From a virus (lineage: Duplodnaviria; Caudoviricetes): 63,218 bases of DNA. The stretch lies in the IMG/VR virus record IMGVR_UViG_3300010354_000088, positions 1 to 63,218 of that record. One strand, written 5' to 3'. Position 1 is the first letter of the stretch. Each line of letters starts with the position of its first letter. Made by a program: the position numbers and the translations under genes. Positions 1 through 63,218 of the stretch are shown piece by piece. The notes below the pieces were generated by a model. That model had not been told where the DNA came from, searched no databases, and was given only the letters and a program-made list of their open reading frames with translations.

Positions 1-1
1 A

Positions 2-1189
2 TGATATATCTTGGTTAGTTGCTGTTGTACTTGGTGCTATTGACCCTGCTCCAATGTAATATGTTGCAGCATCAGCAGGACTTAAAACAGCAGGGAAAAA
101 TGGTATAGTAAAATATACATCATCCTTTACACTAGGCTGAAGGTCTGCATAATACTGAGCAATAGTTCTATTTGTCCAAGCTCCTGCTTTTCTTTGAATA
201 ATATCATCATCTGCTGGAGTTAACCCAGCTATAGTTGTGAGATCTGAATCTAGTGGTTGATAAGTACTTGCAGCTGTAGCTGAAGTAAGGTATCCTGACA
301 ATGCCGCCGAGGTAATGAATCCAGATGGGTTAGCATTGCTATATGGGGTAAACCCAAGGGCTGTAGTTACATCGCCTGATGTTATTCCGGAGATATATCC
401 AGAAGGATTTGTCAGCGGATAATATGTAGCAGCCGCTGAAACAATAGTCAAATAAGAACTCAAGCTAGATACACTAGCTATTACTGAGGTATCTACTGAT
501 AATACGTTAGAAGTAAGCTCTTGCAATCCATATCCAGCAGATACAGCTTGAGCTACGTTATATTGAATATAAGAAATAGAAGTAACACCTATTGTTATCG
601 TTCCAGGAGTATTACAGATAAACCCAAAGCCTCCATAAAGAGTTCCGCTAAGAGTAAGAACAAAGTCTCCGTATATTATTTCCCCAGGAGGCACATTGTC
701 AGCGTCAGCAGATCTCGTTAGAATAAATGGAGTTGTAGGACTTCCTGCATCTGTAACATTATAGATGCCATTTTCAATGCCGGACGACTGTTGCCAAACA
801 AGAACTCTTTGATTAGCGGACATAGACTGGCTATCTACAACTAGAGCACCATTACTTGTAGCAGTAAGAGTAGCACCGAATCCACTTACACCATTAAAAT
901 AAGTAGCAACTAAGTTAGTTGTAGTAGCAGCATTTACTGGAGAGTGGAAGTTTATGCCAGCAGAAATATTATCTACATATTGCTTTGTAGCAGAACCTAA
1001 TGGACTTGTAGGATCTGCATTAAGAATAAGATACCCAGACATAGTATCTCCAGATCTGTCTACTTTACCTATTAATCCATTATCAGCATATGTTTTAATT
1101 GCCTTTTGAGAAGGTACAAGTAAATCACTATTTGCAGATAATAAAGGATCAATATCAATTGGTACTCCTTTGGTTGTTCCTTGTGACAT
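2..1189 (-). CDS. Tail fibre-like protein, partial (runs off the left edge; absent from the supplied ORF track)
   Basis: ATG at 1189 overlaps the upstream stop (TAATG). Hand translation MSQGTTKGVPIDIDP...SGDTMSGYL...ATKQYVD...QRVLVWQQSSGIENGIY...NPSGYI...ALGFTPY stays open to the edge; these are typical phage fibre motifs. Confidence 0.8.
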   Translation of the reverse strand, partial: MSQGTTKGVPIDIDPLLSANSDLLVPSQKAIKTYADNGLIGKVDRSGDTMSGYLILNADPTSPLGSATKQYVDNISAGINFHSPVNAATTTNLVATYFNGVSGFGATLTATSNGALVVDSQSMSANQRVLVWQQSSGIENGIYNVTDAGSPTTPFILTRSADADNVPPGEIIYGDFVLTLSGTLYGGFGFICNTPGTITIGVTSISYIQYNVAQAVSAGYGLQELTSNVLSVDTSVIASVSSLSSYLTIVSAAATYYPLTNPSGYISGITSGDVTTALGFTPYSNANPSGFITSAALSGYLTSATAASTYQPLDSDLTTIAGLTPADDDIIQRKAGAWTNRTIAQYYADLQPSVKDDVYFTIPFFPAVLSPADAATYYIGAGSIAPSTTATNQDIS

Positions 1190-2439
1190 TATCTTATTTC
1201 TCTAAATTTTATAGAAGAATATACTGTTTGTGTTCCACTTAAAGATATGCACTTTAAAGTAATTGTACCTAAAGATCTTGCTACTCCAGCAGCATTAAGA
1301 GTAATTGGATACCTTGATATAACTGCTGTATTTGTAACACCTTTTGCAGAACCAGAAGATGTAACAAATCCTCCATCAATAACAATAGCCGGACTACCAC
1401 TTAAAGTTCCAAGAACATTGTATTCTGAGCTACTGTATGAAGTATTTACGTCATTATATGTAGTTGTACCTGAAATAGCTTGTCCAATACATAATTGCCA
1501 TTGAACAGGCTGATTTCCTGCATTGTAAATTTCTACATCTATAAATGCAACTCTTGTTCTATTTGTAACAGAGTTAAAATTTGTCTTTGGACGTAAACTA
1601 AGTAAGTGAGTACCTCCAGTATTTACACTTACAGCACCAGAATCTTGCTGAAATGTATATCCAAATACGTTTATATCCTCAGATCCTCCTTCAGATATGA
1701 CAGCAGAGCATACAAAGTTCATTGTTGTAGAGACTGTACCACTACAAGTCATACCACACCTTACAGGCAGATTAACTGTCTGTACATATGGTGAAGCAAA
1801 TAAGTTTGCGTGTAAAAACTCATGGCAATATACAATTTTCCCTCCTATATCAAACCCCACTCTAACTCTACCTACATAAAGAGCTTGAATATCAATTACT
1901 AGAATCTGATTTTTAGTAATATCTAAAGTGATACCTGAAGCACCTGATCCATTTAAAGGATCTATATTCCAAGAGGACTGAACTACAGTTTCGTTTCCGG
2001 CAGAAGAACCAGAATAAACAATAAACTGATTTACTGTTCCATTGTTCTGAAATTCTATGCCATTAATACCATCAGAATATCCTGCAAACTTTAATGTATC
2101 TGTTACAGCAGCTATCATGTTGAATGTAACAAATATCAGTTGCGATCTACCAGGTTGATAGGGAAGATACTCATAGCTTTGCATATAAGACTTCCCTCCT
2201 GTTGGAGTAGAACTAAATGTCATTAAAGCTTGTCTATTTGTAGAGTCATGAGTAATAGTAGCTCCAGTACCATTTGTGATTTGCTCTAAAATAATAGGAG
2301 CTAAATCATATGTAAGTTGAGCATTAAAGAGAATCAAAGGATTTGAAACTCTTAATCTGCTAAATGCATCAAGATTTGCACTGTCTTTTATAGACACATC
2401 AGAACTTAATACACTATAACCTGAATATCCCTGTGCCAT
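1189..2439 (-). CDS. Putative virion structural protein (beta-rich, DAFSRLRVS N-terminal motif)
   Basis: 416-aa Ser/Thr/Gly-rich ORF tightly packed in the fibre cluster. Confidence 0.6.
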   Translation of the reverse strand: MAQGYSGYSVLSSDVSIKDSANLDAFSRLRVSNPLILFNAQLTYDLAPIILEQITNGTGATITHDSTNRQALMTFSSTPTGGKSYMQSYEYLPYQPGRSQLIFVTFNMIAAVTDTLKFAGYSDGINGIEFQNNGTVNQFIVYSGSSAGNETVVQSSWNIDPLNGSGASGITLDITKNQILVIDIQALYVGRVRVGFDIGGKIVYCHEFLHANLFASPYVQTVNLPVRCGMTCSGTVSTTMNFVCSAVISEGGSEDINVFGYTFQQDSGAVSVNTGGTHLLSLRPKTNFNSVTNRTRVAFIDVEIYNAGNQPVQWQLCIGQAISGTTTYNDVNTSYSSSEYNVLGTLSGSPAIVIDGGFVTSSGSAKGVTNTAVISRYPITLNAAGVARSLGTITLKCISLSGTQTVYSSIKFREIR

Positions 2440-2441
2440 GA

Positions 2442-2771
2442 TTAAATTATTTCAGTTCCAAATATTTGAAAGCTAAGACTTGCATTACTTGAGTAAACTC
2501 TAACTACATCTGTAGTAGCCAATGAAATGCCTATTGTAGCAACAAAAGTGTCATTACCAGCTAATAATACATCATAATAAAGATAGTCTTTATTGGATGT
2601 TGCTCCACCACTTTGAGTTATACTAACTCTAAATGAAGCTTGAGTAGTTCCTCTATTGCAAATAGTAATAGAAGAAGACACAGTAGATGTCAATGCTGGA
2701 ACTACATAAAGATCTGTTTCTGTAGTTGCTGCTGGACTAGATTGCCCTAATATCTTATAGTAGTTTGCCAT
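2442..2771 (-). CDS. Small virion/fibre-associated protein
   Basis: 109 aa with a beta-strand pattern; 1-2 nt spacing to neighbours. Confidence 0.55.
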   Translation of the reverse strand: MANYYKILGQSSPAATTETDLYVVPALTSTVSSSITICNRGTTQASFRVSITQSGGATSNKDYLYYDVLLAGNDTFVATIGISLATTDVVRVYSSNASLSFQIFGTEII

Positions 2772-2772
2772 T

Positions 2773-3147
2773 TTAAGCTCCCATTAATAAAAAGTTTTGT
2801 TCAAATCCTACTTGTTGTGCAGTTGCACTTAGAGTACCTCCAGAAAGACTTAATCCGGTACCTACAGATATTTCCTCCATTACACCTGTTCCTGCCGTAC
2901 TTCTTCCTATAAGCTTATTAGTAGACATTGACGTAGAAATAACTGGTGTAACACCACCTGTAGAAGTTATAGGACTTACCGCAGTAACAGAAGTAACTCC
3001 AAATGCTGGCCCTATTAATATGCCTCCAACTGTAACTCCATCACCAACATAAAATTCTAAGGTATCTGTAGTCCATATTATTTCACCATCAAGAAATGTG
3101 GTTATAGCTCTTTGTGCATCAGTTCCACGACGTATTCTTATAGCCAT
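2773..3147 (-). CDS. Fibre-associated protein with Mtd-N/hyaluronidase-N-like domain
   Basis: N-terminus IRIRRGT...GEIIWTTDT..FYVGDG matches the major tropism determinant N-terminal motif. Confidence 0.65.
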   Translation of the reverse strand: MAIRIRRGTDAQRAITTFLDGEIIWTTDTLEFYVGDGVTVGGILIGPAFGVTSVTAVSPITSTGGVTPVISTSMSTNKLIGRSTAGTGVMEEISVGTGLSLSGGTLSATAQQVGFEQNFLLMGA

Positions 3148-3656
3148 TATATTGATCCTCCATCAATTAAAACATTTTCTGTTGGCGATATTATAGTTCC
3201 TCCGTCAATAGTTACATCAGGACTTGTTCCTCCCCCTCCTGAAATAGCTACATTTACTACGTTAGTTACACGACCCTTTGAATCAATAGTAACTTGAGGA
3301 ACATGAGTGGCATCTCCATAAGTACCTGGTGTAACACCTATTAATATCAGCTCTGGGTTAGGATATGTTCCTTGTAAATCTCCTCCAGCAGGGCCAGAAG
3401 GAGGCATGCTAGTAGGAAAAACAACCCATTTCTTATCTCCCCTCCAATAATCATATATTGTTCCTGGTTCTATTAAAGGCTCTATATTGCCTATATAGTC
3501 ACCTCCAACACGAGATATTCTTCCATCTGGTTCAGTCTGATAATAAGTGTTGTATTGATCACGATAATAATAACCCTTTTTGCCTTTTTTGGCAAGATGG
3601 AGTGATTCTACCTTTAATCTCTCAAGATATATTATCTTACCTGAAGGAATGATCAT
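3147..3656 (-). CDS. Tail fibre-like protein
   Basis: Fibre repeat motifs PSGPAGGDLQGTYPNP and GVTPGTYG...VTIDSKGRVT. Confidence 0.6.
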   Translation of the reverse strand: MIIPSGKIIYLERLKVESLHLAKKGKKGYYYRDQYNTYYQTEPDGRISRVGGDYIGNIEPLIEPGTIYDYWRGDKKWVVFPTSMPPSGPAGGDLQGTYPNPELILIGVTPGTYGDATHVPQVTIDSKGRVTNVVNVAISGGGGTSPDVTIDGGTIISPTENVLIDGGSI

Positions 3657-4135
3657 TTCTTGATGTAAATATTCTTTTCAGAAACTCCTATAATTCTAAG
3701 CCATGTTGGAACATCAAAACTAGGACAAGCTTTATCTGAAAATTGATTGTGACCAGCTACAAGTATTTTAGGATGTGCAGCTATAGTCTGTTTTACAAAA
3801 TTAGCCATAGAAATTTTCTGAAACTCAGTCCGAGTGTCTTTTGGAGATTTGTTTGATTTATCCATACCTCCAGCATAAACAACATGCCTAGAAATAGAAT
3901 TAATTCCCAATGCTCCATTTGTAATTTCCCAAGCCTCTACATCATCGTCTTCATCAAAAGGAGTAAGAATTTCTAAACTTCCATTAAGATGAAAAATAGC
4001 AGAATATCCTACTTTTTTCCAACCTCTACCTTTTGGAGGAGGAGATAAATGCCAGTTTCTAATATCTGAAGATGTAACTTCTCTGCCTTCTGGTGTGGCT
4101 GTGCAATGAAGCACTAAATACTTGAGTTTTGCCAT
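3653..4135 (-). CDS. Endolysin, N-acetylmuramoyl-L-alanine amidase (T7 lysozyme/Amidase_2-like)
   Basis: LVLHCTAT, RGW..VGY and GHNQFSDKACPSFDV carry the His/His/Cys zinc ligands. Confidence 0.92.
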   Translation of the reverse strand: MAKLKYLVLHCTATPEGREVTSSDIRNWHLSPPPKGRGWKKVGYSAIFHLNGSLEILTPFDEDDDVEAWEITNGALGINSISRHVVYAGGMDKSNKSPKDTRTEFQKISMANFVKQTIAAHPKILVAGHNQFSDKACPSFDVPTWLRIIGVSEKNIYIKK

Positions 4136-4137
4136 AA

Positions 4138-5304
4138 TTATCCGATATATACAACGTATGCTACAATAGTAAATGGAGGACGGTTTTCATGAGCAGACCC
4201 AGTTCCTGTTACTCCGGTATTTCCAGAAATAGTATGAGTATGCGTAGGTGCTGAATCTGTCACAAAATTACATGTAGAGCCAGTTTGACCGCATTCAAGG
4301 CCATTCATTGTAGATCCAGAACCACCATTCTCTGCTGCTGCATCGTATTGATGAGTAACATTATGAGTATGAGCACCTGAAGCTGAATTGACTAAAGTAC
4401 CTGCTGTATGATCATGTGCAGGAAGCTGAGGTATTGTTAATGATACTGAATCAGCACCACTAGCAGCAGCAGCATCAACATGAGATTGCAAAGCAATATA
4501 ATTACCAGGAGATTGATAACCAACAGCAAAATAACCACTCATATCAGCAACTGTTACAGGAGTTCCTGTAGAATCAAGATATGTTCCTCCATTTGCCAAT
4601 ACCCAACCCTGCCAACAAGAACCAGCAAGACCTTGATTAGAAGGAAAATATGTGTTAAACTGAGTATTGTTACCTGCAAATATTGTCATTTCAAGGATCT
4701 TGTCCTTTACAGTAAATTTCAGTTTTTCATTAGTTCCATTAGCAGCAATAGTAAGCCTGCATGTATTTCCTGATTCTACTGCATCTTCAAGATAACTAAT
4801 AGTAGGATCAAGAGCATTTACATATACTTTACCAGCACCTAATAAAGCTGTATTTAAAGAAAGAGATACGTTTTCACCCGGATTTGCTTGTGTAACTACA
4901 AGCTCAGGAGATGTAGATGTTACTGCAAGAGTATTTTTAATATAAAAGTCTTTACCAGTACCACCTGTTCTTCCGGTAGAGTTATTTGCAGAAGTAACAT
5001 CAATAGCAGTATTTGGAGACGCAGGATTTTTAAATACATTAGGAAGTTGATGTGGCTGAACTACTTTAGAAAAACCATCTGCATCTACAGTGCTATTTCT
5101 GCTAATAGCATTAGAATCAATAGCTAATTTTGTAAATCCTTGAGCAGAAGTAGTAGCAGTATCATCTTTTTCTTTGATGAATCCTACAGAATCAAATAAC
5201 TGAACAAATGTAGATTGGGTAGGTTTATCGTACTTACGAAAACGAACACCTGGATTTCCTGTTACAAGGAAAAAGAAATTACGGAGATAACGTGGGCCGA
5301 CCAT
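4138..5304 (-). CDS. Tail fibre/spike with collar-like C-terminal domain and HxH motifs
   Basis: GWVLANG...DMSGYFAVG...SVSLTIPQLPAHDH...HTH...HTH...HENRPPF. Confidence 0.75.
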   Translation of the reverse strand: MVGPRYLRNFFFLVTGNPGVRFRKYDKPTQSTFVQLFDSVGFIKEKDDTATTSAQGFTKLAIDSNAISRNSTVDADGFSKVVQPHQLPNVFKNPASPNTAIDVTSANNSTGRTGGTGKDFYIKNTLAVTSTSPELVVTQANPGENVSLSLNTALLGAGKVYVNALDPTISYLEDAVESGNTCRLTIAANGTNEKLKFTVKDKILEMTIFAGNNTQFNTYFPSNQGLAGSCWQGWVLANGGTYLDSTGTPVTVADMSGYFAVGYQSPGNYIALQSHVDAAAASGADSVSLTIPQLPAHDHTAGTLVNSASGAHTHNVTHQYDAAAENGGSGSTMNGLECGQTGSTCNFVTDSAPTHTHTISGNTGVTGTGSAHENRPPFTIVAYVVYIG

Positions 5305-5306
5305 GA

Positions 5307-5804
5307 TTATATTGGTTTTTCTACTATGAATAATTCATTATTAGTTGTACAAGTATCAGGATATGTATCTTCAATAGCCATAAAATTAATTCCATCAGGG
5401 CTTAATTCAGAGTACATATCAAATGCTTGCAAAAGAGATTTAATATCAACATTCTTGCATAAAAAGTATTTTTTAATGCAATTTATATTGTATTCTGTAA
5501 GGTAATAATCTAAACCTTTATCAGTGTAACATGGAGGATTAGCCTCTGAATCCCACTTTCTTTGGTAATAAATTATTACTAGATAGATATAAAAATAATG
5601 ATAATCGTTAATGCTGTTAATGGCATTTTCAGCCTTATCTGGCATTCCAAATGTTTCAGCAGTATACCACTCCTGCATTAGGGCACTCATATTACCCCAA
5701 ATACAATCATAATAATCTACAGAATTTTGCTGTAAATCTGTTAAAGTAATGCTTGTATCACAACAATACAACGAATTATCTGGTAGTAACGGATCGCAAC
5801 TCAT
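5307..5804 (-). CDS. Hypothetical Cys-containing virion protein
   Basis: 165-aa ORF packed in the structural operon. Confidence 0.5.
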   Translation of the reverse strand: MSCDPLLPDNSLYCCDTSITLTDLQQNSVDYYDCIWGNMSALMQEWYTAETFGMPDKAENAINSINDYHYFYIYLVIIYYQRKWDSEANPPCYTDKGLDYYLTEYNINCIKKYFLCKNVDIKSLLQAFDMYSELSPDGINFMAIEDTYPDTCTTNNELFIVEKPI

Positions 5805-7715
5805 TTAGCAAGATTTACAAGGTGTTGAATTTTGAGCAGGAACAACTTTACTACTGCACTCTCCACAACGATCAGTTACAGTTTTAATCTTAGTAAAGAT
5901 GCTTTGTATTTCTTGTATATTCAACATACGACATTCATCCATAGTAAATATACCAATATAAGAAAGCCTGTCTTTTTCAATATAAGCTATTAAATAACCC
6001 ATTAAAGCAACAAGTTTATTTACTTCAGCTCTTTGAAGTTTTAACTTTTCTTTCCGTGCTTCATTACAATCTTTACAACATGGATCTGCTTCGTTACAAA
6101 ATATATCTAAAATCAATGCTTTGTAACATGCTATAATATCACAAAGATCATAGATTACAAGGGTGTAAATATCTGAAGTTAGATTGTTTGTAATAGTTAC
6201 AGTGTAAATACCATCTTGAGGAAATTCTACGTCAACAAAGTTAGTAGTCGTACAATCAATGGTAAAAGTCTGATTGTAAGAATTGTCCAGATTTGTAATA
6301 ACCAAAGTGCTAATCTTACCAGAAGAACACTGACCTTCATCACTTATTTTATATTTATGACAGCTTGTAAGTGTATATTTATATTCAAAACAAGCTTTTA
6401 AAACAGCACTACAGGTATATTGTTGGAAGCAATCTCCATAAGTAAGAGTAATTGAATAATCTCCTATTGATGGAATTGTAAAACATTCATTTAAGAATAT
6501 ATATTGACCAGTAGGAGAATACGATTCATTAATTATTTCTTCTCCAGTGACAGTATTTAATACTACAAGAGTTGCAAAAGCTTCACAATTTTCTTGAGAT
6601 GTAGATACATTTATAGTACCATCTGCTGTAGAACAAGATAAAAGATTGTCAACAAAAAGAGTTGTTGTATTTGTTACAGGATCATAAGAATAAGACTGTA
6701 TAGTATAAGGCCCGTCATTACATGTAGAATCAGTAATGGTTATTTCTATTCCATCTACCAAACCAGCCCATTCACCTAATACAGATACGCTATTAACTCC
6801 TGGAGTGTTATCTGCTGCTGTAATAGGAAAAGTACGAATAGGAAATACTAAATTTTTAACTATACATACTTCATCATTTACATTACTGCAAATAGGATCG
6901 CAACCTATATCAACACTTTCTCCATTAATTTGCAGTATGTTGCAATCGCAAGTCAAACAATTATCTGTAATATATGTAGTATAATTAAGTGTTGCGTCTT
7001 CAGTAGAATTACATCTTGAAGAACTTACTCTTAATAAACATGTTCCTGATTCAGCTCCATTACCATTATATGTAATTGAAATAGGAGAACTTGTTGCACC
7101 AGCCAATAAAGTTACAGATCCAGATGGTAAAACCATTGACCCTGTGCAACCTGAAATAATATAAGAATATGTTTCCGTTACACAAGAATCATTAGTAATA
7201 GTAAAAGATTCTGTTTGACTATAACCCTGTTCAACAGAAAACACTATTGAAGTAGGAGTTAAAGTAAAAGGACTATTATCTGTTATTGTAATATTTATAG
7301 GAATATCAACATAACAGCATGTATTTGTACTTCCCGTTGTATCGGCTGTAACAAAAAATCTTAAAAAAGTATTATATACAACACAAGTACATGCATCAGG
7401 AAATGTATAATTACCTTTTATTTCAAAAGATTGATTTGGCCCTATTGCTCCAGTATTGTAACTATCAATAAGTAAGGTTCCGCCTAAATCATCAACAAAA
7501 CAAGGAGAACTTAAAGTAAGATTTACGCAGTTTCTTACAGATCCGTCAATCCATATTTCAGTTCCTACGTTTCCATTGGTTCCTGTAATAGTAAAATTAT
7601 ATACTCCAGACTCAGAACAACAATTAGAAACTATATTAATTGAAGGCAATGTTCCTCCAAAATATGTTGTTGCCGGATTAGAGCATGAAGGGTAAGTGGT
7701 TGCAGAACAGCTCAT
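5805..7715 (-). CDS. Cys-rich virion protein with Ig-like beta domains (possible fibre-docking/hub protein)
   Basis: 636 aa, very Cys/Thr-rich, with a helical Cys-rich C-terminus; lies between the RNAP gene and the fibre genes. Confidence 0.55.
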   Translation of the reverse strand: MSCSATTYPSCSNPATTYFGGTLPSINIVSNCCSESGVYNFTITGTNGNVGTEIWIDGSVRNCVNLTLSSPCFVDDLGGTLLIDSYNTGAIGPNQSFEIKGNYTFPDACTCVVYNTFLRFFVTADTTGSTNTCCYVDIPINITITDNSPFTLTPTSIVFSVEQGYSQTESFTITNDSCVTETYSYIISGCTGSMVLPSGSVTLLAGATSSPISITYNGNGAESGTCLLRVSSSRCNSTEDATLNYTTYITDNCLTCDCNILQINGESVDIGCDPICSNVNDEVCIVKNLVFPIRTFPITAADNTPGVNSVSVLGEWAGLVDGIEITITDSTCNDGPYTIQSYSYDPVTNTTTLFVDNLLSCSTADGTINVSTSQENCEAFATLVVLNTVTGEEIINESYSPTGQYIFLNECFTIPSIGDYSITLTYGDCFQQYTCSAVLKACFEYKYTLTSCHKYKISDEGQCSSGKISTLVITNLDNSYNQTFTIDCTTTNFVDVEFPQDGIYTVTITNNLTSDIYTLVIYDLCDIIACYKALILDIFCNEADPCCKDCNEARKEKLKLQRAEVNKLVALMGYLIAYIEKDRLSYIGIFTMDECRMLNIQEIQSIFTKIKTVTDRCGECSSKVVPAQNSTPCKSC

Positions 7716-7732
7716 CTTTTTAAGTTATTAAT

Positions 7733-7740
7733 CAAAATTA
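7733..7740 (-). promoter_or_regulatory. Bacteroidota-type -7 promoter element (TAATTTTG)
   Basis: Matches TAnnTTTG in the short intergenic gap upstream of 5805..7715; no clear -33 element. Confidence 0.35.
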
Positions 7741-7752
7741 ATCAATTTGACA

Positions 7753-10700
7753 TTATTTTTTCGGCTTGCCAGTAGAAAGATTACCAGTAAGAACCTGACT
7801 TGTTTTATATAATCCAAACGCCTTTTCAGCCGCTTTATCCATCTGATCTACATCCAAACTACATGAAGCAGCTATAAACTCAGCATATTTACCAGCCTGA
7901 GTTATAGCAAAGAAAGGCTCTTTAGCTTTACTGTAGTATTCATTAGGAGAATATCCGCTAATAAGGTCTAACATACTGTAATTCATAGACTTACCTATTG
8001 GACTGCTCATTAATGATCTCCAGTATTGATTTTGATTTTCGTCATCATTATTAAACAAGGCCGGGAGAATAGCCAAAAACATAGATGAAATGGCAGCATC
8101 ATGCAATACTCTGGAGATATTCATTTTGCGAATATCTTTTTGCTTTTTCCACATATCAATAAGGCCATCATATTCAACTCCTTGAAATGTTTTTCTAGCC
8201 TCACGATAGATACCCATTACTGACTGAATAAGTCCTTCCATGTATTCTCCTTCAAAAACCACGTTTTTCTTAGTAACATTATCAATAGTTACATCTTTAA
8301 TAATGTAGTCTCCAATAGCAGAACTTTCATACCCTTCTTTATAAAGGTTTTGGGCTTTATCAAAAAGGTATTTACTAAACATAGTAAACATAGTTCCAAT
8401 AGAATGAGCATCCAAAGTAAGGGCTGTAGCATCGTCATAAGCACCGCCTGTAATAAACTTATCGGTAATTGTTTTTACAGAATCACGCAAACGGTTATCA
8501 AATGCCCTTGGAAGTTTAGCGTCAACAGACACGTCTCCGTCATAAACACCTTCATTTTGCATGTTTTTAAGAAGCTCTACTTTAAGAAGTTTGCCGTCTT
8601 CAGTCATTTTACCTTCTTTATAGATACGAGCATCTTTAGTCTCATCATAAACCAAATTGCCTTCTTTATCTAAACTATAAGCATCAAGAACACCTTTTTT
8701 GTTCATGTGAGCCATCATAGAAAGAGTTCTGATCAGATAATCACCTGCAAACTGACCCATATAAAGCATTCTGTCACTAAACAAATACTTCTTAGTTTTA
8801 AAGTGACGCTCATTATTAAGCAAGTTAGATCTATCCATACCAGCCATTTTATACTGGAATGCAAGTGCAATAGCAAGTTTAGGATTAGTTGAATATAATG
8901 CAATTGCCTTATTGACATCTCCTAATCCATAGAAGTTTTTAGCTCCAGCAATAGAGTTACTTACAGCAAAAGATTGTAAGGTAAGAGTGTTAGTCATTAA
9001 GTTCTTAAAGTCAGCAAGTATGTTTCCTCCAAGAACCCCTACAGAAGTAGCAGCACCAGTCATTCTGATCATATCGTCATACTTGACATCTACTACTTTA
9101 GATCCGGTATTAACTTTTAATCCTCCCTTCATTCTTTCACGCTGACCTAATACATTAAACTTAGCCATTTTACGCATGTACTCACGAAGGTTAGTTAATC
9201 TACCTTCTGTAGATTGATCGCTATGTTTTGATTCATAGTTATGCATCAATGTCTGAGCAGCATAATAAACAGCATTGGTTTTATCTACCTCTTGCTTTTG
9301 GTAATGGTTCATCATATAGTAAGCCATTACTACTTCAAGGTTTTTTTCTACCTGATTTTCATTGGCTTCAATACTTGATTTTATTTCTTGTTCAGTAGAA
9401 CCAAATACCTTAATAGCTCCATTATCAATAAACAAACCTATTTTACTCATTCGATCAACAGATCCAAGATAACTATCACCAAGCTGATTACTGAAAATAT
9501 CCATAAAATCAGTTCCACCTTGCTTAGCTGCATCATTTACATATTCAAAGAAGTTATTTGAATTTGAGTATTTAGAAGCCCACTGAGAAAGACCTTTACG
9601 CCAATCTTTACTGAATATCTTTTCTGAAGCACGACGCTGCATAATAGGAACCATTCCATCTTTCCAATTTGCATCATATTGATTTTCAGCATCTTCTCTC
9701 TTCATTCCACTATTTACCTTTTTAGTAATAATAGCTTCTTTAAGAGTTTCTACAATATAATCACCTAATGCAACTTCTTCTTTAGATATCTCATATTTTT
9801 TAAGAGCTTCTATAGTTCTAGGGTTTTTACTATTATGAATGTAATAAGTGTTTACATCATAAGTGTTACCAAGATTATCAGTAGCTTTTTGTTTGATAAA
9901 CAATCTATCAAATCTCTTATATCCAACATCTGTAAGACTTACAGTAGTACCTCCACCAATAACTCCATTTAGGCCATTAACATATTTTTTATTAATGTCA
10001 GAAATTAATGCATTCATCTTTTTCATGTGGGCCATATAGCGGTTTTTACCCGTCTCTATAGCACTCATGATATCAGTACGATACATATCAAATACCGGAT
10101 TTCCGATATTATAGTTAAGCAAACTATATTTACCTAATGAGTCAATGTCAGTTAATTTTTCTATTGATTTCTGACCTTTTGTTTTAATTTGGAACAAAGC
10201 ATCAGATAGATATTTCATTTCTTCATTGTTAACTATCTTGCCTTCGTCGTTCTTGTAATATCTCTTAATTTCATTGATACGATTAATAATTACACGTTCA
10301 ACGTCAGCAGAGAATATATCATGACCATGTGCCTTAGTCTGTATTCTTGATATTATATCTTCATATTTATCAATTAATTGACTAGGGATTTCATTATTAT
10401 CTTCTGCTTGTTTAAAATATCTTTCTTTCAAATCATGATATGCAGAAAGAAGAGATTTTACATAGTTAACTTCAGGAGCTTTAAATGATTCTGGATTATC
10501 AACAAGAGCTTTTAGTTCAGGACTCATAATGTCATAAACAACACGACTCTTGAGTAAATATTCCATCTCTTTAAGATAATCATGGAATGCAATGTCGTAA
10601 CTCTCAGAATGAAAGCCATCTGGCTTGATTACAGACATCTTTTCAAATACAATAGAAGGATCTTTTGCTTTCATTGACATAGCCAAAAGCATAAGATTAA

Positions 10701-13700
10701 ACTTCCTCATACCTTCTTGAGTCTTGAGAAGACTGAATTTATTTTCATAAATCTTAGTAGGATCTATCTTAGATATAAAATCTGCAAGATATTCTACATT
10801 GCCAGAAGGAGTAAGTCTTTGATTAAGATAAGCAGTAGTCATATCCATAAGAGATACATATTTAATACCATCTCTTTCAGAAACTACCACAAAAGGATCA
10901 AATGTTTTTGTGTCAAATAAACTTGAATTAAATCCAGAATCAGACAATAAACTAATCTTATCATTAGGATTAATAGCAAACTTACGTTTAATCCATCCTT
11001 TGTTAGATTCAATGTTTTTGTCAAATTGAGGATCAGCACCCATTAGGTAGTCTCTAAACTGACCTTTTATTTTAGATTCGTATTCACCACGCTTAGATAT
11101 AATTTCACGAGCTATGTCTTTGATTTGATCTCTATTGTTAAGATTTTCAAGTTCATATACTTTTCCATTTGATACAAATCTGTAATTACCATGGTTATTA
11201 TATGAATAAGACATACCAGTAAAAATAGCGTTAGAAAGCTGATTTACTGCATTTTCATTATTTACATCATTAGTAGCTTGACGTACATCTGTTCGTGCCA
11301 TAGCAGAAACAAGATCTACGTTGTCGTTTACTTTATCAACTTTAAATCCAACACCATAATATGCTTTTAATTGGTCTTCGTTAGGAGTACCTTTTTCTTC
11401 ATTTGCTTTAGAAAATTCAGCATCAGTGTTAAATACTCTAGCCATTTGATTCTCTAAGTATGTGTCTTTAAGAGCAATTTCAAACATTGAATCGCCTTCA
11501 AGATACACAGAGCTTACAGACATAATTTCATCAAATACACTTTCCATTTCAGGAGTTCTTTGAATATTAGCTCCCGCAGTTGAAAAGAAGAAATTTTTAA
11601 CTGCACTTACAAATTCACGCCAAACATCTTTAATACCCATCTTAGCTACTTCAGGATTCATAGCCGGAATAGTCATAAGGTGCTGTTGGAAAGATTTATG
11701 TGTAAATGCCTCAGTTACAAACTCTCTTGTGTTCTTAAATGGATATTCAAAGTCTTTGTTTGCAGATTTAGACTTAGTGTATTCATAAAGCTTAGTTATA
11801 TATTGAGCATATGTTCTTTCATCATTTGTAAGCTTTTGATTTTTTTCAAAACGCTGCAATACATCGGCTGTTATGCCATGATTCATTTCATGAAGAACAA
11901 ATCTTTCAGTTTTAACGCTATTGTCTGCTTCATCTGTATTAATAAATATATCATATTTAATAACTCTTCCTTCAGAATCTTTAACAGGTCTCCACACACC
12001 ACCCATTTTAGTTGGGCGGTCTTTCATGCTAAATAAACCAGGATTTTGAATTTCAGATAAAAACTCAATGTTGCCTATACTAAGTTTTTTACTAGAATAT
12101 GAATCAAGCATAGCTTTTGCAAGCAAAGCATGAGGCATGTAAAGACTATTTTCAGATACATGTCTTAATACATCTACCTGATCATTCATTCCTAAATAGT
12201 CAATATTAAGCTGACGATTATAGTTGCTTATATCGCTTCCATTAGCAGAATCAATAAATCTCTTTCTTTCTGCAAAATCAATTATATCGGCAGAAGAAAA
12301 CTCTGCATCAGCAGATACACCTTCAGAATGATTAGCATTAGCAGATTGAAGATTTTTAATAGAAAGACTAAATCCAGTCTTTCCTTCTCTTTGGAATTTA
12401 GTAAGCTCTACAATCTGTCCATTTTTAAGATAATAGAAACCATTATTGTATTTTCTACCTACATCAGTAAACAGATTTGTAATTTCATTAGGATTAATAC
12501 TTGTACGGCCAGTATTCATCAAGTCCTTAATCCTATTCATAGATACAATATGCAAAGACTTATGCATGTTGTCTATTCCAAATACTTCTTGAGCTACAGA
12601 GTTTTTAGTCCATCCTGAGAGCATATTAGACACTTTATTGTCTATACGCACATATCTATAAACAGGATTTTCTTTAGAAGCACCTTGCACAATTTCAGGA
12701 TCTTCAATTTTAACCTTCTTGAATGCTCCAAGATATTTCTTTGTAGAATACGCTTCAGTAAATTCTGCTGATTTTCCAGTAATATGACCTGAAATAGGTG
12801 TCCAAGCTTGAACGTAATCCGGGAAATCAGCTATATCTTTTGCATTTTGATTTACTGACGTTCTGTAAATAGGAATCAATCCTCCTTTATAAACAATTCT
12901 TCCTTCCTTGTCCTGAACTTCATTAAGTTGAAAGTCATTTTTAGTATTGGAATCTTTAGTTATACTAGGAAGATTGCCTAGCATATGAACAGCTAATCTA
13001 TCAGCATTATTACCACCATATCTCATGGCTATATTGTCTGCATAGATATTACTAGCTTTAGGATCAAGTCTTTTGTCAGTATTAAGCCATACGTTCATTT
13101 CATTTAAGAAATCATCGTATTGTACTAAATTGTCTTTATTTACAATAGACATTACAGAACCTTTTCTTACTATACCGCCGTCTGTAATAATACTATATAC
13201 AGAAAGACGTTTACCAAGATCAATGCCAGTAATATTATAAATAGCTTGTAAATCATCTTTTAACTTACCTACATAAGATTCATCAGCTCTGTTAAGATCT
13301 CTAAGATTTATGTATTCATCCTGATTTTCTTTAACCTCAACCGTAACATCTTTAAGGAAAGAATTAGTAATATTTCCTTCAGAATCAACAAGAGTTCCTG
13401 GCGTAAGCTCATATTTTCCAGGATTAGTTTGCATATCCCGGATAAGGTCATGAGTGGTAATAATAAATTCAAGTTGACCTGTAGGAGTCCCTACATTTTC
13501 AACTTCATTAGGATTAATTCTGTTTTTAAGACCTACAACATCACCATATTTCTCAAGATACATAGTAGAAATTACTTTCCATCTTGCAGACATAGCACTG
13601 CCATACTCGTCTTTATTATAGAATCGTGGTTTTCTTGCTTGATTTAAAAATGCTTTATCAAGATTTCTAAAGACTGGATTTTGAACCGTCTGAACCTTTT

Positions 13701-16700
13701 GCATTTTATTGTCAAAATCTACCCAAGCATTAATAAAAGATTTAATGTTAGGTAGTTTGTTAATGAGCTTTTCTGTATTGACAAAGCTTTTAAACAAATC
13801 ATTTTCACGTTTAGCAAGATCGTACTCAGAAGGAATATCTATTTCACGTTCTATTCCGGAAATCATAGCTTTCTGACTTCTCTTTTCATAGAATCTGATA
13901 TATTCATCAGGACGAACTAATTCATTAAGATTTTCAAGATAATCGTAGGTATCCCAATCACCGAACTTAACACCTTGATTAACAGAAAATACTTTAGCTA
14001 ACTTAGAAAGTCCTCTTCCAAGAGCCATTACATCTGCTACATGACGAGCTTTTTGAGAATAGTCATTAAGCCATTCTATTGTTCTGTTAAGATCGTATTC
14101 TATTGATTCATCAAGTTCAAGTTCTTCTTTTGCAGAAGATTCACTAGTTATTTTAATACCTCCATTTTCAGCTATTTCAGCCATTTCTTGATTTTCAGCT
14201 GCTTTATCAGCTTCACTTTTCAAGACTTTTCTTGGAATGTATCTTGATTTAGTGCCAAATACCTTAGAAATATTATCAACTTCTTCTAAGAAAGATTTAA
14301 TAATTTCATTTCTTTTCTTAACGTCAGTTGTAATTTTTAGAGTCTCATTAAGCTCAAAAATTCGTGCTTTATAAGTCTCAGCCATGTTCATCCAAGAAGT
14401 AGCTACTTTTTGAGAATTTCTTGATTTTTCATCTATATCTCGTCCGGCTTTAATATCATTAATAATATTAGAAACCTTGTAATCAGATAAAAATTCAACA
14501 ATTTCCATGTCTGATACACCAGCAAATTTCATTGCCATAGCAGCACTTGCTGTTGTTGGGTCAATTCTAAGTCTTCCCAAAAGATCAAGTTTACCATTAT
14601 CCACGGCAGCTTGAAGAAGACCAGCCAATGAATCCATAGTTAAGTGACCACTATCAACTCCAGTAACAGGATCTATATTAAAGAATCTTCTGTAATTTTT
14701 ACCAAGAAGATTAATGTTAAAATGATCTCCTTTAACCTTGCTAAATGCATGGTATATGTGCGAATAAACTTTAATACCATTAGCAAATATACCGGGAGTC
14801 TCAACACCTGCATTAAATGACTCAAACTGACGAGTATTAGTAACTACGTCATTTAAGAATTTAACAGCCTGAATTGAAGATACATTGCCTTTTTTGAGCA
14901 TGTTTTCTCTTATTTGCTCATATACGGATTCAAATTGATCTGTACTTACAGGACTTGTTACTGATGTAAGGTTATCAACATCATTATAATGGTCTATTGC
15001 ATTTTTAATAACTACGTTTACAGGATTTTTTTGATAAATACTTTCATATTCACCTTCTTCAATTTTACCAGAAGAAGATCCCATAAGAAGATTTTCTCCA
15101 TAGTTAGGTAAATCCAAATGATATACATGCAATTCGTCAATGTCATAGTCAGATCCATCTATAATGTTCTTTTTAGAAGAAACAAGAATAGTGTTTGAAA
15201 TGTCATTGTCAAATGCTACAATTTTACCTTTAAATCCAGACGAAGACTTAGAAGCAGGAACACGGTTAATAAAAGCATCTCTTGTTAAAATAAATGCTTC
15301 CATGTAATTAGCCATAGAATCTGCAAACTGATATCTGTCTTTAATTTCTCCATTTTTAGAAAGTTCAATTTTATTGTCTTTCATTAAAACGTCAGAAGCT
15401 AAAGATCCTTCAAGCTGATTCAAAAGACCAGCAAGAGCCATTCTTCTGTCTTCAGGACTAGATCCAAGATCTTCATACATTACTTCAGATCCATCTCTGA
15501 GTCTTAATGTAACAAAATCATCGGCATCAAACTTCTTGTAGTAAAATTCACTATTTGGATTATCGTCAAGACCAAACTTTCTGAAATTAGTAAATGACAT
15601 TACTACTTCATACGGTTCAATTTTACCACCTGATTGCTTTATGTCAGATACAATTTTATTTCTTTGCTCTGGAGTAATATCAGGAGTTTTAACCATTGTC
15701 ATTACACCATCTACATCTGCAAAGTTTTCAGCTATCTGTTCAGGAGTAAGAATGTCTTTTAAATAATCAAAAGACTCAACATCTACAAACTGATCTCCTG
15801 ATTTAACATAAGCCTTCATTGCACGAAGACCTTCATTGTCTTTTGTAAATGAATTAGCTGCGTCAGGATATTTCTGAATGAATTTGTCATATTGAGCAAG
15901 TGTCATTCTTTTCCCTGCTTTATAAGGCCCGATATCAGTAGTAAGAGTAAGCATCTCTACTAATTCTCCAGGATACTGTACGTTTGAACTTGCTGATTTA
16001 ATTTCAGGTTTAATACCCTTGTTAAATTCATTAGCAAAAGCAATACGAACAGGATCTGTAAGACCAGGAAGATTAGTGCCAAAACGAGGATCATTTAAGA
16101 TCTCCATTCGATTACCTACCGCTACTTTAGTTCTGTCAGCTACAAATGACTTAACATCAGTAGAAGATTCTGTAGATTTAGATATATCGTCACTTACTCT
16201 TGATACATTTTCAACCATAGCAGACATACTTTCTGCTGTACGATTGTAGTTATTTTGACCTACAAACAATGTTGTAGATGCCTGAGTAGGATTACTTGCC
16301 TTTTGATCTCTTGCTTCTTTGTTCAAGTCAAGGACATACAATCTTGTGTTGTAGTCCATATCAAAAGTTGATTCTTCTCCATATCTTTCTGCATTAATAT
16401 CAATAACTGAAGCACCATTTATTGTTTTAGCTACAGTAGTAGGCATAAGACGAGATAAATATGTATCCCGTATATCTATAATTCTTCCATCTTCAGTAGA
16501 AACTTGACGTGCAGAACCGCCTTCAAACATCCAATCAACAAGCTTTGCATCGTCCATTCCAAACTCTTCAAGCTTATTCCAAAGAGTGATAGACTGTCCG
16601 TTATCTATAAAGTTAACATGACTCATCATCTTTCTTTCTATGTCCATAATCTCCCTACTGTTCTTTCTGTAAGGCTTTAAGTTCATAGTAGAAGACTTCA

Positions 16701-19700
16701 TCAAGATACGCTGTCCTGTTACAATATCATTTTGGTTATGGATTTCTTTTTTATGACCAAAAGCATTTTTTACAATGTTCTGACCCAAAGAAAACTGCTG
16801 AATAATACCATCAATACCAACCTGAAACTCAAGACCATCTACTCTAGTTGTGCTGTCTGTTTTAGATCCACCCAATAGCTTAGCAATACGATTTATTGAT
16901 TTCATATTAGAATCGTTGTAAATAGCAGCTTTTTGAGTAGCCTTTACTCCAATACCATACGGTTTGATAGTGTAATGCAATCCAGGAGTAGTAATCTGAT
17001 AAGAACGAATTGCGTATGAAGAATAAGAAGGATATTGATTTTTATCTCCAATAGTTAAATCTGTAATATGATTTCCATGGTTAGCAAAAGCAAGAACATA
17101 ACTTTCATAGAATGGATTGTATTCTTTAAAAGTATAATTTTCTTTATCGTTATATCTTCTATTTAAATAATAATTGTCAAGATAATTTTGCTTTTCATTC
17201 TCAGACAATGCAGTCCATTCTTCTGGAGTAAATCTTTTTACAACCTTTACAAATCCAGCTTTTTCAATGTTATTTCCATCAAAATTCTCTCCTTCAAACG
17301 TAAAGAATGGCTTAGTTCTTTGATCTACTTTAACCTGATTTTTAAACAAGCTACTTACATAAGAATCTATTCGTCTAGAAAATGCATTTTTAAAGATCTT
17401 TTTAAGCTCTTTATTTACATTTTCATTATTGATCTTATTAGTACCTGTTGAATTTGATTCAAAAAGAACTGAGTCAATATCTAATCCATTATCAGCAAAT
17501 ACTTTTTGGATTGCTTTGTAATTATCCAAAAGGAAAATAGGATCCATAGTATTGCCAGTTACAGCATCTGTAGTCTTGTAGCGAATAGAGTTTCCGGCAA
17601 ATACACGCTTACCGAACTCTTTCAATACATTTCCTTGAGAATCTTTGTAATCAACAAACTTGTAATGCTTGTATTCAGAAACAGATGAAGACTTGTTTAA
17701 AAAGTCCATAAATGCTTCTTTAACAGTAGCATTACTGTTTATTACTTCGTCTATAAAATCCTGAACTTCTTGTGGATTATCTAAAAGATCAAGTTTATTA
17801 CGATTGTATTTAGATAAGAAACCTTCTTTTCCCGTTTCAAGTCTTCCGGTAAGAGCAAGAGATATAGTAGGATCAGCAAAAAATGCCTCTAAAGGAGTTC
17901 CTGCTGATTGATTTATAAATCTCTGAAATTCAGATACAAATGTATCTAGCGACTGAACCTGATCTCTTCTAAGCTTTTGAAGTTCTCGTGTAAATGAATA
18001 AGAGAAATAATCCCAGTTAGTCTGAGCTGATGCCTTTTGATTTTTAGATACATTACCATCTTTAATGATAATAGGACTGGCATTACTTTTCTTATCTACA
18101 CTATATTGAATATAGAAGATTTTAGAAGAGTCTCCGGTTACAGGATGCGGTACAGCATATTGATAATATGTACCATATCTTGATGTTCCAGATCCATCTT
18201 TTTTAGCACTTGCAAGACCTTCAATATAGTTGGCAATGTTACTATTAATAATTTCAGTAGGAGAATATTGGCTTACTCCTTTTCCTACAGAAGCTCTTTT
18301 AGCTCCATCGCCTACATACTGACCTCTTACTACATATTCTTGAGATCCTCCATTATAAAGAGGATTGTAAGCAAATTGATATGTAAGGTTATAATATGGG
18401 TTATTTTCAAAAGCAGCTTCGCCAAACTGACTTACACGATTTTGAAAATCATTTATAAATACATCAGATATCTTAGTGTTAAGGTCTGATTCAGTATAAG
18501 GAGAAGATATACGATCTACAAGGAAACTTGAATTTTGAATTGTATATTTCCTTTCTCCACTTGGCGATGTAAAATAATTACTTACAGAAGTTGATCTGTT
18601 AAATGATTCTACAATAGCAAGATCCTGACGATACTTCCATTCCATAATAGGAAGCTGCAACTCAGAAGAGCCATCTGTATTTTCATTATCTATGTTAACG
18701 GTGTCAAAATCAAGGTCTTTATTTTCAAAGCCTATTTTAAGCTTAGAAAGACCATCGTGAAGCATTCTTGCTAATGTAGATGAATCTACTTCATAAGAAA
18801 GGGGTTCACTATAAATACCATTTATTTGAGTCTTATTTGCAAGTCCATACAAATATGTATTGATAGTCTTACCGCTAATATCATATTTAGATATACCTAA
18901 AAACTCAAGAATATCAGAAACATTCTTTTTATTACCTCCAAAATCAGAAGGATCTGCAAACTCATACATAAACTCACCAGCAGTAGCTGTACGCTTAATA
19001 ATCTGTTTTTCTCCACCACCTTTATTGGTAATGTAGATTCCAGAATCATCTATGCGATAGCCATCTTGAGGAGTCTTGCTTTGCTTCAGATTTTGTATTT
19101 CACCTCTTTCCTGACGAATACGAAGATCATTAATCTCATGCTCTCTTAAAGACATAGATTTAGGCTCTCCATTTTCAACGTAATCTACAAGGTAAATATC
19201 ACTTACTCGATTTACCTTATTGCCTTTAATAGTTGCTACTCCATCAAATATGTCAAATAATGAAGTGGTCATATTCTTGGCAATTCTGTCCTTGATATCA
19301 GAAACGGTATTTCTCTTAGGACGGAACACTCGTATAGAACCATCAATAGGTATATACAAGTCATTTTGATAGCTAATTTGATTAGCTGATCCAGAAACAG
19401 CAAAGAACTCGTTAAGAGCGTAGTTTGCAAAGTTTCTCTTTATGTTAAATAACTCTTCAAGAGAAACACCTTCCGGAAGTACAACATCTCTATATTGAGC
19501 ATCAGAATTAATTCTTTCGAGAATTTTATCTGGATTTTTAATCCAGTCATAATAAGAGTATTCTCCTTGAGTGGAAGGATCATAAAATCCAAACTCACCA
19601 GGAAAGCTATCTCTAAAGAAAGCGTCGTATATAGTGCTCAATATATTATATTGGTTACTAGCCTCATTGCCTTCTTTAGGCTGAGTAGCTTCCATAGCAC

Positions 19701-22700
19701 GCTCTATAGATCTTCTAAAACTGTCAAAGTTATTCTCTCCTTTTGGAAGGAATCCTACATTTTTAGTAATAGAGTTAAATGCACTAATAACATTTTCAGG
19801 AGTAATAGGGGTTTTAGAACGTCTTGAAATGATATTACCACTTTCATCTTTAGAAAACTCACGATAGTCAAGAGAATTTAAAATAAGCCTCATTTGACTA
19901 GAATACCCTTTTACAGGGTTACGGCCTTCTCTTGTTGCAGAAGTAGATATAGATGATTGAGTAGTAAGTTCTGATACATCTAAAGTTCCAATATTTTCAT
20001 CAAGATCCGTATCTCCAAATTTATTACGAGCTTCTGCTGTAGTAAGGAGAATGTTTTGAGGAAATATCTTTTTAATGATAGGATCAAATACTTCCCTGAA
20101 ATCAGAATCTTTTCCTTTTGCCAATTGAGCGTATATATAAGCCCTTCTTACATCTTCAGATTTACTTGTAACTACGTCATTCCATGTAAGCTCATCCGGA
20201 GTTTTGTATGTAGGAATGGCTTCAGTAGCATTAGGATCAGATACGTTATAAACACTGTCTTTGATAGATTCGTACTTATTCATAAAAGCAGAATAAGACA
20301 TTTCTATAGCTTGAGGTATGTCACTTAATCCATCTTGAAAATAGAAAGGATCAAAAGACCTTGAAAGACGTGATTTAGTTACAATTTCTTTAGAAATAGT
20401 ATTTACAATGCCAGCTACGTTTTGTTCATTGCCAAATACTGTGCTAAGCTTTGAAATACCATTACTAGCTTTTTTATCTCTTGAAAGCTGCTTATTTGTA
20501 ACAAAATTCAAAGGATCTGCATCTGTTGATGGCTCAGACTCTTTTTGGTTAAACTCACTTAAATCATCAAATAGAGAATCTTCTTGTGCAGAAGAAAACT
20601 CATGAGAAGGCATATTATTAGTTCCAGGAGCTTCACCAGTCTTTTCAGTAGCAGATGGCCCTTTTACTTCATTAGATGATACTACAATTTGAGGGAAGTT
20701 TACATTCTTAACATCAGTAAACAACTGATCGTGAGAATTTACTGCAAATTTGCTTGATCCAGTAGTATTAGAAGAAGGGAAAGATCTGATTTTTACAGGA
20801 GAAGTATTTTCATCATAGTTTTTTTCAATGATGTCCTGAATACGCTGCATTCTTTCATAAGTAGCTTTAAGATCAATAGTCTTTGTGTTAGGATCAAAAA
20901 CCTGAACTTCATAGTTATTATATGACTTACCTCCAGCTACATCAGTTCTTTTATTAATTGAATAAAGGCTATTTCCTGTATTGTATTGATCAAAGAAATA
21001 TCTATTAGAAGTAATGAATCTATTTATGTCTTCATAGAATCCATTATTTCTAAAAGTATCATTGTCTTCAAGTCTCTTGGTATTACCAAAGTAATCTTTT
21101 ACAAATCCAACAGCATCTGCTTTTGACACTTGAGTGGATTTAATCTTAATCATTCCAACATTAGAGTTGTTTGAATTAGGATTAAGAGTATAATAGATAT
21201 AATATCCAGGTTCAAAAACTCTGTTACCATTCTGATCAGTGTATTTAGGTATTCTACTAGCTCCTAAACCTTGTTTACTTGGATCGTAAATTAAATAAGG
21301 ATCAGAGAAATAAACAGTTTTACCTTCCATCTCATGTGGATACCAACCATTTACTTTTTGTTTAGGTACAGATATTTGTTCTTCAACAGACTCAACCCCT
21401 TCTTTAGTAACAGTCTTTTTAGTCTTAGTAATTTCACTAATCTTCATCTCACGACCTTTTTCAGGAACGTAATTACCATTAGTGACTTTGTTAATTGCAA
21501 TGCTACCTAAATCAACAACTTGATTATCTCCTGATCCCGAAAGCTTTCTATAAGCTTCAACACGATCAACAAATCGCATTCTATTGATATTAAGCTCAGA
21601 TAACTTATCAGCATTTAATCCTTGAGAAGAATATAATCTATTAAAATAATCGGCAGGTGACTCTGTAGCAGGAACAGATGTTACATCCAATCCTCTGTAA
21701 GCTTCGTCAAATCCATATTCATGAGAGAATATAAAATAGCGACCATTTACAAGTGTAGGATTCTCAGTTCCAAAGAGCTCATTCTTAATCTTAGGATTTA
21801 CCCCTTCAAGATCTAATACATGGTAAATTCCATTTTGATATCTTTCAGAACTTCCTTCAAGAGCAAGATTATTGATATATATCTTACGCAGATAGTTGTT
21901 TATAGCTCTACCCTGACCTGAATTAGCAGCTATAGAATAAATATACTTTTGGAAGAAATTAGTCTTTTCTTTAACATATTTATCTTGAATAGCAGCATCA
22001 GAATGCATCTTTACAAACAAACTGCCTACTCGTGCATTTGCCAATGAATTTTGGTTAAATACAGCTTTTGTAAGAGTTTCATATTCTTTGCCCTGAGAAG
22101 GAGTATTTTCATCAGCAATAGACGTAATTTGAATACCACCGTCTTTAATTCCAGAAAGAATAGGATCATTCTGCTTAAAATCTTGAGGTTTAATCTCAAA
22201 AGTATTTACACCGTCCGTTACAGTTAAAAGTACATCTCCTGAGTTTTTAGCCTTTTTAATACCGCTTACAGTAAGCTGATTGCCGTCAGGCCCCATCATA
22301 GACTTACCAAAGTATTGATCAACAAATCCACCTTGACTATCTCCATCCCAATAGTCTTCATAAGAATCAATAGGAACAGGCTCAAAAACAACATTTCCAG
22401 GATTACTGCCTGAATATTGAGTTTGCTGGTTTACATTATTAGCAGCTTGACTTGCAGTAGGAACAGGAGGCTCTTGAACAGCAGGAGCTGGTTCTTTTAC
22501 TTCTCTTGTTAAATTAACCTGTTGTGTGGTATGAGATAAAATCTCATTAATAAGCTCTGGCTGTCTATTTGCATATTCAGTATAAGCTTCTTTAGACTTT
22601 TCTACATAATCACTCTTATCAGTAAATAATGTATCTACTTTTTGAGATACAACCTCAGATTCAGGTACTGTAGTAATAATATCAAGATAAGACTCAGCTC

Positions 22701-25700
22701 TTGAAGAAGCAGTAAGGAGAACCTTATGATAATCTGTAATATCAAAAATGTCTCCTTTTTTAATATTTACATATACACGTTCAAACTGAAATCCTTTGGC
22801 TGTTGTTTTATCGCCAAGCATTGTTCTTACAGAACCTTCAAGAACAGACTTGTCAATACCTGAACTAGACAATGTATTAATAAGCTCTAATCTATCAGCA
22901 TCTGTAGCTACAATAAATACAGTTTTTCCTGTAACGCCGTCTTTCTTTAAATCAGAAACAAAACTGTCAAGCTGCTCTTTTTGTGCTTTAAATTCATTTC
23001 CACGAAGTTTAACACCTTTTGTAGCATATCCACTTTCAGACTCAGAATATTGAGTAGAAGGATAAAGAATTTGAGCCTCTTTACCACCTTCAACGTAAGG
23101 CTCTCTAAATGCTTGCTGAATACGAACAATATCATAAACGCCTGAACGATGAACATCTGTAACAGGAGTTGTACGCTGAGATGTCAATCCAGGAGGAGTA
23201 AATGTTTCTCCACTTGATATTTGACTTTCATCAATAAGCTGAATAACCTTAAATCCTTTTTCTAAAGCTTGTTTATTAATAGTCTCTACTTGCTCTATTG
23301 TAAGTTCAGAAGCCTCGTCAATTACAAGAATACGGTCTTTAGTAGTATCAGTTAACTTATCTACTTTACCATTTAATACTTGTTCAAGAGATACAGATTC
23401 TTTATTTTCTGCATTTATTGATATAGACTCAATAGAGCTTTTTAGGTTTTCTACCTGACGAGAATGAGCTGCTGTAAATACAATATTAGAAAACTTAAAA
23501 GTAGTTGATTCTGCTTTTTTAACGGAATGATATATATCCATTATAGCAGGAAGCATAACTTTTGTCTTACCTACTCCGGCAAATCCAAGAACAGAAAGTG
23601 TATTTTCAAGGAAAGGAACAAGCTTAGCTGTTTTTGTTGAAACCTTAGCACCTGAAATAGAAGGATCCATTAAGAATGCAACTGATTCATAAACAGCTTT
23701 TTGCTGTTCAAAAGAAAGAGCTACATGATTAGGATTTTTAGTCTTAGAATACTCGTTCCAAGCATTGTATCTTTCCAAGAAAGATTTTGGAGATAAACGC
23801 TTGATATTGGTAATATTTTGAATAAATGTAGTATATGCATGAGCATTTAAACTAATATTATCAGATGCCAAACTAGACTCAAATTGTTGTACATCTCCGT
23901 AATACCAATATCTGTTATTTTCGTCTTTTACTTCTTTAGCTTTGGAGTTTACAGCTCCAAGAGCAAGAGGTTCAAGTTCAGTTCCTTTTTTGCCTTTAGC
24001 AAAAGTATTAGTAATATCTTTTACTAATCTTTCGTAAAGACCATTACCTTCTTTAGAATTAAAGATATCGTGTAGTTTACTTTCCGCAGATACTATATGT
24101 CCATAACTCTTATAAACAAGAGATGCAATTTCATCTTTTTTCTTATAATACTCTTCTTTTTCAGCATCAGAAGCTTCTCCACGGTTTAATTTATCATTAA
24201 GATCTTTTGCTCTATCTGCAACAGCATTTTGCTCATTTAAAGTATCAACGTATTTAATTAAATCGTCATTTGCAGACTGCAAAGCATCTTTAAAATCTTT
24301 AGAATAACCGCCAGTAATTATAGTAAGATGGTCAATAGTTCTTTGAGCTATATTATTTCTAAGATCAGCATCTCTTAATACAAAATTAGCATCAAACAAC
24401 TGTCTTGCTACAGAAGATATATTTAAAGCTTTGAATTTAAGCTTTATTGCTTTATTGAAAGACTCTACAAGTTTATTGTGTATGCTTCCTTTATTAGTAG
24501 GATCAAGATCAGATTTTAAAGGAGTAATGTTTTCATTAAGGCCGCTTACCTGATTATCAAGTTTACTATAAACAGTATCATTTATAGCAAGAATTTCAGC
24601 GTTAGATGCAATGTTATTTATAAGTTCATCAAGCATTGCAGCATCATTGGGATTAGAAAAATCGGATTGCTCCATTTTACTAAGAATATCCTCAAATGAT
24701 ACAAAACGAGGTTCTTCAGCAGTACCTCTGTTTACTGAAATATATGCATTTTCAAGAATTTGTCGTGGAGTAAGATTTCCTTTTTCAAATACCGAATTAG
24801 CATCAGCAGACATTTGTTCGTTAATAGAACCTAATTCTCTTAATGAATTAATTTTTCCTTTATATAAAGAATCAAATTCTGCTTTACTTTCACCAGGAAC
24901 GCTAAGAGCTACATCATTAATTGTAGCAGTTTCTTCATCATAATCAACTTTATATTTATCTGAAATCTCTTTCATTAATTGAGATTCCACTTCAGAATAT
25001 TTATTCTGAACTTCGTTAAGCATATTTTCAAATGCTGTCTTACCTAAAGCATCAACACCTACACGAAGATTACTATTATGAAGATTTTGTATTCTACCAA
25101 TTAATTCCGGAGTTACTCCTGCTTGCATATCAGCAAGAATAGATGTAAGCTCATTTGTATTTTCACCTCTTTGTTGTGCTATTACAGCAGGATCAATAAC
25201 CTTTTTTAAAGATTCATTTAATGCATCAACTGTATCAGAACCTACAGTAATAGCTTTATCCCCAAATTCTGTCTTAAATGAACTTACTTTAGGATTGAAA
25301 ATGTTAAATAAAGGATTTCCATCTTTATCTTTTGCTGAAAAATAATGAGCAGTAAGCATTCCGCTACGAACAGCTTTAGCTTCTACCTTGCTAATTCTTT
25401 TTTGCTTAGTAGCGTTTTCAACACGAACAGTTTCTTCAAAATCAGCTATAAGCTCAGTCTTTTTAGAAAGTTCTTTTTCAAGCTGAACACGCTCATTATC
25501 AGTAATTGTAGTGTCTTTAAGACGTTCTTGAATTTCATTTCTACGAACAATTATCTCAACAGCCTCTTTAGCAACTTGTGTAGGATCAATTACTTTATCA
25601 AGTAGTGCAGAATAAGATTTATCAAAATAATCTTTTAAATAACGTTTACCCTTGTCTTTAGCATTTTGATGCCATTGCTTAATGCCGGATTGTTCATAAA

Positions 25701-27825
25701 CACTAATGTAGCTTTCTAAAGACTTTCTTGCACTTGCGTAGTTTACATCATTTAATGATGCAGGACGCTCACCTGTAGCTGGATCTACGTCTTCAGGTTT
25801 ATATTCTTCTAAAGTAAGAGAATTGATGTTTTTATCACCAAACTCTCCAGCTTTATGCATGTTTTCAATAACATTGAAAATCTTATCTTGCTTACCAGTC
25901 ATTACATAGTCTGAAAGACTTCTGTTCTTCATAAGAAGTTCAGGATTCTTTCTTCCAGCTACATATTGATCAATACCGCCATGTAATCCCATTACAAAAC
26001 CAGTAAGGAAAGAATGACCAATACCTTCGGTAAGCTTTTCTCCTAATCCCTTTTTAGGATCATTGTATAGACCTTGACCTGTTTGAGTGTAAATTTCATC
26101 AGCATCAGGATTATCTTGTAAATACAAATAATCGCTAGTTGATGTAATAGCATTATTTACAATATGCAATGCTGCAAATTCACCCATTGAAATAATAGGA
26201 GAAGAAACAATAGGAGTTACATTTCCTGTTTTTTTAGCAAGATTGCTGATTGTCTTTAATACAGAAAACTTATTTGTACTTGCAAGTGCATTTGCACTTA
26301 ACTGAGATGCTTCTTTTCCTGTATTTTTTACAGTATTAGCTAATGTCTCTTTAAATATAGGAGCAAATGATTTTTGTACTACATTTTTAGCTTCTGCATT
26401 AGCAAATACACGTTGCCATAAAACACCTTCTCCTGGAGCAAATAATTTAGAAAATCTGCCCATTAACCCAAGTGTAGCAACCAAAGAAACTCCATATACA
26501 GCCGATGCTCTATCTTCGCTTACTCCAGCTTCTTTAGCTGCCTGGTTCATACCGTCAGCCATCATCAAACCAAAAAACACATGGTTTCCTGTTGAAGCTA
26601 TTCTTGCACCAATTTGTTGTGCAGCTATTTCAGAAGCTCCAGTAGCCTCAGCAATAGAAAGACCAGCAGGCATACTTACTCTTTTTAACAAAGCAGCTTG
26701 AGCAATAAGACCAACAAGAGATCCTGCTGTTCGCCATCCTTGCCCGTCAATACCTTGCAACTGTCTTTCAGACTCTTTAAAATAAAGCTGAGAAGACATA
26801 TTTTGCATTTGATTGCCTTTATCTTTTAACCAAGAAGGCATTACATTGGGAAGGTTAAGATTTTGAAATGCAGCATTACCTGTTGCCATTGACAACAGTG
26901 CATTAGAATTAGACATTGCTGATCCAAATGTACTCGGTACATTAAAAATCAAACTATTTAAACCTTCACCAAAAAAATCTGTAAGCCAGTTATTTCTAAT
27001 GCTTCTTGGCCCCCATAATGAACGTACAGCCGATCCTTTTAATCTATCTTCATTAGAAGCTGATTTCCAAAATGGAGTGCCAACCTCGCCTGTAATATCT
27101 CCCGTTTGATCATAATCTAATACAAGAGTTGGAACTTTAGGCATTGTTAAATAACCAGAAAATAAAGCATCTGTAAAATTTAAATCTTTAACAGCTTCTT
27201 TTTTCCATTCATCCATGGTAATCATCTTACCAAGATTAGGATCATAAACTTTACCTAAATCTTCAGCTACTTGTTCTTGAGATTTTATAGCCATAAGTTG
27301 ACCATAAGAATCAAAAGCATATCCTTTTGGTAAATAAACTTGATTTTGCTTTACAGTTTGAAATTCTTCAAATTTTCTTCCCATAGGAAGTTCTCCTTGA
27401 ATACTGTAACGCTGAGGGCGAGGATCTTCTAATTGCTTATCATTCCACGCATGATAAAGGTCTTCTTCTTTCTTTTCTTTAAAAGAATTGTAATCATTAG
27501 AAACAGTTTTCCATTGCTGTTCAAATAAATTGCGATCTCCTTTATATACATCATCTTTATAGATGTTCCAAGACTGCTCTTTATCTAAAGTAACAGTAAC
27601 AGGGCTTAATCCTTGTTTTTGACGATCATTATTTTCTTGATTTGAATATGCCCAAATATCTTCATCCTGAAGACCTCTTAACTTCAACCCAAAATAATCT
27701 TTTTTAACTACATCAGCAGCAGCAGGAGGAGCTTCGGGAGTAACAGGTATGTTAGCTACATTAGGCTGATATTTTTGATTTGTTTGATTTTGCGGATTAT
27801 TTGGATTTTGTGGAATAGGAGCCAT
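7753..27825 (-). CDS. Giant virion-associated RNA polymerase polyprotein (6690 aa) with SF1 helicase-like and zincin-like domains
   Basis: Catalytic DxDxD motif GSDYDIDELH (~15130-15157); Walker A GFAGVGKT (~23563-23586); Walker B ILVIDEAS (~23308-23331); SF1 C-terminal motifs TAKGFQFERVYV and LTASSRAESYL (~22685-22805); HEMNH and EFVTEAF (~11700-11895). Position matches crAss-like vRNAP genes. Confidence 0.85.
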   Translation of the reverse strand: MAPIPQNPNNPQNQTNQKYQPNVANIPVTPEAPPAAADVVKKDYFGLKLRGLQDEDIWAYSNQENNDRQKQGLSPVTVTLDKEQSWNIYKDDVYKGDRNLFEQQWKTVSNDYNSFKEKKEEDLYHAWNDKQLEDPRPQRYSIQGELPMGRKFEEFQTVKQNQVYLPKGYAFDSYGQLMAIKSQEQVAEDLGKVYDPNLGKMITMDEWKKEAVKDLNFTDALFSGYLTMPKVPTLVLDYDQTGDITGEVGTPFWKSASNEDRLKGSAVRSLWGPRSIRNNWLTDFFGEGLNSLIFNVPSTFGSAMSNSNALLSMATGNAAFQNLNLPNVMPSWLKDKGNQMQNMSSQLYFKESERQLQGIDGQGWRTAGSLVGLIAQAALLKRVSMPAGLSIAEATGASEIAAQQIGARIASTGNHVFFGLMMADGMNQAAKEAGVSEDRASAVYGVSLVATLGLMGRFSKLFAPGEGVLWQRVFANAEAKNVVQKSFAPIFKETLANTVKNTGKEASQLSANALASTNKFSVLKTISNLAKKTGNVTPIVSSPIISMGEFAALHIVNNAITSTSDYLYLQDNPDADEIYTQTGQGLYNDPKKGLGEKLTEGIGHSFLTGFVMGLHGGIDQYVAGRKNPELLMKNRSLSDYVMTGKQDKIFNVIENMHKAGEFGDKNINSLTLEEYKPEDVDPATGERPASLNDVNYASARKSLESYISVYEQSGIKQWHQNAKDKGKRYLKDYFDKSYSALLDKVIDPTQVAKEAVEIIVRRNEIQERLKDTTITDNERVQLEKELSKKTELIADFEETVRVENATKQKRISKVEAKAVRSGMLTAHYFSAKDKDGNPLFNIFNPKVSSFKTEFGDKAITVGSDTVDALNESLKKVIDPAVIAQQRGENTNELTSILADMQAGVTPELIGRIQNLHNSNLRVGVDALGKTAFENMLNEVQNKYSEVESQLMKEISDKYKVDYDEETATINDVALSVPGESKAEFDSLYKGKINSLRELGSINEQMSADANSVFEKGNLTPRQILENAYISVNRGTAEEPRFVSFEDILSKMEQSDFSNPNDAAMLDELINNIASNAEILAINDTVYSKLDNQVSGLNENITPLKSDLDPTNKGSIHNKLVESFNKAIKLKFKALNISSVARQLFDANFVLRDADLRNNIAQRTIDHLTIITGGYSKDFKDALQSANDDLIKYVDTLNEQNAVADRAKDLNDKLNRGEASDAEKEEYYKKKDEIASLVYKSYGHIVSAESKLHDIFNSKEGNGLYERLVKDITNTFAKGKKGTELEPLALGAVNSKAKEVKDENNRYWYYGDVQQFESSLASDNISLNAHAYTTFIQNITNIKRLSPKSFLERYNAWNEYSKTKNPNHVALSFEQQKAVYESVAFLMDPSISGAKVSTKTAKLVPFLENTLSVLGFAGVGKTKVMLPAIMDIYHSVKKAESTTFKFSNIVFTAAHSRQVENLKSSIESISINAENKESVSLEQVLNGKVDKLTDTTKDRILVIDEASELTIEQVETINKQALEKGFKVIQLIDESQISSGETFTPPGLTSQRTTPVTDVHRSGVYDIVRIQQAFREPYVEGGKEAQILYPSTQYSESESGYATKGVKLRGNEFKAQKEQLDSFVSDLKKDGVTGKTVFIVATDADRLELINTLSSSGIDKSVLEGSVRTMLGDKTTAKGFQFERVYVNIKKGDIFDITDYHKVLLTASSRAESYLDIITTVPESEVVSQKVDTLFTDKSDYVEKSKEAYTEYANRQPELINEILSHTTQQVNLTREVKEPAPAVQEPPVPTASQAANNVNQQTQYSGSNPGNVVFEPVPIDSYEDYWDGDSQGGFVDQYFGKSMMGPDGNQLTVSGIKKAKNSGDVLLTVTDGVNTFEIKPQDFKQNDPILSGIKDGGIQITSIADENTPSQGKEYETLTKAVFNQNSLANARVGSLFVKMHSDAAIQDKYVKEKTNFFQKYIYSIAANSGQGRAINNYLRKIYINNLALEGSSERYQNGIYHVLDLEGVNPKIKNELFGTENPTLVNGRYFIFSHEYGFDEAYRGLDVTSVPATESPADYFNRLYSSQGLNADKLSELNINRMRFVDRVEAYRKLSGSGDNQVVDLGSIAINKVTNGNYVPEKGREMKISEITKTKKTVTKEGVESVEEQISVPKQKVNGWYPHEMEGKTVYFSDPYLIYDPSKQGLGASRIPKYTDQNGNRVFEPGYYIYYTLNPNSNNSNVGMIKIKSTQVSKADAVGFVKDYFGNTKRLEDNDTFRNNGFYEDINRFITSNRYFFDQYNTGNSLYSINKRTDVAGGKSYNNYEVQVFDPNTKTIDLKATYERMQRIQDIIEKNYDENTSPVKIRSFPSSNTTGSSKFAVNSHDQLFTDVKNVNFPQIVVSSNEVKGPSATEKTGEAPGTNNMPSHEFSSAQEDSLFDDLSEFNQKESEPSTDADPLNFVTNKQLSRDKKASNGISKLSTVFGNEQNVAGIVNTISKEIVTKSRLSRSFDPFYFQDGLSDIPQAIEMSYSAFMNKYESIKDSVYNVSDPNATEAIPTYKTPDELTWNDVVTSKSEDVRRAYIYAQLAKGKDSDFREVFDPIIKKIFPQNILLTTAEARNKFGDTDLDENIGTLDVSELTTQSSISTSATREGRNPVKGYSSQMRLILNSLDYREFSKDESGNIISRRSKTPITPENVISAFNSITKNVGFLPKGENNFDSFRRSIERAMEATQPKEGNEASNQYNILSTIYDAFFRDSFPGEFGFYDPSTQGEYSYYDWIKNPDKILERINSDAQYRDVVLPEGVSLEELFNIKRNFANYALNEFFAVSGSANQISYQNDLYIPIDGSIRVFRPKRNTVSDIKDRIAKNMTTSLFDIFDGVATIKGNKVNRVSDIYLVDYVENGEPKSMSLREHEINDLRIRQERGEIQNLKQSKTPQDGYRIDDSGIYITNKGGGEKQIIKRTATAGEFMYEFADPSDFGGNKKNVSDILEFLGISKYDISGKTINTYLYGLANKTQINGIYSEPLSYEVDSSTLARMLHDGLSKLKIGFENKDLDFDTVNIDNENTDGSSELQLPIMEWKYRQDLAIVESFNRSTSVSNYFTSPSGERKYTIQNSSFLVDRISSPYTESDLNTKISDVFINDFQNRVSQFGEAAFENNPYYNLTYQFAYNPLYNGGSQEYVVRGQYVGDGAKRASVGKGVSQYSPTEIINSNIANYIEGLASAKKDGSGTSRYGTYYQYAVPHPVTGDSSKIFYIQYSVDKKSNASPIIIKDGNVSKNQKASAQTNWDYFSYSFTRELQKLRRDQVQSLDTFVSEFQRFINQSAGTPLEAFFADPTISLALTGRLETGKEGFLSKYNRNKLDLLDNPQEVQDFIDEVINSNATVKEAFMDFLNKSSSVSEYKHYKFVDYKDSQGNVLKEFGKRVFAGNSIRYKTTDAVTGNTMDPIFLLDNYKAIQKVFADNGLDIDSVLFESNSTGTNKINNENVNKELKKIFKNAFSRRIDSYVSSLFKNQVKVDQRTKPFFTFEGENFDGNNIEKAGFVKVVKRFTPEEWTALSENEKQNYLDNYYLNRRYNDKENYTFKEYNPFYESYVLAFANHGNHITDLTIGDKNQYPSYSSYAIRSYQITTPGLHYTIKPYGIGVKATQKAAIYNDSNMKSINRIAKLLGGSKTDSTTRVDGLEFQVGIDGIIQQFSLGQNIVKNAFGHKKEIHNQNDIVTGQRILMKSSTMNLKPYRKNSREIMDIERKMMSHVNFIDNGQSITLWNKLEEFGMDDAKLVDWMFEGGSARQVSTEDGRIIDIRDTYLSRLMPTTVAKTINGASVIDINAERYGEESTFDMDYNTRLYVLDLNKEARDQKASNPTQASTTLFVGQNNYNRTAESMSAMVENVSRVSDDISKSTESSTDVKSFVADRTKVAVGNRMEILNDPRFGTNLPGLTDPVRIAFANEFNKGIKPEIKSASSNVQYPGELVEMLTLTTDIGPYKAGKRMTLAQYDKFIQKYPDAANSFTKDNEGLRAMKAYVKSGDQFVDVESFDYLKDILTPEQIAENFADVDGVMTMVKTPDITPEQRNKIVSDIKQSGGKIEPYEVVMSFTNFRKFGLDDNPNSEFYYKKFDADDFVTLRLRDGSEVMYEDLGSSPEDRRMALAGLLNQLEGSLASDVLMKDNKIELSKNGEIKDRYQFADSMANYMEAFILTRDAFINRVPASKSSSGFKGKIVAFDNDISNTILVSSKKNIIDGSDYDIDELHVYHLDLPNYGENLLMGSSSGKIEEGEYESIYQKNPVNVVIKNAIDHYNDVDNLTSVTSPVSTDQFESVYEQIRENMLKKGNVSSIQAVKFLNDVVTNTRQFESFNAGVETPGIFANGIKVYSHIYHAFSKVKGDHFNINLLGKNYRRFFNIDPVTGVDSGHLTMDSLAGLLQAAVDNGKLDLLGRLRIDPTTASAAMAMKFAGVSDMEIVEFLSDYKVSNIINDIKAGRDIDEKSRNSQKVATSWMNMAETYKARIFELNETLKITTDVKKRNEIIKSFLEEVDNISKVFGTKSRYIPRKVLKSEADKAAENQEMAEIAENGGIKITSESSAKEELELDESIEYDLNRTIEWLNDYSQKARHVADVMALGRGLSKLAKVFSVNQGVKFGDWDTYDYLENLNELVRPDEYIRFYEKRSQKAMISGIEREIDIPSEYDLAKRENDLFKSFVNTEKLINKLPNIKSFINAWVDFDNKMQKVQTVQNPVFRNLDKAFLNQARKPRFYNKDEYGSAMSARWKVISTMYLEKYGDVVGLKNRINPNEVENVGTPTGQLEFIITTHDLIRDMQTNPGKYELTPGTLVDSEGNITNSFLKDVTVEVKENQDEYINLRDLNRADESYVGKLKDDLQAIYNITGIDLGKRLSVYSIITDGGIVRKGSVMSIVNKDNLVQYDDFLNEMNVWLNTDKRLDPKASNIYADNIAMRYGGNNADRLAVHMLGNLPSITKDSNTKNDFQLNEVQDKEGRIVYKGGLIPIYRTSVNQNAKDIADFPDYVQAWTPISGHITGKSAEFTEAYSTKKYLGAFKKVKIEDPEIVQGASKENPVYRYVRIDNKVSNMLSGWTKNSVAQEVFGIDNMHKSLHIVSMNRIKDLMNTGRTSINPNEITNLFTDVGRKYNNGFYYLKNGQIVELTKFQREGKTGFSLSIKNLQSANANHSEGVSADAEFSSADIIDFAERKRFIDSANGSDISNYNRQLNIDYLGMNDQVDVLRHVSENSLYMPHALLAKAMLDSYSSKKLSIGNIEFLSEIQNPGLFSMKDRPTKMGGVWRPVKDSEGRVIKYDIFINTDEADNSVKTERFVLHEMNHGITADVLQRFEKNQKLTNDERTYAQYITKLYEYTKSKSANKDFEYPFKNTREFVTEAFTHKSFQQHLMTIPAMNPEVAKMGIKDVWREFVSAVKNFFFSTAGANIQRTPEMESVFDEIMSVSSVYLEGDSMFEIALKDTYLENQMARVFNTDAEFSKANEEKGTPNEDQLKAYYGVGFKVDKVNDNVDLVSAMARTDVRQATNDVNNENAVNQLSNAIFTGMSYSYNNHGNYRFVSNGKVYELENLNNRDQIKDIAREIISKRGEYESKIKGQFRDYLMGADPQFDKNIESNKGWIKRKFAINPNDKISLLSDSGFNSSLFDTKTFDPFVVVSERDGIKYVSLMDMTTAYLNQRLTPSGNVEYLADFISKIDPTKIYENKFSLLKTQEGMRKFNLMLLAMSMKAKDPSIVFEKMSVIKPDGFHSESYDIAFHDYLKEMEYLLKSRVVYDIMSPELKALVDNPESFKAPEVNYVKSLLSAYHDLKERYFKQAEDNNEIPSQLIDKYEDIISRIQTKAHGHDIFSADVERVIINRINEIKRYYKNDEGKIVNNEEMKYLSDALFQIKTKGQKSIEKLTDIDSLGKYSLLNYNIGNPVFDMYRTDIMSAIETGKNRYMAHMKKMNALISDINKKYVNGLNGVIGGGTTVSLTDVGYKRFDRLFIKQKATDNLGNTYDVNTYYIHNSKNPRTIEALKKYEISKEEVALGDYIVETLKEAIITKKVNSGMKREDAENQYDANWKDGMVPIMQRRASEKIFSKDWRKGLSQWASKYSNSNNFFEYVNDAAKQGGTDFMDIFSNQLGDSYLGSVDRMSKIGLFIDNGAIKVFGSTEQEIKSSIEANENQVEKNLEVVMAYYMMNHYQKQEVDKTNAVYYAAQTLMHNYESKHSDQSTEGRLTNLREYMRKMAKFNVLGQRERMKGGLKVNTGSKVVDVKYDDMIRMTGAATSVGVLGGNILADFKNLMTNTLTLQSFAVSNSIAGAKNFYGLGDVNKAIALYSTNPKLAIALAFQYKMAGMDRSNLLNNERHFKTKKYLFSDRMLYMGQFAGDYLIRTLSMMAHMNKKGVLDAYSLDKEGNLVYDETKDARIYKEGKMTEDGKLLKVELLKNMQNEGVYDGDVSVDAKLPRAFDNRLRDSVKTITDKFITGGAYDDATALTLDAHSIGTMFTMFSKYLFDKAQNLYKEGYESSAIGDYIIKDVTIDNVTKKNVVFEGEYMEGLIQSVMGIYREARKTFQGVEYDGLIDMWKKQKDIRKMNISRVLHDAAISSMFLAILPALFNNDDENQNQYWRSLMSSPIGKSMNYSMLDLISGYSPNEYYSKAKEPFFAITQAGKYAEFIAASCSLDVDQMDKAAEKAFGLYKTSQVLTGNLSTGKPKK

Positions 27826-27891
27826 AATCTAAAGAGAGATTTTAGAACCGAAAATTAATAAAATTTGATCAAACAAGACTTACTTAATAGC

Positions 27892-29823
27892 TTATTTGAT
27901 ATTTGGAGTATTTTGATAAGAACCAGCACCTTGAGATTGCTCAACCTGTTGATTTACAAAGCTATTAAATGCATCTTGTAAGACTTGTTGCTGATAATCT
28001 ACATTTCCCTGAAACTGCTTATCTGTTTTAGCTTGATATCCCATGAACGCATTTGCCGGAATACTTACTGTTCCTTTCCAATCTTCTCCACTTTCATATA
28101 TACCAGCAGCTTCTCCAGAACCAGAAGTAGAATCGTAAATTCCCAAACTATACCAAGAAGAACTTGTAATTGGCTCTTTTTCACCAGTTTCAGGATTTAC
28201 AATTTGATAATTACCAGTACGATCTTCATCTCCAAAATTTACATTAACATCCATGTAAAGTTGTGGGCCATATTTTGTAAGATTAGCTTTATCTGCTTCA
28301 GTTAATTCTTGACCTGATTGTTCTTTTGCTTTGGCAGCGTCATAAAGAGCTTGTTCAGATTTATTTATATTTCTCCATTGTCCATTTTGATCTTGAACCA
28401 TTGGTGATTTGTAAGAAAATCCAGCAATACCTTCAACCATTGGATTTACTTTATCTGTTGTATTTAATACAGTTCCATTTATCATCATTCCTGTATTACC
28501 AAAAACTTGAGTAAGAACTTTAGGAGATTGCTGTAACTGTGCATTTAAATCTCCATAAGCATCATTTACTGCTTTTCCATAAAACTGCCCTCCTGTTTCA
28601 GGTTTTAAAGTAAATGTTCCATCTCCATTATCAACATATCTATTATAACCAACACCTTCAGCCGAAGCAGATATTTGTCCATTTAAAAGTAATTGAGTAA
28701 AACCAAGTTCTTCTTGTTTTTTATCTCCATATCCAAGACCTTCTGCTGTTCCTAAAACATCATATGTTTGCTCATAAGAACTCGATGTAGCTTCAAATGG
28801 TTTGGTTCCCTGACTAACTCTGTCAATAGTATAAGCATCAATTACTTGTTGACGATATGCTGTATCAGAATCAAATTTATCGTAATCTACCGTTTCTGAT
28901 TTAAATGTAATTTTTCCATCTTTGCTTTCCACTGGCATACTAACAGAAACAGCTCTTTTGCCTTCTCTTCCATCGTAGATTTCATTCAAAATGCCATCTT
29001 TTGCATCTTGAGAAAGATTGTTATACAAAACACCAACTGCTGCATTTAACTGTTCTTTATTTGAAGAATATCCTTGCTTTACATAAGTAATATAATTGTA
29101 AGCATCATATCCTTGCATTACATCTGATCCATAATAATATTGACCAGTATTAGGATCATATTTAGGAGTAAGACCTTTATTTTCACTAGATGTAGATTTA
29201 GCTTTTTCATATAATGCAAACATTTCATTGTTTACAGTTTTGCTATCTCCACGGGTATAGTTAAAATCCATAGCAAGAAGCTCACCTGTCTGAGGATCAT
29301 AAGCTCTGTCTTTTGCCCTCATTTGAAGCATATCTTCATTTGTGGCAGATCTAATGTTTCCGTTTTTATCTTTAAAATAAATAGGCTTCCCATCTGTGCC
29401 AAGATACCTTACATTGGATTTGCCTTCTTGTGTAACAGAAGCACTTGCACCTTGAAACCTTTTTTTATTTGTTTCTCCCATTTCAAGGTTATATTGTGTA
29501 ATATTTAATCCAGCAATATCCTTTTTACCTTCTTCAGAATTAGCATAAATACCCCACAATCCACCATATTTTTCAACGCCTTTTTTAATGTCATACATAC
29601 TTTTTTTGTACATTAATTCAAGAACATCTTTTTGACCCGGAAGAGCGTCTGCTTTAAACTCAGGAAGTTCTGGCTTTGCTGTAAGTCTTTTAGCTAAATC
29701 AGCATCAGCAGCTTCTTTCTTTTTGTAGTAATACTCTAAAGGGCCTAAATCAAGGCCTCCAGATGTATCTGCTGTAAGAAAAAGGGGGCTTGATGATTCC
29801 CCCATGGTATTAAATAATGCCAT
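27892..29823 (-). CDS. Putative internal virion (cargo/ejection) protein
   Basis: 643 aa, immediately upstream of the vRNAP gene; assigned by synteny only. Confidence 0.5.
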   Translation of the reverse strand: MALFNTMGESSSPLFLTADTSGGLDLGPLEYYYKKKEAADADLAKRLTAKPELPEFKADALPGQKDVLELMYKKSMYDIKKGVEKYGGLWGIYANSEEGKKDIAGLNITQYNLEMGETNKKRFQGASASVTQEGKSNVRYLGTDGKPIYFKDKNGNIRSATNEDMLQMRAKDRAYDPQTGELLAMDFNYTRGDSKTVNNEMFALYEKAKSTSSENKGLTPKYDPNTGQYYYGSDVMQGYDAYNYITYVKQGYSSNKEQLNAAVGVLYNNLSQDAKDGILNEIYDGREGKRAVSVSMPVESKDGKITFKSETVDYDKFDSDTAYRQQVIDAYTIDRVSQGTKPFEATSSSYEQTYDVLGTAEGLGYGDKKQEELGFTQLLLNGQISASAEGVGYNRYVDNGDGTFTLKPETGGQFYGKAVNDAYGDLNAQLQQSPKVLTQVFGNTGMMINGTVLNTTDKVNPMVEGIAGFSYKSPMVQDQNGQWRNINKSEQALYDAAKAKEQSGQELTEADKANLTKYGPQLYMDVNVNFGDEDRTGNYQIVNPETGEKEPITSSSWYSLGIYDSTSGSGEAAGIYESGEDWKGTVSIPANAFMGYQAKTDKQFQGNVDYQQQVLQDAFNSFVNQQVEQSQGAGSYQNTPNIK

Positions 29824-29834
29824 TTTTCTTTTTA

Positions 29835-32186
29835 TTAAATAGTTCCAGGAGTAACTCCGTTTTCTTGAATAGGTGTAACTAATTTAGAAGGATCAAAATT
29901 ACCGCCTGTAATAGCATTAATTCTTTGAACTTCTTCGGGAGTAAGCTGATCAGGAGTATTTAAAGCTTTTCGATAAAGCTGTTCGTTAATTTGACCTGCT
30001 TTATATCCTTGCTCAAGAGCCTTCATTCCAAAATCAGCATTAACATAATTTCTAAATCCTTTTAATCCAGATTCAATATTTTGACTTAATGCCTGACCTT
30101 TCATAGCTCTAAACTTAAATCTGTTTTCAGCATCCTGAAGATTAACATTTTGAATGTTCTGAAGATTAAGAAGATTAGCCTGATTAGTCAATTCTGTATT
30201 ACGATAGTTAAGCTCATTTTGCATTTGCTGCATTTTAGCTGCTCTATCTATTTGATTTTCAAGCTGATTAGCCTGAATAGCTGCATTTGTAGCAGGTATT
30301 TGATTTACATTACGAGCATTATATCGTGATGTAGCTCCTACTTTTTGAATTTGACGATTCATAAATTCATCCAAAGCACCAAAATCAGCAGTATATTTTT
30401 CAGGACGATACATCTGAGGTCTTGGCATTGGAGTATATTTTTGCATCATATTATAAAGAGCCTGACCACCTGCACCTACTGTATTAGCAATAAGAAGATT
30501 TCTATTCATTTTTTTAAAATCTTCAGGCAATCCTGTAGTTGTGCTAGTTTCAGGTGTTTCAGCAGTAGGCTGCTGATTATTTCTCATATTAATTTCTCTT
30601 TCAGAAGAATAATCGGGATCATTAAGTTGAGCTTCTTCTTCTTTACGCATAGCTTTCATTTCTGATGGACTATAATTTTCATCACGATATTGTTGACTAC
30701 GCATATTATTATACCACCAATCGGCTATCCCTCCATCTGCATGTCCTTCTTTAGCTTTTATTTTACGCTCCTGCTCAAGCATTTCTTTTGTAGGTTCTTT
30801 TCCGGAACCTTTATTTGCACGCATATTATCCCAAAGACCTCTGCGTGAATATGAGCCATCAGCACGTTTAATCATTTCTCCGCCTTGAGAATATTCATCA
30901 TTATTGGGGCCACCATTTTTAAATCTTCCCATAGCAAATAATGTAGGACTAAGCTTTTGCTTATTCATAACATTATGCTGTTCGTTTACATATTGATTAG
31001 TTCCTTGGCTATCCCATTCTGAAGATTCATTTTCAGACATGTAATCTCCTTTATAGTAACGATTATGAGGACTATTTGGACTAAGAGTTTTTTCCCAATC
31101 GTGCTCTGTCATCCCCATATCTAATTGAAGATCTTCTTTTACATCAGGAGATATATACATTTCTTTTGAAGATATACGAATAGGAGTACCTCCTTGCTTA
31201 GCACCAGGAACCATTGTTTCTAACTCTTGATATGGATCATATCCTGATTGCATAAGCATTTGTTGAGCTAAAGGAACACGGTTTGCCGGAACAATAAAAG
31301 CACCATCTTCTGCCAATAAGTTTTTATCATCAGCAGTTGGACTTCCATTTCCAGGAATAATACCATATTCATCTTCCATGTCTCCACCTTCTGCATATCC
31401 ACCCATAGAATATGGAGCTGATGAATTATTTAATATGGCATCACGTTCAATAGAATACCCTATACCACCACCGTCAGCATGTTTTAATTCAGGATACTTA
31501 GCATATACTTTAGCTTTTACATCACTACGACCATGAAGACCAGCAAGACGTAAAGCATCAACCGCATCGGCTTTAGTTGGAATAGGATAAGAACGATTTC
31601 CTCCGGCAAAATCTTTGCCTTTTACCATAGGATACGGTTTCTTTTCAGATCCATAATCTTTAGATCTTGAAAGTCCACCTTCTTTATAAGCCTCAGATTC
31701 TCCGCCACCTTGCTGATTATTATTTTCATCCATCTGAAACTGAGAAGGATCATCTCCAAGCATTTTCCAAATAGGAACTTTGCCTCCATTAGCAAAGTTA
31801 CCTTGCATGTAACCAGTTTCTGTATTATAAGGAGATGCTTGACGTTGCTGTTTTTTTACAGCTTCACCCATCATAGCATTTACATCGTAACTATTATCCA
31901 TAGCACGATTAAACTTCCATGCATCAATAGCTAGTCCAGCTACAGGAGCAATAGCAGCAGAAAGACCTCCTGTAGCACCCATAATAGCTGGATTTAATCC
32001 AATAGATGTAAGTTGTTTTGTAGTAGAAAGATCGGCTTGAGGGCCCTGCATCATAGGCATTTGCGGTTGCATCTGGTTGGGCATAACCATGCTGCCATTA
32101 GCATATTTTTTCTTAGGCAGATTTCCACCTGCCATATAATACAAATTAGCCATGTAAAATAATTTTACTTTATCTTCTGGTTTCAT
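29835..32186 (-). CDS. Putative cargo protein with repeated [YFH]xxGG motifs
   Basis: 783 aa, Met/Gln-rich, with many xxGG motifs and a hydrophobic segment near the N-terminus. Confidence 0.55.
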   Translation of the reverse strand: MKPEDKVKLFYMANLYYMAGGNLPKKKYANGSMVMPNQMQPQMPMMQGPQADLSTTKQLTSIGLNPAIMGATGGLSAAIAPVAGLAIDAWKFNRAMDNSYDVNAMMGEAVKKQQRQASPYNTETGYMQGNFANGGKVPIWKMLGDDPSQFQMDENNNQQGGGESEAYKEGGLSRSKDYGSEKKPYPMVKGKDFAGGNRSYPIPTKADAVDALRLAGLHGRSDVKAKVYAKYPELKHADGGGIGYSIERDAILNNSSAPYSMGGYAEGGDMEDEYGIIPGNGSPTADDKNLLAEDGAFIVPANRVPLAQQMLMQSGYDPYQELETMVPGAKQGGTPIRISSKEMYISPDVKEDLQLDMGMTEHDWEKTLSPNSPHNRYYKGDYMSENESSEWDSQGTNQYVNEQHNVMNKQKLSPTLFAMGRFKNGGPNNDEYSQGGEMIKRADGSYSRRGLWDNMRANKGSGKEPTKEMLEQERKIKAKEGHADGGIADWWYNNMRSQQYRDENYSPSEMKAMRKEEEAQLNDPDYSSEREINMRNNQQPTAETPETSTTTGLPEDFKKMNRNLLIANTVGAGGQALYNMMQKYTPMPRPQMYRPEKYTADFGALDEFMNRQIQKVGATSRYNARNVNQIPATNAAIQANQLENQIDRAAKMQQMQNELNYRNTELTNQANLLNLQNIQNVNLQDAENRFKFRAMKGQALSQNIESGLKGFRNYVNADFGMKALEQGYKAGQINEQLYRKALNTPDQLTPEEVQRINAITGGNFDPSKLVTPIQENGVTPGTI

Positions 32187-32746
32187 TTAAAGTCAAGATC
32201 AAGGAATCTCATAGCCATCTTATCTTCACCAAATGTTTTAAGCTTATCCATGTAATTTTGGACTTTACCCAATTCTTCTTGTTGCTCTTGCATATATTTC
32301 ATAGCAAGTTGATAAAGAAGATGATTGTTATATTTTAAAGAATGCCCAGCTAAAGCATTACATTGCTTAGTCACATTTATTTCATGTGAAAAAGTCATTT
32401 TAATTATTTCTGGAAATCCCTCAAAATTTTGAGGAGGCTCATTTAAACTTGGAATTTTAGGCTGAATGCCCATGTCCAAAAGAAAATCTTTAGCCCATTG
32501 AGCATGTTTCATTTCATCTTCAGCATCTTCTTGCCATTTTTTTGCAGCATTTAAATAACCATTGTCATTTAGCCACATAGACATAGAATGATACATACGA
32601 GAAGAATATTCTTCTTGCTCAATTCTATAATTCAACAAATCTATACATTCTTGAGAAAGAAGATTGTTGTTTTCTGTGTATTGCTCTTTTGGAGTGGCAG
32701 ATCCGCCTTTTTCTTCAAAAACAATTTTAGAGTTGTTGTCTGACAT
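32183..32746 (-). CDS. ftn: Non-haem ferritin (Ftn-like)
   Basis: Ferroxidase-centre pattern QEEYSSRMY, EDEMKH, HEINVT, EQQEE aligns by eye to FtnA E17/Y24/E50/H53/E94/Q127/E130. Confidence 0.88.
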   Translation of the reverse strand: MSDNNSKIVFEEKGGSATPKEQYTENNNLLSQECIDLLNYRIEQEEYSSRMYHSMSMWLNDNGYLNAAKKWQEDAEDEMKHAQWAKDFLLDMGIQPKIPSLNEPPQNFEGFPEIIKMTFSHEINVTKQCNALAGHSLKYNNHLLYQLAMKYMQEQQEELGKVQNYMDKLKTFGEDKMAMRFLDLDFK

Positions 32747-32747
32747 C

Positions 32748-35700
32748 TTATTGATAGCTTATACGGAAATCCGTTTTAACTGATTTAACAAAAATAGACT
32801 TATTGGTTAAATATTCCAATGAAGATTTCATCCAAAATCCTCTCATAGGAGAATTTACACCATAGATATTGTTAGTTGTATTTGTAATAACCTGTGCCCT
32901 TGCAACAGGCCCCTTCCATCGGCTTTCACGATAATGCGGAATTAAATGCCGAGAAGCTGCTGACTGAACAAAAGGAATCTGTAAGGTATATTGAAATAAA
33001 GTCTCATATGAAACAGATTTTGGATCATCTGGGCCTGAAACAATTACAAAAGAGTCAAATATTTTAGTAAAATCAGAATATTGATTTACATACCAACCAA
33101 TCCTAAAAGGCTTTAAAACGCCATAAAATGTGGTTTTGTTATCCAAATTAGATGTTGTAACGTCAACATTTTCTAACCAGCAATCCCCTAAAATACTGTA
33201 ACTTGTTGATTGAGAAGGGAATATATTAGGATTAAATGTATGATAATCATTATTTATAGACAATACAAATGGAGATCCATTATCGTATTTATCTAAAAAT
33301 GCATCAATCCATTCGCTATATCTAACGCAACTGTTTACCCTTGGGTTTTCTACAGTTTGATCAAACATGAAATTAAATACAATCTCGTTGTATTTTTTAT
33401 CATATCCAGCACAAATACCGCCTTTACAAACTGGATTATCCGGTATAGTATGAATAATATCAGAATGAGAACCTAAAAATCCCTGATCTATAATATTAAA
33501 AAGCTCCTGCCTGTAACTTTTATTATCAGATAAAAGCTCTAAAGCTCCTCCAGCAATACGCCATATTTTACGACGAATAGCATCAATACCATAAGCAGCA
33601 TTGTCTGTTTTAACTATTGACCACTGATGTTGAGATCCGTAATTGTCAGTTATATTTTTAGCTTTTTGAGCTAAAACATCTCCATTGCCAATTAAAAGTT
33701 CTCCGGCAGAAGCTCCTTGACCAATCATAGCTCTATCATTTACATAATGATAGTTTATGCCTCTATCCTGCACTGATATTAAATATGCATTTAAATCAAG
33801 GATTTTATTAATTGGCCCCATTCTTAAATCATAATCTCTATATGATCCAATCTGGATAGTTTTATATCCATCTGTAAATGCATTTGGAGTATGAAGATCA
33901 GAATAGATTATTCTTGTTGGAAAATGAACGCTTCTGTATGGAACATTAGAATCGTATCCAAATTGACCATTTATTGATAATACTTGATTGTATCCTAAAT
34001 TAAAAGAGTCAGATTCAAATACATTGTTGTTGTAAGCAAAATCAACAAAGTTGGTTATTCCCGTTACAGGATAATAAGTATTGCTGCTTGTATCTGAACG
34101 CATAGCAGTATTGTATGCATTTTCAGTAACAAAACTTGCTATATGACCAAATGTGTAATAATTACCATAATCATCTTGTTGTGATGTTGAATACACATCT
34201 GGATTGTAAAAAGTCTTTATATAAGTTCTTTGTAAAAAACAATCTCCTTTGTAATATACAGTTCCATTGACTATTGCAGAATAATTAGCCAAATCAATAA
34301 AAGTTGATATTTTGTAATACTCCGTATTTTTTACATCGTATTGATCTGTAATAACATAACCATTTGCAGGATCTGGATCTTTTGAATATATATTTATCAA
34401 AGCCTTATCGTAACTTCCAATACCAGGAACTGCAACACTTGAATTATCAATTCCAATATATCTTGTTGTTGCAAAAGTTCTATTTTTAATAGTAAGGCTT
34501 GAAGAATTTAATGGCCCGGTATATTTAAAATAAAAAAATCCATTAGGATCTGATTCATTTACAGCTTCGTCATAAAGACTTACAAACGTAGAGTTTGGTA
34601 TAGGTTGCCATTCTTGAATGTTGTATGCTTCAGGAATTTCACGCTCTTCAAGTGCAGCATTAATACTTACAGCATTAAACAAGAAAGAACAATTATGATC
34701 TCCAGGGCTTCCAGCTACAGATGTATAGCCAATATCAGCCATCTTATACATTACATAAGATGAATCTGTAAATGACTTTCTAAAAAATAAATCAGGAGAA
34801 AAGAAACCATATTTATTATTTACAGTTCCAGTGCCTACAGGATAAACAAATTTATTAAATGGCCCTGCCAAGGGATTACATTCAGCCACCAAAGGATATA
34901 GTGTACTAAATGAAGGAAATACATTAGTAGCTCTTAAAACAGGACTTGAACTTCCAAGTGGAGCTTGTACGCAATTAACACCAGACCAAACATAAAATTC
35001 AGGTGTTTCTGGATCAAGAATTGCTGCATCATATGTAGGAACAGTAACTCCTTGATAAAGAAGATTCCTATTTCTTTCGCCTCTTGTAAAGTAAAAGCCA
35101 CATATATTATCATTCATCCATTGAGTTACAATGCAAGATGTAACATCAAACTTAACACCCATAATACTGAGTGTATTTGATAATTGCTGTAATGGAGATT
35201 GCTGTGGATTTGCTGAACAAGAAGGAAATCTAAGAATACCTTGATTGTTTAATACAGTAATGCCAGGATCAAACCATGCATCATAGCCACTTACAGGAAA
35301 AGGCTCTGTTTCTCGACCTGATTTATGAACAAATACTACAGCAAAAGGATATGCTTCAGATCTAAAATAACCTGTATTAGAATATGTTTTTTGATAATCT
35401 TTATACTGTCCGTAAGGAGGAACAGCATCAACTATACTAAATGGCTTATCTTGAACCTGAAGTGTATCATCAGGTTTAGCAATAATAGCATTAGCAAAAG
35501 ATAAAAGATCAGGATGAAACAAATTTCTTGTTCTTACGTTTCCTGCAAAAAATCTATTTTCAAGCTGAGTAATGCTTTTTACAATATCATTTGGACTTTT
35601 CTTTGATATGATTTCTTCAAATGTGAAATCAACAACCTGCTCACATCCTGTTATTTTAATTTGTAAAGTAGGAGAATTAGGATTGATGTCAAATAATTTG

Positions 35701-36611
35701 TCATATAATCCAGTTTCAAATGTTCCGTCAAAATATCTTACATATGCTATCTCAAGATAAGGATATGTAGTATCAAGATTACTTAAATCAAGAATGACTG
35801 ATTTTGATGTTTGAACTGTACTTGGATCTCCATCTATAATAATCCCAGCACCTATTGGATCTAAAAATATTTCTATTGCATTAGATTCCCCTAAGAAACT
35901 GGTAGGATTAAATGAAGTTGTATTGTAACGTATAAAATAAAACCAGTTTCCGGCTTTATGACATCCATCTTCATCCAAAGTCATTGTATCAACAATTGGA
36001 TGAGCACATGTTTCATTTAAAAGCTCAATGCCATTAGGAAAACTGCCATTATAATAAAGCTTATTATTGCAAATTCCATTTTGATCAAATCCTGAATTAA
36101 TTGAACGTATAGGATTTTTAAAATCTGTCCAATAAAGATTTACAGAATCATCATAATCTATTCTTGCAAAAACTTCTATTTGATGCTCACAATCGAAATT
36201 AAAAAGATTTGTTCTAAAATCTAATCTTGGAGCATTAGGATTTACAAGAGGATTTATTGTTCCGGTGTAATTATTTAATGGACGATATACATGATCAAAA
36301 CCACCTGAGCCGCAAGAGTTGTTTAAACCTCTTTTAGGTGATGGATAAGTTCCGATTTCACCTATATTTTGAAATGTATTATATGAAAATATGTATGCTA
36401 TTCCATTATATTCACAATACCCTAAAGGAATAAATCCCTGAGTAAGAGAAAAAGCCTGTTCGTTACCTCCAATATTAGTTGCAACAAACCCTTGCCCTTC
36501 TATGTTTAATAGTCTTATATTAAGACCATCTCTTAACCTTGTAGTGGCTATTTTTGTTGGATCAGAATCTTTATCTATCCCTTGATAAAACTCATTTATC
36601 TGATAAGCCAT
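32748..36611 (-). CDS. Tail stabilisation/muzzle protein (P22 gp10-like, crAss-type)
   Basis: 1287 aa; N-terminus F.QGIDKD...NIRL...GNE; motifs YFRSEAYPFAVVF and YGSQHQWSIV; adjacent to the tail tubular gene. Confidence 0.8.
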   Translation of the reverse strand: MAYQINEFYQGIDKDSDPTKIATTRLRDGLNIRLLNIEGQGFVATNIGGNEQAFSLTQGFIPLGYCEYNGIAYIFSYNTFQNIGEIGTYPSPKRGLNNSCGSGGFDHVYRPLNNYTGTINPLVNPNAPRLDFRTNLFNFDCEHQIEVFARIDYDDSVNLYWTDFKNPIRSINSGFDQNGICNNKLYYNGSFPNGIELLNETCAHPIVDTMTLDEDGCHKAGNWFYFIRYNTTSFNPTSFLGESNAIEIFLDPIGAGIIIDGDPSTVQTSKSVILDLSNLDTTYPYLEIAYVRYFDGTFETGLYDKLFDINPNSPTLQIKITGCEQVVDFTFEEIISKKSPNDIVKSITQLENRFFAGNVRTRNLFHPDLLSFANAIIAKPDDTLQVQDKPFSIVDAVPPYGQYKDYQKTYSNTGYFRSEAYPFAVVFVHKSGRETEPFPVSGYDAWFDPGITVLNNQGILRFPSCSANPQQSPLQQLSNTLSIMGVKFDVTSCIVTQWMNDNICGFYFTRGERNRNLLYQGVTVPTYDAAILDPETPEFYVWSGVNCVQAPLGSSSPVLRATNVFPSFSTLYPLVAECNPLAGPFNKFVYPVGTGTVNNKYGFFSPDLFFRKSFTDSSYVMYKMADIGYTSVAGSPGDHNCSFLFNAVSINAALEEREIPEAYNIQEWQPIPNSTFVSLYDEAVNESDPNGFFYFKYTGPLNSSSLTIKNRTFATTRYIGIDNSSVAVPGIGSYDKALINIYSKDPDPANGYVITDQYDVKNTEYYKISTFIDLANYSAIVNGTVYYKGDCFLQRTYIKTFYNPDVYSTSQQDDYGNYYTFGHIASFVTENAYNTAMRSDTSSNTYYPVTGITNFVDFAYNNNVFESDSFNLGYNQVLSINGQFGYDSNVPYRSVHFPTRIIYSDLHTPNAFTDGYKTIQIGSYRDYDLRMGPINKILDLNAYLISVQDRGINYHYVNDRAMIGQGASAGELLIGNGDVLAQKAKNITDNYGSQHQWSIVKTDNAAYGIDAIRRKIWRIAGGALELLSDNKSYRQELFNIIDQGFLGSHSDIIHTIPDNPVCKGGICAGYDKKYNEIVFNFMFDQTVENPRVNSCVRYSEWIDAFLDKYDNGSPFVLSINNDYHTFNPNIFPSQSTSYSILGDCWLENVDVTTSNLDNKTTFYGVLKPFRIGWYVNQYSDFTKIFDSFVIVSGPDDPKSVSYETLFQYTLQIPFVQSAASRHLIPHYRESRWKGPVARAQVITNTTNNIYGVNSPMRGFWMKSSLEYLTNKSIFVKSVKTDFRISYQ

Positions 36612-36613
36612 AT

Positions 36614-37252
36614 TTATTTCATATTACTAGGAAAACGAAGCTTTGGAACCATGTTCATACGAATCATCATCATACGCTCCATATCATCACGAGAAACAAA
36701 TCTAAACCCTGATTTAGCTTTTTGAACGTAATGACCATATTGAACATCAATGTATTGATATCTGTTTTCTGGTATTTTCCCATTCATATAATCTTCAAAA
36801 AGAAGTTTTTTAAGACAATACCAATAACAAGCTTCTTGATGCCCGTCTTTAATTAATGGATATCCTGTTTCTTCATCAATAGGCACACCTAAATAATCAA
36901 TGAATAATTTAACAGTTCCCTCTTTAGGAAGAGATGTTGGAATTGAAGATGCATTGGTTATACTATTATCGCCAAACATCAAATAAGTTCCGTTATTCTC
37001 ATAATTAAAGACAGTACAATTATGTCCTCTTACATGAAGCAATCTGTAAATGTTACATGGAAGAAGAGCTTTCTTATCTACAACCTCTAATGGAACATTG
37101 TAATAATGTACAAATTCCTCAAAGTCACCTATATTGTTTTCGGCTTCAACGCACCATTCTACAACATCAAAAAAATCAAATTCAAGACCTTTATAGTCTC
37201 TTGCAATTTTTGCTGCTATTGATTCTATTTTAACGTATTTGCCTTTTAACAT
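36614..37252 (-). CDS. Tail tubular/ring protein (P22 gp4-like)
   Basis: 212 aa with ALLPCN and YLGVPIDEETGYPLI motifs; synteny. Confidence 0.75.
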   Translation of the reverse strand: MLKGKYVKIESIAAKIARDYKGLEFDFFDVVEWCVEAENNIGDFEEFVHYYNVPLEVVDKKALLPCNIYRLLHVRGHNCTVFNYENNGTYLMFGDNSITNASSIPTSLPKEGTVKLFIDYLGVPIDEETGYPLIKDGHQEACYWYCLKKLLFEDYMNGKIPENRYQYIDVQYGHYVQKAKSGFRFVSRDDMERMMMIRMNMVPKLRFPSNMK

Positions 37253-37254
37253 GA

Positions 37255-37710
37255 CTAGTAAGTATGTCCTTTAGATATTTGCTCTTTTAATTTTATCTTT
37301 TGAGTCCTTACAAATTTACCTTTATATCTCTTCTTGTTTACTTTACCAATGTCCGGACTTAAAAAAAGTCTAAGACCGTATTGTTTACCTTGAGTTTCTA
37401 TGTCAAATTTGTAATTATCATATTGAGATTTGACTTCAGATACACTCATGTATCCAAAATTTAAATAAGGAAACACTATTGCGTAATTATTATAAATCAA
37501 ATCATCGGCCATTAATTTCATCATATCTGTAAACATATCTTTGGCCTTCTTTAAAGCTTGTCTTTCAGTCTTGGTTTTAAAAACCTCTCTGTAACTATTT
37601 ATTTTACCATTTCCAATGTCTTGTCTTATTTTAACAATATCTTCTACATTGGCTATTTCAAAATAAAAATCAAGCTTATTATTCTTGCATCTGTATTTTT
37701 TGTATTTCAT
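37255..37710 (-). CDS. Basic IHF/HU-like protein of the crAss structural module
   Basis: Lys-rich; helix followed by the FPYLNFGYMSV beta-turn; lies upstream of the tail tube gene. Confidence 0.5.
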   Translation of the reverse strand: MKYKKYRCKNNKLDFYFEIANVEDIVKIRQDIGNGKINSYREVFKTKTERQALKKAKDMFTDMMKLMADDLIYNNYAIVFPYLNFGYMSVSEVKSQYDNYKFDIETQGKQYGLRLFLSPDIGKVNKKRYKGKFVRTQKIKLKEQISKGHTY

Positions 37711-38072
37711 TACATAGGTACGTTATTAGCCGAAGCAGCTATAGCATCAGGATCTAAGTTATTTCTATATGGATTAAAATCACTTACACGATTTGTATCT
37801 CCAATATTTGCCCTTGCATTAAGAAAATCTCTATCATCGCAAGGAATAACAACATCAGACTCAACAACCCTATCTGCCGGAATATCGTATTGGATACCTC
37901 CGTCTAAAATAACTCGATAGTGAAGTATTGATTCTTTTGCTTTGCCACCACATCCGCAACCTACAAGAATATTTACTTTTTCAGTATAACAATACTGCTC
38001 TTGTGGCTTAAAAACCTTACCTTTTATATAGGTAGTCATCACAATAGTGATCATCTTTTCATCTGTTGCCAT
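37710..38072 (-). CDS. Hypothetical protein (GCGCGG motif)
   Basis: 120-aa ORF translationally coupled to its neighbours. Confidence 0.55.
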   Translation of the reverse strand: MATDEKMITIVMTTYIKGKVFKPQEQYCYTEKVNILVGCGCGGKAKESILHYRVILDGGIQYDIPADRVVESDVVIPCDDRDFLNARANIGDTNRVSDFNPYRNNLDPDAIAASANNVPM

Positions 38073-38074
38073 AA

Positions 38075-38734
38075 TTATCTTATTATATTATCAATACGAG
38101 GATTTTCCTGAGAATTATTTTTTACATCAGGAGGAACACTTAATGTACTCATAAGTTGTTTAATAGCAATTAATTCAAGCTCATGAACAATATGATTAGG
38201 AACCGGATATGGATCATTTTCACTAACTGTATAACATTTGCCATCTAAAGGATTAGATAATATGCCTATAAGACATACATATTTTAATCCGTAAGTTGGA
38301 GGGTTCCCTATTTTAAATTCAGTGCCTACAATTGTATAATAAGGCTTATTTCCTGTCCATGCACTGTAATTACCATACAGTTTTCCCATATAATTTCTAG
38401 AAGAAAACTCAAGTTTTTTATCGGCAGAACCAAAATATATTACTTCATGTCCTGATAAATCTTCAAGAGATGGAGCATCAACATAATATTCAACTTCTCC
38501 GGAATCAATATTATTGCAAATAAGGTTTCTACACTTAACTTCAAGACAACATATTTCCTGATAAAAATTATTATCAAGTGTACGTTTTTCTTTAAGAAGA
38601 TTTTTAATAAGAGTAGCTCTTATCTGATGAACCATTTTATATATCAACTCAATGTCAATACGTTCATCATCAGAACTAAAATAACCTTTTGCCTGATTTC
38701 GTATAGAATAACCTATTTCTGCTAATGTTGGCAT
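38075..38734 (-). CDS. Ring/head-tail connector protein
   Basis: MPTLAEIGYSI...SDD... and YPVP C-terminal pattern typical of crAss ring proteins. Confidence 0.65.
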   Translation of the reverse strand: MPTLAEIGYSIRNQAKGYFSSDDERIDIELIYKMVHQIRATLIKNLLKEKRTLDNNFYQEICCLEVKCRNLICNNIDSGEVEYYVDAPSLEDLSGHEVIYFGSADKKLEFSSRNYMGKLYGNYSAWTGNKPYYTIVGTEFKIGNPPTYGLKYVCLIGILSNPLDGKCYTVSENDPYPVPNHIVHELELIAIKQLMSTLSVPPDVKNNSQENPRIDNIIR

Positions 38735-38797
38735 AATAATAAATCCCCTTAAAAGCTGTATAAATATACATCTCCTAAAGGGATATAAATTAGATTA

Positions 38798-39136
38798 TTA
38801 GTATTTCTTTACTATTTCAAATGTGGCCCATAAAAAGCCATTTATGAAAGAAGTAATCAGGCAACATGATACCCATTGAAATATATCAAACCAATTAAAA
38901 CATCCATCAAAAAAATACCAAAGACACCAAAATATAATTGTTCCCCATATTGAAGCCATACAAGCTACGCACAATACAATAGGATCAGCTAATTTAAATG
39001 GTACTTTGTCATACTTATTAATGAAATATTCCCTTATAGGAAAGCCTATTTTATTAGTGTCCGTAATCATCCGAATGCCGAGACAAACGCTCGACATCCA
39101 GATGACAGGACTTAGGTAACTGATTATCTCAGTCAT
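38798..39136 (-). CDS. Small membrane protein with CxxC (DUF1360-like)
   Basis: Three hydrophobic segments and the motif PIVLCVACMASIWG. Confidence 0.6.
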   Translation of the reverse strand: MTEIISYLSPVIWMSSVCLGIRMITDTNKIGFPIREYFINKYDKVPFKLADPIVLCVACMASIWGTIIFWCLWYFFDGCFNWFDIFQWVSCCLITSFINGFLWATFEIVKKY

Positions 39137-39148
39137 GGTTTATTACTG

Positions 39149-39964
39149 CTAATCTTGAGCACACCCAGTAAGGTAAGCAGTAAATGCAGCTTGCATTTCT
39201 GTGTACCAGTATGTAGTGTAAGCAGGATCAGTGTTTTTCACATAAAAATAAACCTCTTCTTCGTAACAGTTAAAGGCATTAGCTTGGCTAATATCCTGAA
39301 CGTCACAAGATTTACGAACTTTAAAATGATAAACACAGTATTCACCGCAGAAGCCAAGTGAAGGACGTGATCCTACAAAGCCCCACTGAATAGGGAACAA
39401 CTTAGCAATATCTTGGTTAGAAAGAACTGCATCAGCATGTGCTGTAATTGTAGTTACAGTTCCAGCATCAGTAAATGCCTGGAAACCGCATGTAAGCTGA
39501 CAGTTCTTTTCTTCCAAGAGAATGCAAGTACCCGCTGCACTTGGAGTAAATACACTAGCAACAAATGTTCCTACTGTAGCAGTAACCGTAGCGTTAGGAT
39601 CTGCATTGATGTTGCTTGCAACAGCAGTAGCAGTTTCGTTAGCAGTAGGTGTAGCTCCAGATGGATTTTGATAACCATAGTATTTGCTAGAACCAAATGT
39701 TTGCTGAACTTCATAAGAAGTCAAGCAAGGCAGACTCTTAATCAAAAGAGGCCACTCATAAGGGCATTCGCATGAATCAGGGATACTAACGCATACTACA
39801 GTTTGCTGCTTTACGCAAGCAGATGGACACTGACAGTAAGCATTAAGAATATCAGCAAGCAGGATGTCACCATATCCTTGTACGGTAACACCTCCTGCGA
39901 TAGGCACAACTGTTGAAGCACTAAGGCTATCAATCAGGATTTTTGTTGGTTGACGTAACAACAT
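39149..39964 (-). CDS. Cys-rich structural protein (possible auxiliary capsid protein)
   Basis: 271 aa with 15 Cys; located downstream of the MCP cluster. Confidence 0.55.
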   Translation of the reverse strand: MLLRQPTKILIDSLSASTVVPIAGGVTVQGYGDILLADILNAYCQCPSACVKQQTVVCVSIPDSCECPYEWPLLIKSLPCLTSYEVQQTFGSSKYYGYQNPSGATPTANETATAVASNINADPNATVTATVGTFVASVFTPSAAGTCILLEEKNCQLTCGFQAFTDAGTVTTITAHADAVLSNQDIAKLFPIQWGFVGSRPSLGFCGEYCVYHFKVRKSCDVQDISQANAFNCYEEEVYFYVKNTDPAYTTYWYTEMQAAFTAYLTGCAQD

Positions 39965-40002
39965 TGTTATTATGAATTAAAAGTTGGACTAATTTATGAA
40001 TT

Positions 40003-40716
40003 TTAAGTAATAGCGGTTCGATTTTCAATAACATTTGTTTGATATCTACGAGATTCAATCTGTTCAAGTTTCTTCCTTACCGCTAAGTCCACAATTTCCT
40101 TTCTGCAATGCAAAGCAAGTTCACAATCAACCAAAGAATTTACAATTTCAATGCTTCTTGGATATCTAATATAATCTATATCGGCCTTAACCCCATAAGA
40201 TTGAGTGCCTGTAAATAAAATCATAGAATCTCCAGTAATTTGATAGTAAAGCCTTTCGTCTTTTGGCCTGTTAAACGGATCTCTTGTAATCTCATCTCTT
40301 CTGTCCGAGGTCATAACCTTGGCTTTTAGAGGCTGAGAAACACCAGTGTAACCACATACATTATTAACATACTGAATACTAAAAGAAGCCCTTAGCATAA
40401 ACATGTAACCATTGTTTTCACCAGAAGGATTCTTTGGCGTAACAACCGGAGCATTTGGGTTGTAAGGGAGCAGGAATATTTCCTGCCCCGCTACAGGTGC
40501 TCCCGTATTAAAAATAATCTCATCAAGAATTGTAATCTCTCTAAGATCATCTATACGTTTTTGAGTTATTTGGGCCGCTTCATATTTATTAGTAATATAC
40601 TCTATCTGACATTGATTAATTAACACCTCGAACTCTTCAGGATATACAGTACCCGTATTGTCCTTGTTCAAATTGTCAAGGAGGGCATTATACATATCTG
40701 TAGCAGTTACAATCAT
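40003..40716 (-). CDS. Ring/adaptor protein
   Basis: KRIDDLR, DPFNRP, YIRYP and CEL..H..EIVDLAV motifs resemble crAss ring proteins. Confidence 0.7.
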   Translation of the reverse strand: MIVTATDMYNALLDNLNKDNTGTVYPEEFEVLINQCQIEYITNKYEAAQITQKRIDDLREITILDEIIFNTGAPVAGQEIFLLPYNPNAPVVTPKNPSGENNGYMFMLRASFSIQYVNNVCGYTGVSQPLKAKVMTSDRRDEITRDPFNRPKDERLYYQITGDSMILFTGTQSYGVKADIDYIRYPRSIEIVNSLVDCELALHCRKEIVDLAVRKKLEQIESRRYQTNVIENRTAIT

Positions 40717-40722
40717 TGATTA

Positions 40723-41538
40723 TTAATCTTCAGATGTTGATTTGCTGGATTTTTTCTCAGGAGCCGGATCTCCGTTTTTAAGCATTTTGTTCCATTGAGT
40801 AATCAAAGCATTATTTGATTGATCACGCATAAATTCAATAGCGAAATCTTCATTGGCTCCTACAAGTTCGTTACCGTTCATGTATTTACCATTAACAATG
40901 CGAAGAACACCTGCCTGAACAAGTTTACGCAGGAAGATTTTATGCTTAGCATTACGGTCTTCAGAAACACTAAGAATGTCGGCTGGCTTATTCATTGCTA
41001 AATCATACAAAGAAGCCTCAAGCTGAGCACGAGACATATCTTTAGTATAAATCTGCAATAAACGACCATAATCTTGCATTTCCTCAAGGCTCATGCTACG
41101 CAACTTTTCCATAGCAGCAAAAATTCGTTGATTCTTGCTTACTTTAGATGAAGCCTCTTTCTCTTTGTCTTCAACGTAATAACGATGAATACCAGGATTT
41201 ACAGCTTCTTTGTTTGGAGCTACCATTTCGTCTGAAAGAGCAATTTCCAAAAGGAAACGCTGCTCTTCAGACTCCATGTTAAAGCTTTGAAGGTGTGCAA
41301 AACGAAAACTTTCAAAGTCAGAAATTCTGACAGGCACGTTTTCGGCTATAACCAATTTCTCTCCGTTTTCTTCTACAACCTTACCTTTATATTGCTTTCC
41401 ATTGATATAAAAAGTTTTTGTAACCTCTTCAAACTTTGGAGTAATATAAACAGGTGAGGTATGGTACTTCTGATCAGTACCAATGAGACGCACAACACCT
41501 GTGCGTTTATCTAGAACATCTTGAATCTCTTTTGACAT
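40723..41538 (-). CDS. Conserved crAss-like protein downstream of the MCP gene
   Basis: 271 aa, helical; synteny. Confidence 0.6.
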   Translation of the reverse strand: MSKEIQDVLDKRTGVVRLIGTDQKYHTSPVYITPKFEEVTKTFYINGKQYKGKVVEENGEKLVIAENVPVRISDFESFRFAHLQSFNMESEEQRFLLEIALSDEMVAPNKEAVNPGIHRYYVEDKEKEASSKVSKNQRIFAAMEKLRSMSLEEMQDYGRLLQIYTKDMSRAQLEASLYDLAMNKPADILSVSEDRNAKHKIFLRKLVQAGVLRIVNGKYMNGNELVGANEDFAIEFMRDQSNNALITQWNKMLKNGDPAPEKKSSKSTSED

Positions 41539-41563
41539 AAAATTATCTGTTACTGTTTAATTA

Positions 41564-42997
41564 TTAAGGAACGTAAAGCTCTGCTACCCCAAATGGGTTT
41601 TTCATACAAACACCAGTCTCAGAAAGGATCTGAACCTGATATCCGTCCATTGAGTTAGAAGCAGTTGCACGCTTGTTTCCATCAGGTGAAGACATACCGT
41701 CAATAATCTTTTTAACAAAGCGACGATCTTCATTTCCGTTACCAAGTGCAATAAGCTCAACCATTGGATCGCCACCGATAGTAGAACCAAGGTTTACGAA
41801 GATACCACGCTTCGATTCCTTAGAAACACCATAGATGTCACGATCTTGAGGACGCCATGCAGCATCAAATGCAGCGTTCCAAGCTACGATCAAACGAACA
41901 CCACCCATTTCATAAGCGTTAAATGCAACTTTAACACCTTGTTTTTGCTCTTCAGCAGATACAAACAAAGGAAGTGGATTGTATTTGAATACGTCACGCA
42001 TCAAACGCATGAAATTCCATACGAATGCCTGACCGCCCATTACAAACACTTCGTTTACACCTTCTCCGGTAGTGCTCATCAACTGAAGATTCTGCATTAC
42101 GTTCTCAAGAGTGCGAACATTAAGTGTGTTGTACTGATACTTCAGTGATCCGTCTCCTTGTGCAATGATACCATCGCCCTGTACGATTTCACGTCCGTTC
42201 AAATCACGCATGTACACGTTTTCATTAGCATCAATTGTTGCCTTACCGTAGAGAAGCTGGTTCTCACGAGCATAAGCCCAACGACGCATCATTTCAAGTT
42301 CCTGCTGTTTGAACCAAAGACGCTGACCGTTGTGTTCAACCCAAAGAACTGTATTCTGAGCAGATCCAGAAATAGAATACTGCATACGCTGAATAGTCAT
42401 ATAGTTTGTATGCCATTCAGGGAAGGTATTCTTTTCATAACCTGTTTCAGAAAGTTCAGGAAACGCAGTATAGCTGAAACCAACTTCAGATCCAGAATCC
42501 AAAAGAGACTGACTGATGAAAGATCCAGTTGAATTACTTACATGCTTAGCCTTATAAGCCCAAACACCAGAGTTAATCTCAACAGGATACTCGTTCATAA
42601 TCTGAATCAGAGTACGACGATCTTTCAATTCAAGAACGTCATTTGGAGAGAAATAGTTAGTGTTCAACTCAAGCGTAAACACCGCATTGTTCAATGTAGA
42701 AACTGGTGTGTTAGCTACAGTGGTAGTGATTGTTCCTTTACGGAAAGGATAACCACGAAGTGCCCACATAAACTTACGGTTACCAATAACCTTGAAGTTT
42801 TCGGAATTAAAATCAGGAGTAATTCCTTTTTTTGTCATTCCACGACGAGCCAAATATGATGAAAACGCAGAGAAGTTGCTCTCGAAGAGGTTTACTACGT
42901 TCATTGAAATCTCAGGACGGGTAAGCAAAGCTGCCGCCAGGGAATTTGTCATCGTGGTCTTGTTAGCATCATATGTGCCAGTACCAATGATTTTCAT
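41564..42997 (-). CDS. Major capsid protein
   Basis: 477 aa following portal and scaffold; NYMTIQRMQYSISG, GDGIIAQ and C-terminal MKNPF resemble crAss-type MCPs. Confidence 0.88.
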   Translation of the reverse strand: MKIIGTGTYDANKTTMTNSLAAALLTRPEISMNVVNLFESNFSAFSSYLARRGMTKKGITPDFNSENFKVIGNRKFMWALRGYPFRKGTITTTVANTPVSTLNNAVFTLELNTNYFSPNDVLELKDRRTLIQIMNEYPVEINSGVWAYKAKHVSNSTGSFISQSLLDSGSEVGFSYTAFPELSETGYEKNTFPEWHTNYMTIQRMQYSISGSAQNTVLWVEHNGQRLWFKQQELEMMRRWAYARENQLLYGKATIDANENVYMRDLNGREIVQGDGIIAQGDGSLKYQYNTLNVRTLENVMQNLQLMSTTGEGVNEVFVMGGQAFVWNFMRLMRDVFKYNPLPLFVSAEEQKQGVKVAFNAYEMGGVRLIVAWNAAFDAAWRPQDRDIYGVSKESKRGIFVNLGSTIGGDPMVELIALGNGNEDRRFVKKIIDGMSSPDGNKRATASNSMDGYQVQILSETGVCMKNPFGVAELYVP

Positions 42998-43015
42998 TTT
43001 TTGTAATAATTAAGT

Positions 43016-44092
43016 TTAAAATTGTGAAGGAGCTGCCAATGCATCAAAATCAATTTCTGTAGAAGGAAAACCTCCTCTGCTCTGTGGAATCTTTGGCTCT
43101 GGGTCAAGCTTGTTTAAAAAGTCGTTTTTAGCAAACTCTTTAGAACGTGTTATTTGTTCTCTAATTTTTGCATCACCTTTTGATAGAAAGTATGCAACCT
43201 TTACAAGAGTCTCGTCGCTTTGCAACATCTCAAGAAGTGGTGACAGTCCTTTTTGCTCGTCCGGCGTTACAAGGTATCGAAATTGTTCAGCAAACTCAGA
43301 TTTTTCGCTTTGCGAAATCGGAAGTCCGTTGATATTTTCCAAATTGTTAAAATAACCAAGTGCACCTTTGATTGATTCATCACGAACCTTTGACATCTGC
43401 ACATATTGTTGCTGACGCTCAAAGTTTCTTTGTTTAATCATTTCATCGGCTGCCTTTAGTTTGCGATCCTGATATTCAGTGCGGATCTTTTCTGCTTCAA
43501 TGTCAAGAAGCCCTGATTGATCCATTTTTTTAATTGTGGATTCAATCTTATCATCATCCCATCCATTAGGACGGTTTTCACTTTTACCAAAATTCTGCTT
43601 TAATGAAGTTTTTACAATATCATATGATTGCATTTCTTCAATTTCAGCATAACCTTTCATTGTTTTGTAGAAATCTTCAGGCTTTATACCAGATTCAATA
43701 GCCTTTTGAAACTTTTCTACTTCAGGATGAAGATTAGCTGATGCAGTTTGCTCTTTTCTTACAGTATCATAAAGAGCATCAAGATAATCAACAGCATTAG
43801 ATTCATTAAGATTATTTGGCAGTTCATATCCAAATTCATCATAACGCTGTTTTACCTTTTCAAGATATGATAATGAAACATTTTGATTATTATTTACATT
43901 ATCTACTTGATTGGTATTATTTGTATTTGTAACTGAGGAAACTTGTTGTGTTGGGGTAGATTCATCTAAATTAGGAAGATTAGCTACCATTTGTGCAATA
44001 TCTGCTTCAGCCGATCCTTCTGGAGCAGCAAGCATGTCTAAATTAACTGCTGAATCTACAGCACTTTCTTGTGTTTCTAATTGCTCTGACAT
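43016..44092 (-). CDS. Putative capsid scaffolding protein
   Basis: Acidic, low-complexity N-terminus with coiled coils; directly upstream of the MCP gene. Confidence 0.65.
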   Translation of the reverse strand: MSEQLETQESAVDSAVNLDMLAAPEGSAEADIAQMVANLPNLDESTPTQQVSSVTNTNNTNQVDNVNNNQNVSLSYLEKVKQRYDEFGYELPNNLNESNAVDYLDALYDTVRKEQTASANLHPEVEKFQKAIESGIKPEDFYKTMKGYAEIEEMQSYDIVKTSLKQNFGKSENRPNGWDDDKIESTIKKMDQSGLLDIEAEKIRTEYQDRKLKAADEMIKQRNFERQQQYVQMSKVRDESIKGALGYFNNLENINGLPISQSEKSEFAEQFRYLVTPDEQKGLSPLLEMLQSDETLVKVAYFLSKGDAKIREQITRSKEFAKNDFLNKLDPEPKIPQSRGGFPSTEIDFDALAAPSQF

Positions 44093-44107
44093 ATCTGTGA
44101 TTATTGA

Positions 44108-45298
44108 TTACTTTTTATAATTAATATAAGCTTTAATTCCGTTTGAGCCTACATAGTAAGTTCCATTAGAATCTTCTTTTATATTAAAACGCTCTGGCAT
44201 TTGACTTCCTGTCTCATGAATAAAATAAGCTCCAGTTTGATCTCTCTTTACAGGAAAATTATTTCCTTTATAAAATACAGTTTTAAGATCAGGAGCCGGA
44301 GTTTTAATTTGAGTTCCAGTAACTCCAGCTTCTTGAGGAGTAGTTGTTCTATATTTTTGAAGAGGATAATTAGATTGTGTTTTATCAGATCGAACACCAG
44401 GATTATTTTGAATCTTACGAGTAACATTACCAAATGATCCTTGCATTTTACCAGTATTAGATTCTGGAGATGCAGGTGTTTCACCAGCTTTCATCTCATC
44501 CCATTTTACAGCAGCAGCACCATAAAAATTATTTGAATAATAATCATTATTAGATGATTGATCTAATAATGAAGGAGCTTTATTTGATTTATTTGCTGGA
44601 GAAGGTGTATTTGCAGCAGAAGAATTAACAAAAGAATTATTATAAGATGCAGCCGGAATATTTCCTGAAACATCTTTTCTATTTAAAAATGCTTCTACTG
44701 ATTTAACTTGCTGTTCTGCTAATGCTTTAGCTTGTGGAGATGATTCATCTGTTGTACCTGCATTAATACGAGATCTCATAGAAGCAGAAGTAAGATCTAC
44801 CGTTTGAGTTGGCTCACTTGTAGTTCCAGGTTTTTTAGAAATCATTTCCAAATAAGGATCAGATCCATACTCTTCATCTGTAGTAGTTGCTACAGGAGTA
44901 GATGGCTGATTATATTGATCGTAAAGCTTTTGAAATTCCGGATCAGATTGCCACATAGATGTGTAACTGATATCTCCTTTATTTTTTCCCTCATACACTT
45001 GATTTACATAATCTTTTGTGTATTTAGGTTCTGTAGACTCTGTTGGTTCTGTAGATTCCGTAGAATTTTCTTTCTTCCTTTTTAATGTCAAATTTAAATT
45101 AGAAGATGAACCATAATCTCTTTTAGATTTATCAGGTTGATAATTAACATCACCCGGCTTTGCAGAGCCTCCATCTTTATAAGACATTTTATATTTATCC
45201 CATTCTTTATCAGAATAGAGTCGGCCACCATAGTAATATCCATTACCATATGGTGTTTCTACACGCTCGACTTTGTTCATGTCTATAAACTTGTTCAT
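44108..45298 (-). CDS. Hypothetical low-complexity protein between portal and scaffold
   Basis: 396 aa, Ser/Thr/Pro-rich, with STEPTESTEP and YKDGG motifs. Confidence 0.55.
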   Translation of the reverse strand: MNKFIDMNKVERVETPYGNGYYYGGRLYSDKEWDKYKMSYKDGGSAKPGDVNYQPDKSKRDYGSSSNLNLTLKRKKENSTESTEPTESTEPKYTKDYVNQVYEGKNKGDISYTSMWQSDPEFQKLYDQYNQPSTPVATTTDEEYGSDPYLEMISKKPGTTSEPTQTVDLTSASMRSRINAGTTDESSPQAKALAEQQVKSVEAFLNRKDVSGNIPAASYNNSFVNSSAANTPSPANKSNKAPSLLDQSSNNDYYSNNFYGAAAVKWDEMKAGETPASPESNTGKMQGSFGNVTRKIQNNPGVRSDKTQSNYPLQKYRTTTPQEAGVTGTQIKTPAPDLKTVFYKGNNFPVKRDQTGAYFIHETGSQMPERFNIKEDSNGTYYVGSNGIKAYINYKK

Positions 45299-45313
45299 TT
45301 CTTTGAAGGTTTA

Positions 45314-45345
45314 CAAAAATAGTCTAATATGGTAAAATTAAACAA
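45314..45345 (-). promoter_or_regulatory. Bacteroidota-type promoter (TTG-21 nt-TATTTTTG)
   Basis: -7 element TAnnTTTG at 45314-45321 and TTG at 45343-45345, in the portal/44108 intergenic gap. Confidence 0.45.
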
Positions 45346-45357
45346 TTTTTATTAATA

Positions 45358-47895
45358 TCAATTTTTAGCCCGTTTTTTAATATTTGTACCCTTATTGCTG
45401 CTGGAAATATTTTTTGCACCTCCAGATGAATCATCACTTTCTTTGGCATTATTTTGAGCTTCCATCATCATTTTCTTCTGAACAGCATCATACTCCATTA
45501 GGGCTTGAGTGTTTTCACTATTTAAATAAGCCATTTCAACCTGATTGTCCATCTTAATGTCCATCTCTTTAAGATAAGCATTACTATTAATATCCTTATC
45601 TTTAAGAGACATTTCCTGACCCAATCTTTGAGCATCCAACTGAAATCTTTGTTTTTCAAGCTCAAGTCTAGCCCCGTCCATGTCAGTTTTCATCTTTTCT
45701 ACCATAAGCTTAAAATCCTGATCCGCCTTCTGAAGTTCAGCTTGAGCTTGTTGTTGCATTTGAAAATTGTCAGATGCTTTCTTTTCAGCTAAATCTCCAT
45801 ATTTTTCTAAAGAACGCTCCATCTCAGCTAAACTGTCAATAGTGAAAAGCTTTACAAGCTGCTGCAAAGAAACTGTTCCTCGTGCATGCTCTCCGGCAGC
45901 AATTTGCCTAAATTCATTCATCAGACGCTCTTCTTTGCCATTGTCAGACATAAATACTTCATAATCAGCACTATTGATAGTTTCTGCTGGAACATCAAGT
46001 ATTTCTTGAGCCATTTGTCCTAAAACATATTGACCTCTTTTACCTTTTTTCCATGCTATACGACACAAATTAATTAAGCGTTCTAAAACTTTACGTTTAG
46101 CTTGGTCGTGCTGATAAAAGATAATTTCTGTAATTAAAGAGCTTTGGGTAATAGACGCTTCTGTAGTTCCTTTTAAATCATTTGATGTAATAGAACCTAC
46201 ACGTTGTCTTGAAACACCCATAATCTGACCAGCCAATTCCTCTAAATGATTAAGCATCATAGTAAGATATTGAATTGCCGGAGAAACAGTATCGTCAAAG
46301 TTTTGGAACTGATTATATGAAGGTTGACGACCTAATCCTTCTCGTACTGTCTGAATCCATCCAATACCAAGCTTACGCTGATACAACCATTCCTGCATAC
46401 TCATTCCGTCAGGAAGCTGAGATTTATCCATAATAAAACCTCTTACACCAGACAATGCCATCCAAAGTTCTTTATGATAATGAATCAGGTTATAAAGAAT
46501 TTGAATGTCTTTAGCAGCCCAAATAAGAGAATATGGCTTTTTATTTAAGCTATTATGTGCAATACCTACATAAGGAAGCTCTACACGTCCATAGTCATCA
46601 ATACTTCTTAACTGATAAGGCATCTTTTGCATCCTTACAAAAATGTCCTGATCAATAAGCACACCTTCCCAAATATCATTAACATACTTAGCTTCTACTT
46701 CATCTTCAGAACGTGCCTTATCGCCATCATTCATCCAATGAGTATATTTAAGATCTTCAATGTATTTGTTTTTTGACTTCTTGAATTTAAGCTCTCTTGT
46801 AGATTTCCAAACGCAATAACATACCCTGATTTTGTTTGACAAATCTAAAGTACCAGCGTAAAGAGAGTTGTTATTGCAATTATCCGTATTGTAATCAGCA
46901 GGTACACCAAACTGATATGTATTAGGATAATAAGCAAACCTGCCAGAATCATAGAAAGCAAACTGCTTATTTCTAAGTTTCTGCAATTCTTCAGTTTTGA
47001 GTTCAACTTTAAATTCATCAATAATCTGAGGAATAGTCATCCATCGCTCTTCCATAGCCCACTCGCAATCACCTACCCACTCAGCTTCTTCATCATTAGA
47101 ATAATAAAAGTTAAGTGGATTTACACGTCTTACCAATGGATCTTTGTCGCCTGGATGATAATGAACATAATAATATTCTTTATCTACACATATTTTATCT
47201 TCAAATCCATGCTGAAACAAATCTCTGATACGATGCTTGTATATCATGTATTTAAGAGATTTTTCTGCTATAATTTCAATAAAGTCCTGAAATGTATAAT
47301 TATAATACATTTCAATTTTTTGCATCTCCTCATTAGTTATAAGAGAAGCACTATCTAATGGACTCATTGCAAGTTTAAGCTGAGATTCCGCAGCTTCTAA
47401 AGCCATTTCCTGCTCAGGAGTTAACTGTACCTGTTGTTGTGCCGCCTGTTGACGTACACCCATGATTTGTGCTTGAGCCTTTTCTAATTGACGCTTAGCA
47501 GTAGATATCATTTCAGATTTAGCAAAAATCTTTTGCTTTATGATATCTAAATATGCTTTTGTTTTAAGGTCAGCTTTTTTCTGAACATTAATTTGGTCTA
47601 CAGTAAATACTCTAAAGTTAAAAGGACGTTGTGTCTCCTGAGACTTTAAAAGATCTGCTTTTGGGCGAAGAAGAGGTATAAATCTGATTTTAGCCGGATA
47701 CTCATATTTGTCTACTTTACGCAAATAATCATAATCAGCTTCGTTAAATATACCATGGTAAATATCATAACAAAACTTATCCTTCATCTTACGCAGATAA
47801 GTGCTACCAACCATAGTGGTAATACTCCTGACGTTCAACTTACACCATTCAATATCTTTTTGGGAATCAGGAATTAATTGATTAGGTAGTGGCAT
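45358..47895 (-). CDS. Portal protein
   Basis: 845 aa directly after TerL; IMGVSRQRVG motif and C-terminal coiled coil. Confidence 0.88.
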   Translation of the reverse strand: MPLPNQLIPDSQKDIEWCKLNVRSITTMVGSTYLRKMKDKFCYDIYHGIFNEADYDYLRKVDKYEYPAKIRFIPLLRPKADLLKSQETQRPFNFRVFTVDQINVQKKADLKTKAYLDIIKQKIFAKSEMISTAKRQLEKAQAQIMGVRQQAAQQQVQLTPEQEMALEAAESQLKLAMSPLDSASLITNEEMQKIEMYYNYTFQDFIEIIAEKSLKYMIYKHRIRDLFQHGFEDKICVDKEYYYVHYHPGDKDPLVRRVNPLNFYYSNDEEAEWVGDCEWAMEERWMTIPQIIDEFKVELKTEELQKLRNKQFAFYDSGRFAYYPNTYQFGVPADYNTDNCNNNSLYAGTLDLSNKIRVCYCVWKSTRELKFKKSKNKYIEDLKYTHWMNDGDKARSEDEVEAKYVNDIWEGVLIDQDIFVRMQKMPYQLRSIDDYGRVELPYVGIAHNSLNKKPYSLIWAAKDIQILYNLIHYHKELWMALSGVRGFIMDKSQLPDGMSMQEWLYQRKLGIGWIQTVREGLGRQPSYNQFQNFDDTVSPAIQYLTMMLNHLEELAGQIMGVSRQRVGSITSNDLKGTTEASITQSSLITEIIFYQHDQAKRKVLERLINLCRIAWKKGKRGQYVLGQMAQEILDVPAETINSADYEVFMSDNGKEERLMNEFRQIAAGEHARGTVSLQQLVKLFTIDSLAEMERSLEKYGDLAEKKASDNFQMQQQAQAELQKADQDFKLMVEKMKTDMDGARLELEKQRFQLDAQRLGQEMSLKDKDINSNAYLKEMDIKMDNQVEMAYLNSENTQALMEYDAVQKKMMMEAQNNAKESDDSSGGAKNISSSNKGTNIKKRAKN

Positions 47896-47896
47896 A

Positions 47897-49768
47897 TCAG
47901 TTAAAATTTATACTCATTGAACCATTATTACTTGTCTTGTAATGAAAGAACTCCATCTTTTTTTCTGTCTTGGCTTTAACCTGAATATTTAAATCGTCTT
48001 CTTCATGAACAATGCATAAAGCAGAAGAAATAGTTATATCGCAGTTATATCCTTTTTCATCTCTAAAGTTAATGGCTGCTATAATTTGATCTATATCATC
48101 CATCTTCTCTACGTTCTCTTTAATGTATTCTCTATACCTTACAAGCCAGTATTGTTTTGTACTTGGGTCAATACCCCATTTATTATTTACTTTAGAATCT
48201 TTTACGTTAGCATAAGCCACACGAGGTCTTTCTTTTAAAAAATGAGAAAGATTGTTTTGCTCATACCATTTGAATATACCAATATTACTCCACTCAATAA
48301 GATTCGGAGCCATATAATAATACGACAACTTCGCTGTCATTTCATAGAAGTCATCAGCTTTTTTAGGGCGATCCGTGATGCGTGCAATAAATTTTCTGGA
48401 TGTTGAGTTTACGTCCTTGAATGTTTTAAAAACCTGACAAGAACCCTTAGATGAAGAAGTGTTTGCCTCATCTTTATCATACGAATCCGTTGCCGCTTTA
48501 TAAAGGTTTAAATAAACATTACCTGATGGATCTTTTTCAGGATGCTCATATATAATGAACTTGCCAGTTACCTGATTAGCTATCCATTCTATCCCAACGA
48601 TTTTTCCCAGAGTGTCACGAATCCACTCAAGATCGCCCTTTTGTGCTTTATTTAAAAGCTCACGATTATTTCTAATTTGAGCTAGTCTTGAATTTAATCT
48701 TCCAATATCAAACATATTACCGCCTGTACGCATGAAGCATTCTTCAGGTGTAAGTGGCATTTGTGTAATTACCTGAATCCAGTTAGAAGGATCCTTACTT
48801 TGTTTTGCCTTTTCTCTGTTCTTTAAAATGTAATCAATGCTTTCTTCTTTCTTTGAATTACCATCTTCATCAATAACAGCATATTTCCATCCTGGAACAA
48901 AATAACAAACCTTTGTATCTGAAAATCCTTCACCCCATGAATTATCATATGACATCATATCATATGTTTCAGGTTTATAAAAGATCTCTTCAAACTCATC
49001 AGCACCAGAAGCCATTTCACCTCCGGTTCCAATCATAATAGCAAAGCCTGTCTTTACAAAGTTAGCCTCCATAGAAGGCTGTAAATATCTATATGTAGAT
49101 ATAATACCTGGAAATTTTCCCGATTCTTCAAATAATGCAAAGCTCGGAGACTTACCTACAGTAGCCTGTGGATTATTCTTACAAGTGATGTTATATATTT
49201 CAGACATTGTTCCTTTTTTAATGGCATGTCCGTTTTCTATAACCTTATAAGAAGCTTGAACATAGTCAAGACCATCAGGCAATCTTCTTTTGAAAAATTC
49301 AGTGTCTTTAAGAGATGTTAAACCTCTAAGAACCATTCTCATAGTAGCATTTGAATACTTTTCTTCACCAGCAAGTATTAAACTTTGTGAATGAGGAAAG
49401 AAAGTAAACTCTTTACCTACTAATGATGCGGTCTTTTCAGAAAAACCTACCTGACGACGCTTGGCAACACATAAATTCTTTCCGGCATTTCGTGCTTTCT
49501 CTACTTCATGGAAAAATTCATAGTCCATATCAAGAAAGCGTGGTGTAATAAGATCCTTTCGGCCAGTCTTTTTGTCTACACCTCTTATCTTCCAAAAATT
49601 AAGATAGAAATAATGATCACCAGTAATGCGAATACCCCCTACATCATAACCCTCAATACAACGCTTACGTTGCTCTTCCCACCATTCCTTATACTCATAG
49701 GAACGTGGATGAGCACGGCATAAGCCCTCATTAAATACGGGAGAGAAATATTGAGTATTAATAAACAT
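47897..49768 (-). CDS. terL: Terminase large subunit
   Basis: ITGDHYFYLNF, Walker A KRRQVGFS, Walker B LFEESGK, GTGG motif and nuclease ATDSYD; no visible intron or intein. Confidence 0.92.
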   Translation of the reverse strand: MFINTQYFSPVFNEGLCRAHPRSYEYKEWWEEQRKRCIEGYDVGGIRITGDHYFYLNFWKIRGVDKKTGRKDLITPRFLDMDYEFFHEVEKARNAGKNLCVAKRRQVGFSEKTASLVGKEFTFFPHSQSLILAGEEKYSNATMRMVLRGLTSLKDTEFFKRRLPDGLDYVQASYKVIENGHAIKKGTMSEIYNITCKNNPQATVGKSPSFALFEESGKFPGIISTYRYLQPSMEANFVKTGFAIMIGTGGEMASGADEFEEIFYKPETYDMMSYDNSWGEGFSDTKVCYFVPGWKYAVIDEDGNSKKEESIDYILKNREKAKQSKDPSNWIQVITQMPLTPEECFMRTGGNMFDIGRLNSRLAQIRNNRELLNKAQKGDLEWIRDTLGKIVGIEWIANQVTGKFIIYEHPEKDPSGNVYLNLYKAATDSYDKDEANTSSSKGSCQVFKTFKDVNSTSRKFIARITDRPKKADDFYEMTAKLSYYYMAPNLIEWSNIGIFKWYEQNNLSHFLKERPRVAYANVKDSKVNNKWGIDPSTKQYWLVRYREYIKENVEKMDDIDQIIAAINFRDEKGYNCDITISSALCIVHEEDDLNIQVKAKTEKKMEFFHYKTSNNGSMSINFN

Positions 49769-49974
49769 TACTTGCTTTCATCAACTTTTGTAATAATACC
49801 TACATTACAATCAAATCCATTCTTTAATTTACATATTGAATTAAAAAACTGATTGAATTTTTCTTTATCTTTAACCTCTTGTCTTAATCTGGACATCTGG
49901 TACTGATCATCTTCAGAGAAAACTGCTCCGTTTTCAAACTCTATTGATCCGTCTTGTCTTTTAATGTGTTTCAT
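49768..49974 (-). CDS. Hypothetical protein
   Basis: 68 aa, coupled by TAATG overlaps. Confidence 0.55.
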   Translation of the reverse strand: MKHIKRQDGSIEFENGAVFSEDDQYQMSRLRQEVKDKEKFNQFFNSICKLKNGFDCNVGIITKVDESK

Positions 49975-50333
49975 TATTTTCCTTTAATTTCTATAAGCTT
50001 TTCCAATAGTCGGGTTTCCATTTTCTGAATATCTACCCTTAGATTATTTACCTCTTGGAAATTTTTCTGTAATGAAGAATGCAGGCTTTCACGCAAGTCA
50101 TTATGGTTTTTAATCGTATCGTCAATCCTTGAATTGATAATAGTATGTTCTCTTTCCATGTCTTTTATAAGCTTTTTCTGACCGTCCTCAAGAACATCAA
50201 AATTTGCTTTTACCTTTTCAATGTTTCCCTTCATATAGAAGTAAGCACCTACTAAAGATATAAGACCCCCACATATCATAATTACATCAGTGGTTCTGAA
50301 AAGAATGTCATTTGCGTTAACTTGCAGAAACAT
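49974..50333 (-). CDS. Single-TM coiled-coil protein (holin-like candidate)
   Basis: TM segment VIMICGGLISLVGAYFYM followed by a heptad coil. Confidence 0.45.
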   Translation of the reverse strand: MFLQVNANDILFRTTDVIMICGGLISLVGAYFYMKGNIEKVKANFDVLEDGQKKLIKDMEREHTIINSRIDDTIKNHNDLRESLHSSLQKNFQEVNNLRVDIQKMETRLLEKLIEIKGK

Positions 50334-50334
50334 A

Positions 50335-50559
50335 TCACTCAGCTATAATAGGTGATCCATAATTAGTGCCAACATTAGCGTTCTGTGAACGATTAAATGT
50401 TGGACTTCCGAATCCTAAAACACCTCCGCCATTAGGCTTTTGAGTTCGCAATGTTTTTTCTACACAGCAATCAGGTGTAGAAGGACTAATAACACAGCAA
50501 GTATTCCATGTTTTCCAGACAGATGCTGGATTCCAGCGTGATTTAGATACTTTGAACAT
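50335..50559 (-). CDS. Hypothetical small Cys-containing protein
   Basis: 74 aa with two CC pairs; fills the operon gap. Confidence 0.45.
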   Translation of the reverse strand: MFKVSKSRWNPASVWKTWNTCCVISPSTPDCCVEKTLRTQKPNGGGVLGFGSPTFNRSQNANVGTNYGSPIIAE

Positions 50560-50986
50560 TTTCAGTTGTTTTTATAAGTTCCCATTTAAACAATCGAGCC
50601 ACAACTTCCGGTGTGATACCTTCTATCTCTTCTATTTCACTATCGTAAATCTCACAAACTAATACTTCAATCTCTTCATTCATTACCGACATAACTTCTT
50701 CTTCAGCTTTTTTCTTTGCTTCTTCATCCTGAAATTTGTAAACCAATGTGTTATTAACAATTTCAGTAAGTACATCTCCATTGTCATCTTTTTCAGCGTA
50801 CTTGTTAAGTACCTCACGACGAAGTTCATCATAGCTGTTCATTTGCTCCAAAAGAGCATTAATTGATTTAACAATCTTCAGAACAACCTTGCCTGGCATC
50901 TTAATAGACTTTAATTCATTAAGAGTAGGCATTAAATCTGTAAGGATTTCTATATTCTTAATCTTGATCTTTTTTATCTGTGTCAT
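50543..50986 (-). CDS. DUF1617-like protein, paralog 2
   Basis: KIKN...YDELR...KYAEKDDNG pattern. Confidence 0.55.
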   Translation of the reverse strand: MTQIKKIKIKNIEILTDLMPTLNELKSIKMPGKVVLKIVKSINALLEQMNSYDELRREVLNKYAEKDDNGDVLTEIVNNTLVYKFQDEEAKKKAEEEVMSVMNEEIEVLVCEIYDSEIEEIEGITPEVVARLFKWELIKTTENVQSI

Positions 50987-50987
50987 C

Positions 50988-51392
50988 TTATTCTGTTATT
51001 AATTCATTTTTAATTAAGCATTCAAGAGTGTTAGCATCTAAAACAATATCTGCAATGTCATTAAACTGTATAGGATAAACAGTTACTTCTGCTTCTTCAT
51101 TAAGAATTTCTCCTAATACAGTATAAACATCATTTGTAATCTCTTCAGATTCAAACTTGTAATTATTGTTTTCGTCAAACACAGGGCTTCCATTTTCATC
51201 TTTTATGCACTTAGCATTAAGAATAGAAAACCTGAGCTTATCATATTCCTCTCCGGCTTTAATTAAAGGATCAATAGTTTTAATAACCTTGTACATTACT
51301 CTGGTAGGAAGTAAACTTCTTTTCATTTGTACATATGCAGGAATAATCATACTTATTACATCTGCATTTTTTACTTTAATCGTCTTGTTCAT
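50988..51392 (-). CDS. DUF1617-like protein, paralog 1
   Basis: KVKN...YDKLR...KCIKDENG pattern; similar to the neighbouring gene. Confidence 0.55.
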   Translation of the reverse strand: MNKTIKVKNADVISMIIPAYVQMKRSLLPTRVMYKVIKTIDPLIKAGEEYDKLRFSILNAKCIKDENGSPVFDENNNYKFESEEITNDVYTVLGEILNEEAEVTVYPIQFNDIADIVLDANTLECLIKNELITE

Positions 51393-51422
51393 CTATGGTC
51401 TGTTTATTATTTACTTTGAAAA

Positions 51423-51944
51423 TTATCTTTCACAAGGACTTTCAGGTGCATTACATACTCCATTAAATGTTATAGTATGCGTTCCATCATAAGTGGGGCC
51501 TTCAGAACTCATGCATGCTGAAAAAGAACCAGGAGCAATTAGTATATTAAAATTCTGTCTACTTCCAGAACAGTCATAATATGAACCAGTGCCTGTAGTT
51601 GTGTAATTTACAGTAAAACAATAACATACCTGAGAAAGGCTATCGCAATTGTTATTTGCACAAGGCCCGTTATTCACTAAACTGATAATAGGATTTGCAA
51701 CTGATCCGTTAGTAACAACAACAGAATCAGGTTGAGCACAGATACTGTATTGCACAGGATATCTTACAGAAATAGCACTTTCTGTTCCAGTGCAATCTAC
51801 ATATGCAATAGTGCTGTCAGGCTCTGCTATTACTGTATAACAATAACAAGCACCATTACAATCTTTACAAGTGCAACAGTCGGCATTGCTTTGTGATTTT
51901 TGATAAAATGTTGGCCCAGGATTTCCAGGAAAAAAATTTGACAT
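51423..51944 (-). CDS. Cys-rich two-repeat protein
   Basis: 16 Cys in 173 aa; two repeats of CYC[YF]TV...Y.DC[TS]G...C...NG.C. Confidence 0.65.
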   Translation of the reverse strand: MSNFFPGNPGPTFYQKSQSNADCCTCKDCNGACYCYTVIAEPDSTIAYVDCTGTESAISVRYPVQYSICAQPDSVVVTNGSVANPIISLVNNGPCANNNCDSLSQVCYCFTVNYTTTGTGSYYDCSGSRQNFNILIAPGSFSACMSSEGPTYDGTHTITFNGVCNAPESPCER

Positions 51945-51946
51945 GA

Positions 51947-52495
51947 CTATAAAGTTTTAATAGCTTTTAATACTCGGTTGTTTACGGTGTAATTATTTCC
52001 ACCAGCATTGTAAGTTACAAGTTTAACAATATAACTACTACCTGCCGGAACAATTAATGACGCACCAATACTGCTAATGCTTAAACTCAAACTGGAAGGG
52101 ATTCTTGTTACCCTTTGGCTTCCATTAAGAATTACATCGCTTGGATCCTGGCTTACAATAAGAGGATTGGTGTTGTAAGAAATATAATAAGAAAGATCAT
52201 CCGGAGTTGCACTTCCTAATACACAGGTATCAAAAAAGATATCCCACTTACCTTCTGTTAAAACAAAATTTAAGCTGGGAATTACATCTGCCGACGTATT
52301 GTTGTTAGTGTATCCTGTAGTTTGCACAGAAGAAACACTTTGACCGAAATTCTGAACAGCTGTAGTCACTAATGCAAGAAGAGCTGCATATGTAATGCTC
52401 TTATTATCACCAAGAACCGGGCCTTGAGATATTACAAATTTGTCAGTGCTGTTTAATGTGGTAGTCGGCGTCATAGCCGAAATAGGAACTCCCAT
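51947..52495 (-). CDS. Fibre-like virion protein
   Basis: N-terminal ISAM...LNSTDKFVISQG...NKSIT fibre motif and a beta-sandwich-like C-terminus. Confidence 0.55.
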   Translation of the reverse strand: MGVPISAMTPTTTLNSTDKFVISQGPVLGDNKSITYAALLALVTTAVQNFGQSVSSVQTTGYTNNNTSADVIPSLNFVLTEGKWDIFFDTCVLGSATPDDLSYYISYNTNPLIVSQDPSDVILNGSQRVTRIPSSLSLSISSIGASLIVPAGSSYIVKLVTYNAGGNNYTVNNRVLKAIKTL

Positions 52496-52505
52496 TGTCT
52501 ATTGC

Positions 52506-52754
52506 TTATGTGGTTTGTACTGCTATGAAATAACTCGTAGTCAATTCATTTGTGCAGCCCTCAAGCAATATACAATCAAAATTTGAGGAAAAACCTTCAA
52601 GCAATATGGGATCATCTCCTCCTCCTTCAAGCAAAATGCAACAGTCGTCAAAACATTGATCACAGTTCTTGTTGTCGTAAAACAACCCAAGGTCATTCTC
52701 GGCACTTTCACCGAAAATCATCTTTTTACCCCTGTGGTCTTTATTCCAAAACAT
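52506..52754 (-). CDS. Small protein with three ILLEG repeats
   Basis: CCILLEG, DPILLEG, DCILLEG. Confidence 0.55.
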   Translation of the reverse strand: MFWNKDHRGKKMIFGESAENDLGLFYDNKNCDQCFDDCCILLEGGGDDPILLEGFSSNFDCILLEGCTNELTTSYFIAVQTT

Positions 52755-52757
52755 TTT

Positions 52758-53288
52758 CTATCCTTCAAAAAGCTTTGCTTTACCTCCCCCTACTTGATGA
52801 GCATCTTCAACTGATTTGAAAACCTGCTTCTCAAGATCATCCCGTAGCTTTACCAGCTTTGCTGCGTTAACTACTGACTCAGCTACAATATTATGATTTT
52901 TTTCAGTGACTTTCAAATCCTTCCAAAAATTTAAATACTCCTCAACCTTTTCGTCAACACCGTAAAACAACCTCTCCTTGGCACTATATTGAATCTTACC
53001 TATAAATTCAATACAATCACTCACTTCAACAATAGACTCAATCTTCTCCCATTCATTTGCCTTCAATTTAAGCCTGTCAACACATACCATCTGCTTCCTG
53101 TCCAAAGGCAATACATCCGAATAAACACTATTACGGTCATATACCAAATGCAAATAAGTGATGATCTTCTTAAACTCCCCCTCGTCCTTTTTATACTTCT
53201 TCCTTAAAGCAATAAAAGGCCCCGCAGCCTCAGCCTGAGAAGCTAAAAAAACATCCTCATTAAGAGTGTCAAATATTACTTTTGCCAT
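52758..53288 (-). CDS. Hypothetical protein, candidate terminase small subunit
   Basis: 176 aa, helical, with a C-terminal GGGKAKLFEG tail; lies upstream of TerL; function inferred from position. Confidence 0.4.
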   Translation of the reverse strand: MAKVIFDTLNEDVFLASQAEAAGPFIALRKKYKKDEGEFKKIITYLHLVYDRNSVYSDVLPLDRKQMVCVDRLKLKANEWEKIESIVEVSDCIEFIGKIQYSAKERLFYGVDEKVEEYLNFWKDLKVTEKNHNIVAESVVNAAKLVKLRDDLEKQVFKSVEDAHQVGGGKAKLFEG

Positions 53289-53542
53289 GGCTTCAATTCC
53301 ATAGTAAGAAAACGACCCTTGCTGTAATCACCATGGTTGTTAATCCAATGACAATCTACACCAATAACAAAAGTCTTCCTTTTGCCAGAAATCTCTTTAC
53401 TGGTCTTTACAACCTGATCAACATACATCTTCCTGTCAGGATAATCCCTATGGTAAACCTCAGAACCAGTCTTGATCCAACGCTTATCCTCATTAAGGCT
53501 ATTACAGAAATTCTCCTCCTGCAATGTCTTTGTGTCTTTCAT
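53276..53542 (-). CDS. Small SH3-like (YodC/DUF2158-like) protein
   Basis: G.EV.H....KMYV...VDCHW....G.....F....L pattern. Confidence 0.45.
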   Translation of the reverse strand: MKDTKTLQEENFCNSLNEDKRWIKTGSEVYHRDYPDRKMYVDQVVKTSKEISGKRKTFVIGVDCHWINNHGDYSKGRFLTMELKPWQK

Positions 53543-53936
53543 AATCTATCTCTATGTTTATATAAACTCCAGGATTCTTCTTGTCATACCTGTAAGGCAA
53601 AAATACAGGAATTATCTCATCACAATTATCATCATCTATCCAACCATATCTAACCATCAAATCCTGAACCGTCTGAGCAGGATTAATATAATCAAACTTC
53701 CTATGGCTATCCCTCACAAACTCAAACTCAACAACCAAAGGCTTACCCATACCACTTATCAACCTACTGAAAAACTTGCCAGAAATAACCCAGGCAGCCT
53801 CAGTGGACTTAATGTAATTCATAGTCTGCTTAGAACTAATAACCAAAGTCCTAGATCCATGCCTTACAACCCTCTTGCTGTTCTTACTGCTAGGAACATT
53901 CCCAGGAATAAAAAAACTACGCTTATAAACCTTCAT
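53502..53936 (-). CDS. RusA-like Holliday junction resolvase
   Basis: IPGNVPSSKN, RKFDYINPAQTVQDLM and GWIDDDN acidic motifs. Confidence 0.75.
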   Translation of the reverse strand: MKVYKRSFFIPGNVPSSKNSKRVVRHGSRTLVISSKQTMNYIKSTEAAWVISGKFFSRLISGMGKPLVVEFEFVRDSHRKFDYINPAQTVQDLMVRYGWIDDDNCDEIIPVFLPYRYDKKNPGVYINIEIDYERHKDIAGGEFL

Positions 53937-54465
53937 CCTCAGAAATTAATCCACGCAATACATCACTAGTGTTATCCAATGCCTCATCAACCTTGCCATT
54001 ACTCCAATCATTAAGCCTGTCCAACATAGCATCTACCTTCTGCTGCCTTAGCCAATCGTACCTCTCAAACCTAGAATATAAAGCCCTGCCAGAATTAGTG
54101 TAACCACCATCCACATTACTAGATATATAACCGTAAACCGTACTGAAAAAAAGATCACTCGATATCAACCTCTCCTGCAACGAAAACAACCCCCCAGAAT
54201 TATAACTATCCACCAACCCCTTCATAACATCCCCAGAATAATTACCGCAAAATACCCCCCTGTCCTTCACAACATAATAACACCCATCCCAACCAGGACT
54301 AACAAAAAAACTAATAAAATTTTCAAAGGATTCGTAAAAACCAGGAGAATCAACCTCCGGCAAATCGTAAGAAACTGGGTCTCCACCCATATCATTCCCC
54401 GATAAATAACTGTAAGTAATGTAAGGGTACACACCCCCACTCATAGATGCATTCTCTTCTTTCAT
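53923..54465 (-). CDS. Hypothetical protein, first gene of the minus-strand module
   Basis: 180 aa, overlaps the RusA-like start, preceded by a promoter. Confidence 0.5.
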   Translation of the reverse strand: MKEENASMSGGVYPYITYSYLSGNDMGGDPVSYDLPEVDSPGFYESFENFISFFVSPGWDGCYYVVKDRGVFCGNYSGDVMKGLVDSYNSGGLFSLQERLISSDLFFSTVYGYISSNVDGGYTNSGRALYSRFERYDWLRQQKVDAMLDRLNDWSNGKVDEALDNTSDVLRGLISEDEGL

Positions 54466-54494
54466 AAATCTGTCCTTTAAGGTTTCTGTTTATA

Positions 54495-54526
54495 CAAACA
54501 TAAACACTTATACCCATACCCCCAAA
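54495..54526 (-). promoter_or_regulatory. Bacteroidota consensus promoter TTTG-20 nt-TATGTTTG
   Basis: -33 TTTG at 54523-54526 and -7 TAnnTTTG at 54495-54502 with canonical spacing, 30 nt upstream of the ATG at 54465. Confidence 0.65.
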
Positions 54527-54578
54527 TAATATCCCCACCCTTTTATTAACACCCCGATACCCCCATACCCCATACCCC
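54513..54578 (-). repeat. Tandem ATACCCC-type repeats forming G-tract clusters on the minus strand
   Basis: CCC-ATA-CCCCC-9nt-CCCC-A-CCC and CCCC-GATA-CCCCC-ATA-CCCC-ATA-CCCC. Confidence 0.8.
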
Positions 54579-54659
54579 TAATTTCTATTCGAGGCTATAC
54601 CTTTAGGAACCATCCTACTCTACTCCCCCCTATGCCTTAACCAATAAAAACAAAACAAA

Positions 54660-54962
54660 ATGAAACTATCAAAGAATTACAGCCAGGTGACAACAGTGTC
54701 TAAATCAGTTGTAGCACAAGCGAAGGAACAATCTTTTGCAGTAGGTAATGAAAACTACAGCAAACAAGAGTGTCTAATCAAGTTAGGTGCAAACAATACT
54801 GATAGTAGTAAGGTAATGGTGTTCTTATACTTTAAAGGACAGAAGACATTTATCACATCAGTAGCTAATCTACCACAGAATCTACTGATAGAGAAGGGAG
54901 AAGGATATGAAGTAGTAGAAAAGACAGTATTGGAAATCAAGGAAGGGAAAATCCTTTCTTAA
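54660..54962 (+). CDS. Hypothetical protein, first plus-strand gene
   Basis: 100 aa with an A-rich leader, followed by a terminator. Confidence 0.65.
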   Translation: MKLSKNYSQVTTVSKSVVAQAKEQSFAVGNENYSKQECLIKLGANNTDSSKVMVFLYFKGQKTFITSVANLPQNLLIEKGEGYEVVEKTVLEIKEGKILS

Positions 54963-54965
54963 ATT

Positions 54966-54990
54966 AAAGGGGAGAAATCCCCTTTTTTTT
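54966..54990 (+). terminator. Rho-independent terminator
   Basis: AAAGGGGA-GAAA-TCCCCTTT hairpin with a T8 tract. Confidence 0.85.
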
Positions 54991-55118
54991 AAAAATCTGT
55001 TTAAATGGAAAGAATAGTACTAGGTTGTTGTATGTAAATAGTAATATATATAGCAACAGGGAATTTTGCATTTGTTCCACGAATTAAATAAGTGTTTCAC
55101 AAACTAAACTAACTAGAT

Positions 55119-55325
55119 ATGGAAAATACAATAACAGAACAAAGCCAGTTAATCGAATAGATAAAAGACTTCATGAAAGATAAAGTTAACTCTTATGACA
55201 GTAGTCATAATGAGAAAGCCTATTGGTCATGTAGAGATGCTTTGAATTTAGCTCTAAGTACAGATGATTTAAAAACTGTAAGAATAGCTAGGTCTTTATT
55301 TGAAAGATATAAATGGTATTTGTAA
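55119..55325 (+). pseudogene. Small ORF with an in-frame TAG at codon 14 (or a 50-aa CDS from ATG 55173)
   Basis: MENTITEQSQLIE*IKDFMKDKVNSY...RYKWYL; followed by a GGGGC-TTAG-GCTCC hairpin and T tract. Confidence 0.4.
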
Positions 55326-55340
55326 GGGGGCTTAGGCTCC

Positions 55341-55448
55341 ATTTTTAATGCACCATAACTCACTTCCCAAGGGTGAGCAGTTGTAAAGTATGGTCATGCG
55401 AACAGTGTGGCTGCCATTCCAGAAATACAACTGAGTGCAGAGGGGATT
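55341..55448 (+). ncRNA. Twister-like self-cleaving ribozyme (type P1) candidate
   Basis: UAA-UGCA(P2)-CC...CUCAC-UUCCCAAGG-GUGAG(P4)-CAGUUGUA...UACAACUG(P5)-AG-UGCA-GA-GGG; both pseudoknots can pair; P1 is weak. Confidence 0.7.
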
Positions 55449-55552
55449 AGTCAGGTGGCGGAATGGGTTGTCCGCAATTGGGTACACAATGAGAGCGTGG
55501 GCTAAGGTACACAGGCGTAGCTCTTCAACAGGTTCGAATCCTGTCCTGACTA
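55449..55552 (+). tRNA. tRNA-like element with non-canonical anticodon arm and oversized variable region
   Basis: Acceptor stem AGTCAGG/CCTGACT, TGGCGGAATGG D-arm (GCGG/CCGC) and T-arm ACAGG-TTCGAAT-CCTGT; no assignable anticodon. Confidence 0.7.
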
Positions 55553-55606
55553 CTAAACAATTAAATATTAAAACAATATATAAACCAAAAACCAAAAACA
55601 AACAAT

Positions 55607-55918
55607 ATGAAAACCACAGTAACAGTTATTCTATATTCATCTCATGCAGAGATGATCGCACCATATGTTTGCGGAGATCGAGTGCAATTTAGGCGATATG
55701 TAGGTTACTGCGAATGCAGTGACGGAGGTAAAAATAGAAATTATGTGTTTGAAGGTTACACTAATGAGCCTTCATACACAATTAGAGACGTATTTGAACG
55801 TCTAAACGACACCATCAATGTAAGAGAACTCGTCTTTGAGGGAATAGACGAATTACCTATCTGCGGTGACGCAGACTTTCAGGTAGGAAAGGGAATTTAC
55901 TCTCTAACATGGGGGTAA
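55607..55918 (+). CDS. Hypothetical protein
   Basis: 103 aa with an A-rich leader. Confidence 0.6.
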   Translation: MKTTVTVILYSSHAEMIAPYVCGDRVQFRRYVGYCECSDGGKNRNYVFEGYTNEPSYTIRDVFERLNDTINVRELVFEGIDELPICGDADFQVGKGIYSLTWG

Positions 55919-55919
55919 T

Positions 55920-56003
55920 ATGAAAACAAGATATGTGATAACTAGTATATGGATTATATATTTATTGGCCGTTGTAATGACGGCAATAGCGTATTACTGG
56001 TGA
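55920..56003 (+). CDS. 27-aa hydrophobic peptide
   Basis: MKTRYVITSIWIIYLLAVVMTAIAYYW; starts 1 nt after the previous stop and ends at a terminator hairpin. Confidence 0.5.
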   Translation: MKTRYVITSIWIIYLLAVVMTAIAYYW

Positions 56004-56004
56004 C

Positions 56005-56045
56005 AAAAAACCCGGATTATATTATATATTTTCCGGGTTTTTTTT
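56005..56045 (+). terminator. Terminator-like inverted repeat, possibly bidirectional
   Basis: AAAAAACCCGGA...TCCGGGTTTTTTTT. Confidence 0.65.
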
Positions 56046-56074
56046 ACCAATTTGTTACACAAAAAAATATTAAA

Positions 56075-56251
56075 ATGGACAAGAAAATCAATAGAAAAAT
56101 TAATAAATCCATAGATAAACTCAACAATAAGTTGAGAAAAGAAGGATTTAAAAATGGTATAGTGTACCATTTTAGAATGACTGATTCTTATATCAGACGT
56201 ATCCAATTATTGTGTAGATTAAGAGATAATCTAGACAGTTATGATACATGA
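56075..56251 (+). CDS. Small basic hypothetical protein
   Basis: Start reassigned to MDKKINRK because the longer frame crosses the terminator. Confidence 0.5.
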   Translation: MDKKINRKINKSIDKLNNKLRKEGFKNGIVYHFRMTDSYIRRIQLLCRLRDNLDSYDT

Positions 56252-56435
56252 AATTAAGCAGGTTATTTGGGTAACTACTCCACATGGTGATGGTCAAGCT
56301 CTGTTCATTATAGACTATGGGCCACATGAAAACACTATATGGGTAGTTGCCTTAGAATGTGACGGCAGGGTGTTACATTACAACTCTAATCAAATAAGGT
56401 TATGTAAAAACGATACATTTAATATAAACTTATAG
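56241..56435 (+). CDS. Hypothetical phage protein
   Basis: 64 aa (WVTTPHGDGQALFIIDYG), packed in the operon. Confidence 0.6.
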   Translation: MIHEIKQVIWVTTPHGDGQALFIIDYGPHENTIWVVALECDGRVLHYNSNQIRLCKNDTFNINL

Positions 56436-56439
56436 TATC

Positions 56440-56718
56440 ATGAGAGTTATATGCATCAACGACAAAGACCGGCCTAATGAGATTCCTACATCTAAATGGA
56501 TAGTCAAAGACAGGATCTATACTATTGTTAAAGTATGGCATATCAGGCAAAGACCTGGTACATATGGTGTAGAGTTAGCAGAGATAGATCTGTCAGTTTG
56601 CTTTCCATATCTGTACTTCTCAGCAAATAGATTTGCTCCTGTTATGTCTAATAAGGATATAGAAGCCATCCTTGAAAAGGCTTTAGAAGAACAAGAACTA
56701 ATACAAGAAACAACATGA
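56440..56718 (+). CDS. Hypothetical phage protein
   Basis: 92 aa, MRVICIND...RF SH3-like pattern. Confidence 0.65.
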   Translation: MRVICINDKDRPNEIPTSKWIVKDRIYTIVKVWHIRQRPGTYGVELAEIDLSVCFPYLYFSANRFAPVMSNKDIEAILEKALEEQELIQETT

Positions 56719-56987
56719 ACGAAGAGTATTTAGTGTTAATGGATGCATCTCAAGATGAAATTCATAAAAACAATCAAGGAAGAAAGAATGATGAAACTTC
56801 TTTGAAAATACAAGAACTAATTTCCAATATGGAAGTAGGACAGAAGTTTTATATTACATCCGAATATAAGTCTCGAACCGTCACTTATCTTACAAGGAAC
56901 TTCCATAAAGTTGAGGGTAATGAAAGATATTACAAAGTAAAACAAATATTAAAAGGACAAAAATATGCTGTCATTAGAATCCGCTAA
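56715..56987 (+). CDS. Hypothetical protein, possible small DNA-binding protein
   Basis: ATGA overlap with the previous gene; NMEVGQKFYI...VIRIR. Confidence 0.55.
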   Translation: MNEEYLVLMDASQDEIHKNNQGRKNDETSLKIQELISNMEVGQKFYITSEYKSRTVTYLTRNFHKVEGNERYYKVKQILKGQKYAVIRIR

Positions 56988-57076
56988 ATTGTATATAACA
57001 TACAAGTGTATATTAAAACGATCTATAAGAGAGTTTCAATACCTTGGAACTAAACTTAAATCACAGCCAGATAAAT

Positions 57077-57376
57077 ATGCCATATGGTGTAAGGTGGCAC
57101 AAACAATTTAATCCAATATCTATGTACAACTCATATAAAGAAATAAATGACCTTGAATCTGAGGTCAAGAAATATACAGATACAAAGATTATGTCTCTAA
57201 TTGAAAAAGAATCAGAAACATTCCAAGTATATGTAGAGAAAATTAGAGCTGAAATATTTCAGAGAACAGGAGATATTACAGTTAGCGTGCATGGACAAAT
57301 AGCTGATGAGATACATTTAATTGTATTAAAAGAAGTATCAAGGCGATGGGTAATACTAAAAGAATGCATCGAGTAG
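57077..57376 (+). CDS. Hypothetical protein (start uncertain)
   Basis: Helical ORF overlapping the next gene. Confidence 0.5.
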   Translation: MPYGVRWHKQFNPISMYNSYKEINDLESEVKKYTDTKIMSLIEKESETFQVYVEKIRAEIFQRTGDITVSVHGQIADEIHLIVLKEVSRRWVILKECIE

Positions 57377-58221
57377 ATAGAAAGTCTGTAATTATACGTC
57401 CTAGTGGTCGCAGTACAGATTATATATCTCCCAGCTTTGGATATGGATGCGTGTTTAATTGCAGCTATTGTTATATGAAAAGACATAAACCAATAGGTCT
57501 TGACATAGCGGACAATACAGAACACATACTGTCTGAAATATATAGCCATTCTATGTTTGCTGATGTATCTAAGCCAAATCAGACACATGAGAAATATATC
57601 ACATATGATATCTCATGCAATGAAGATTTCTCAGCTCACCTTAAATACCATAACTGGAATAAGATATTCAGGTTCTTTATGGATAATGACCATATTATGG
57701 GCAGCTTTGCCACTAAATATGCCAACAAAGACCTGTTGTTCTTTAATCCTCAACGTAAGATAAGGGTAAGAATGAGTTTGATGCCTCAGATATATTCACA
57801 TGCATTAGAACCAAACACAACTAGCATAAAGGATAGAATATCATTCATCAACAGCCTTTATGAAGCTGGATATGATGTGCATATTAACTTTTCTCCTGTA
57901 ATAGTTTATGATAATTGGCTTGAACACTATGAACAACTGTTTGTGGATGTAAACAAAATAGTCAAAGACAATTACAAAGAACATGTTAAAGCAGAAGTCA
58001 TATTCCTGACTCACAACAAGAACAAACATGAATACAATCTGAATAACAATATCTCCGGCGAATATCTATTACATAATCCTGATATACAGGAAGACAAGAT
58101 ATCTCAATATGGAGGTAATAACATCAGATATAAAGCTTCTCTAAAAGCTAAATACATTAAAAGCTTTATTGATATTCATGATAAGATTATTCCTTGGAAC
58201 AAAATAAGATACATCTTTTAA
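57346..58221 (+). CDS. Radical SAM protein, spore photoproduct lyase-like
   Basis: GYGCVFNCSYCYM (CxxxCxxC), SFATK, RVRMSL and AGYDVHINFSPVI are SPL-family-like motifs. Confidence 0.8.
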   Translation: MGNTKRMHRVDRKSVIIRPSGRSTDYISPSFGYGCVFNCSYCYMKRHKPIGLDIADNTEHILSEIYSHSMFADVSKPNQTHEKYITYDISCNEDFSAHLKYHNWNKIFRFFMDNDHIMGSFATKYANKDLLFFNPQRKIRVRMSLMPQIYSHALEPNTTSIKDRISFINSLYEAGYDVHINFSPVIVYDNWLEHYEQLFVDVNKIVKDNYKEHVKAEVIFLTHNKNKHEYNLNNNISGEYLLHNPDIQEDKISQYGGNNIRYKASLKAKYIKSFIDIHDKIIPWNKIRYIF

Positions 58222-58223
58222 CA

Positions 58224-58418
58224 ATGAAATACTCAATCTTTTCATTTGCAATATTCTTTTTATTGCTATTCTGTATTCTTAGATATGGATCAAGAAACAG
58301 AGATAAACCAAAAACTATTCCCATTTATTACAAATATAAAATAGACTCAGTGGATAGATATCATGTAGATTCAACAGGTAAATATTTATTGAGATACAAC
58401 GGAGACACTGTTAAATAA
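58224..58418 (+). CDS. Small membrane-anchored protein
   Basis: N-terminal hydrophobic helix MKYSIFSFAIFFLLLFCIL. Confidence 0.5.
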   Translation: MKYSIFSFAIFFLLLFCILRYGSRNRDKPKTIPIYYKYKIDSVDRYHVDSTGKYLLRYNGDTVK

Positions 58419-58434
58419 TATAAAAAAAACAAAT

Positions 58435-59463
58435 ATGGAATTAGTTATGCAAAAAGATATAAATGATTGTTTTGAAAAAACTTTCGCTTCTTTCGGTGTT
58501 ATGATAGAAGAAATAAAATCAAGAAAGTCTAATGATGTGATGCTTAAAAATCACAGCATTACTGTTCTAGACTCTATATACAGGTCTATACAAAATATTG
58601 AAGTCTTAAATGTAAAATTTGATTTAGGAATGTATATGACTTCATTTAGAAACTATATTAACAATAAGATAGGAAATGAGATCTCAAGTCTTATTGAAGA
58701 CAGATTAGAAGAAATCATCAATAATGTGTCAAACATTTATTTTAAATATTGTTCAGACAAAACAAATGAAGTTTATGTTCTTGATTTTAATAATATCATT
58801 GATATTGCTCCTGTAATAAAAACTAATGATGGAAAATCTAACATCATTGGTATGATATTTTATAATAGTAAAATTAATAAATACAATGTCATGCCTTGTT
58901 TGGAAGAAATTCCATATATCAATGTATTTAACAAATCAAGTCTTAAATTTTATGAATCTCTTACATATGAAAATGATATTTCAGGAGATCCTGATATGTC
59001 AATATTTGAAAGAAAAATGATTTCACATTACATTTTAAGTAAAGACGCAAATGTAGATTTCATATATAATCTATATTCATCATCTTTATTTCCAAATTGG
59101 CTGTATTCTATTGTTGACAGAATAGCATTTGAAAATGCTTGTGCATCTGATTTGTATGATGGAGAAGAACATGTTGTAAGAAAAAAGGTTCGTGATGAGT
59201 ACGATTATTACAATAATCAGATTATGATGAATGTAGGCAGTTTAAATGAATCTAATAGTGATTTAATTAGAGATATTTCACAATATAAATTGCAACTGCA
59301 TCCCAAAGGAGATCCTATGTTTACAAAAGTTAATGAAATTACAACGGGATTTGCAGACAAAAACAGTGCAATGATGTATTTGTACAGCCTTAACATGAAA
59401 ATTGTAGCAGACAAATACTCAAACAAAGCATCCGGATTTATCAACGACATATTAAACTTCTAA
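58435..59463 (+). CDS. Hypothetical protein
   Basis: 342-aa AT-rich ORF. Confidence 0.65.
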   Translation: MELVMQKDINDCFEKTFASFGVMIEEIKSRKSNDVMLKNHSITVLDSIYRSIQNIEVLNVKFDLGMYMTSFRNYINNKIGNEISSLIEDRLEEIINNVSNIYFKYCSDKTNEVYVLDFNNIIDIAPVIKTNDGKSNIIGMIFYNSKINKYNVMPCLEEIPYINVFNKSSLKFYESLTYENDISGDPDMSIFERKMISHYILSKDANVDFIYNLYSSSLFPNWLYSIVDRIAFENACASDLYDGEEHVVRKKVRDEYDYYNNQIMMNVGSLNESNSDLIRDISQYKLQLHPKGDPMFTKVNEITTGFADKNSAMMYLYSLNMKIVADKYSNKASGFINDILNF

Positions 59464-59475
59464 ATCAAAAACAAA

Positions 59476-60579
59476 ATGACAACTGTAATAATTATTCTTT
59501 TCTTCGCTTCAATTTGCATTCTTTTGGTGTCAGGCAAATTATTGTTTAATGCAAGAAAAAGCCTGCAAAATTCAAAAAACATATTGCAATCTTCTGAGTT
59601 TTCTTTAATGTCATCTATTGAAAGAAGCAAACAAGCAGCCTTACTTGTTGAAGAAGCGAAAAAAATAAATTCTGATTCAAAAAATGATAATCAGGATAAA
59701 TCAAGAGTAGAAATGATAAAGTTCTATTCTGAATATTCAAATAATCTTGAGGATGAAATAATGAGACAGATTGATAAAAAATCTAATCATATATCAAATG
59801 TAATCAATATGTTTAAAGACAAAGATGACAGTGAAATATCAAAAGAAAATGTTAATATGATAATTGATATTATAACAGATTTTCTTGAAAGTCATGTCAA
59901 TTTTGACAATCTGAAGATTTCTTTGATTACAAATCAGATGAATTTCATCAAAGCAAGAATGGAAGACAGAAAAAGTAAAAACATGGATATATCAGAAGAG
60001 TTAAAATATTATGATATGTCTAAAGAACTTATGGATTCAATGAAAAATACAACAAATGCATTGAAGTCTAAGATTGATAAAATAAATAATTATTGCAGAG
60101 AAGAAAATAATTTAGATTTATTAACTAATCTTTTAACAGATATAATTGATCTCCGTAAAAATGGAGTTTTTAACTCAAATAAATCTGAAGATAATTCTTA
60201 TTCAGTTAAAAATATAGACAAAACATTAAGATTTAAAACTCAGGAAGAATTTAAAAAAACTCTTGATAACAGTAAATCTTTTGATATTAATAATTCAGAA
60301 AGAGCTAATCTTCAAATATTCTTAACTACTATCAATAATCTTATTGAAAGCAAATGTGAAGAAAACGAAAAGTGGGTAGAAGCTTTGAATATGATTCCGG
60401 ATGTAATGAATGATGAAGATTTAAAGATCTGGAGTATTTATTACGATAGTGTTCTGTCTTCAGAAAAATACAAGAAGTTCACATCTGAAAATTACCCTAA
60501 TTTAACGAACACAGAAAAATGGGTTTTTAATAGTATTATGAAAATTGAAAATTCAATTAAATCTAAAAACAATGGCTAA
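59476..60579 (+). CDS. Membrane-anchored coiled-coil protein
   Basis: N-terminal TM segment and a long helical body. Confidence 0.65.
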   Translation: MTTVIIILFFASICILLVSGKLLFNARKSLQNSKNILQSSEFSLMSSIERSKQAALLVEEAKKINSDSKNDNQDKSRVEMIKFYSEYSNNLEDEIMRQIDKKSNHISNVINMFKDKDDSEISKENVNMIIDIITDFLESHVNFDNLKISLITNQMNFIKARMEDRKSKNMDISEELKYYDMSKELMDSMKNTTNALKSKIDKINNYCREENNLDLLTNLLTDIIDLRKNGVFNSNKSEDNSYSVKNIDKTLRFKTQEEFKKTLDNSKSFDINNSERANLQIFLTTINNLIESKCEENEKWVEALNMIPDVMNDEDLKIWSIYYDSVLSSEKYKKFTSENYPNLTNTEKWVFNSIMKIENSIKSKNNG

Positions 60580-60802
60580 TAAAATATTCAAAGCCACTTA
60601 TGTATTTGGTGGCGAATGGATTGACAAAAAGCTTGTTAATTCAAAGAAAATAGTTGTAGATTTCAATCTTCATGAAATTCAAAAATATGGAGTTACAAAT
60701 GTTATAAAATACTATGCTAAACGATATAACATTGGAGAAAACAAATACAACTGTTACATAGAAAATTTTGGTAAATCAGATAAAACAAAACCTAAATATT
60801 AA
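60572..60802 (+). CDS. Hypothetical protein
   Basis: Likely start MANKIFK overlaps the previous stop. Confidence 0.5.
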   Translation: MANKIFKATYVFGGEWIDKKLVNSKKIVVDFNLHEIQKYGVTNVIKYYAKRYNIGENKYNCYIENFGKSDKTKPKY

Positions 60803-60806
60803 AAAT

Positions 60807-61832
60807 ATGATAAACGAAAGCTATTACAATAATCCTGAATTTATTGTTGAAAAGAATAAATCTATAGGATTTGATATAAACTCAAAGCAATATAAAATGT
60901 TTAAGCTTCACACATTTATGTCTTTGACAAATGGATTTATAAAAGAATCTATAAGACAGGAAAAAGATATGATTGGTATGTGTGCTGTATTTTATATTCC
61001 TAAAGATCAGAAGGAATTTGAAATAAAAGCTATGGGCAATGTATTAAGCATCAATTTGGATAAATATGTTAATACTTTTCAAAACTATAAAATGGTTAAT
61101 GCTTTTATTCCTTTTGAAAATGACATGTTTAATGATGATGTTGTTGAGAAAGCTTCAAAGTTATTTTGCTTTGAAAACAATCCATTTGCAATAGCAATAT
61201 TAAGAAAAGCAACGAGCAATGTAGTAGTTGAAGGTACAAATATTGAAGTTGAAATTCCCAATGTTATGAATCATTACATAGAATATAGTGATGCTAGTTT
61301 TAATATGTTTTCTTTTTGCAACACTTCTTGTAACGAACTTAATTCATACAAAAAAAGATTTTATGACAAAGGTTCTTCTATTAATGACATATCAGACATG
61401 TCTAGTGATTCTATAAGTTATTTCATTGATTGTTGTAAAGACACAAAATCTGGAATAAACAACAAGTATTTACCTATTCCTGTTGGCATCTATGCTATCT
61501 TAAATAACATGTTTGATTCTGTTGATTTAGACAAGAGATTAAATCTTCAAAAAATGATGGATGGACAATATCCGGTATTCAATGGTGAATTTGCTCATGA
61601 AGTAAACAATTTAAAAGAAGATTTTACAAATCTGGACAGACTTATAGATTTAATGAATGTAATGTGCATAAAAGTTTATGGTGATTCACATGTAAAAATA
61701 AAAGACAGCAACAGCGATTTAAGCACTAATTACAATGGTTTTTATTTGTATGAAAATGCTGATAAAAAAATCGTTAACAATATATCTGATGATCTAAATA
61801 ATCTATTAACGGACTTCTTAAAAAATCTGTAA
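60807..61832 (+). CDS. Hypothetical protein
   Basis: Long AT-rich ORF, likely start MINESYY. Confidence 0.65.
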   Translation: MINESYYNNPEFIVEKNKSIGFDINSKQYKMFKLHTFMSLTNGFIKESIRQEKDMIGMCAVFYIPKDQKEFEIKAMGNVLSINLDKYVNTFQNYKMVNAFIPFENDMFNDDVVEKASKLFCFENNPFAIAILRKATSNVVVEGTNIEVEIPNVMNHYIEYSDASFNMFSFCNTSCNELNSYKKRFYDKGSSINDISDMSSDSISYFIDCCKDTKSGINNKYLPIPVGIYAILNNMFDSVDLDKRLNLQKMMDGQYPVFNGEFAHEVNNLKEDFTNLDRLIDLMNVMCIKVYGDSHVKIKDSNSDLSTNYNGFYLYENADKKIVNNISDDLNNLLTDFLKNL

Positions 61833-61833
61833 T

Positions 61834-62433
61834 ATGCCATACGACAAAGAAAAAAAGATGATTTACACTAAATTAGTTGGTGTAACAGGAGCCAATTACA
61901 ATCCTGCAAGTGATAATGATGTCTATTCTATTTATAACCCTGATAAATCGGAAGATCCATTACCAGTTTCATTTACATATAAAAATGATGTTTCTTTAGG
62001 ATTAAAGCCCAAAGAAATGCTTAGTGCTAATTATCAAAAAATAAATTCATTGATAATGCATGTGAATAGATGCAGTATAGACGAAGTTAAAAATGAGTCT
62101 ATTAAAAAGATGTCTTATTTGCTTAATTCATTTTTCAAAAGACAAATGGTGATTAACTACATTTATAATCATCCGGATCGTGTCATAAGATTCTATAGAA
62201 TGCATAATAAGATTTATGTAAGATTTAGTATTTATGACGACATCAATTTTAACGAAACAACTGAATGGTGTGTTAATTATCATATCGGTGAAATTGAAAT
62301 TCAAAAGTATCAGGATATTCTTGACACAAACATCACTGGTATTACAAGCTTTTCAGTTACAGGCGTTGAAAAAAGAATGAAAGACTCAAAAATAAATCTT
62401 GGTCTTAATATTGGCATTAAAATATATGAATAA
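61834..62433 (+). CDS. Hypothetical protein, possibly HIRAN-like
   Basis: IYTKLVGVTG at the N-terminus and VTG...LGLNIGI at the C-terminus resemble HIRAN terminal strands. Confidence 0.45.
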   Translation: MPYDKEKKMIYTKLVGVTGANYNPASDNDVYSIYNPDKSEDPLPVSFTYKNDVSLGLKPKEMLSANYQKINSLIMHVNRCSIDEVKNESIKKMSYLLNSFFKRQMVINYIYNHPDRVIRFYRMHNKIYVRFSIYDDINFNETTEWCVNYHIGEIEIQKYQDILDTNITGITSFSVTGVEKRMKDSKINLGLNIGIKIYE

Positions 62434-62469
62434 ATAACTTATGAGCAAACAATTTAATACTTTATCAAA

Positions 62470-62682
62470 ATGAGTGATTTTAAAACTCGCCTTATTGAAG
62501 AAAAGGCACAATTACAGGAAAAAACTGAAAAGTTAGAGGCTTTCCTAAGCAAATCAGAACCGTTAGAAATTGCAGAAGTGCAAGAAACGCTTTTGAAAAT
62601 TCAGTTAAATGCAATGAAAACTTATAATCAATGTTTGGCTGAACGCTTGCATTGGTTGGATAACGGTTTGGCTATGTGCTGA
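62470..62682 (+). CDS. Small helical phage protein (crAss001_48-like)
   Basis: RLIEEKAQL.EK..KL..FL...LLKIQL.AM.TY...L.ERL pattern. Confidence 0.65.
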   Translation: MSDFKTRLIEEKAQLQEKTEKLEAFLSKSEPLEIAEVQETLLKIQLNAMKTYNQCLAERLHWLDNGLAMC

Positions 62683-62724
62683 ACGTAGAGTAACGGAGTT
62701 TTGCATATAGCTTGTGTTATATGC
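62658..62724 (+). other. attC-like site 1
   Basis: TAAC (62661)...GGCTATGTGC/GCATATAGCT inverted repeat...GTTATATGC (62716-62724). Confidence 0.6.
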
Positions 62725-62753
62725 TTTTTATTAATCAAATAAATTTTATAAAA

Positions 62754-63020
62754 ATGGAATACATAACAATTTTAGAATCAGAAAATAACGAGTGTCCAAA
62801 TGTAGGTACAGTAACGCTTGAAGACGTTAACAACAAATTCAAAAAAGCGATTGAATCTCATTTTGATGCAGAATTAATTTCCTTTTCATTTGTTGATGAA
62901 CAAATAGAAACTTTAGGCGATTGCATAAACGCTTCACCAATAGATGTATTAGTGAAATTAGACGTTGATGGGGATATAAGTGAATATAAAGTTGAGTTAT
63001 CTCAAACTTGGGTGTACTAA
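62754..63020 (+). CDS. Acidic hypothetical protein carried in a putative gene cassette
   Basis: Start MEYITILES; the stop lies 2 nt before the second attC-like site. Confidence 0.65.
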   Translation: MEYITILESENNECPNVGTVTLEDVNNKFKKAIESHFDAELISFSFVDEQIETLGDCINASPIDVLVKLDVDGDISEYKVELSQTWVY

Positions 63021-63022
63021 TT

Positions 63023-63120
63023 GCATATAACGTTTTGCGTATATACGAGGTACGCCAAACGATAAATTTCAAATTATAAACAAATGCTTGTAGGTGTATC
63101 TTGTATATACGCTGTTAGCG
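63023..63120 (+). other. attC-like site 2
   Basis: GCATATAAC...GCGTATATACGAGGTACGCC / GGTGTATCTTGTATATACGC (20 bp, 3 G-T pairs)...GTTAGCG. Confidence 0.7.
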
Positions 63121-63131
63121 GATAGTTAAAA

Positions 63132-63218
63132 ATGAAAATACACACATTAAAATCAAGAACAGTTTGCCATAACAGCGAGAAATTTCTGATAATGGTAGGA
63201 CACAGACATTGGAACTTA
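63132..63218 (+). CDS. Partial ORF, possibly the next cassette gene
   Basis: ATG shortly after GTTAGCG; MKIHTLKSRTVCHNSEKF... stays open to the edge. Confidence 0.4.
   Translation, partial: MKIHTLKSRTVCHNSEKFLIMVGHRHWNL

Follow-up and report, generated by a model that had tools for sequence, protein, structure and literature searches.

The window, i.e. the complete stretch of 63,218 nucleotides that was analyzed, is a 63-kb virus record with an estimated completeness of 76%. It carries an ORF of 6690 aa and a large terminase with ~31% identity to those of crAss-like phages of Bacteroides, Flavobacterium, and Cellulophaga, and it was contained in 20 sequencing runs, all of DNA and mostly labeled as freshwater or other aquatic metagenomes. 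Searches of the GenBank phages in INPHARED with blastn (query 55300-55620) and megablast (query 50000-60000) gave no match. The locus considered here lies on the + strand, ~700 nt inside a rightward gene block, in the intergenic space between an upstream ORF (55173-55325) and a downstream ORF (55607-55918). It consists of a hairpin, a motif with the layout of a twister ribozyme, found once in the 63-kb record by the family covariance model described below, and a tRNA-like RNA. Upon re-reading, the letters and positions at 55326-55448 were as the earlier note had given them. The parts of the locus are as follows (MFE, minimum free energy; pseudoknots T1 and T2 are named PK2 and PK1, respectively, in PMC11662667):

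55327-55340, + strand: 5-bp G+C-rich hairpin followed by AUUUUU, terminator-like in the consensus scan and also present in the MFE fold
55344-55446, + strand: whole motif, with the element order of a type-P1 twister
55344-55346, + strand: 5' strand of P1 (U55344, U55345) and N-1 (U55346), from the sequence and the P1 register across the family
55346/55347, + strand: predicted scissile bond U55346/A55347, placed by the UAA of the Rfam consensus
55347-55348, + strand: AA after the predicted cut, matching the UAA of the Rfam consensus
55349-55353, + strand: 5' strand of P2, UGCAC (UGCA at 55349-55352), pairing with 55435-55439, from covariation
55353-55354, + strand: CC, proposed 5' strand of the 2-bp pseudoknot T2/PK1, which could pair with G55371-G55372
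55359-55377, + strand: P4 hairpin, CUCAC (55359-55363) with GUGAG (55373-55377), from covariation
55364-55372, + strand: loop L4, UUCCCAAGG, in which C55366-C55368 form the 5' strand of pseudoknot T1
55378-55433, + strand: auxiliary stem-loop P5 with variable interior, from covariation
55378-55385 with 55426-55433, + strand: 8-bp stem of P5, CAGUUGUA with UACAACUG, from covariation
55435-55439, + strand: 3' strand of P2, GUGCA (UGCA at 55436-55439), from covariation
55440-55444, + strand: G-A-GGG, with GGG (55442-55444) as the 3' strand of T1
55445-55448, + strand: GAUU, i.e. the 3' strand of P1 (G55445, A55446) and 2 nt that separate it from the tRNA-like RNA
55449-55552, + strand: tRNA-like RNA with a cloverleaf-like MFE fold

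This arrangement was compared with the Rfam consensus of the type-P1 twister (RF03160, clan CL00120), which reads, from natural matches, P1-UAA-P2 (cgCc)-GC-P3-P4 (cCG)-GUCCCAAGCC-(CGg)-UAAA-P2' (gGcg)-GAGGG-P1'. Both have the order P1, U^AA, P2, two letters ending in C, P4/L4, P2', G-A-GGG, and P1', together with a loop of the form ...UCCCAAG..., a covarying CCC/GGG pseudoknot, A at +1, a G preceding A-GGG, and a phage-associated context. The type-P1 element order named in the earlier note thus agrees with the Rfam twister-P1 consensus, as well as with the covariation in relatives presented below, and its predicted cleavage position, U55346/A55347, coincides with the Rfam UAA. The resemblance is also visible in individual sequences: one natural twister, ...UAAUGCAGC...GUCACAAGCC...UGCAGAGUG..., is close to UAAUGCACC...UUCCCAAGG...UGCAGAGGG of the window, and one natural Lachnospiraceae twister shares UAAUGCA...UGCAGAG with the window copy.

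No Rfam model detected the candidate ribozyme. At the gathering score, no ribozyme match, including twister, twister-sister, HDV-family, and hatchet, was found in the 63-kb window, and at E ≤ 10 a search of 601 bases returned no ribozyme and a sole match, to tRNA-Sec (18.5 bits), on the tRNA-like part. The twister-P1 model itself gave no match at E ≤ 10 in the 63-kb window or in five other records holding the motif, and the 116 bases around the shortest (88-nt) copy matched neither twister nor twister-sister at the same threshold. The gathering score of this model is 67.2 bits. In one Lachnospiraceae-level family it found matches in 4 of 151 genomes at E ≤ 0.001, each scoring less than 67.2 bits; the natural Lachnospiraceae twisters themselves score 45-58 bits, i.e. 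under the cut-off. For twister-sister (RF02681), 0 of 151 genomes matched.

The fold energy of 55326-55448 is likewise ordinary (MFE z = -1.25, with 23 of 200 shuffles folding equally well), and a non-significant single-sequence fold is what a chance resemblance without function would give. The relatives of the motif, on the other hand, place it far beyond chance. At least 119 viral contigs contain the exact 17-mer spanning P4/L4, and among the matches listed the conserved 5' flank accompanies it in 118 of 119 loci. The shared flanks comprise UAAUGCACCA, a linker of 3-4 letters, CU, the 17-mer, CAGUUGUAAU, a variable stretch, and AUUACAACUGAGUGCAGAGGG. As a control, the 17-mer was also searched in bacterial genome contigs, where it was found at 33 loci; five of these, all on MAG contigs, carry the flanks, and the remaining 28 are bare chance matches without them. 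Such matches show that the word itself can arise by accident and could be held in favor of a coincidental likeness, which is nevertheless refuted by the comparative data, i.e. by the flanks common to the viral loci and by covariation in five helices; we consider its probability negligible. What emerges is a large and nearly uniform family of phage twisters, with at least 118 contigs found through a single exact word and further ones through the model.

A covariance model (R1) was built from 51 short copies, including that of the window, in a plain MAFFT alignment (A1). A second alignment (A2) holds 58 model matches in 56 distinct rows; as it was fitted to a model with P1, P2, P4, and P5, counts taken from it lean towards those helices. 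Full-length copies outside A1 scored ~37-103 bits and the 28 chance loci at most 23 bits, while the 95 bits of the window copy are high by construction, as this copy was part of A1. On one canonical twister detected by Rfam, the family model gave a weak full-length match at the exact site (15.1 bits, E 0.26). The motif measures 88-335 nt in relatives, with mini copies down to ~70 nt (L100:6357-6430, L245:8021-8093, L148:5665-5734, and L125:2135-2202), and several loci carry two to four twister copies inside a few kb. Of the 99 distinct copies, 96 have kept GAGGG, and a U occupies N-1 in 90 of 98; the A at +1, present in every extracted copy, served as an extraction anchor, and its invariance is therefore required rather than measured.

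Covariation supports helices P1, P2, P4, and P5. For P2, P4, and P5, none of 500 shuffles reached the observed value in any of five measures, in A1 (51 sequences) and in A2 (56 rows) alike, and ~90.6% of helix cells pair, versus 28-53% when the partners are slid. In P2, the third pair is C-G in 43 sequences and U-A in 12. In P4, of which at least six sequence types exist among relatives, two-sided changes affect all five pairs (8, 17, 21, 14, and 11 sequences). P5 has two-sided changes at all eight pairs in A2, which bears out the 8-bp stem that had been read from the window sequence. The window copy has a P1 of just two pairs (U55345-G55445 and U55344-A55446), and across the family this helix is short as well: 98 distinct flank pairs form on average 2.77 contiguous P1 pairs, versus 1.24 ± 0.11 when partners are permuted between copies and 0.38-0.93 in slid registers. 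The observed mean was reached in 0 of 1000 permutations; no adjacent P1 pair can be formed in 18 of the 98 copies, while others, such as L019:2992-3173, L015, and L016:1392-1596, possess a strong P1.

Two pseudoknots had been proposed for the window. Pairing of the loop CCC with the 3' GGG (T1), which was absent from the model that produced A2, covaries in relatives, as had been anticipated from the letters. A scan for copies with a changed first loop C gave at least 115 loci, 12 of which passed a P4 filter and six of which are true copies; among the matches listed, these six UCC-loop copies have a 3' GGA in five cases and GGG (with G-U) in one. In addition, one copy (L107:6322-6479) combines a CAC loop with a 3' GUG. 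In A2, the first T1 pair is C-G in 49 rows, U-A in five, and U-G in two; the second is C-G in 51, A-U in one, U-G in one, and another combination in one; the third is C-G in 51, A-U in one, and another combination in one. The pseudoknot that defines twisters is therefore supported.

The second pseudoknot (T2) is a different matter. Here the earlier note had seen a compensatory replacement of the usual GC/GC by CC/GG, which the relatives do not confirm. Between C55353 and loop nucleotide G55372, C-G (43) alternates with U-G (10), i.e. one-sided C-to-U changes with no double change, and the second T2 pair is invariant across relatives. C55353 covaries instead with G55435 (C-G 44, U-A 8), which points to either a fifth pair in P2 or a triple. 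Scans for T2 variants yielded 10 and 49 loci, corresponding to 36 distinct sequences, of which two (L287 and L321) were judged by eye to be true copies; the rest mostly share another conserved word and look, again by eye, like a coding region. Both true copies carry a single G-to-A change in the loop GG and keep CC without a compensating change, and that of L321 would strengthen a sixth pair in P4. The CC/GG pseudoknot is thus possible by pairing, covariation gives it no support, and it is not confirmed. The 5' strand of the 2-bp pseudoknot (there PK1) is given as 'NC' in PMC11662667, and CC/GG therefore falls within known twister variation.

The phage family departs from the type-P1 model (RF03160) in several respects. 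It lacks the P3 of the model, although one copy (L007) has an extra hairpin at precisely the P3 position; it carries a P5 of 40 to 250 nt at the site where the model has UAAA; its P4 has five pairs versus three; it has CC with a loop ending ...AAGG where the model has GC with ...AAGCC; its first C covaries with the 3' strand as a fifth P2 pair; and its P1 is often very short. The missing P3, the long P5, the 5-bp P4, and the CC/GG in place of GC/GC account for the Rfam miss, and as the RF03160 consensus contains P3 and no P5, the negative result was not taken as a refutation. The covariance-model match whose absence the earlier note had named as one half of a refutation was not obtained, yet the twister reading is still supported by the comparative evidence. 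Current Rfam twister models do not detect this phage clade, and since a whole clade is missed, counts of twisters in viromes are underestimates; a P5-aware twister model would be worth adding.

Parts of this architecture have been described before. According to PMC11662667, both P5/L5 and an upstream P0/L0 are already known from type-P1 twisters, and the twisters of that study resemble the phage family in their variable P5 and common upstream hairpin. The word 'phage' does not occur in that paper. Our literature searches yielded no published description of the phage twister clade, although such sequences may be listed in the supplementary alignments that accompany PMC11662667 and the original twister paper. 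Judged from its sequences, the family is probably a new and large phage clade of a known ribozyme class.

Other ribozyme classes were also considered. Twister-sister resembles the motif in that several stems meet at a junction, in that one internal loop and one hairpin loop are conserved, and in its association with phages. A Watson-Crick CCC/GGG pseudoknot is a feature of twister and is not known from twister-sister, and the twister-sister model (RF02681) gives no match to the window copy. Theta ribozymes sit 3' (downstream) of phage tRNAs. They are like the present motif in being a self-cleaving class (here cleavage is predicted) in a phage genome beside a tRNA gene (here a tRNA-like RNA), and unlike it in having a different fold; in our case the candidate ribozyme is upstream of the tRNA-like RNA and the link is rare. 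Theta ribozymes are described as HDV-like, self-cleaving, and adjoining viral tRNA genes in gut phages (PMC10879173), and the terms twister, hammerhead, and crAss have zero occurrences in that article. No HDV-family Rfam match is present in the window. Hatchet (RF02678) exceeded the Rfam cut-off in 2 of 13 scanned twister-bearing loci (L014:191-325 and L009:5635-5767); it is thus found in the same phage contigs, has an unrelated fold, and is absent from the window. Hatchets are largely confined to Crassvirales according to one preprint (10.64898/2026.03.07.710320). Self-cleaving ribozymes are known to cluster (PMC10085705), and hatchets in 2 of 13 twister-bearing loci fit this pattern.

Taken with the comparative evidence, the stretch 55344-55446 on the + strand is probably a type-P1 twister self-cleaving ribozyme with a P5 and without a P3, and a member of a large family from uncultivated phages. 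By analogy with known twisters, in which the A at +1 (A55347 here) is the general acid (PMC6765202), A55347 would be the putative general acid, and G55440 stands at the position of the twister general base. One doubt concerns catalysis: a twister-like fold might be kept without cleavage in vivo, in order to bind a protein or RNAP, to act as an attenuator, or to stabilize a 5'-UTR. Such a role would sit well with the absence of matches to Rfam ribozyme models, with the weak P1 that is common in the family (18 of 98 copies without an adjacent pair), and with the frequent location of the motif directly after terminator-like hairpins. Moreover, some degenerate relatives without L4 and GAGGG (L069:536-632, L016:425-503, L090:3516-3643, and L078:11544-11647) retain P5 and a continuous P1/P2 helix, which suggests a function of the junction without catalysis; together with the three of 99 copies in which the G of GAGGG is absent, they imply that some copies cannot be active. 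Against a generally non-cleaving fold, the invariant letters (UAA, UCCCAAG, GAGGG) are those of the twister active site and pseudoknots, which would be needless without catalysis. P1 imperfections are tolerated, and ~94% of the natural twister candidates tested cleave, according to PMC11662667, so that natural candidates with imperfections of this kind mostly cleave. We therefore regard the non-cleaving fold as improbable, and self-cleavage as the preferred reading.

The placement of the motif offers hints about its role. Considering the nearest ORF of at least 60 aa around 99 distinct copies, the upstream neighbor is on the same strand in 72 of 92 cases and the downstream neighbor in 78 of 89; the ORFs in this count were called mechanically, and overlap with an ORF was seen on the same strand for 13 copies and on the opposite strand for 24. 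A folding energy of -8 kcal/mol or less was reached by the upstream 40 nt in 26 of 95 copies, whereas a control window gave 11 of 95 and shuffles gave 5 of 95, and the last 7 nt before the motif are U-rich (3.8 vs. 2.15 U). In the window, the hairpin and U-run that the earlier note had described upstream were also flagged by the consensus scan. This hairpin (55327-55340) may be either terminator-like or an auxiliary P0/L0 stem, as found directly upstream of some twisters; in PMC11662667, upstream P0 hairpins reduced cleavage in vitro.

The co-orientation of the ORFs, the upstream hairpins and U-richness, and the intergenic siting together suggest that the predicted cleavage would serve the processing of intergenic transcripts. 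Once folded, the RNA would cleave itself at the bond joining U55346 to A55347, G55440 acting as the base and A55347 as the acid, as in the twister mechanism. Of the two products, the upstream RNA (ORF 55173-55325 and hairpin) would bear a terminal 2',3'-cyclic phosphate and the downstream RNA (ribozyme, tRNA-like RNA, and ORF 55607-55918) would begin with a 5'-OH. In this way, phage transcripts that are polycistronic or arise by read-through would be processed at the boundaries between genes, and the fates of the neighboring RNAs would be uncoupled by cleavage; the ribozyme would subsequently be cut off the tRNA-like RNA by RNase P, and its adjacency to that RNA would be incidental. PMC6765202 treats the biological role of twisters as unsettled and names transcript processing as one proposal for bacterial twisters. 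The stereotyped placement seen here (co-oriented, intergenic, and often after a hairpin and U-run) makes the idea testable.

A related possibility is that the twister is a fail-safe terminator or decay trigger, whose cut past the hairpin and U-run would destabilize downstream read-through RNA instead of leaving two stable products. The enrichment of upstream hairpins (26/95 vs. 11/95), the U content of the last 7 nt, and the terminator-like hairpin of the window itself would all be expected from it. Co-oriented ORFs or RNA genes lie close downstream, though, and are presumably expressed, and the cleavage step is common to this scenario and to transcript processing, with the fate of the product as the sole difference. 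We judge the fail-safe role rather unlikely and give preference to intergenic transcript processing.

The earlier note had gone further and suggested that the twister and the tRNA mimic may be one RNA-processing unit, in which case the ribozyme would be dedicated to maturing the 5' end of the tRNA-like RNA. Direct adjacency does occur, in the window and in L042, L103, and L341 (spacers of 4-7 nt, P1 weak). Yet a tRNA-like element follows just 3 of the 99 distinct twister copies, and just 2 of 143 distinct tRNA-like elements are directly preceded by the 3' end of a twister, so that the pairing is not a module. ORF starts come after most twisters, and many of the tRNA-like elements stand in tRNA arrays. 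The geometry is also unfavorable: as a twister cleaves at its own 5' end, the ribozyme would stay on the tRNA-like RNA, the 5' end of which would be left undefined by the cut, and since ~100 nt lie between the predicted cut and the acceptor, maturation would continue to depend on RNase P. A dedicated module is accordingly very improbable, far more so than the fail-safe role, and a twister that processes intergenic transcripts independently of the neighboring RNA remains the favored explanation.

The tRNA-like RNA deserves attention of its own. It starts at A55449 with a 7-bp acceptor (AGUCAGG/CCUGACU), ends with the discriminator A55552, and has, in the MFE fold, a Leu-like D arm, a T arm, and a long extra arm, with a hairpin of 4 bp and a 6-nt loop in place of the canonical anticodon arm of 5 bp and 7 nt. 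ARAGORN found 0 tRNA genes in 55449-55552, and the Rfam tRNA search of the same interval gave no match, the best score being that of tRNA-Sec (18.5 bits vs. a cut-off of 47). Exact copies of the 25 letters of its 3' end were found in at least 120 viral contigs, and as many as five lie within 5 kb. The family comprises at least 143 distinct elements, which measure 62-278 nt; 138 of the 143 have A as discriminator, most have a Leu-like D arm, and their hypervariable middle is 13 to 190 nt long. The invariance of the acceptor (AGUCAGG/CCUGACU) and of the T arm is a matter of ascertainment, as both were search anchors. On the basis of these sequences, the tRNA-like RNAs belong to a separate and widespread phage family with an invariant acceptor and T arm and a hypervariable middle. 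No paper describing this family was found in our literature searches, and it may be a more original lead than the twister. As ideas for its role, a handle for RNase P/Z, a non-decoding aminoacyl carrier, or a decoy may be put forward.

On a broader and more speculative level, which we hold to be a doubtful prospect at present, the transcripts of freshwater crAss-like and other uncultivated phages might be punctuated by an RNA-only toolkit made of twisters, hatchets, and a new class of 'anticodon-less' tRNA-like elements that would take no part in decoding and would serve solely as handles for RNase P/Z, aminoacylation, or decoys. The triplet of hairpin, twister, and tRNA-like RNA would then be a compact hub.

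Two readings of the variable middle of the tRNA-like RNAs were tried and rejected. With introns allowed, ARAGORN accepts 105 of 143 elements, but with ~54 different anticodons and shifting intron positions; as for an antisense reading, the middle of the element at 55449-55552 has no match of at least 10 nt elsewhere in the 63-kb window. ARAGORN recognizes 30 of the 143 elements, with scattered anticodons, and many elements reach the Rfam tRNA cut-off by their top half alone.

Among the loci compared with the window (L-numbers, with positions therein after the colon), the predicted type-P1 twister motif was found in several structural variants:

L100:6357-6430, minus strand, mini twister copy
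L245:8021-8093, plus strand, mini twister copy
L148:5665-5734, plus strand, mini twister copy
L125:2135-2202, minus strand, mini twister copy
L007:1064-1158, plus strand, twister copy carrying an additional hairpin (CACACA-GAAA-UGUGUG)
L069:536-632, degenerate relative of the motif
L016:425-503, degenerate relative
L090:3516-3643, degenerate relative
L078:11544-11647, degenerate relative
L075:6015-6161, degenerate relative

The four mini copies span only 68–74 nt and have a short hairpin in place of the full P5; they are the handiest candidates for cleavage assays. The extra hairpin of L007 is inserted between the CC that follows P2 and P4, i.e., at the position held by P3 in canonical twisters. 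In the degenerate relatives, which could be relics or else a derivative without catalysis, P5 and a P4-like hairpin persist while the UCCCAAG loop and/or GAGGG are gone; two of these relatives have their P1 and P2 strands joined in one continuous helix of ~10 bp. Where the nucleotide preceding the predicted cut is C (L112, L070, and L010), the 5′ flank reads CCC before A(A/U)UGCAC; this CCC could compete with the loop CCC for pairing with the 3′ GGG, making an alternative "off" fold possible.

Recurrent conserved intergenic words adjoin the twister copies on both sides, the 3′ neighbours being of three different kinds (~20–45 nt each) and the upstream one of a single kind:

L088, L115, and L062, downstream word
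L053 and L063, downstream word
L123, L038, L060, and L141, downstream word
L050, L062, L068, L075, L101, and L115, upstream hairpin GGUCC...GGAC(U/C)

The tRNA-like RNA directly downstream of the window twister also belongs to a family:

window 55449-55552, plus strand, tRNA-like family member (further copies in L346, L357, L370, L005, L004, and at least about 120 other loci)

Across all loci compared, 143 distinct elements of 62–278 nt were recovered, widespread in phages and frequently located in tRNA arrays. Their acceptor stem (AGUCAGG/CCUGACU) and T arm are identical in the copies found, a sameness by ascertainment given that both served as search anchors, while the middle is hypervariable and a consistent anticodon is absent.

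Two contigs bearing the twister family also carry hatchet ribozymes, both exceeding the Rfam cut-off, and a tmRNA match (62.7 bits) was observed at L014:8424-8820:

L014:191-325, plus strand, hatchet ribozyme (82.4 bits)
L009:5635-5767, plus strand, hatchet ribozyme (78.1 bits)

Within the window, an ATG at 55119 (region 55119-55325, plus strand) is in frame with a TAG at 55158-55160, followed by an ORF at 55173-55325. Read-through of this TAG would give a single 68-aa ORF, but it is probably nothing, because the remainder of the window is open under the standard code, including this ORF:

window 7753-27825, minus strand, single ORF of 6690 aa

Together with a terminase ~31% identical to those of crAss-like phages, this ORF places the record near Crassvirales.
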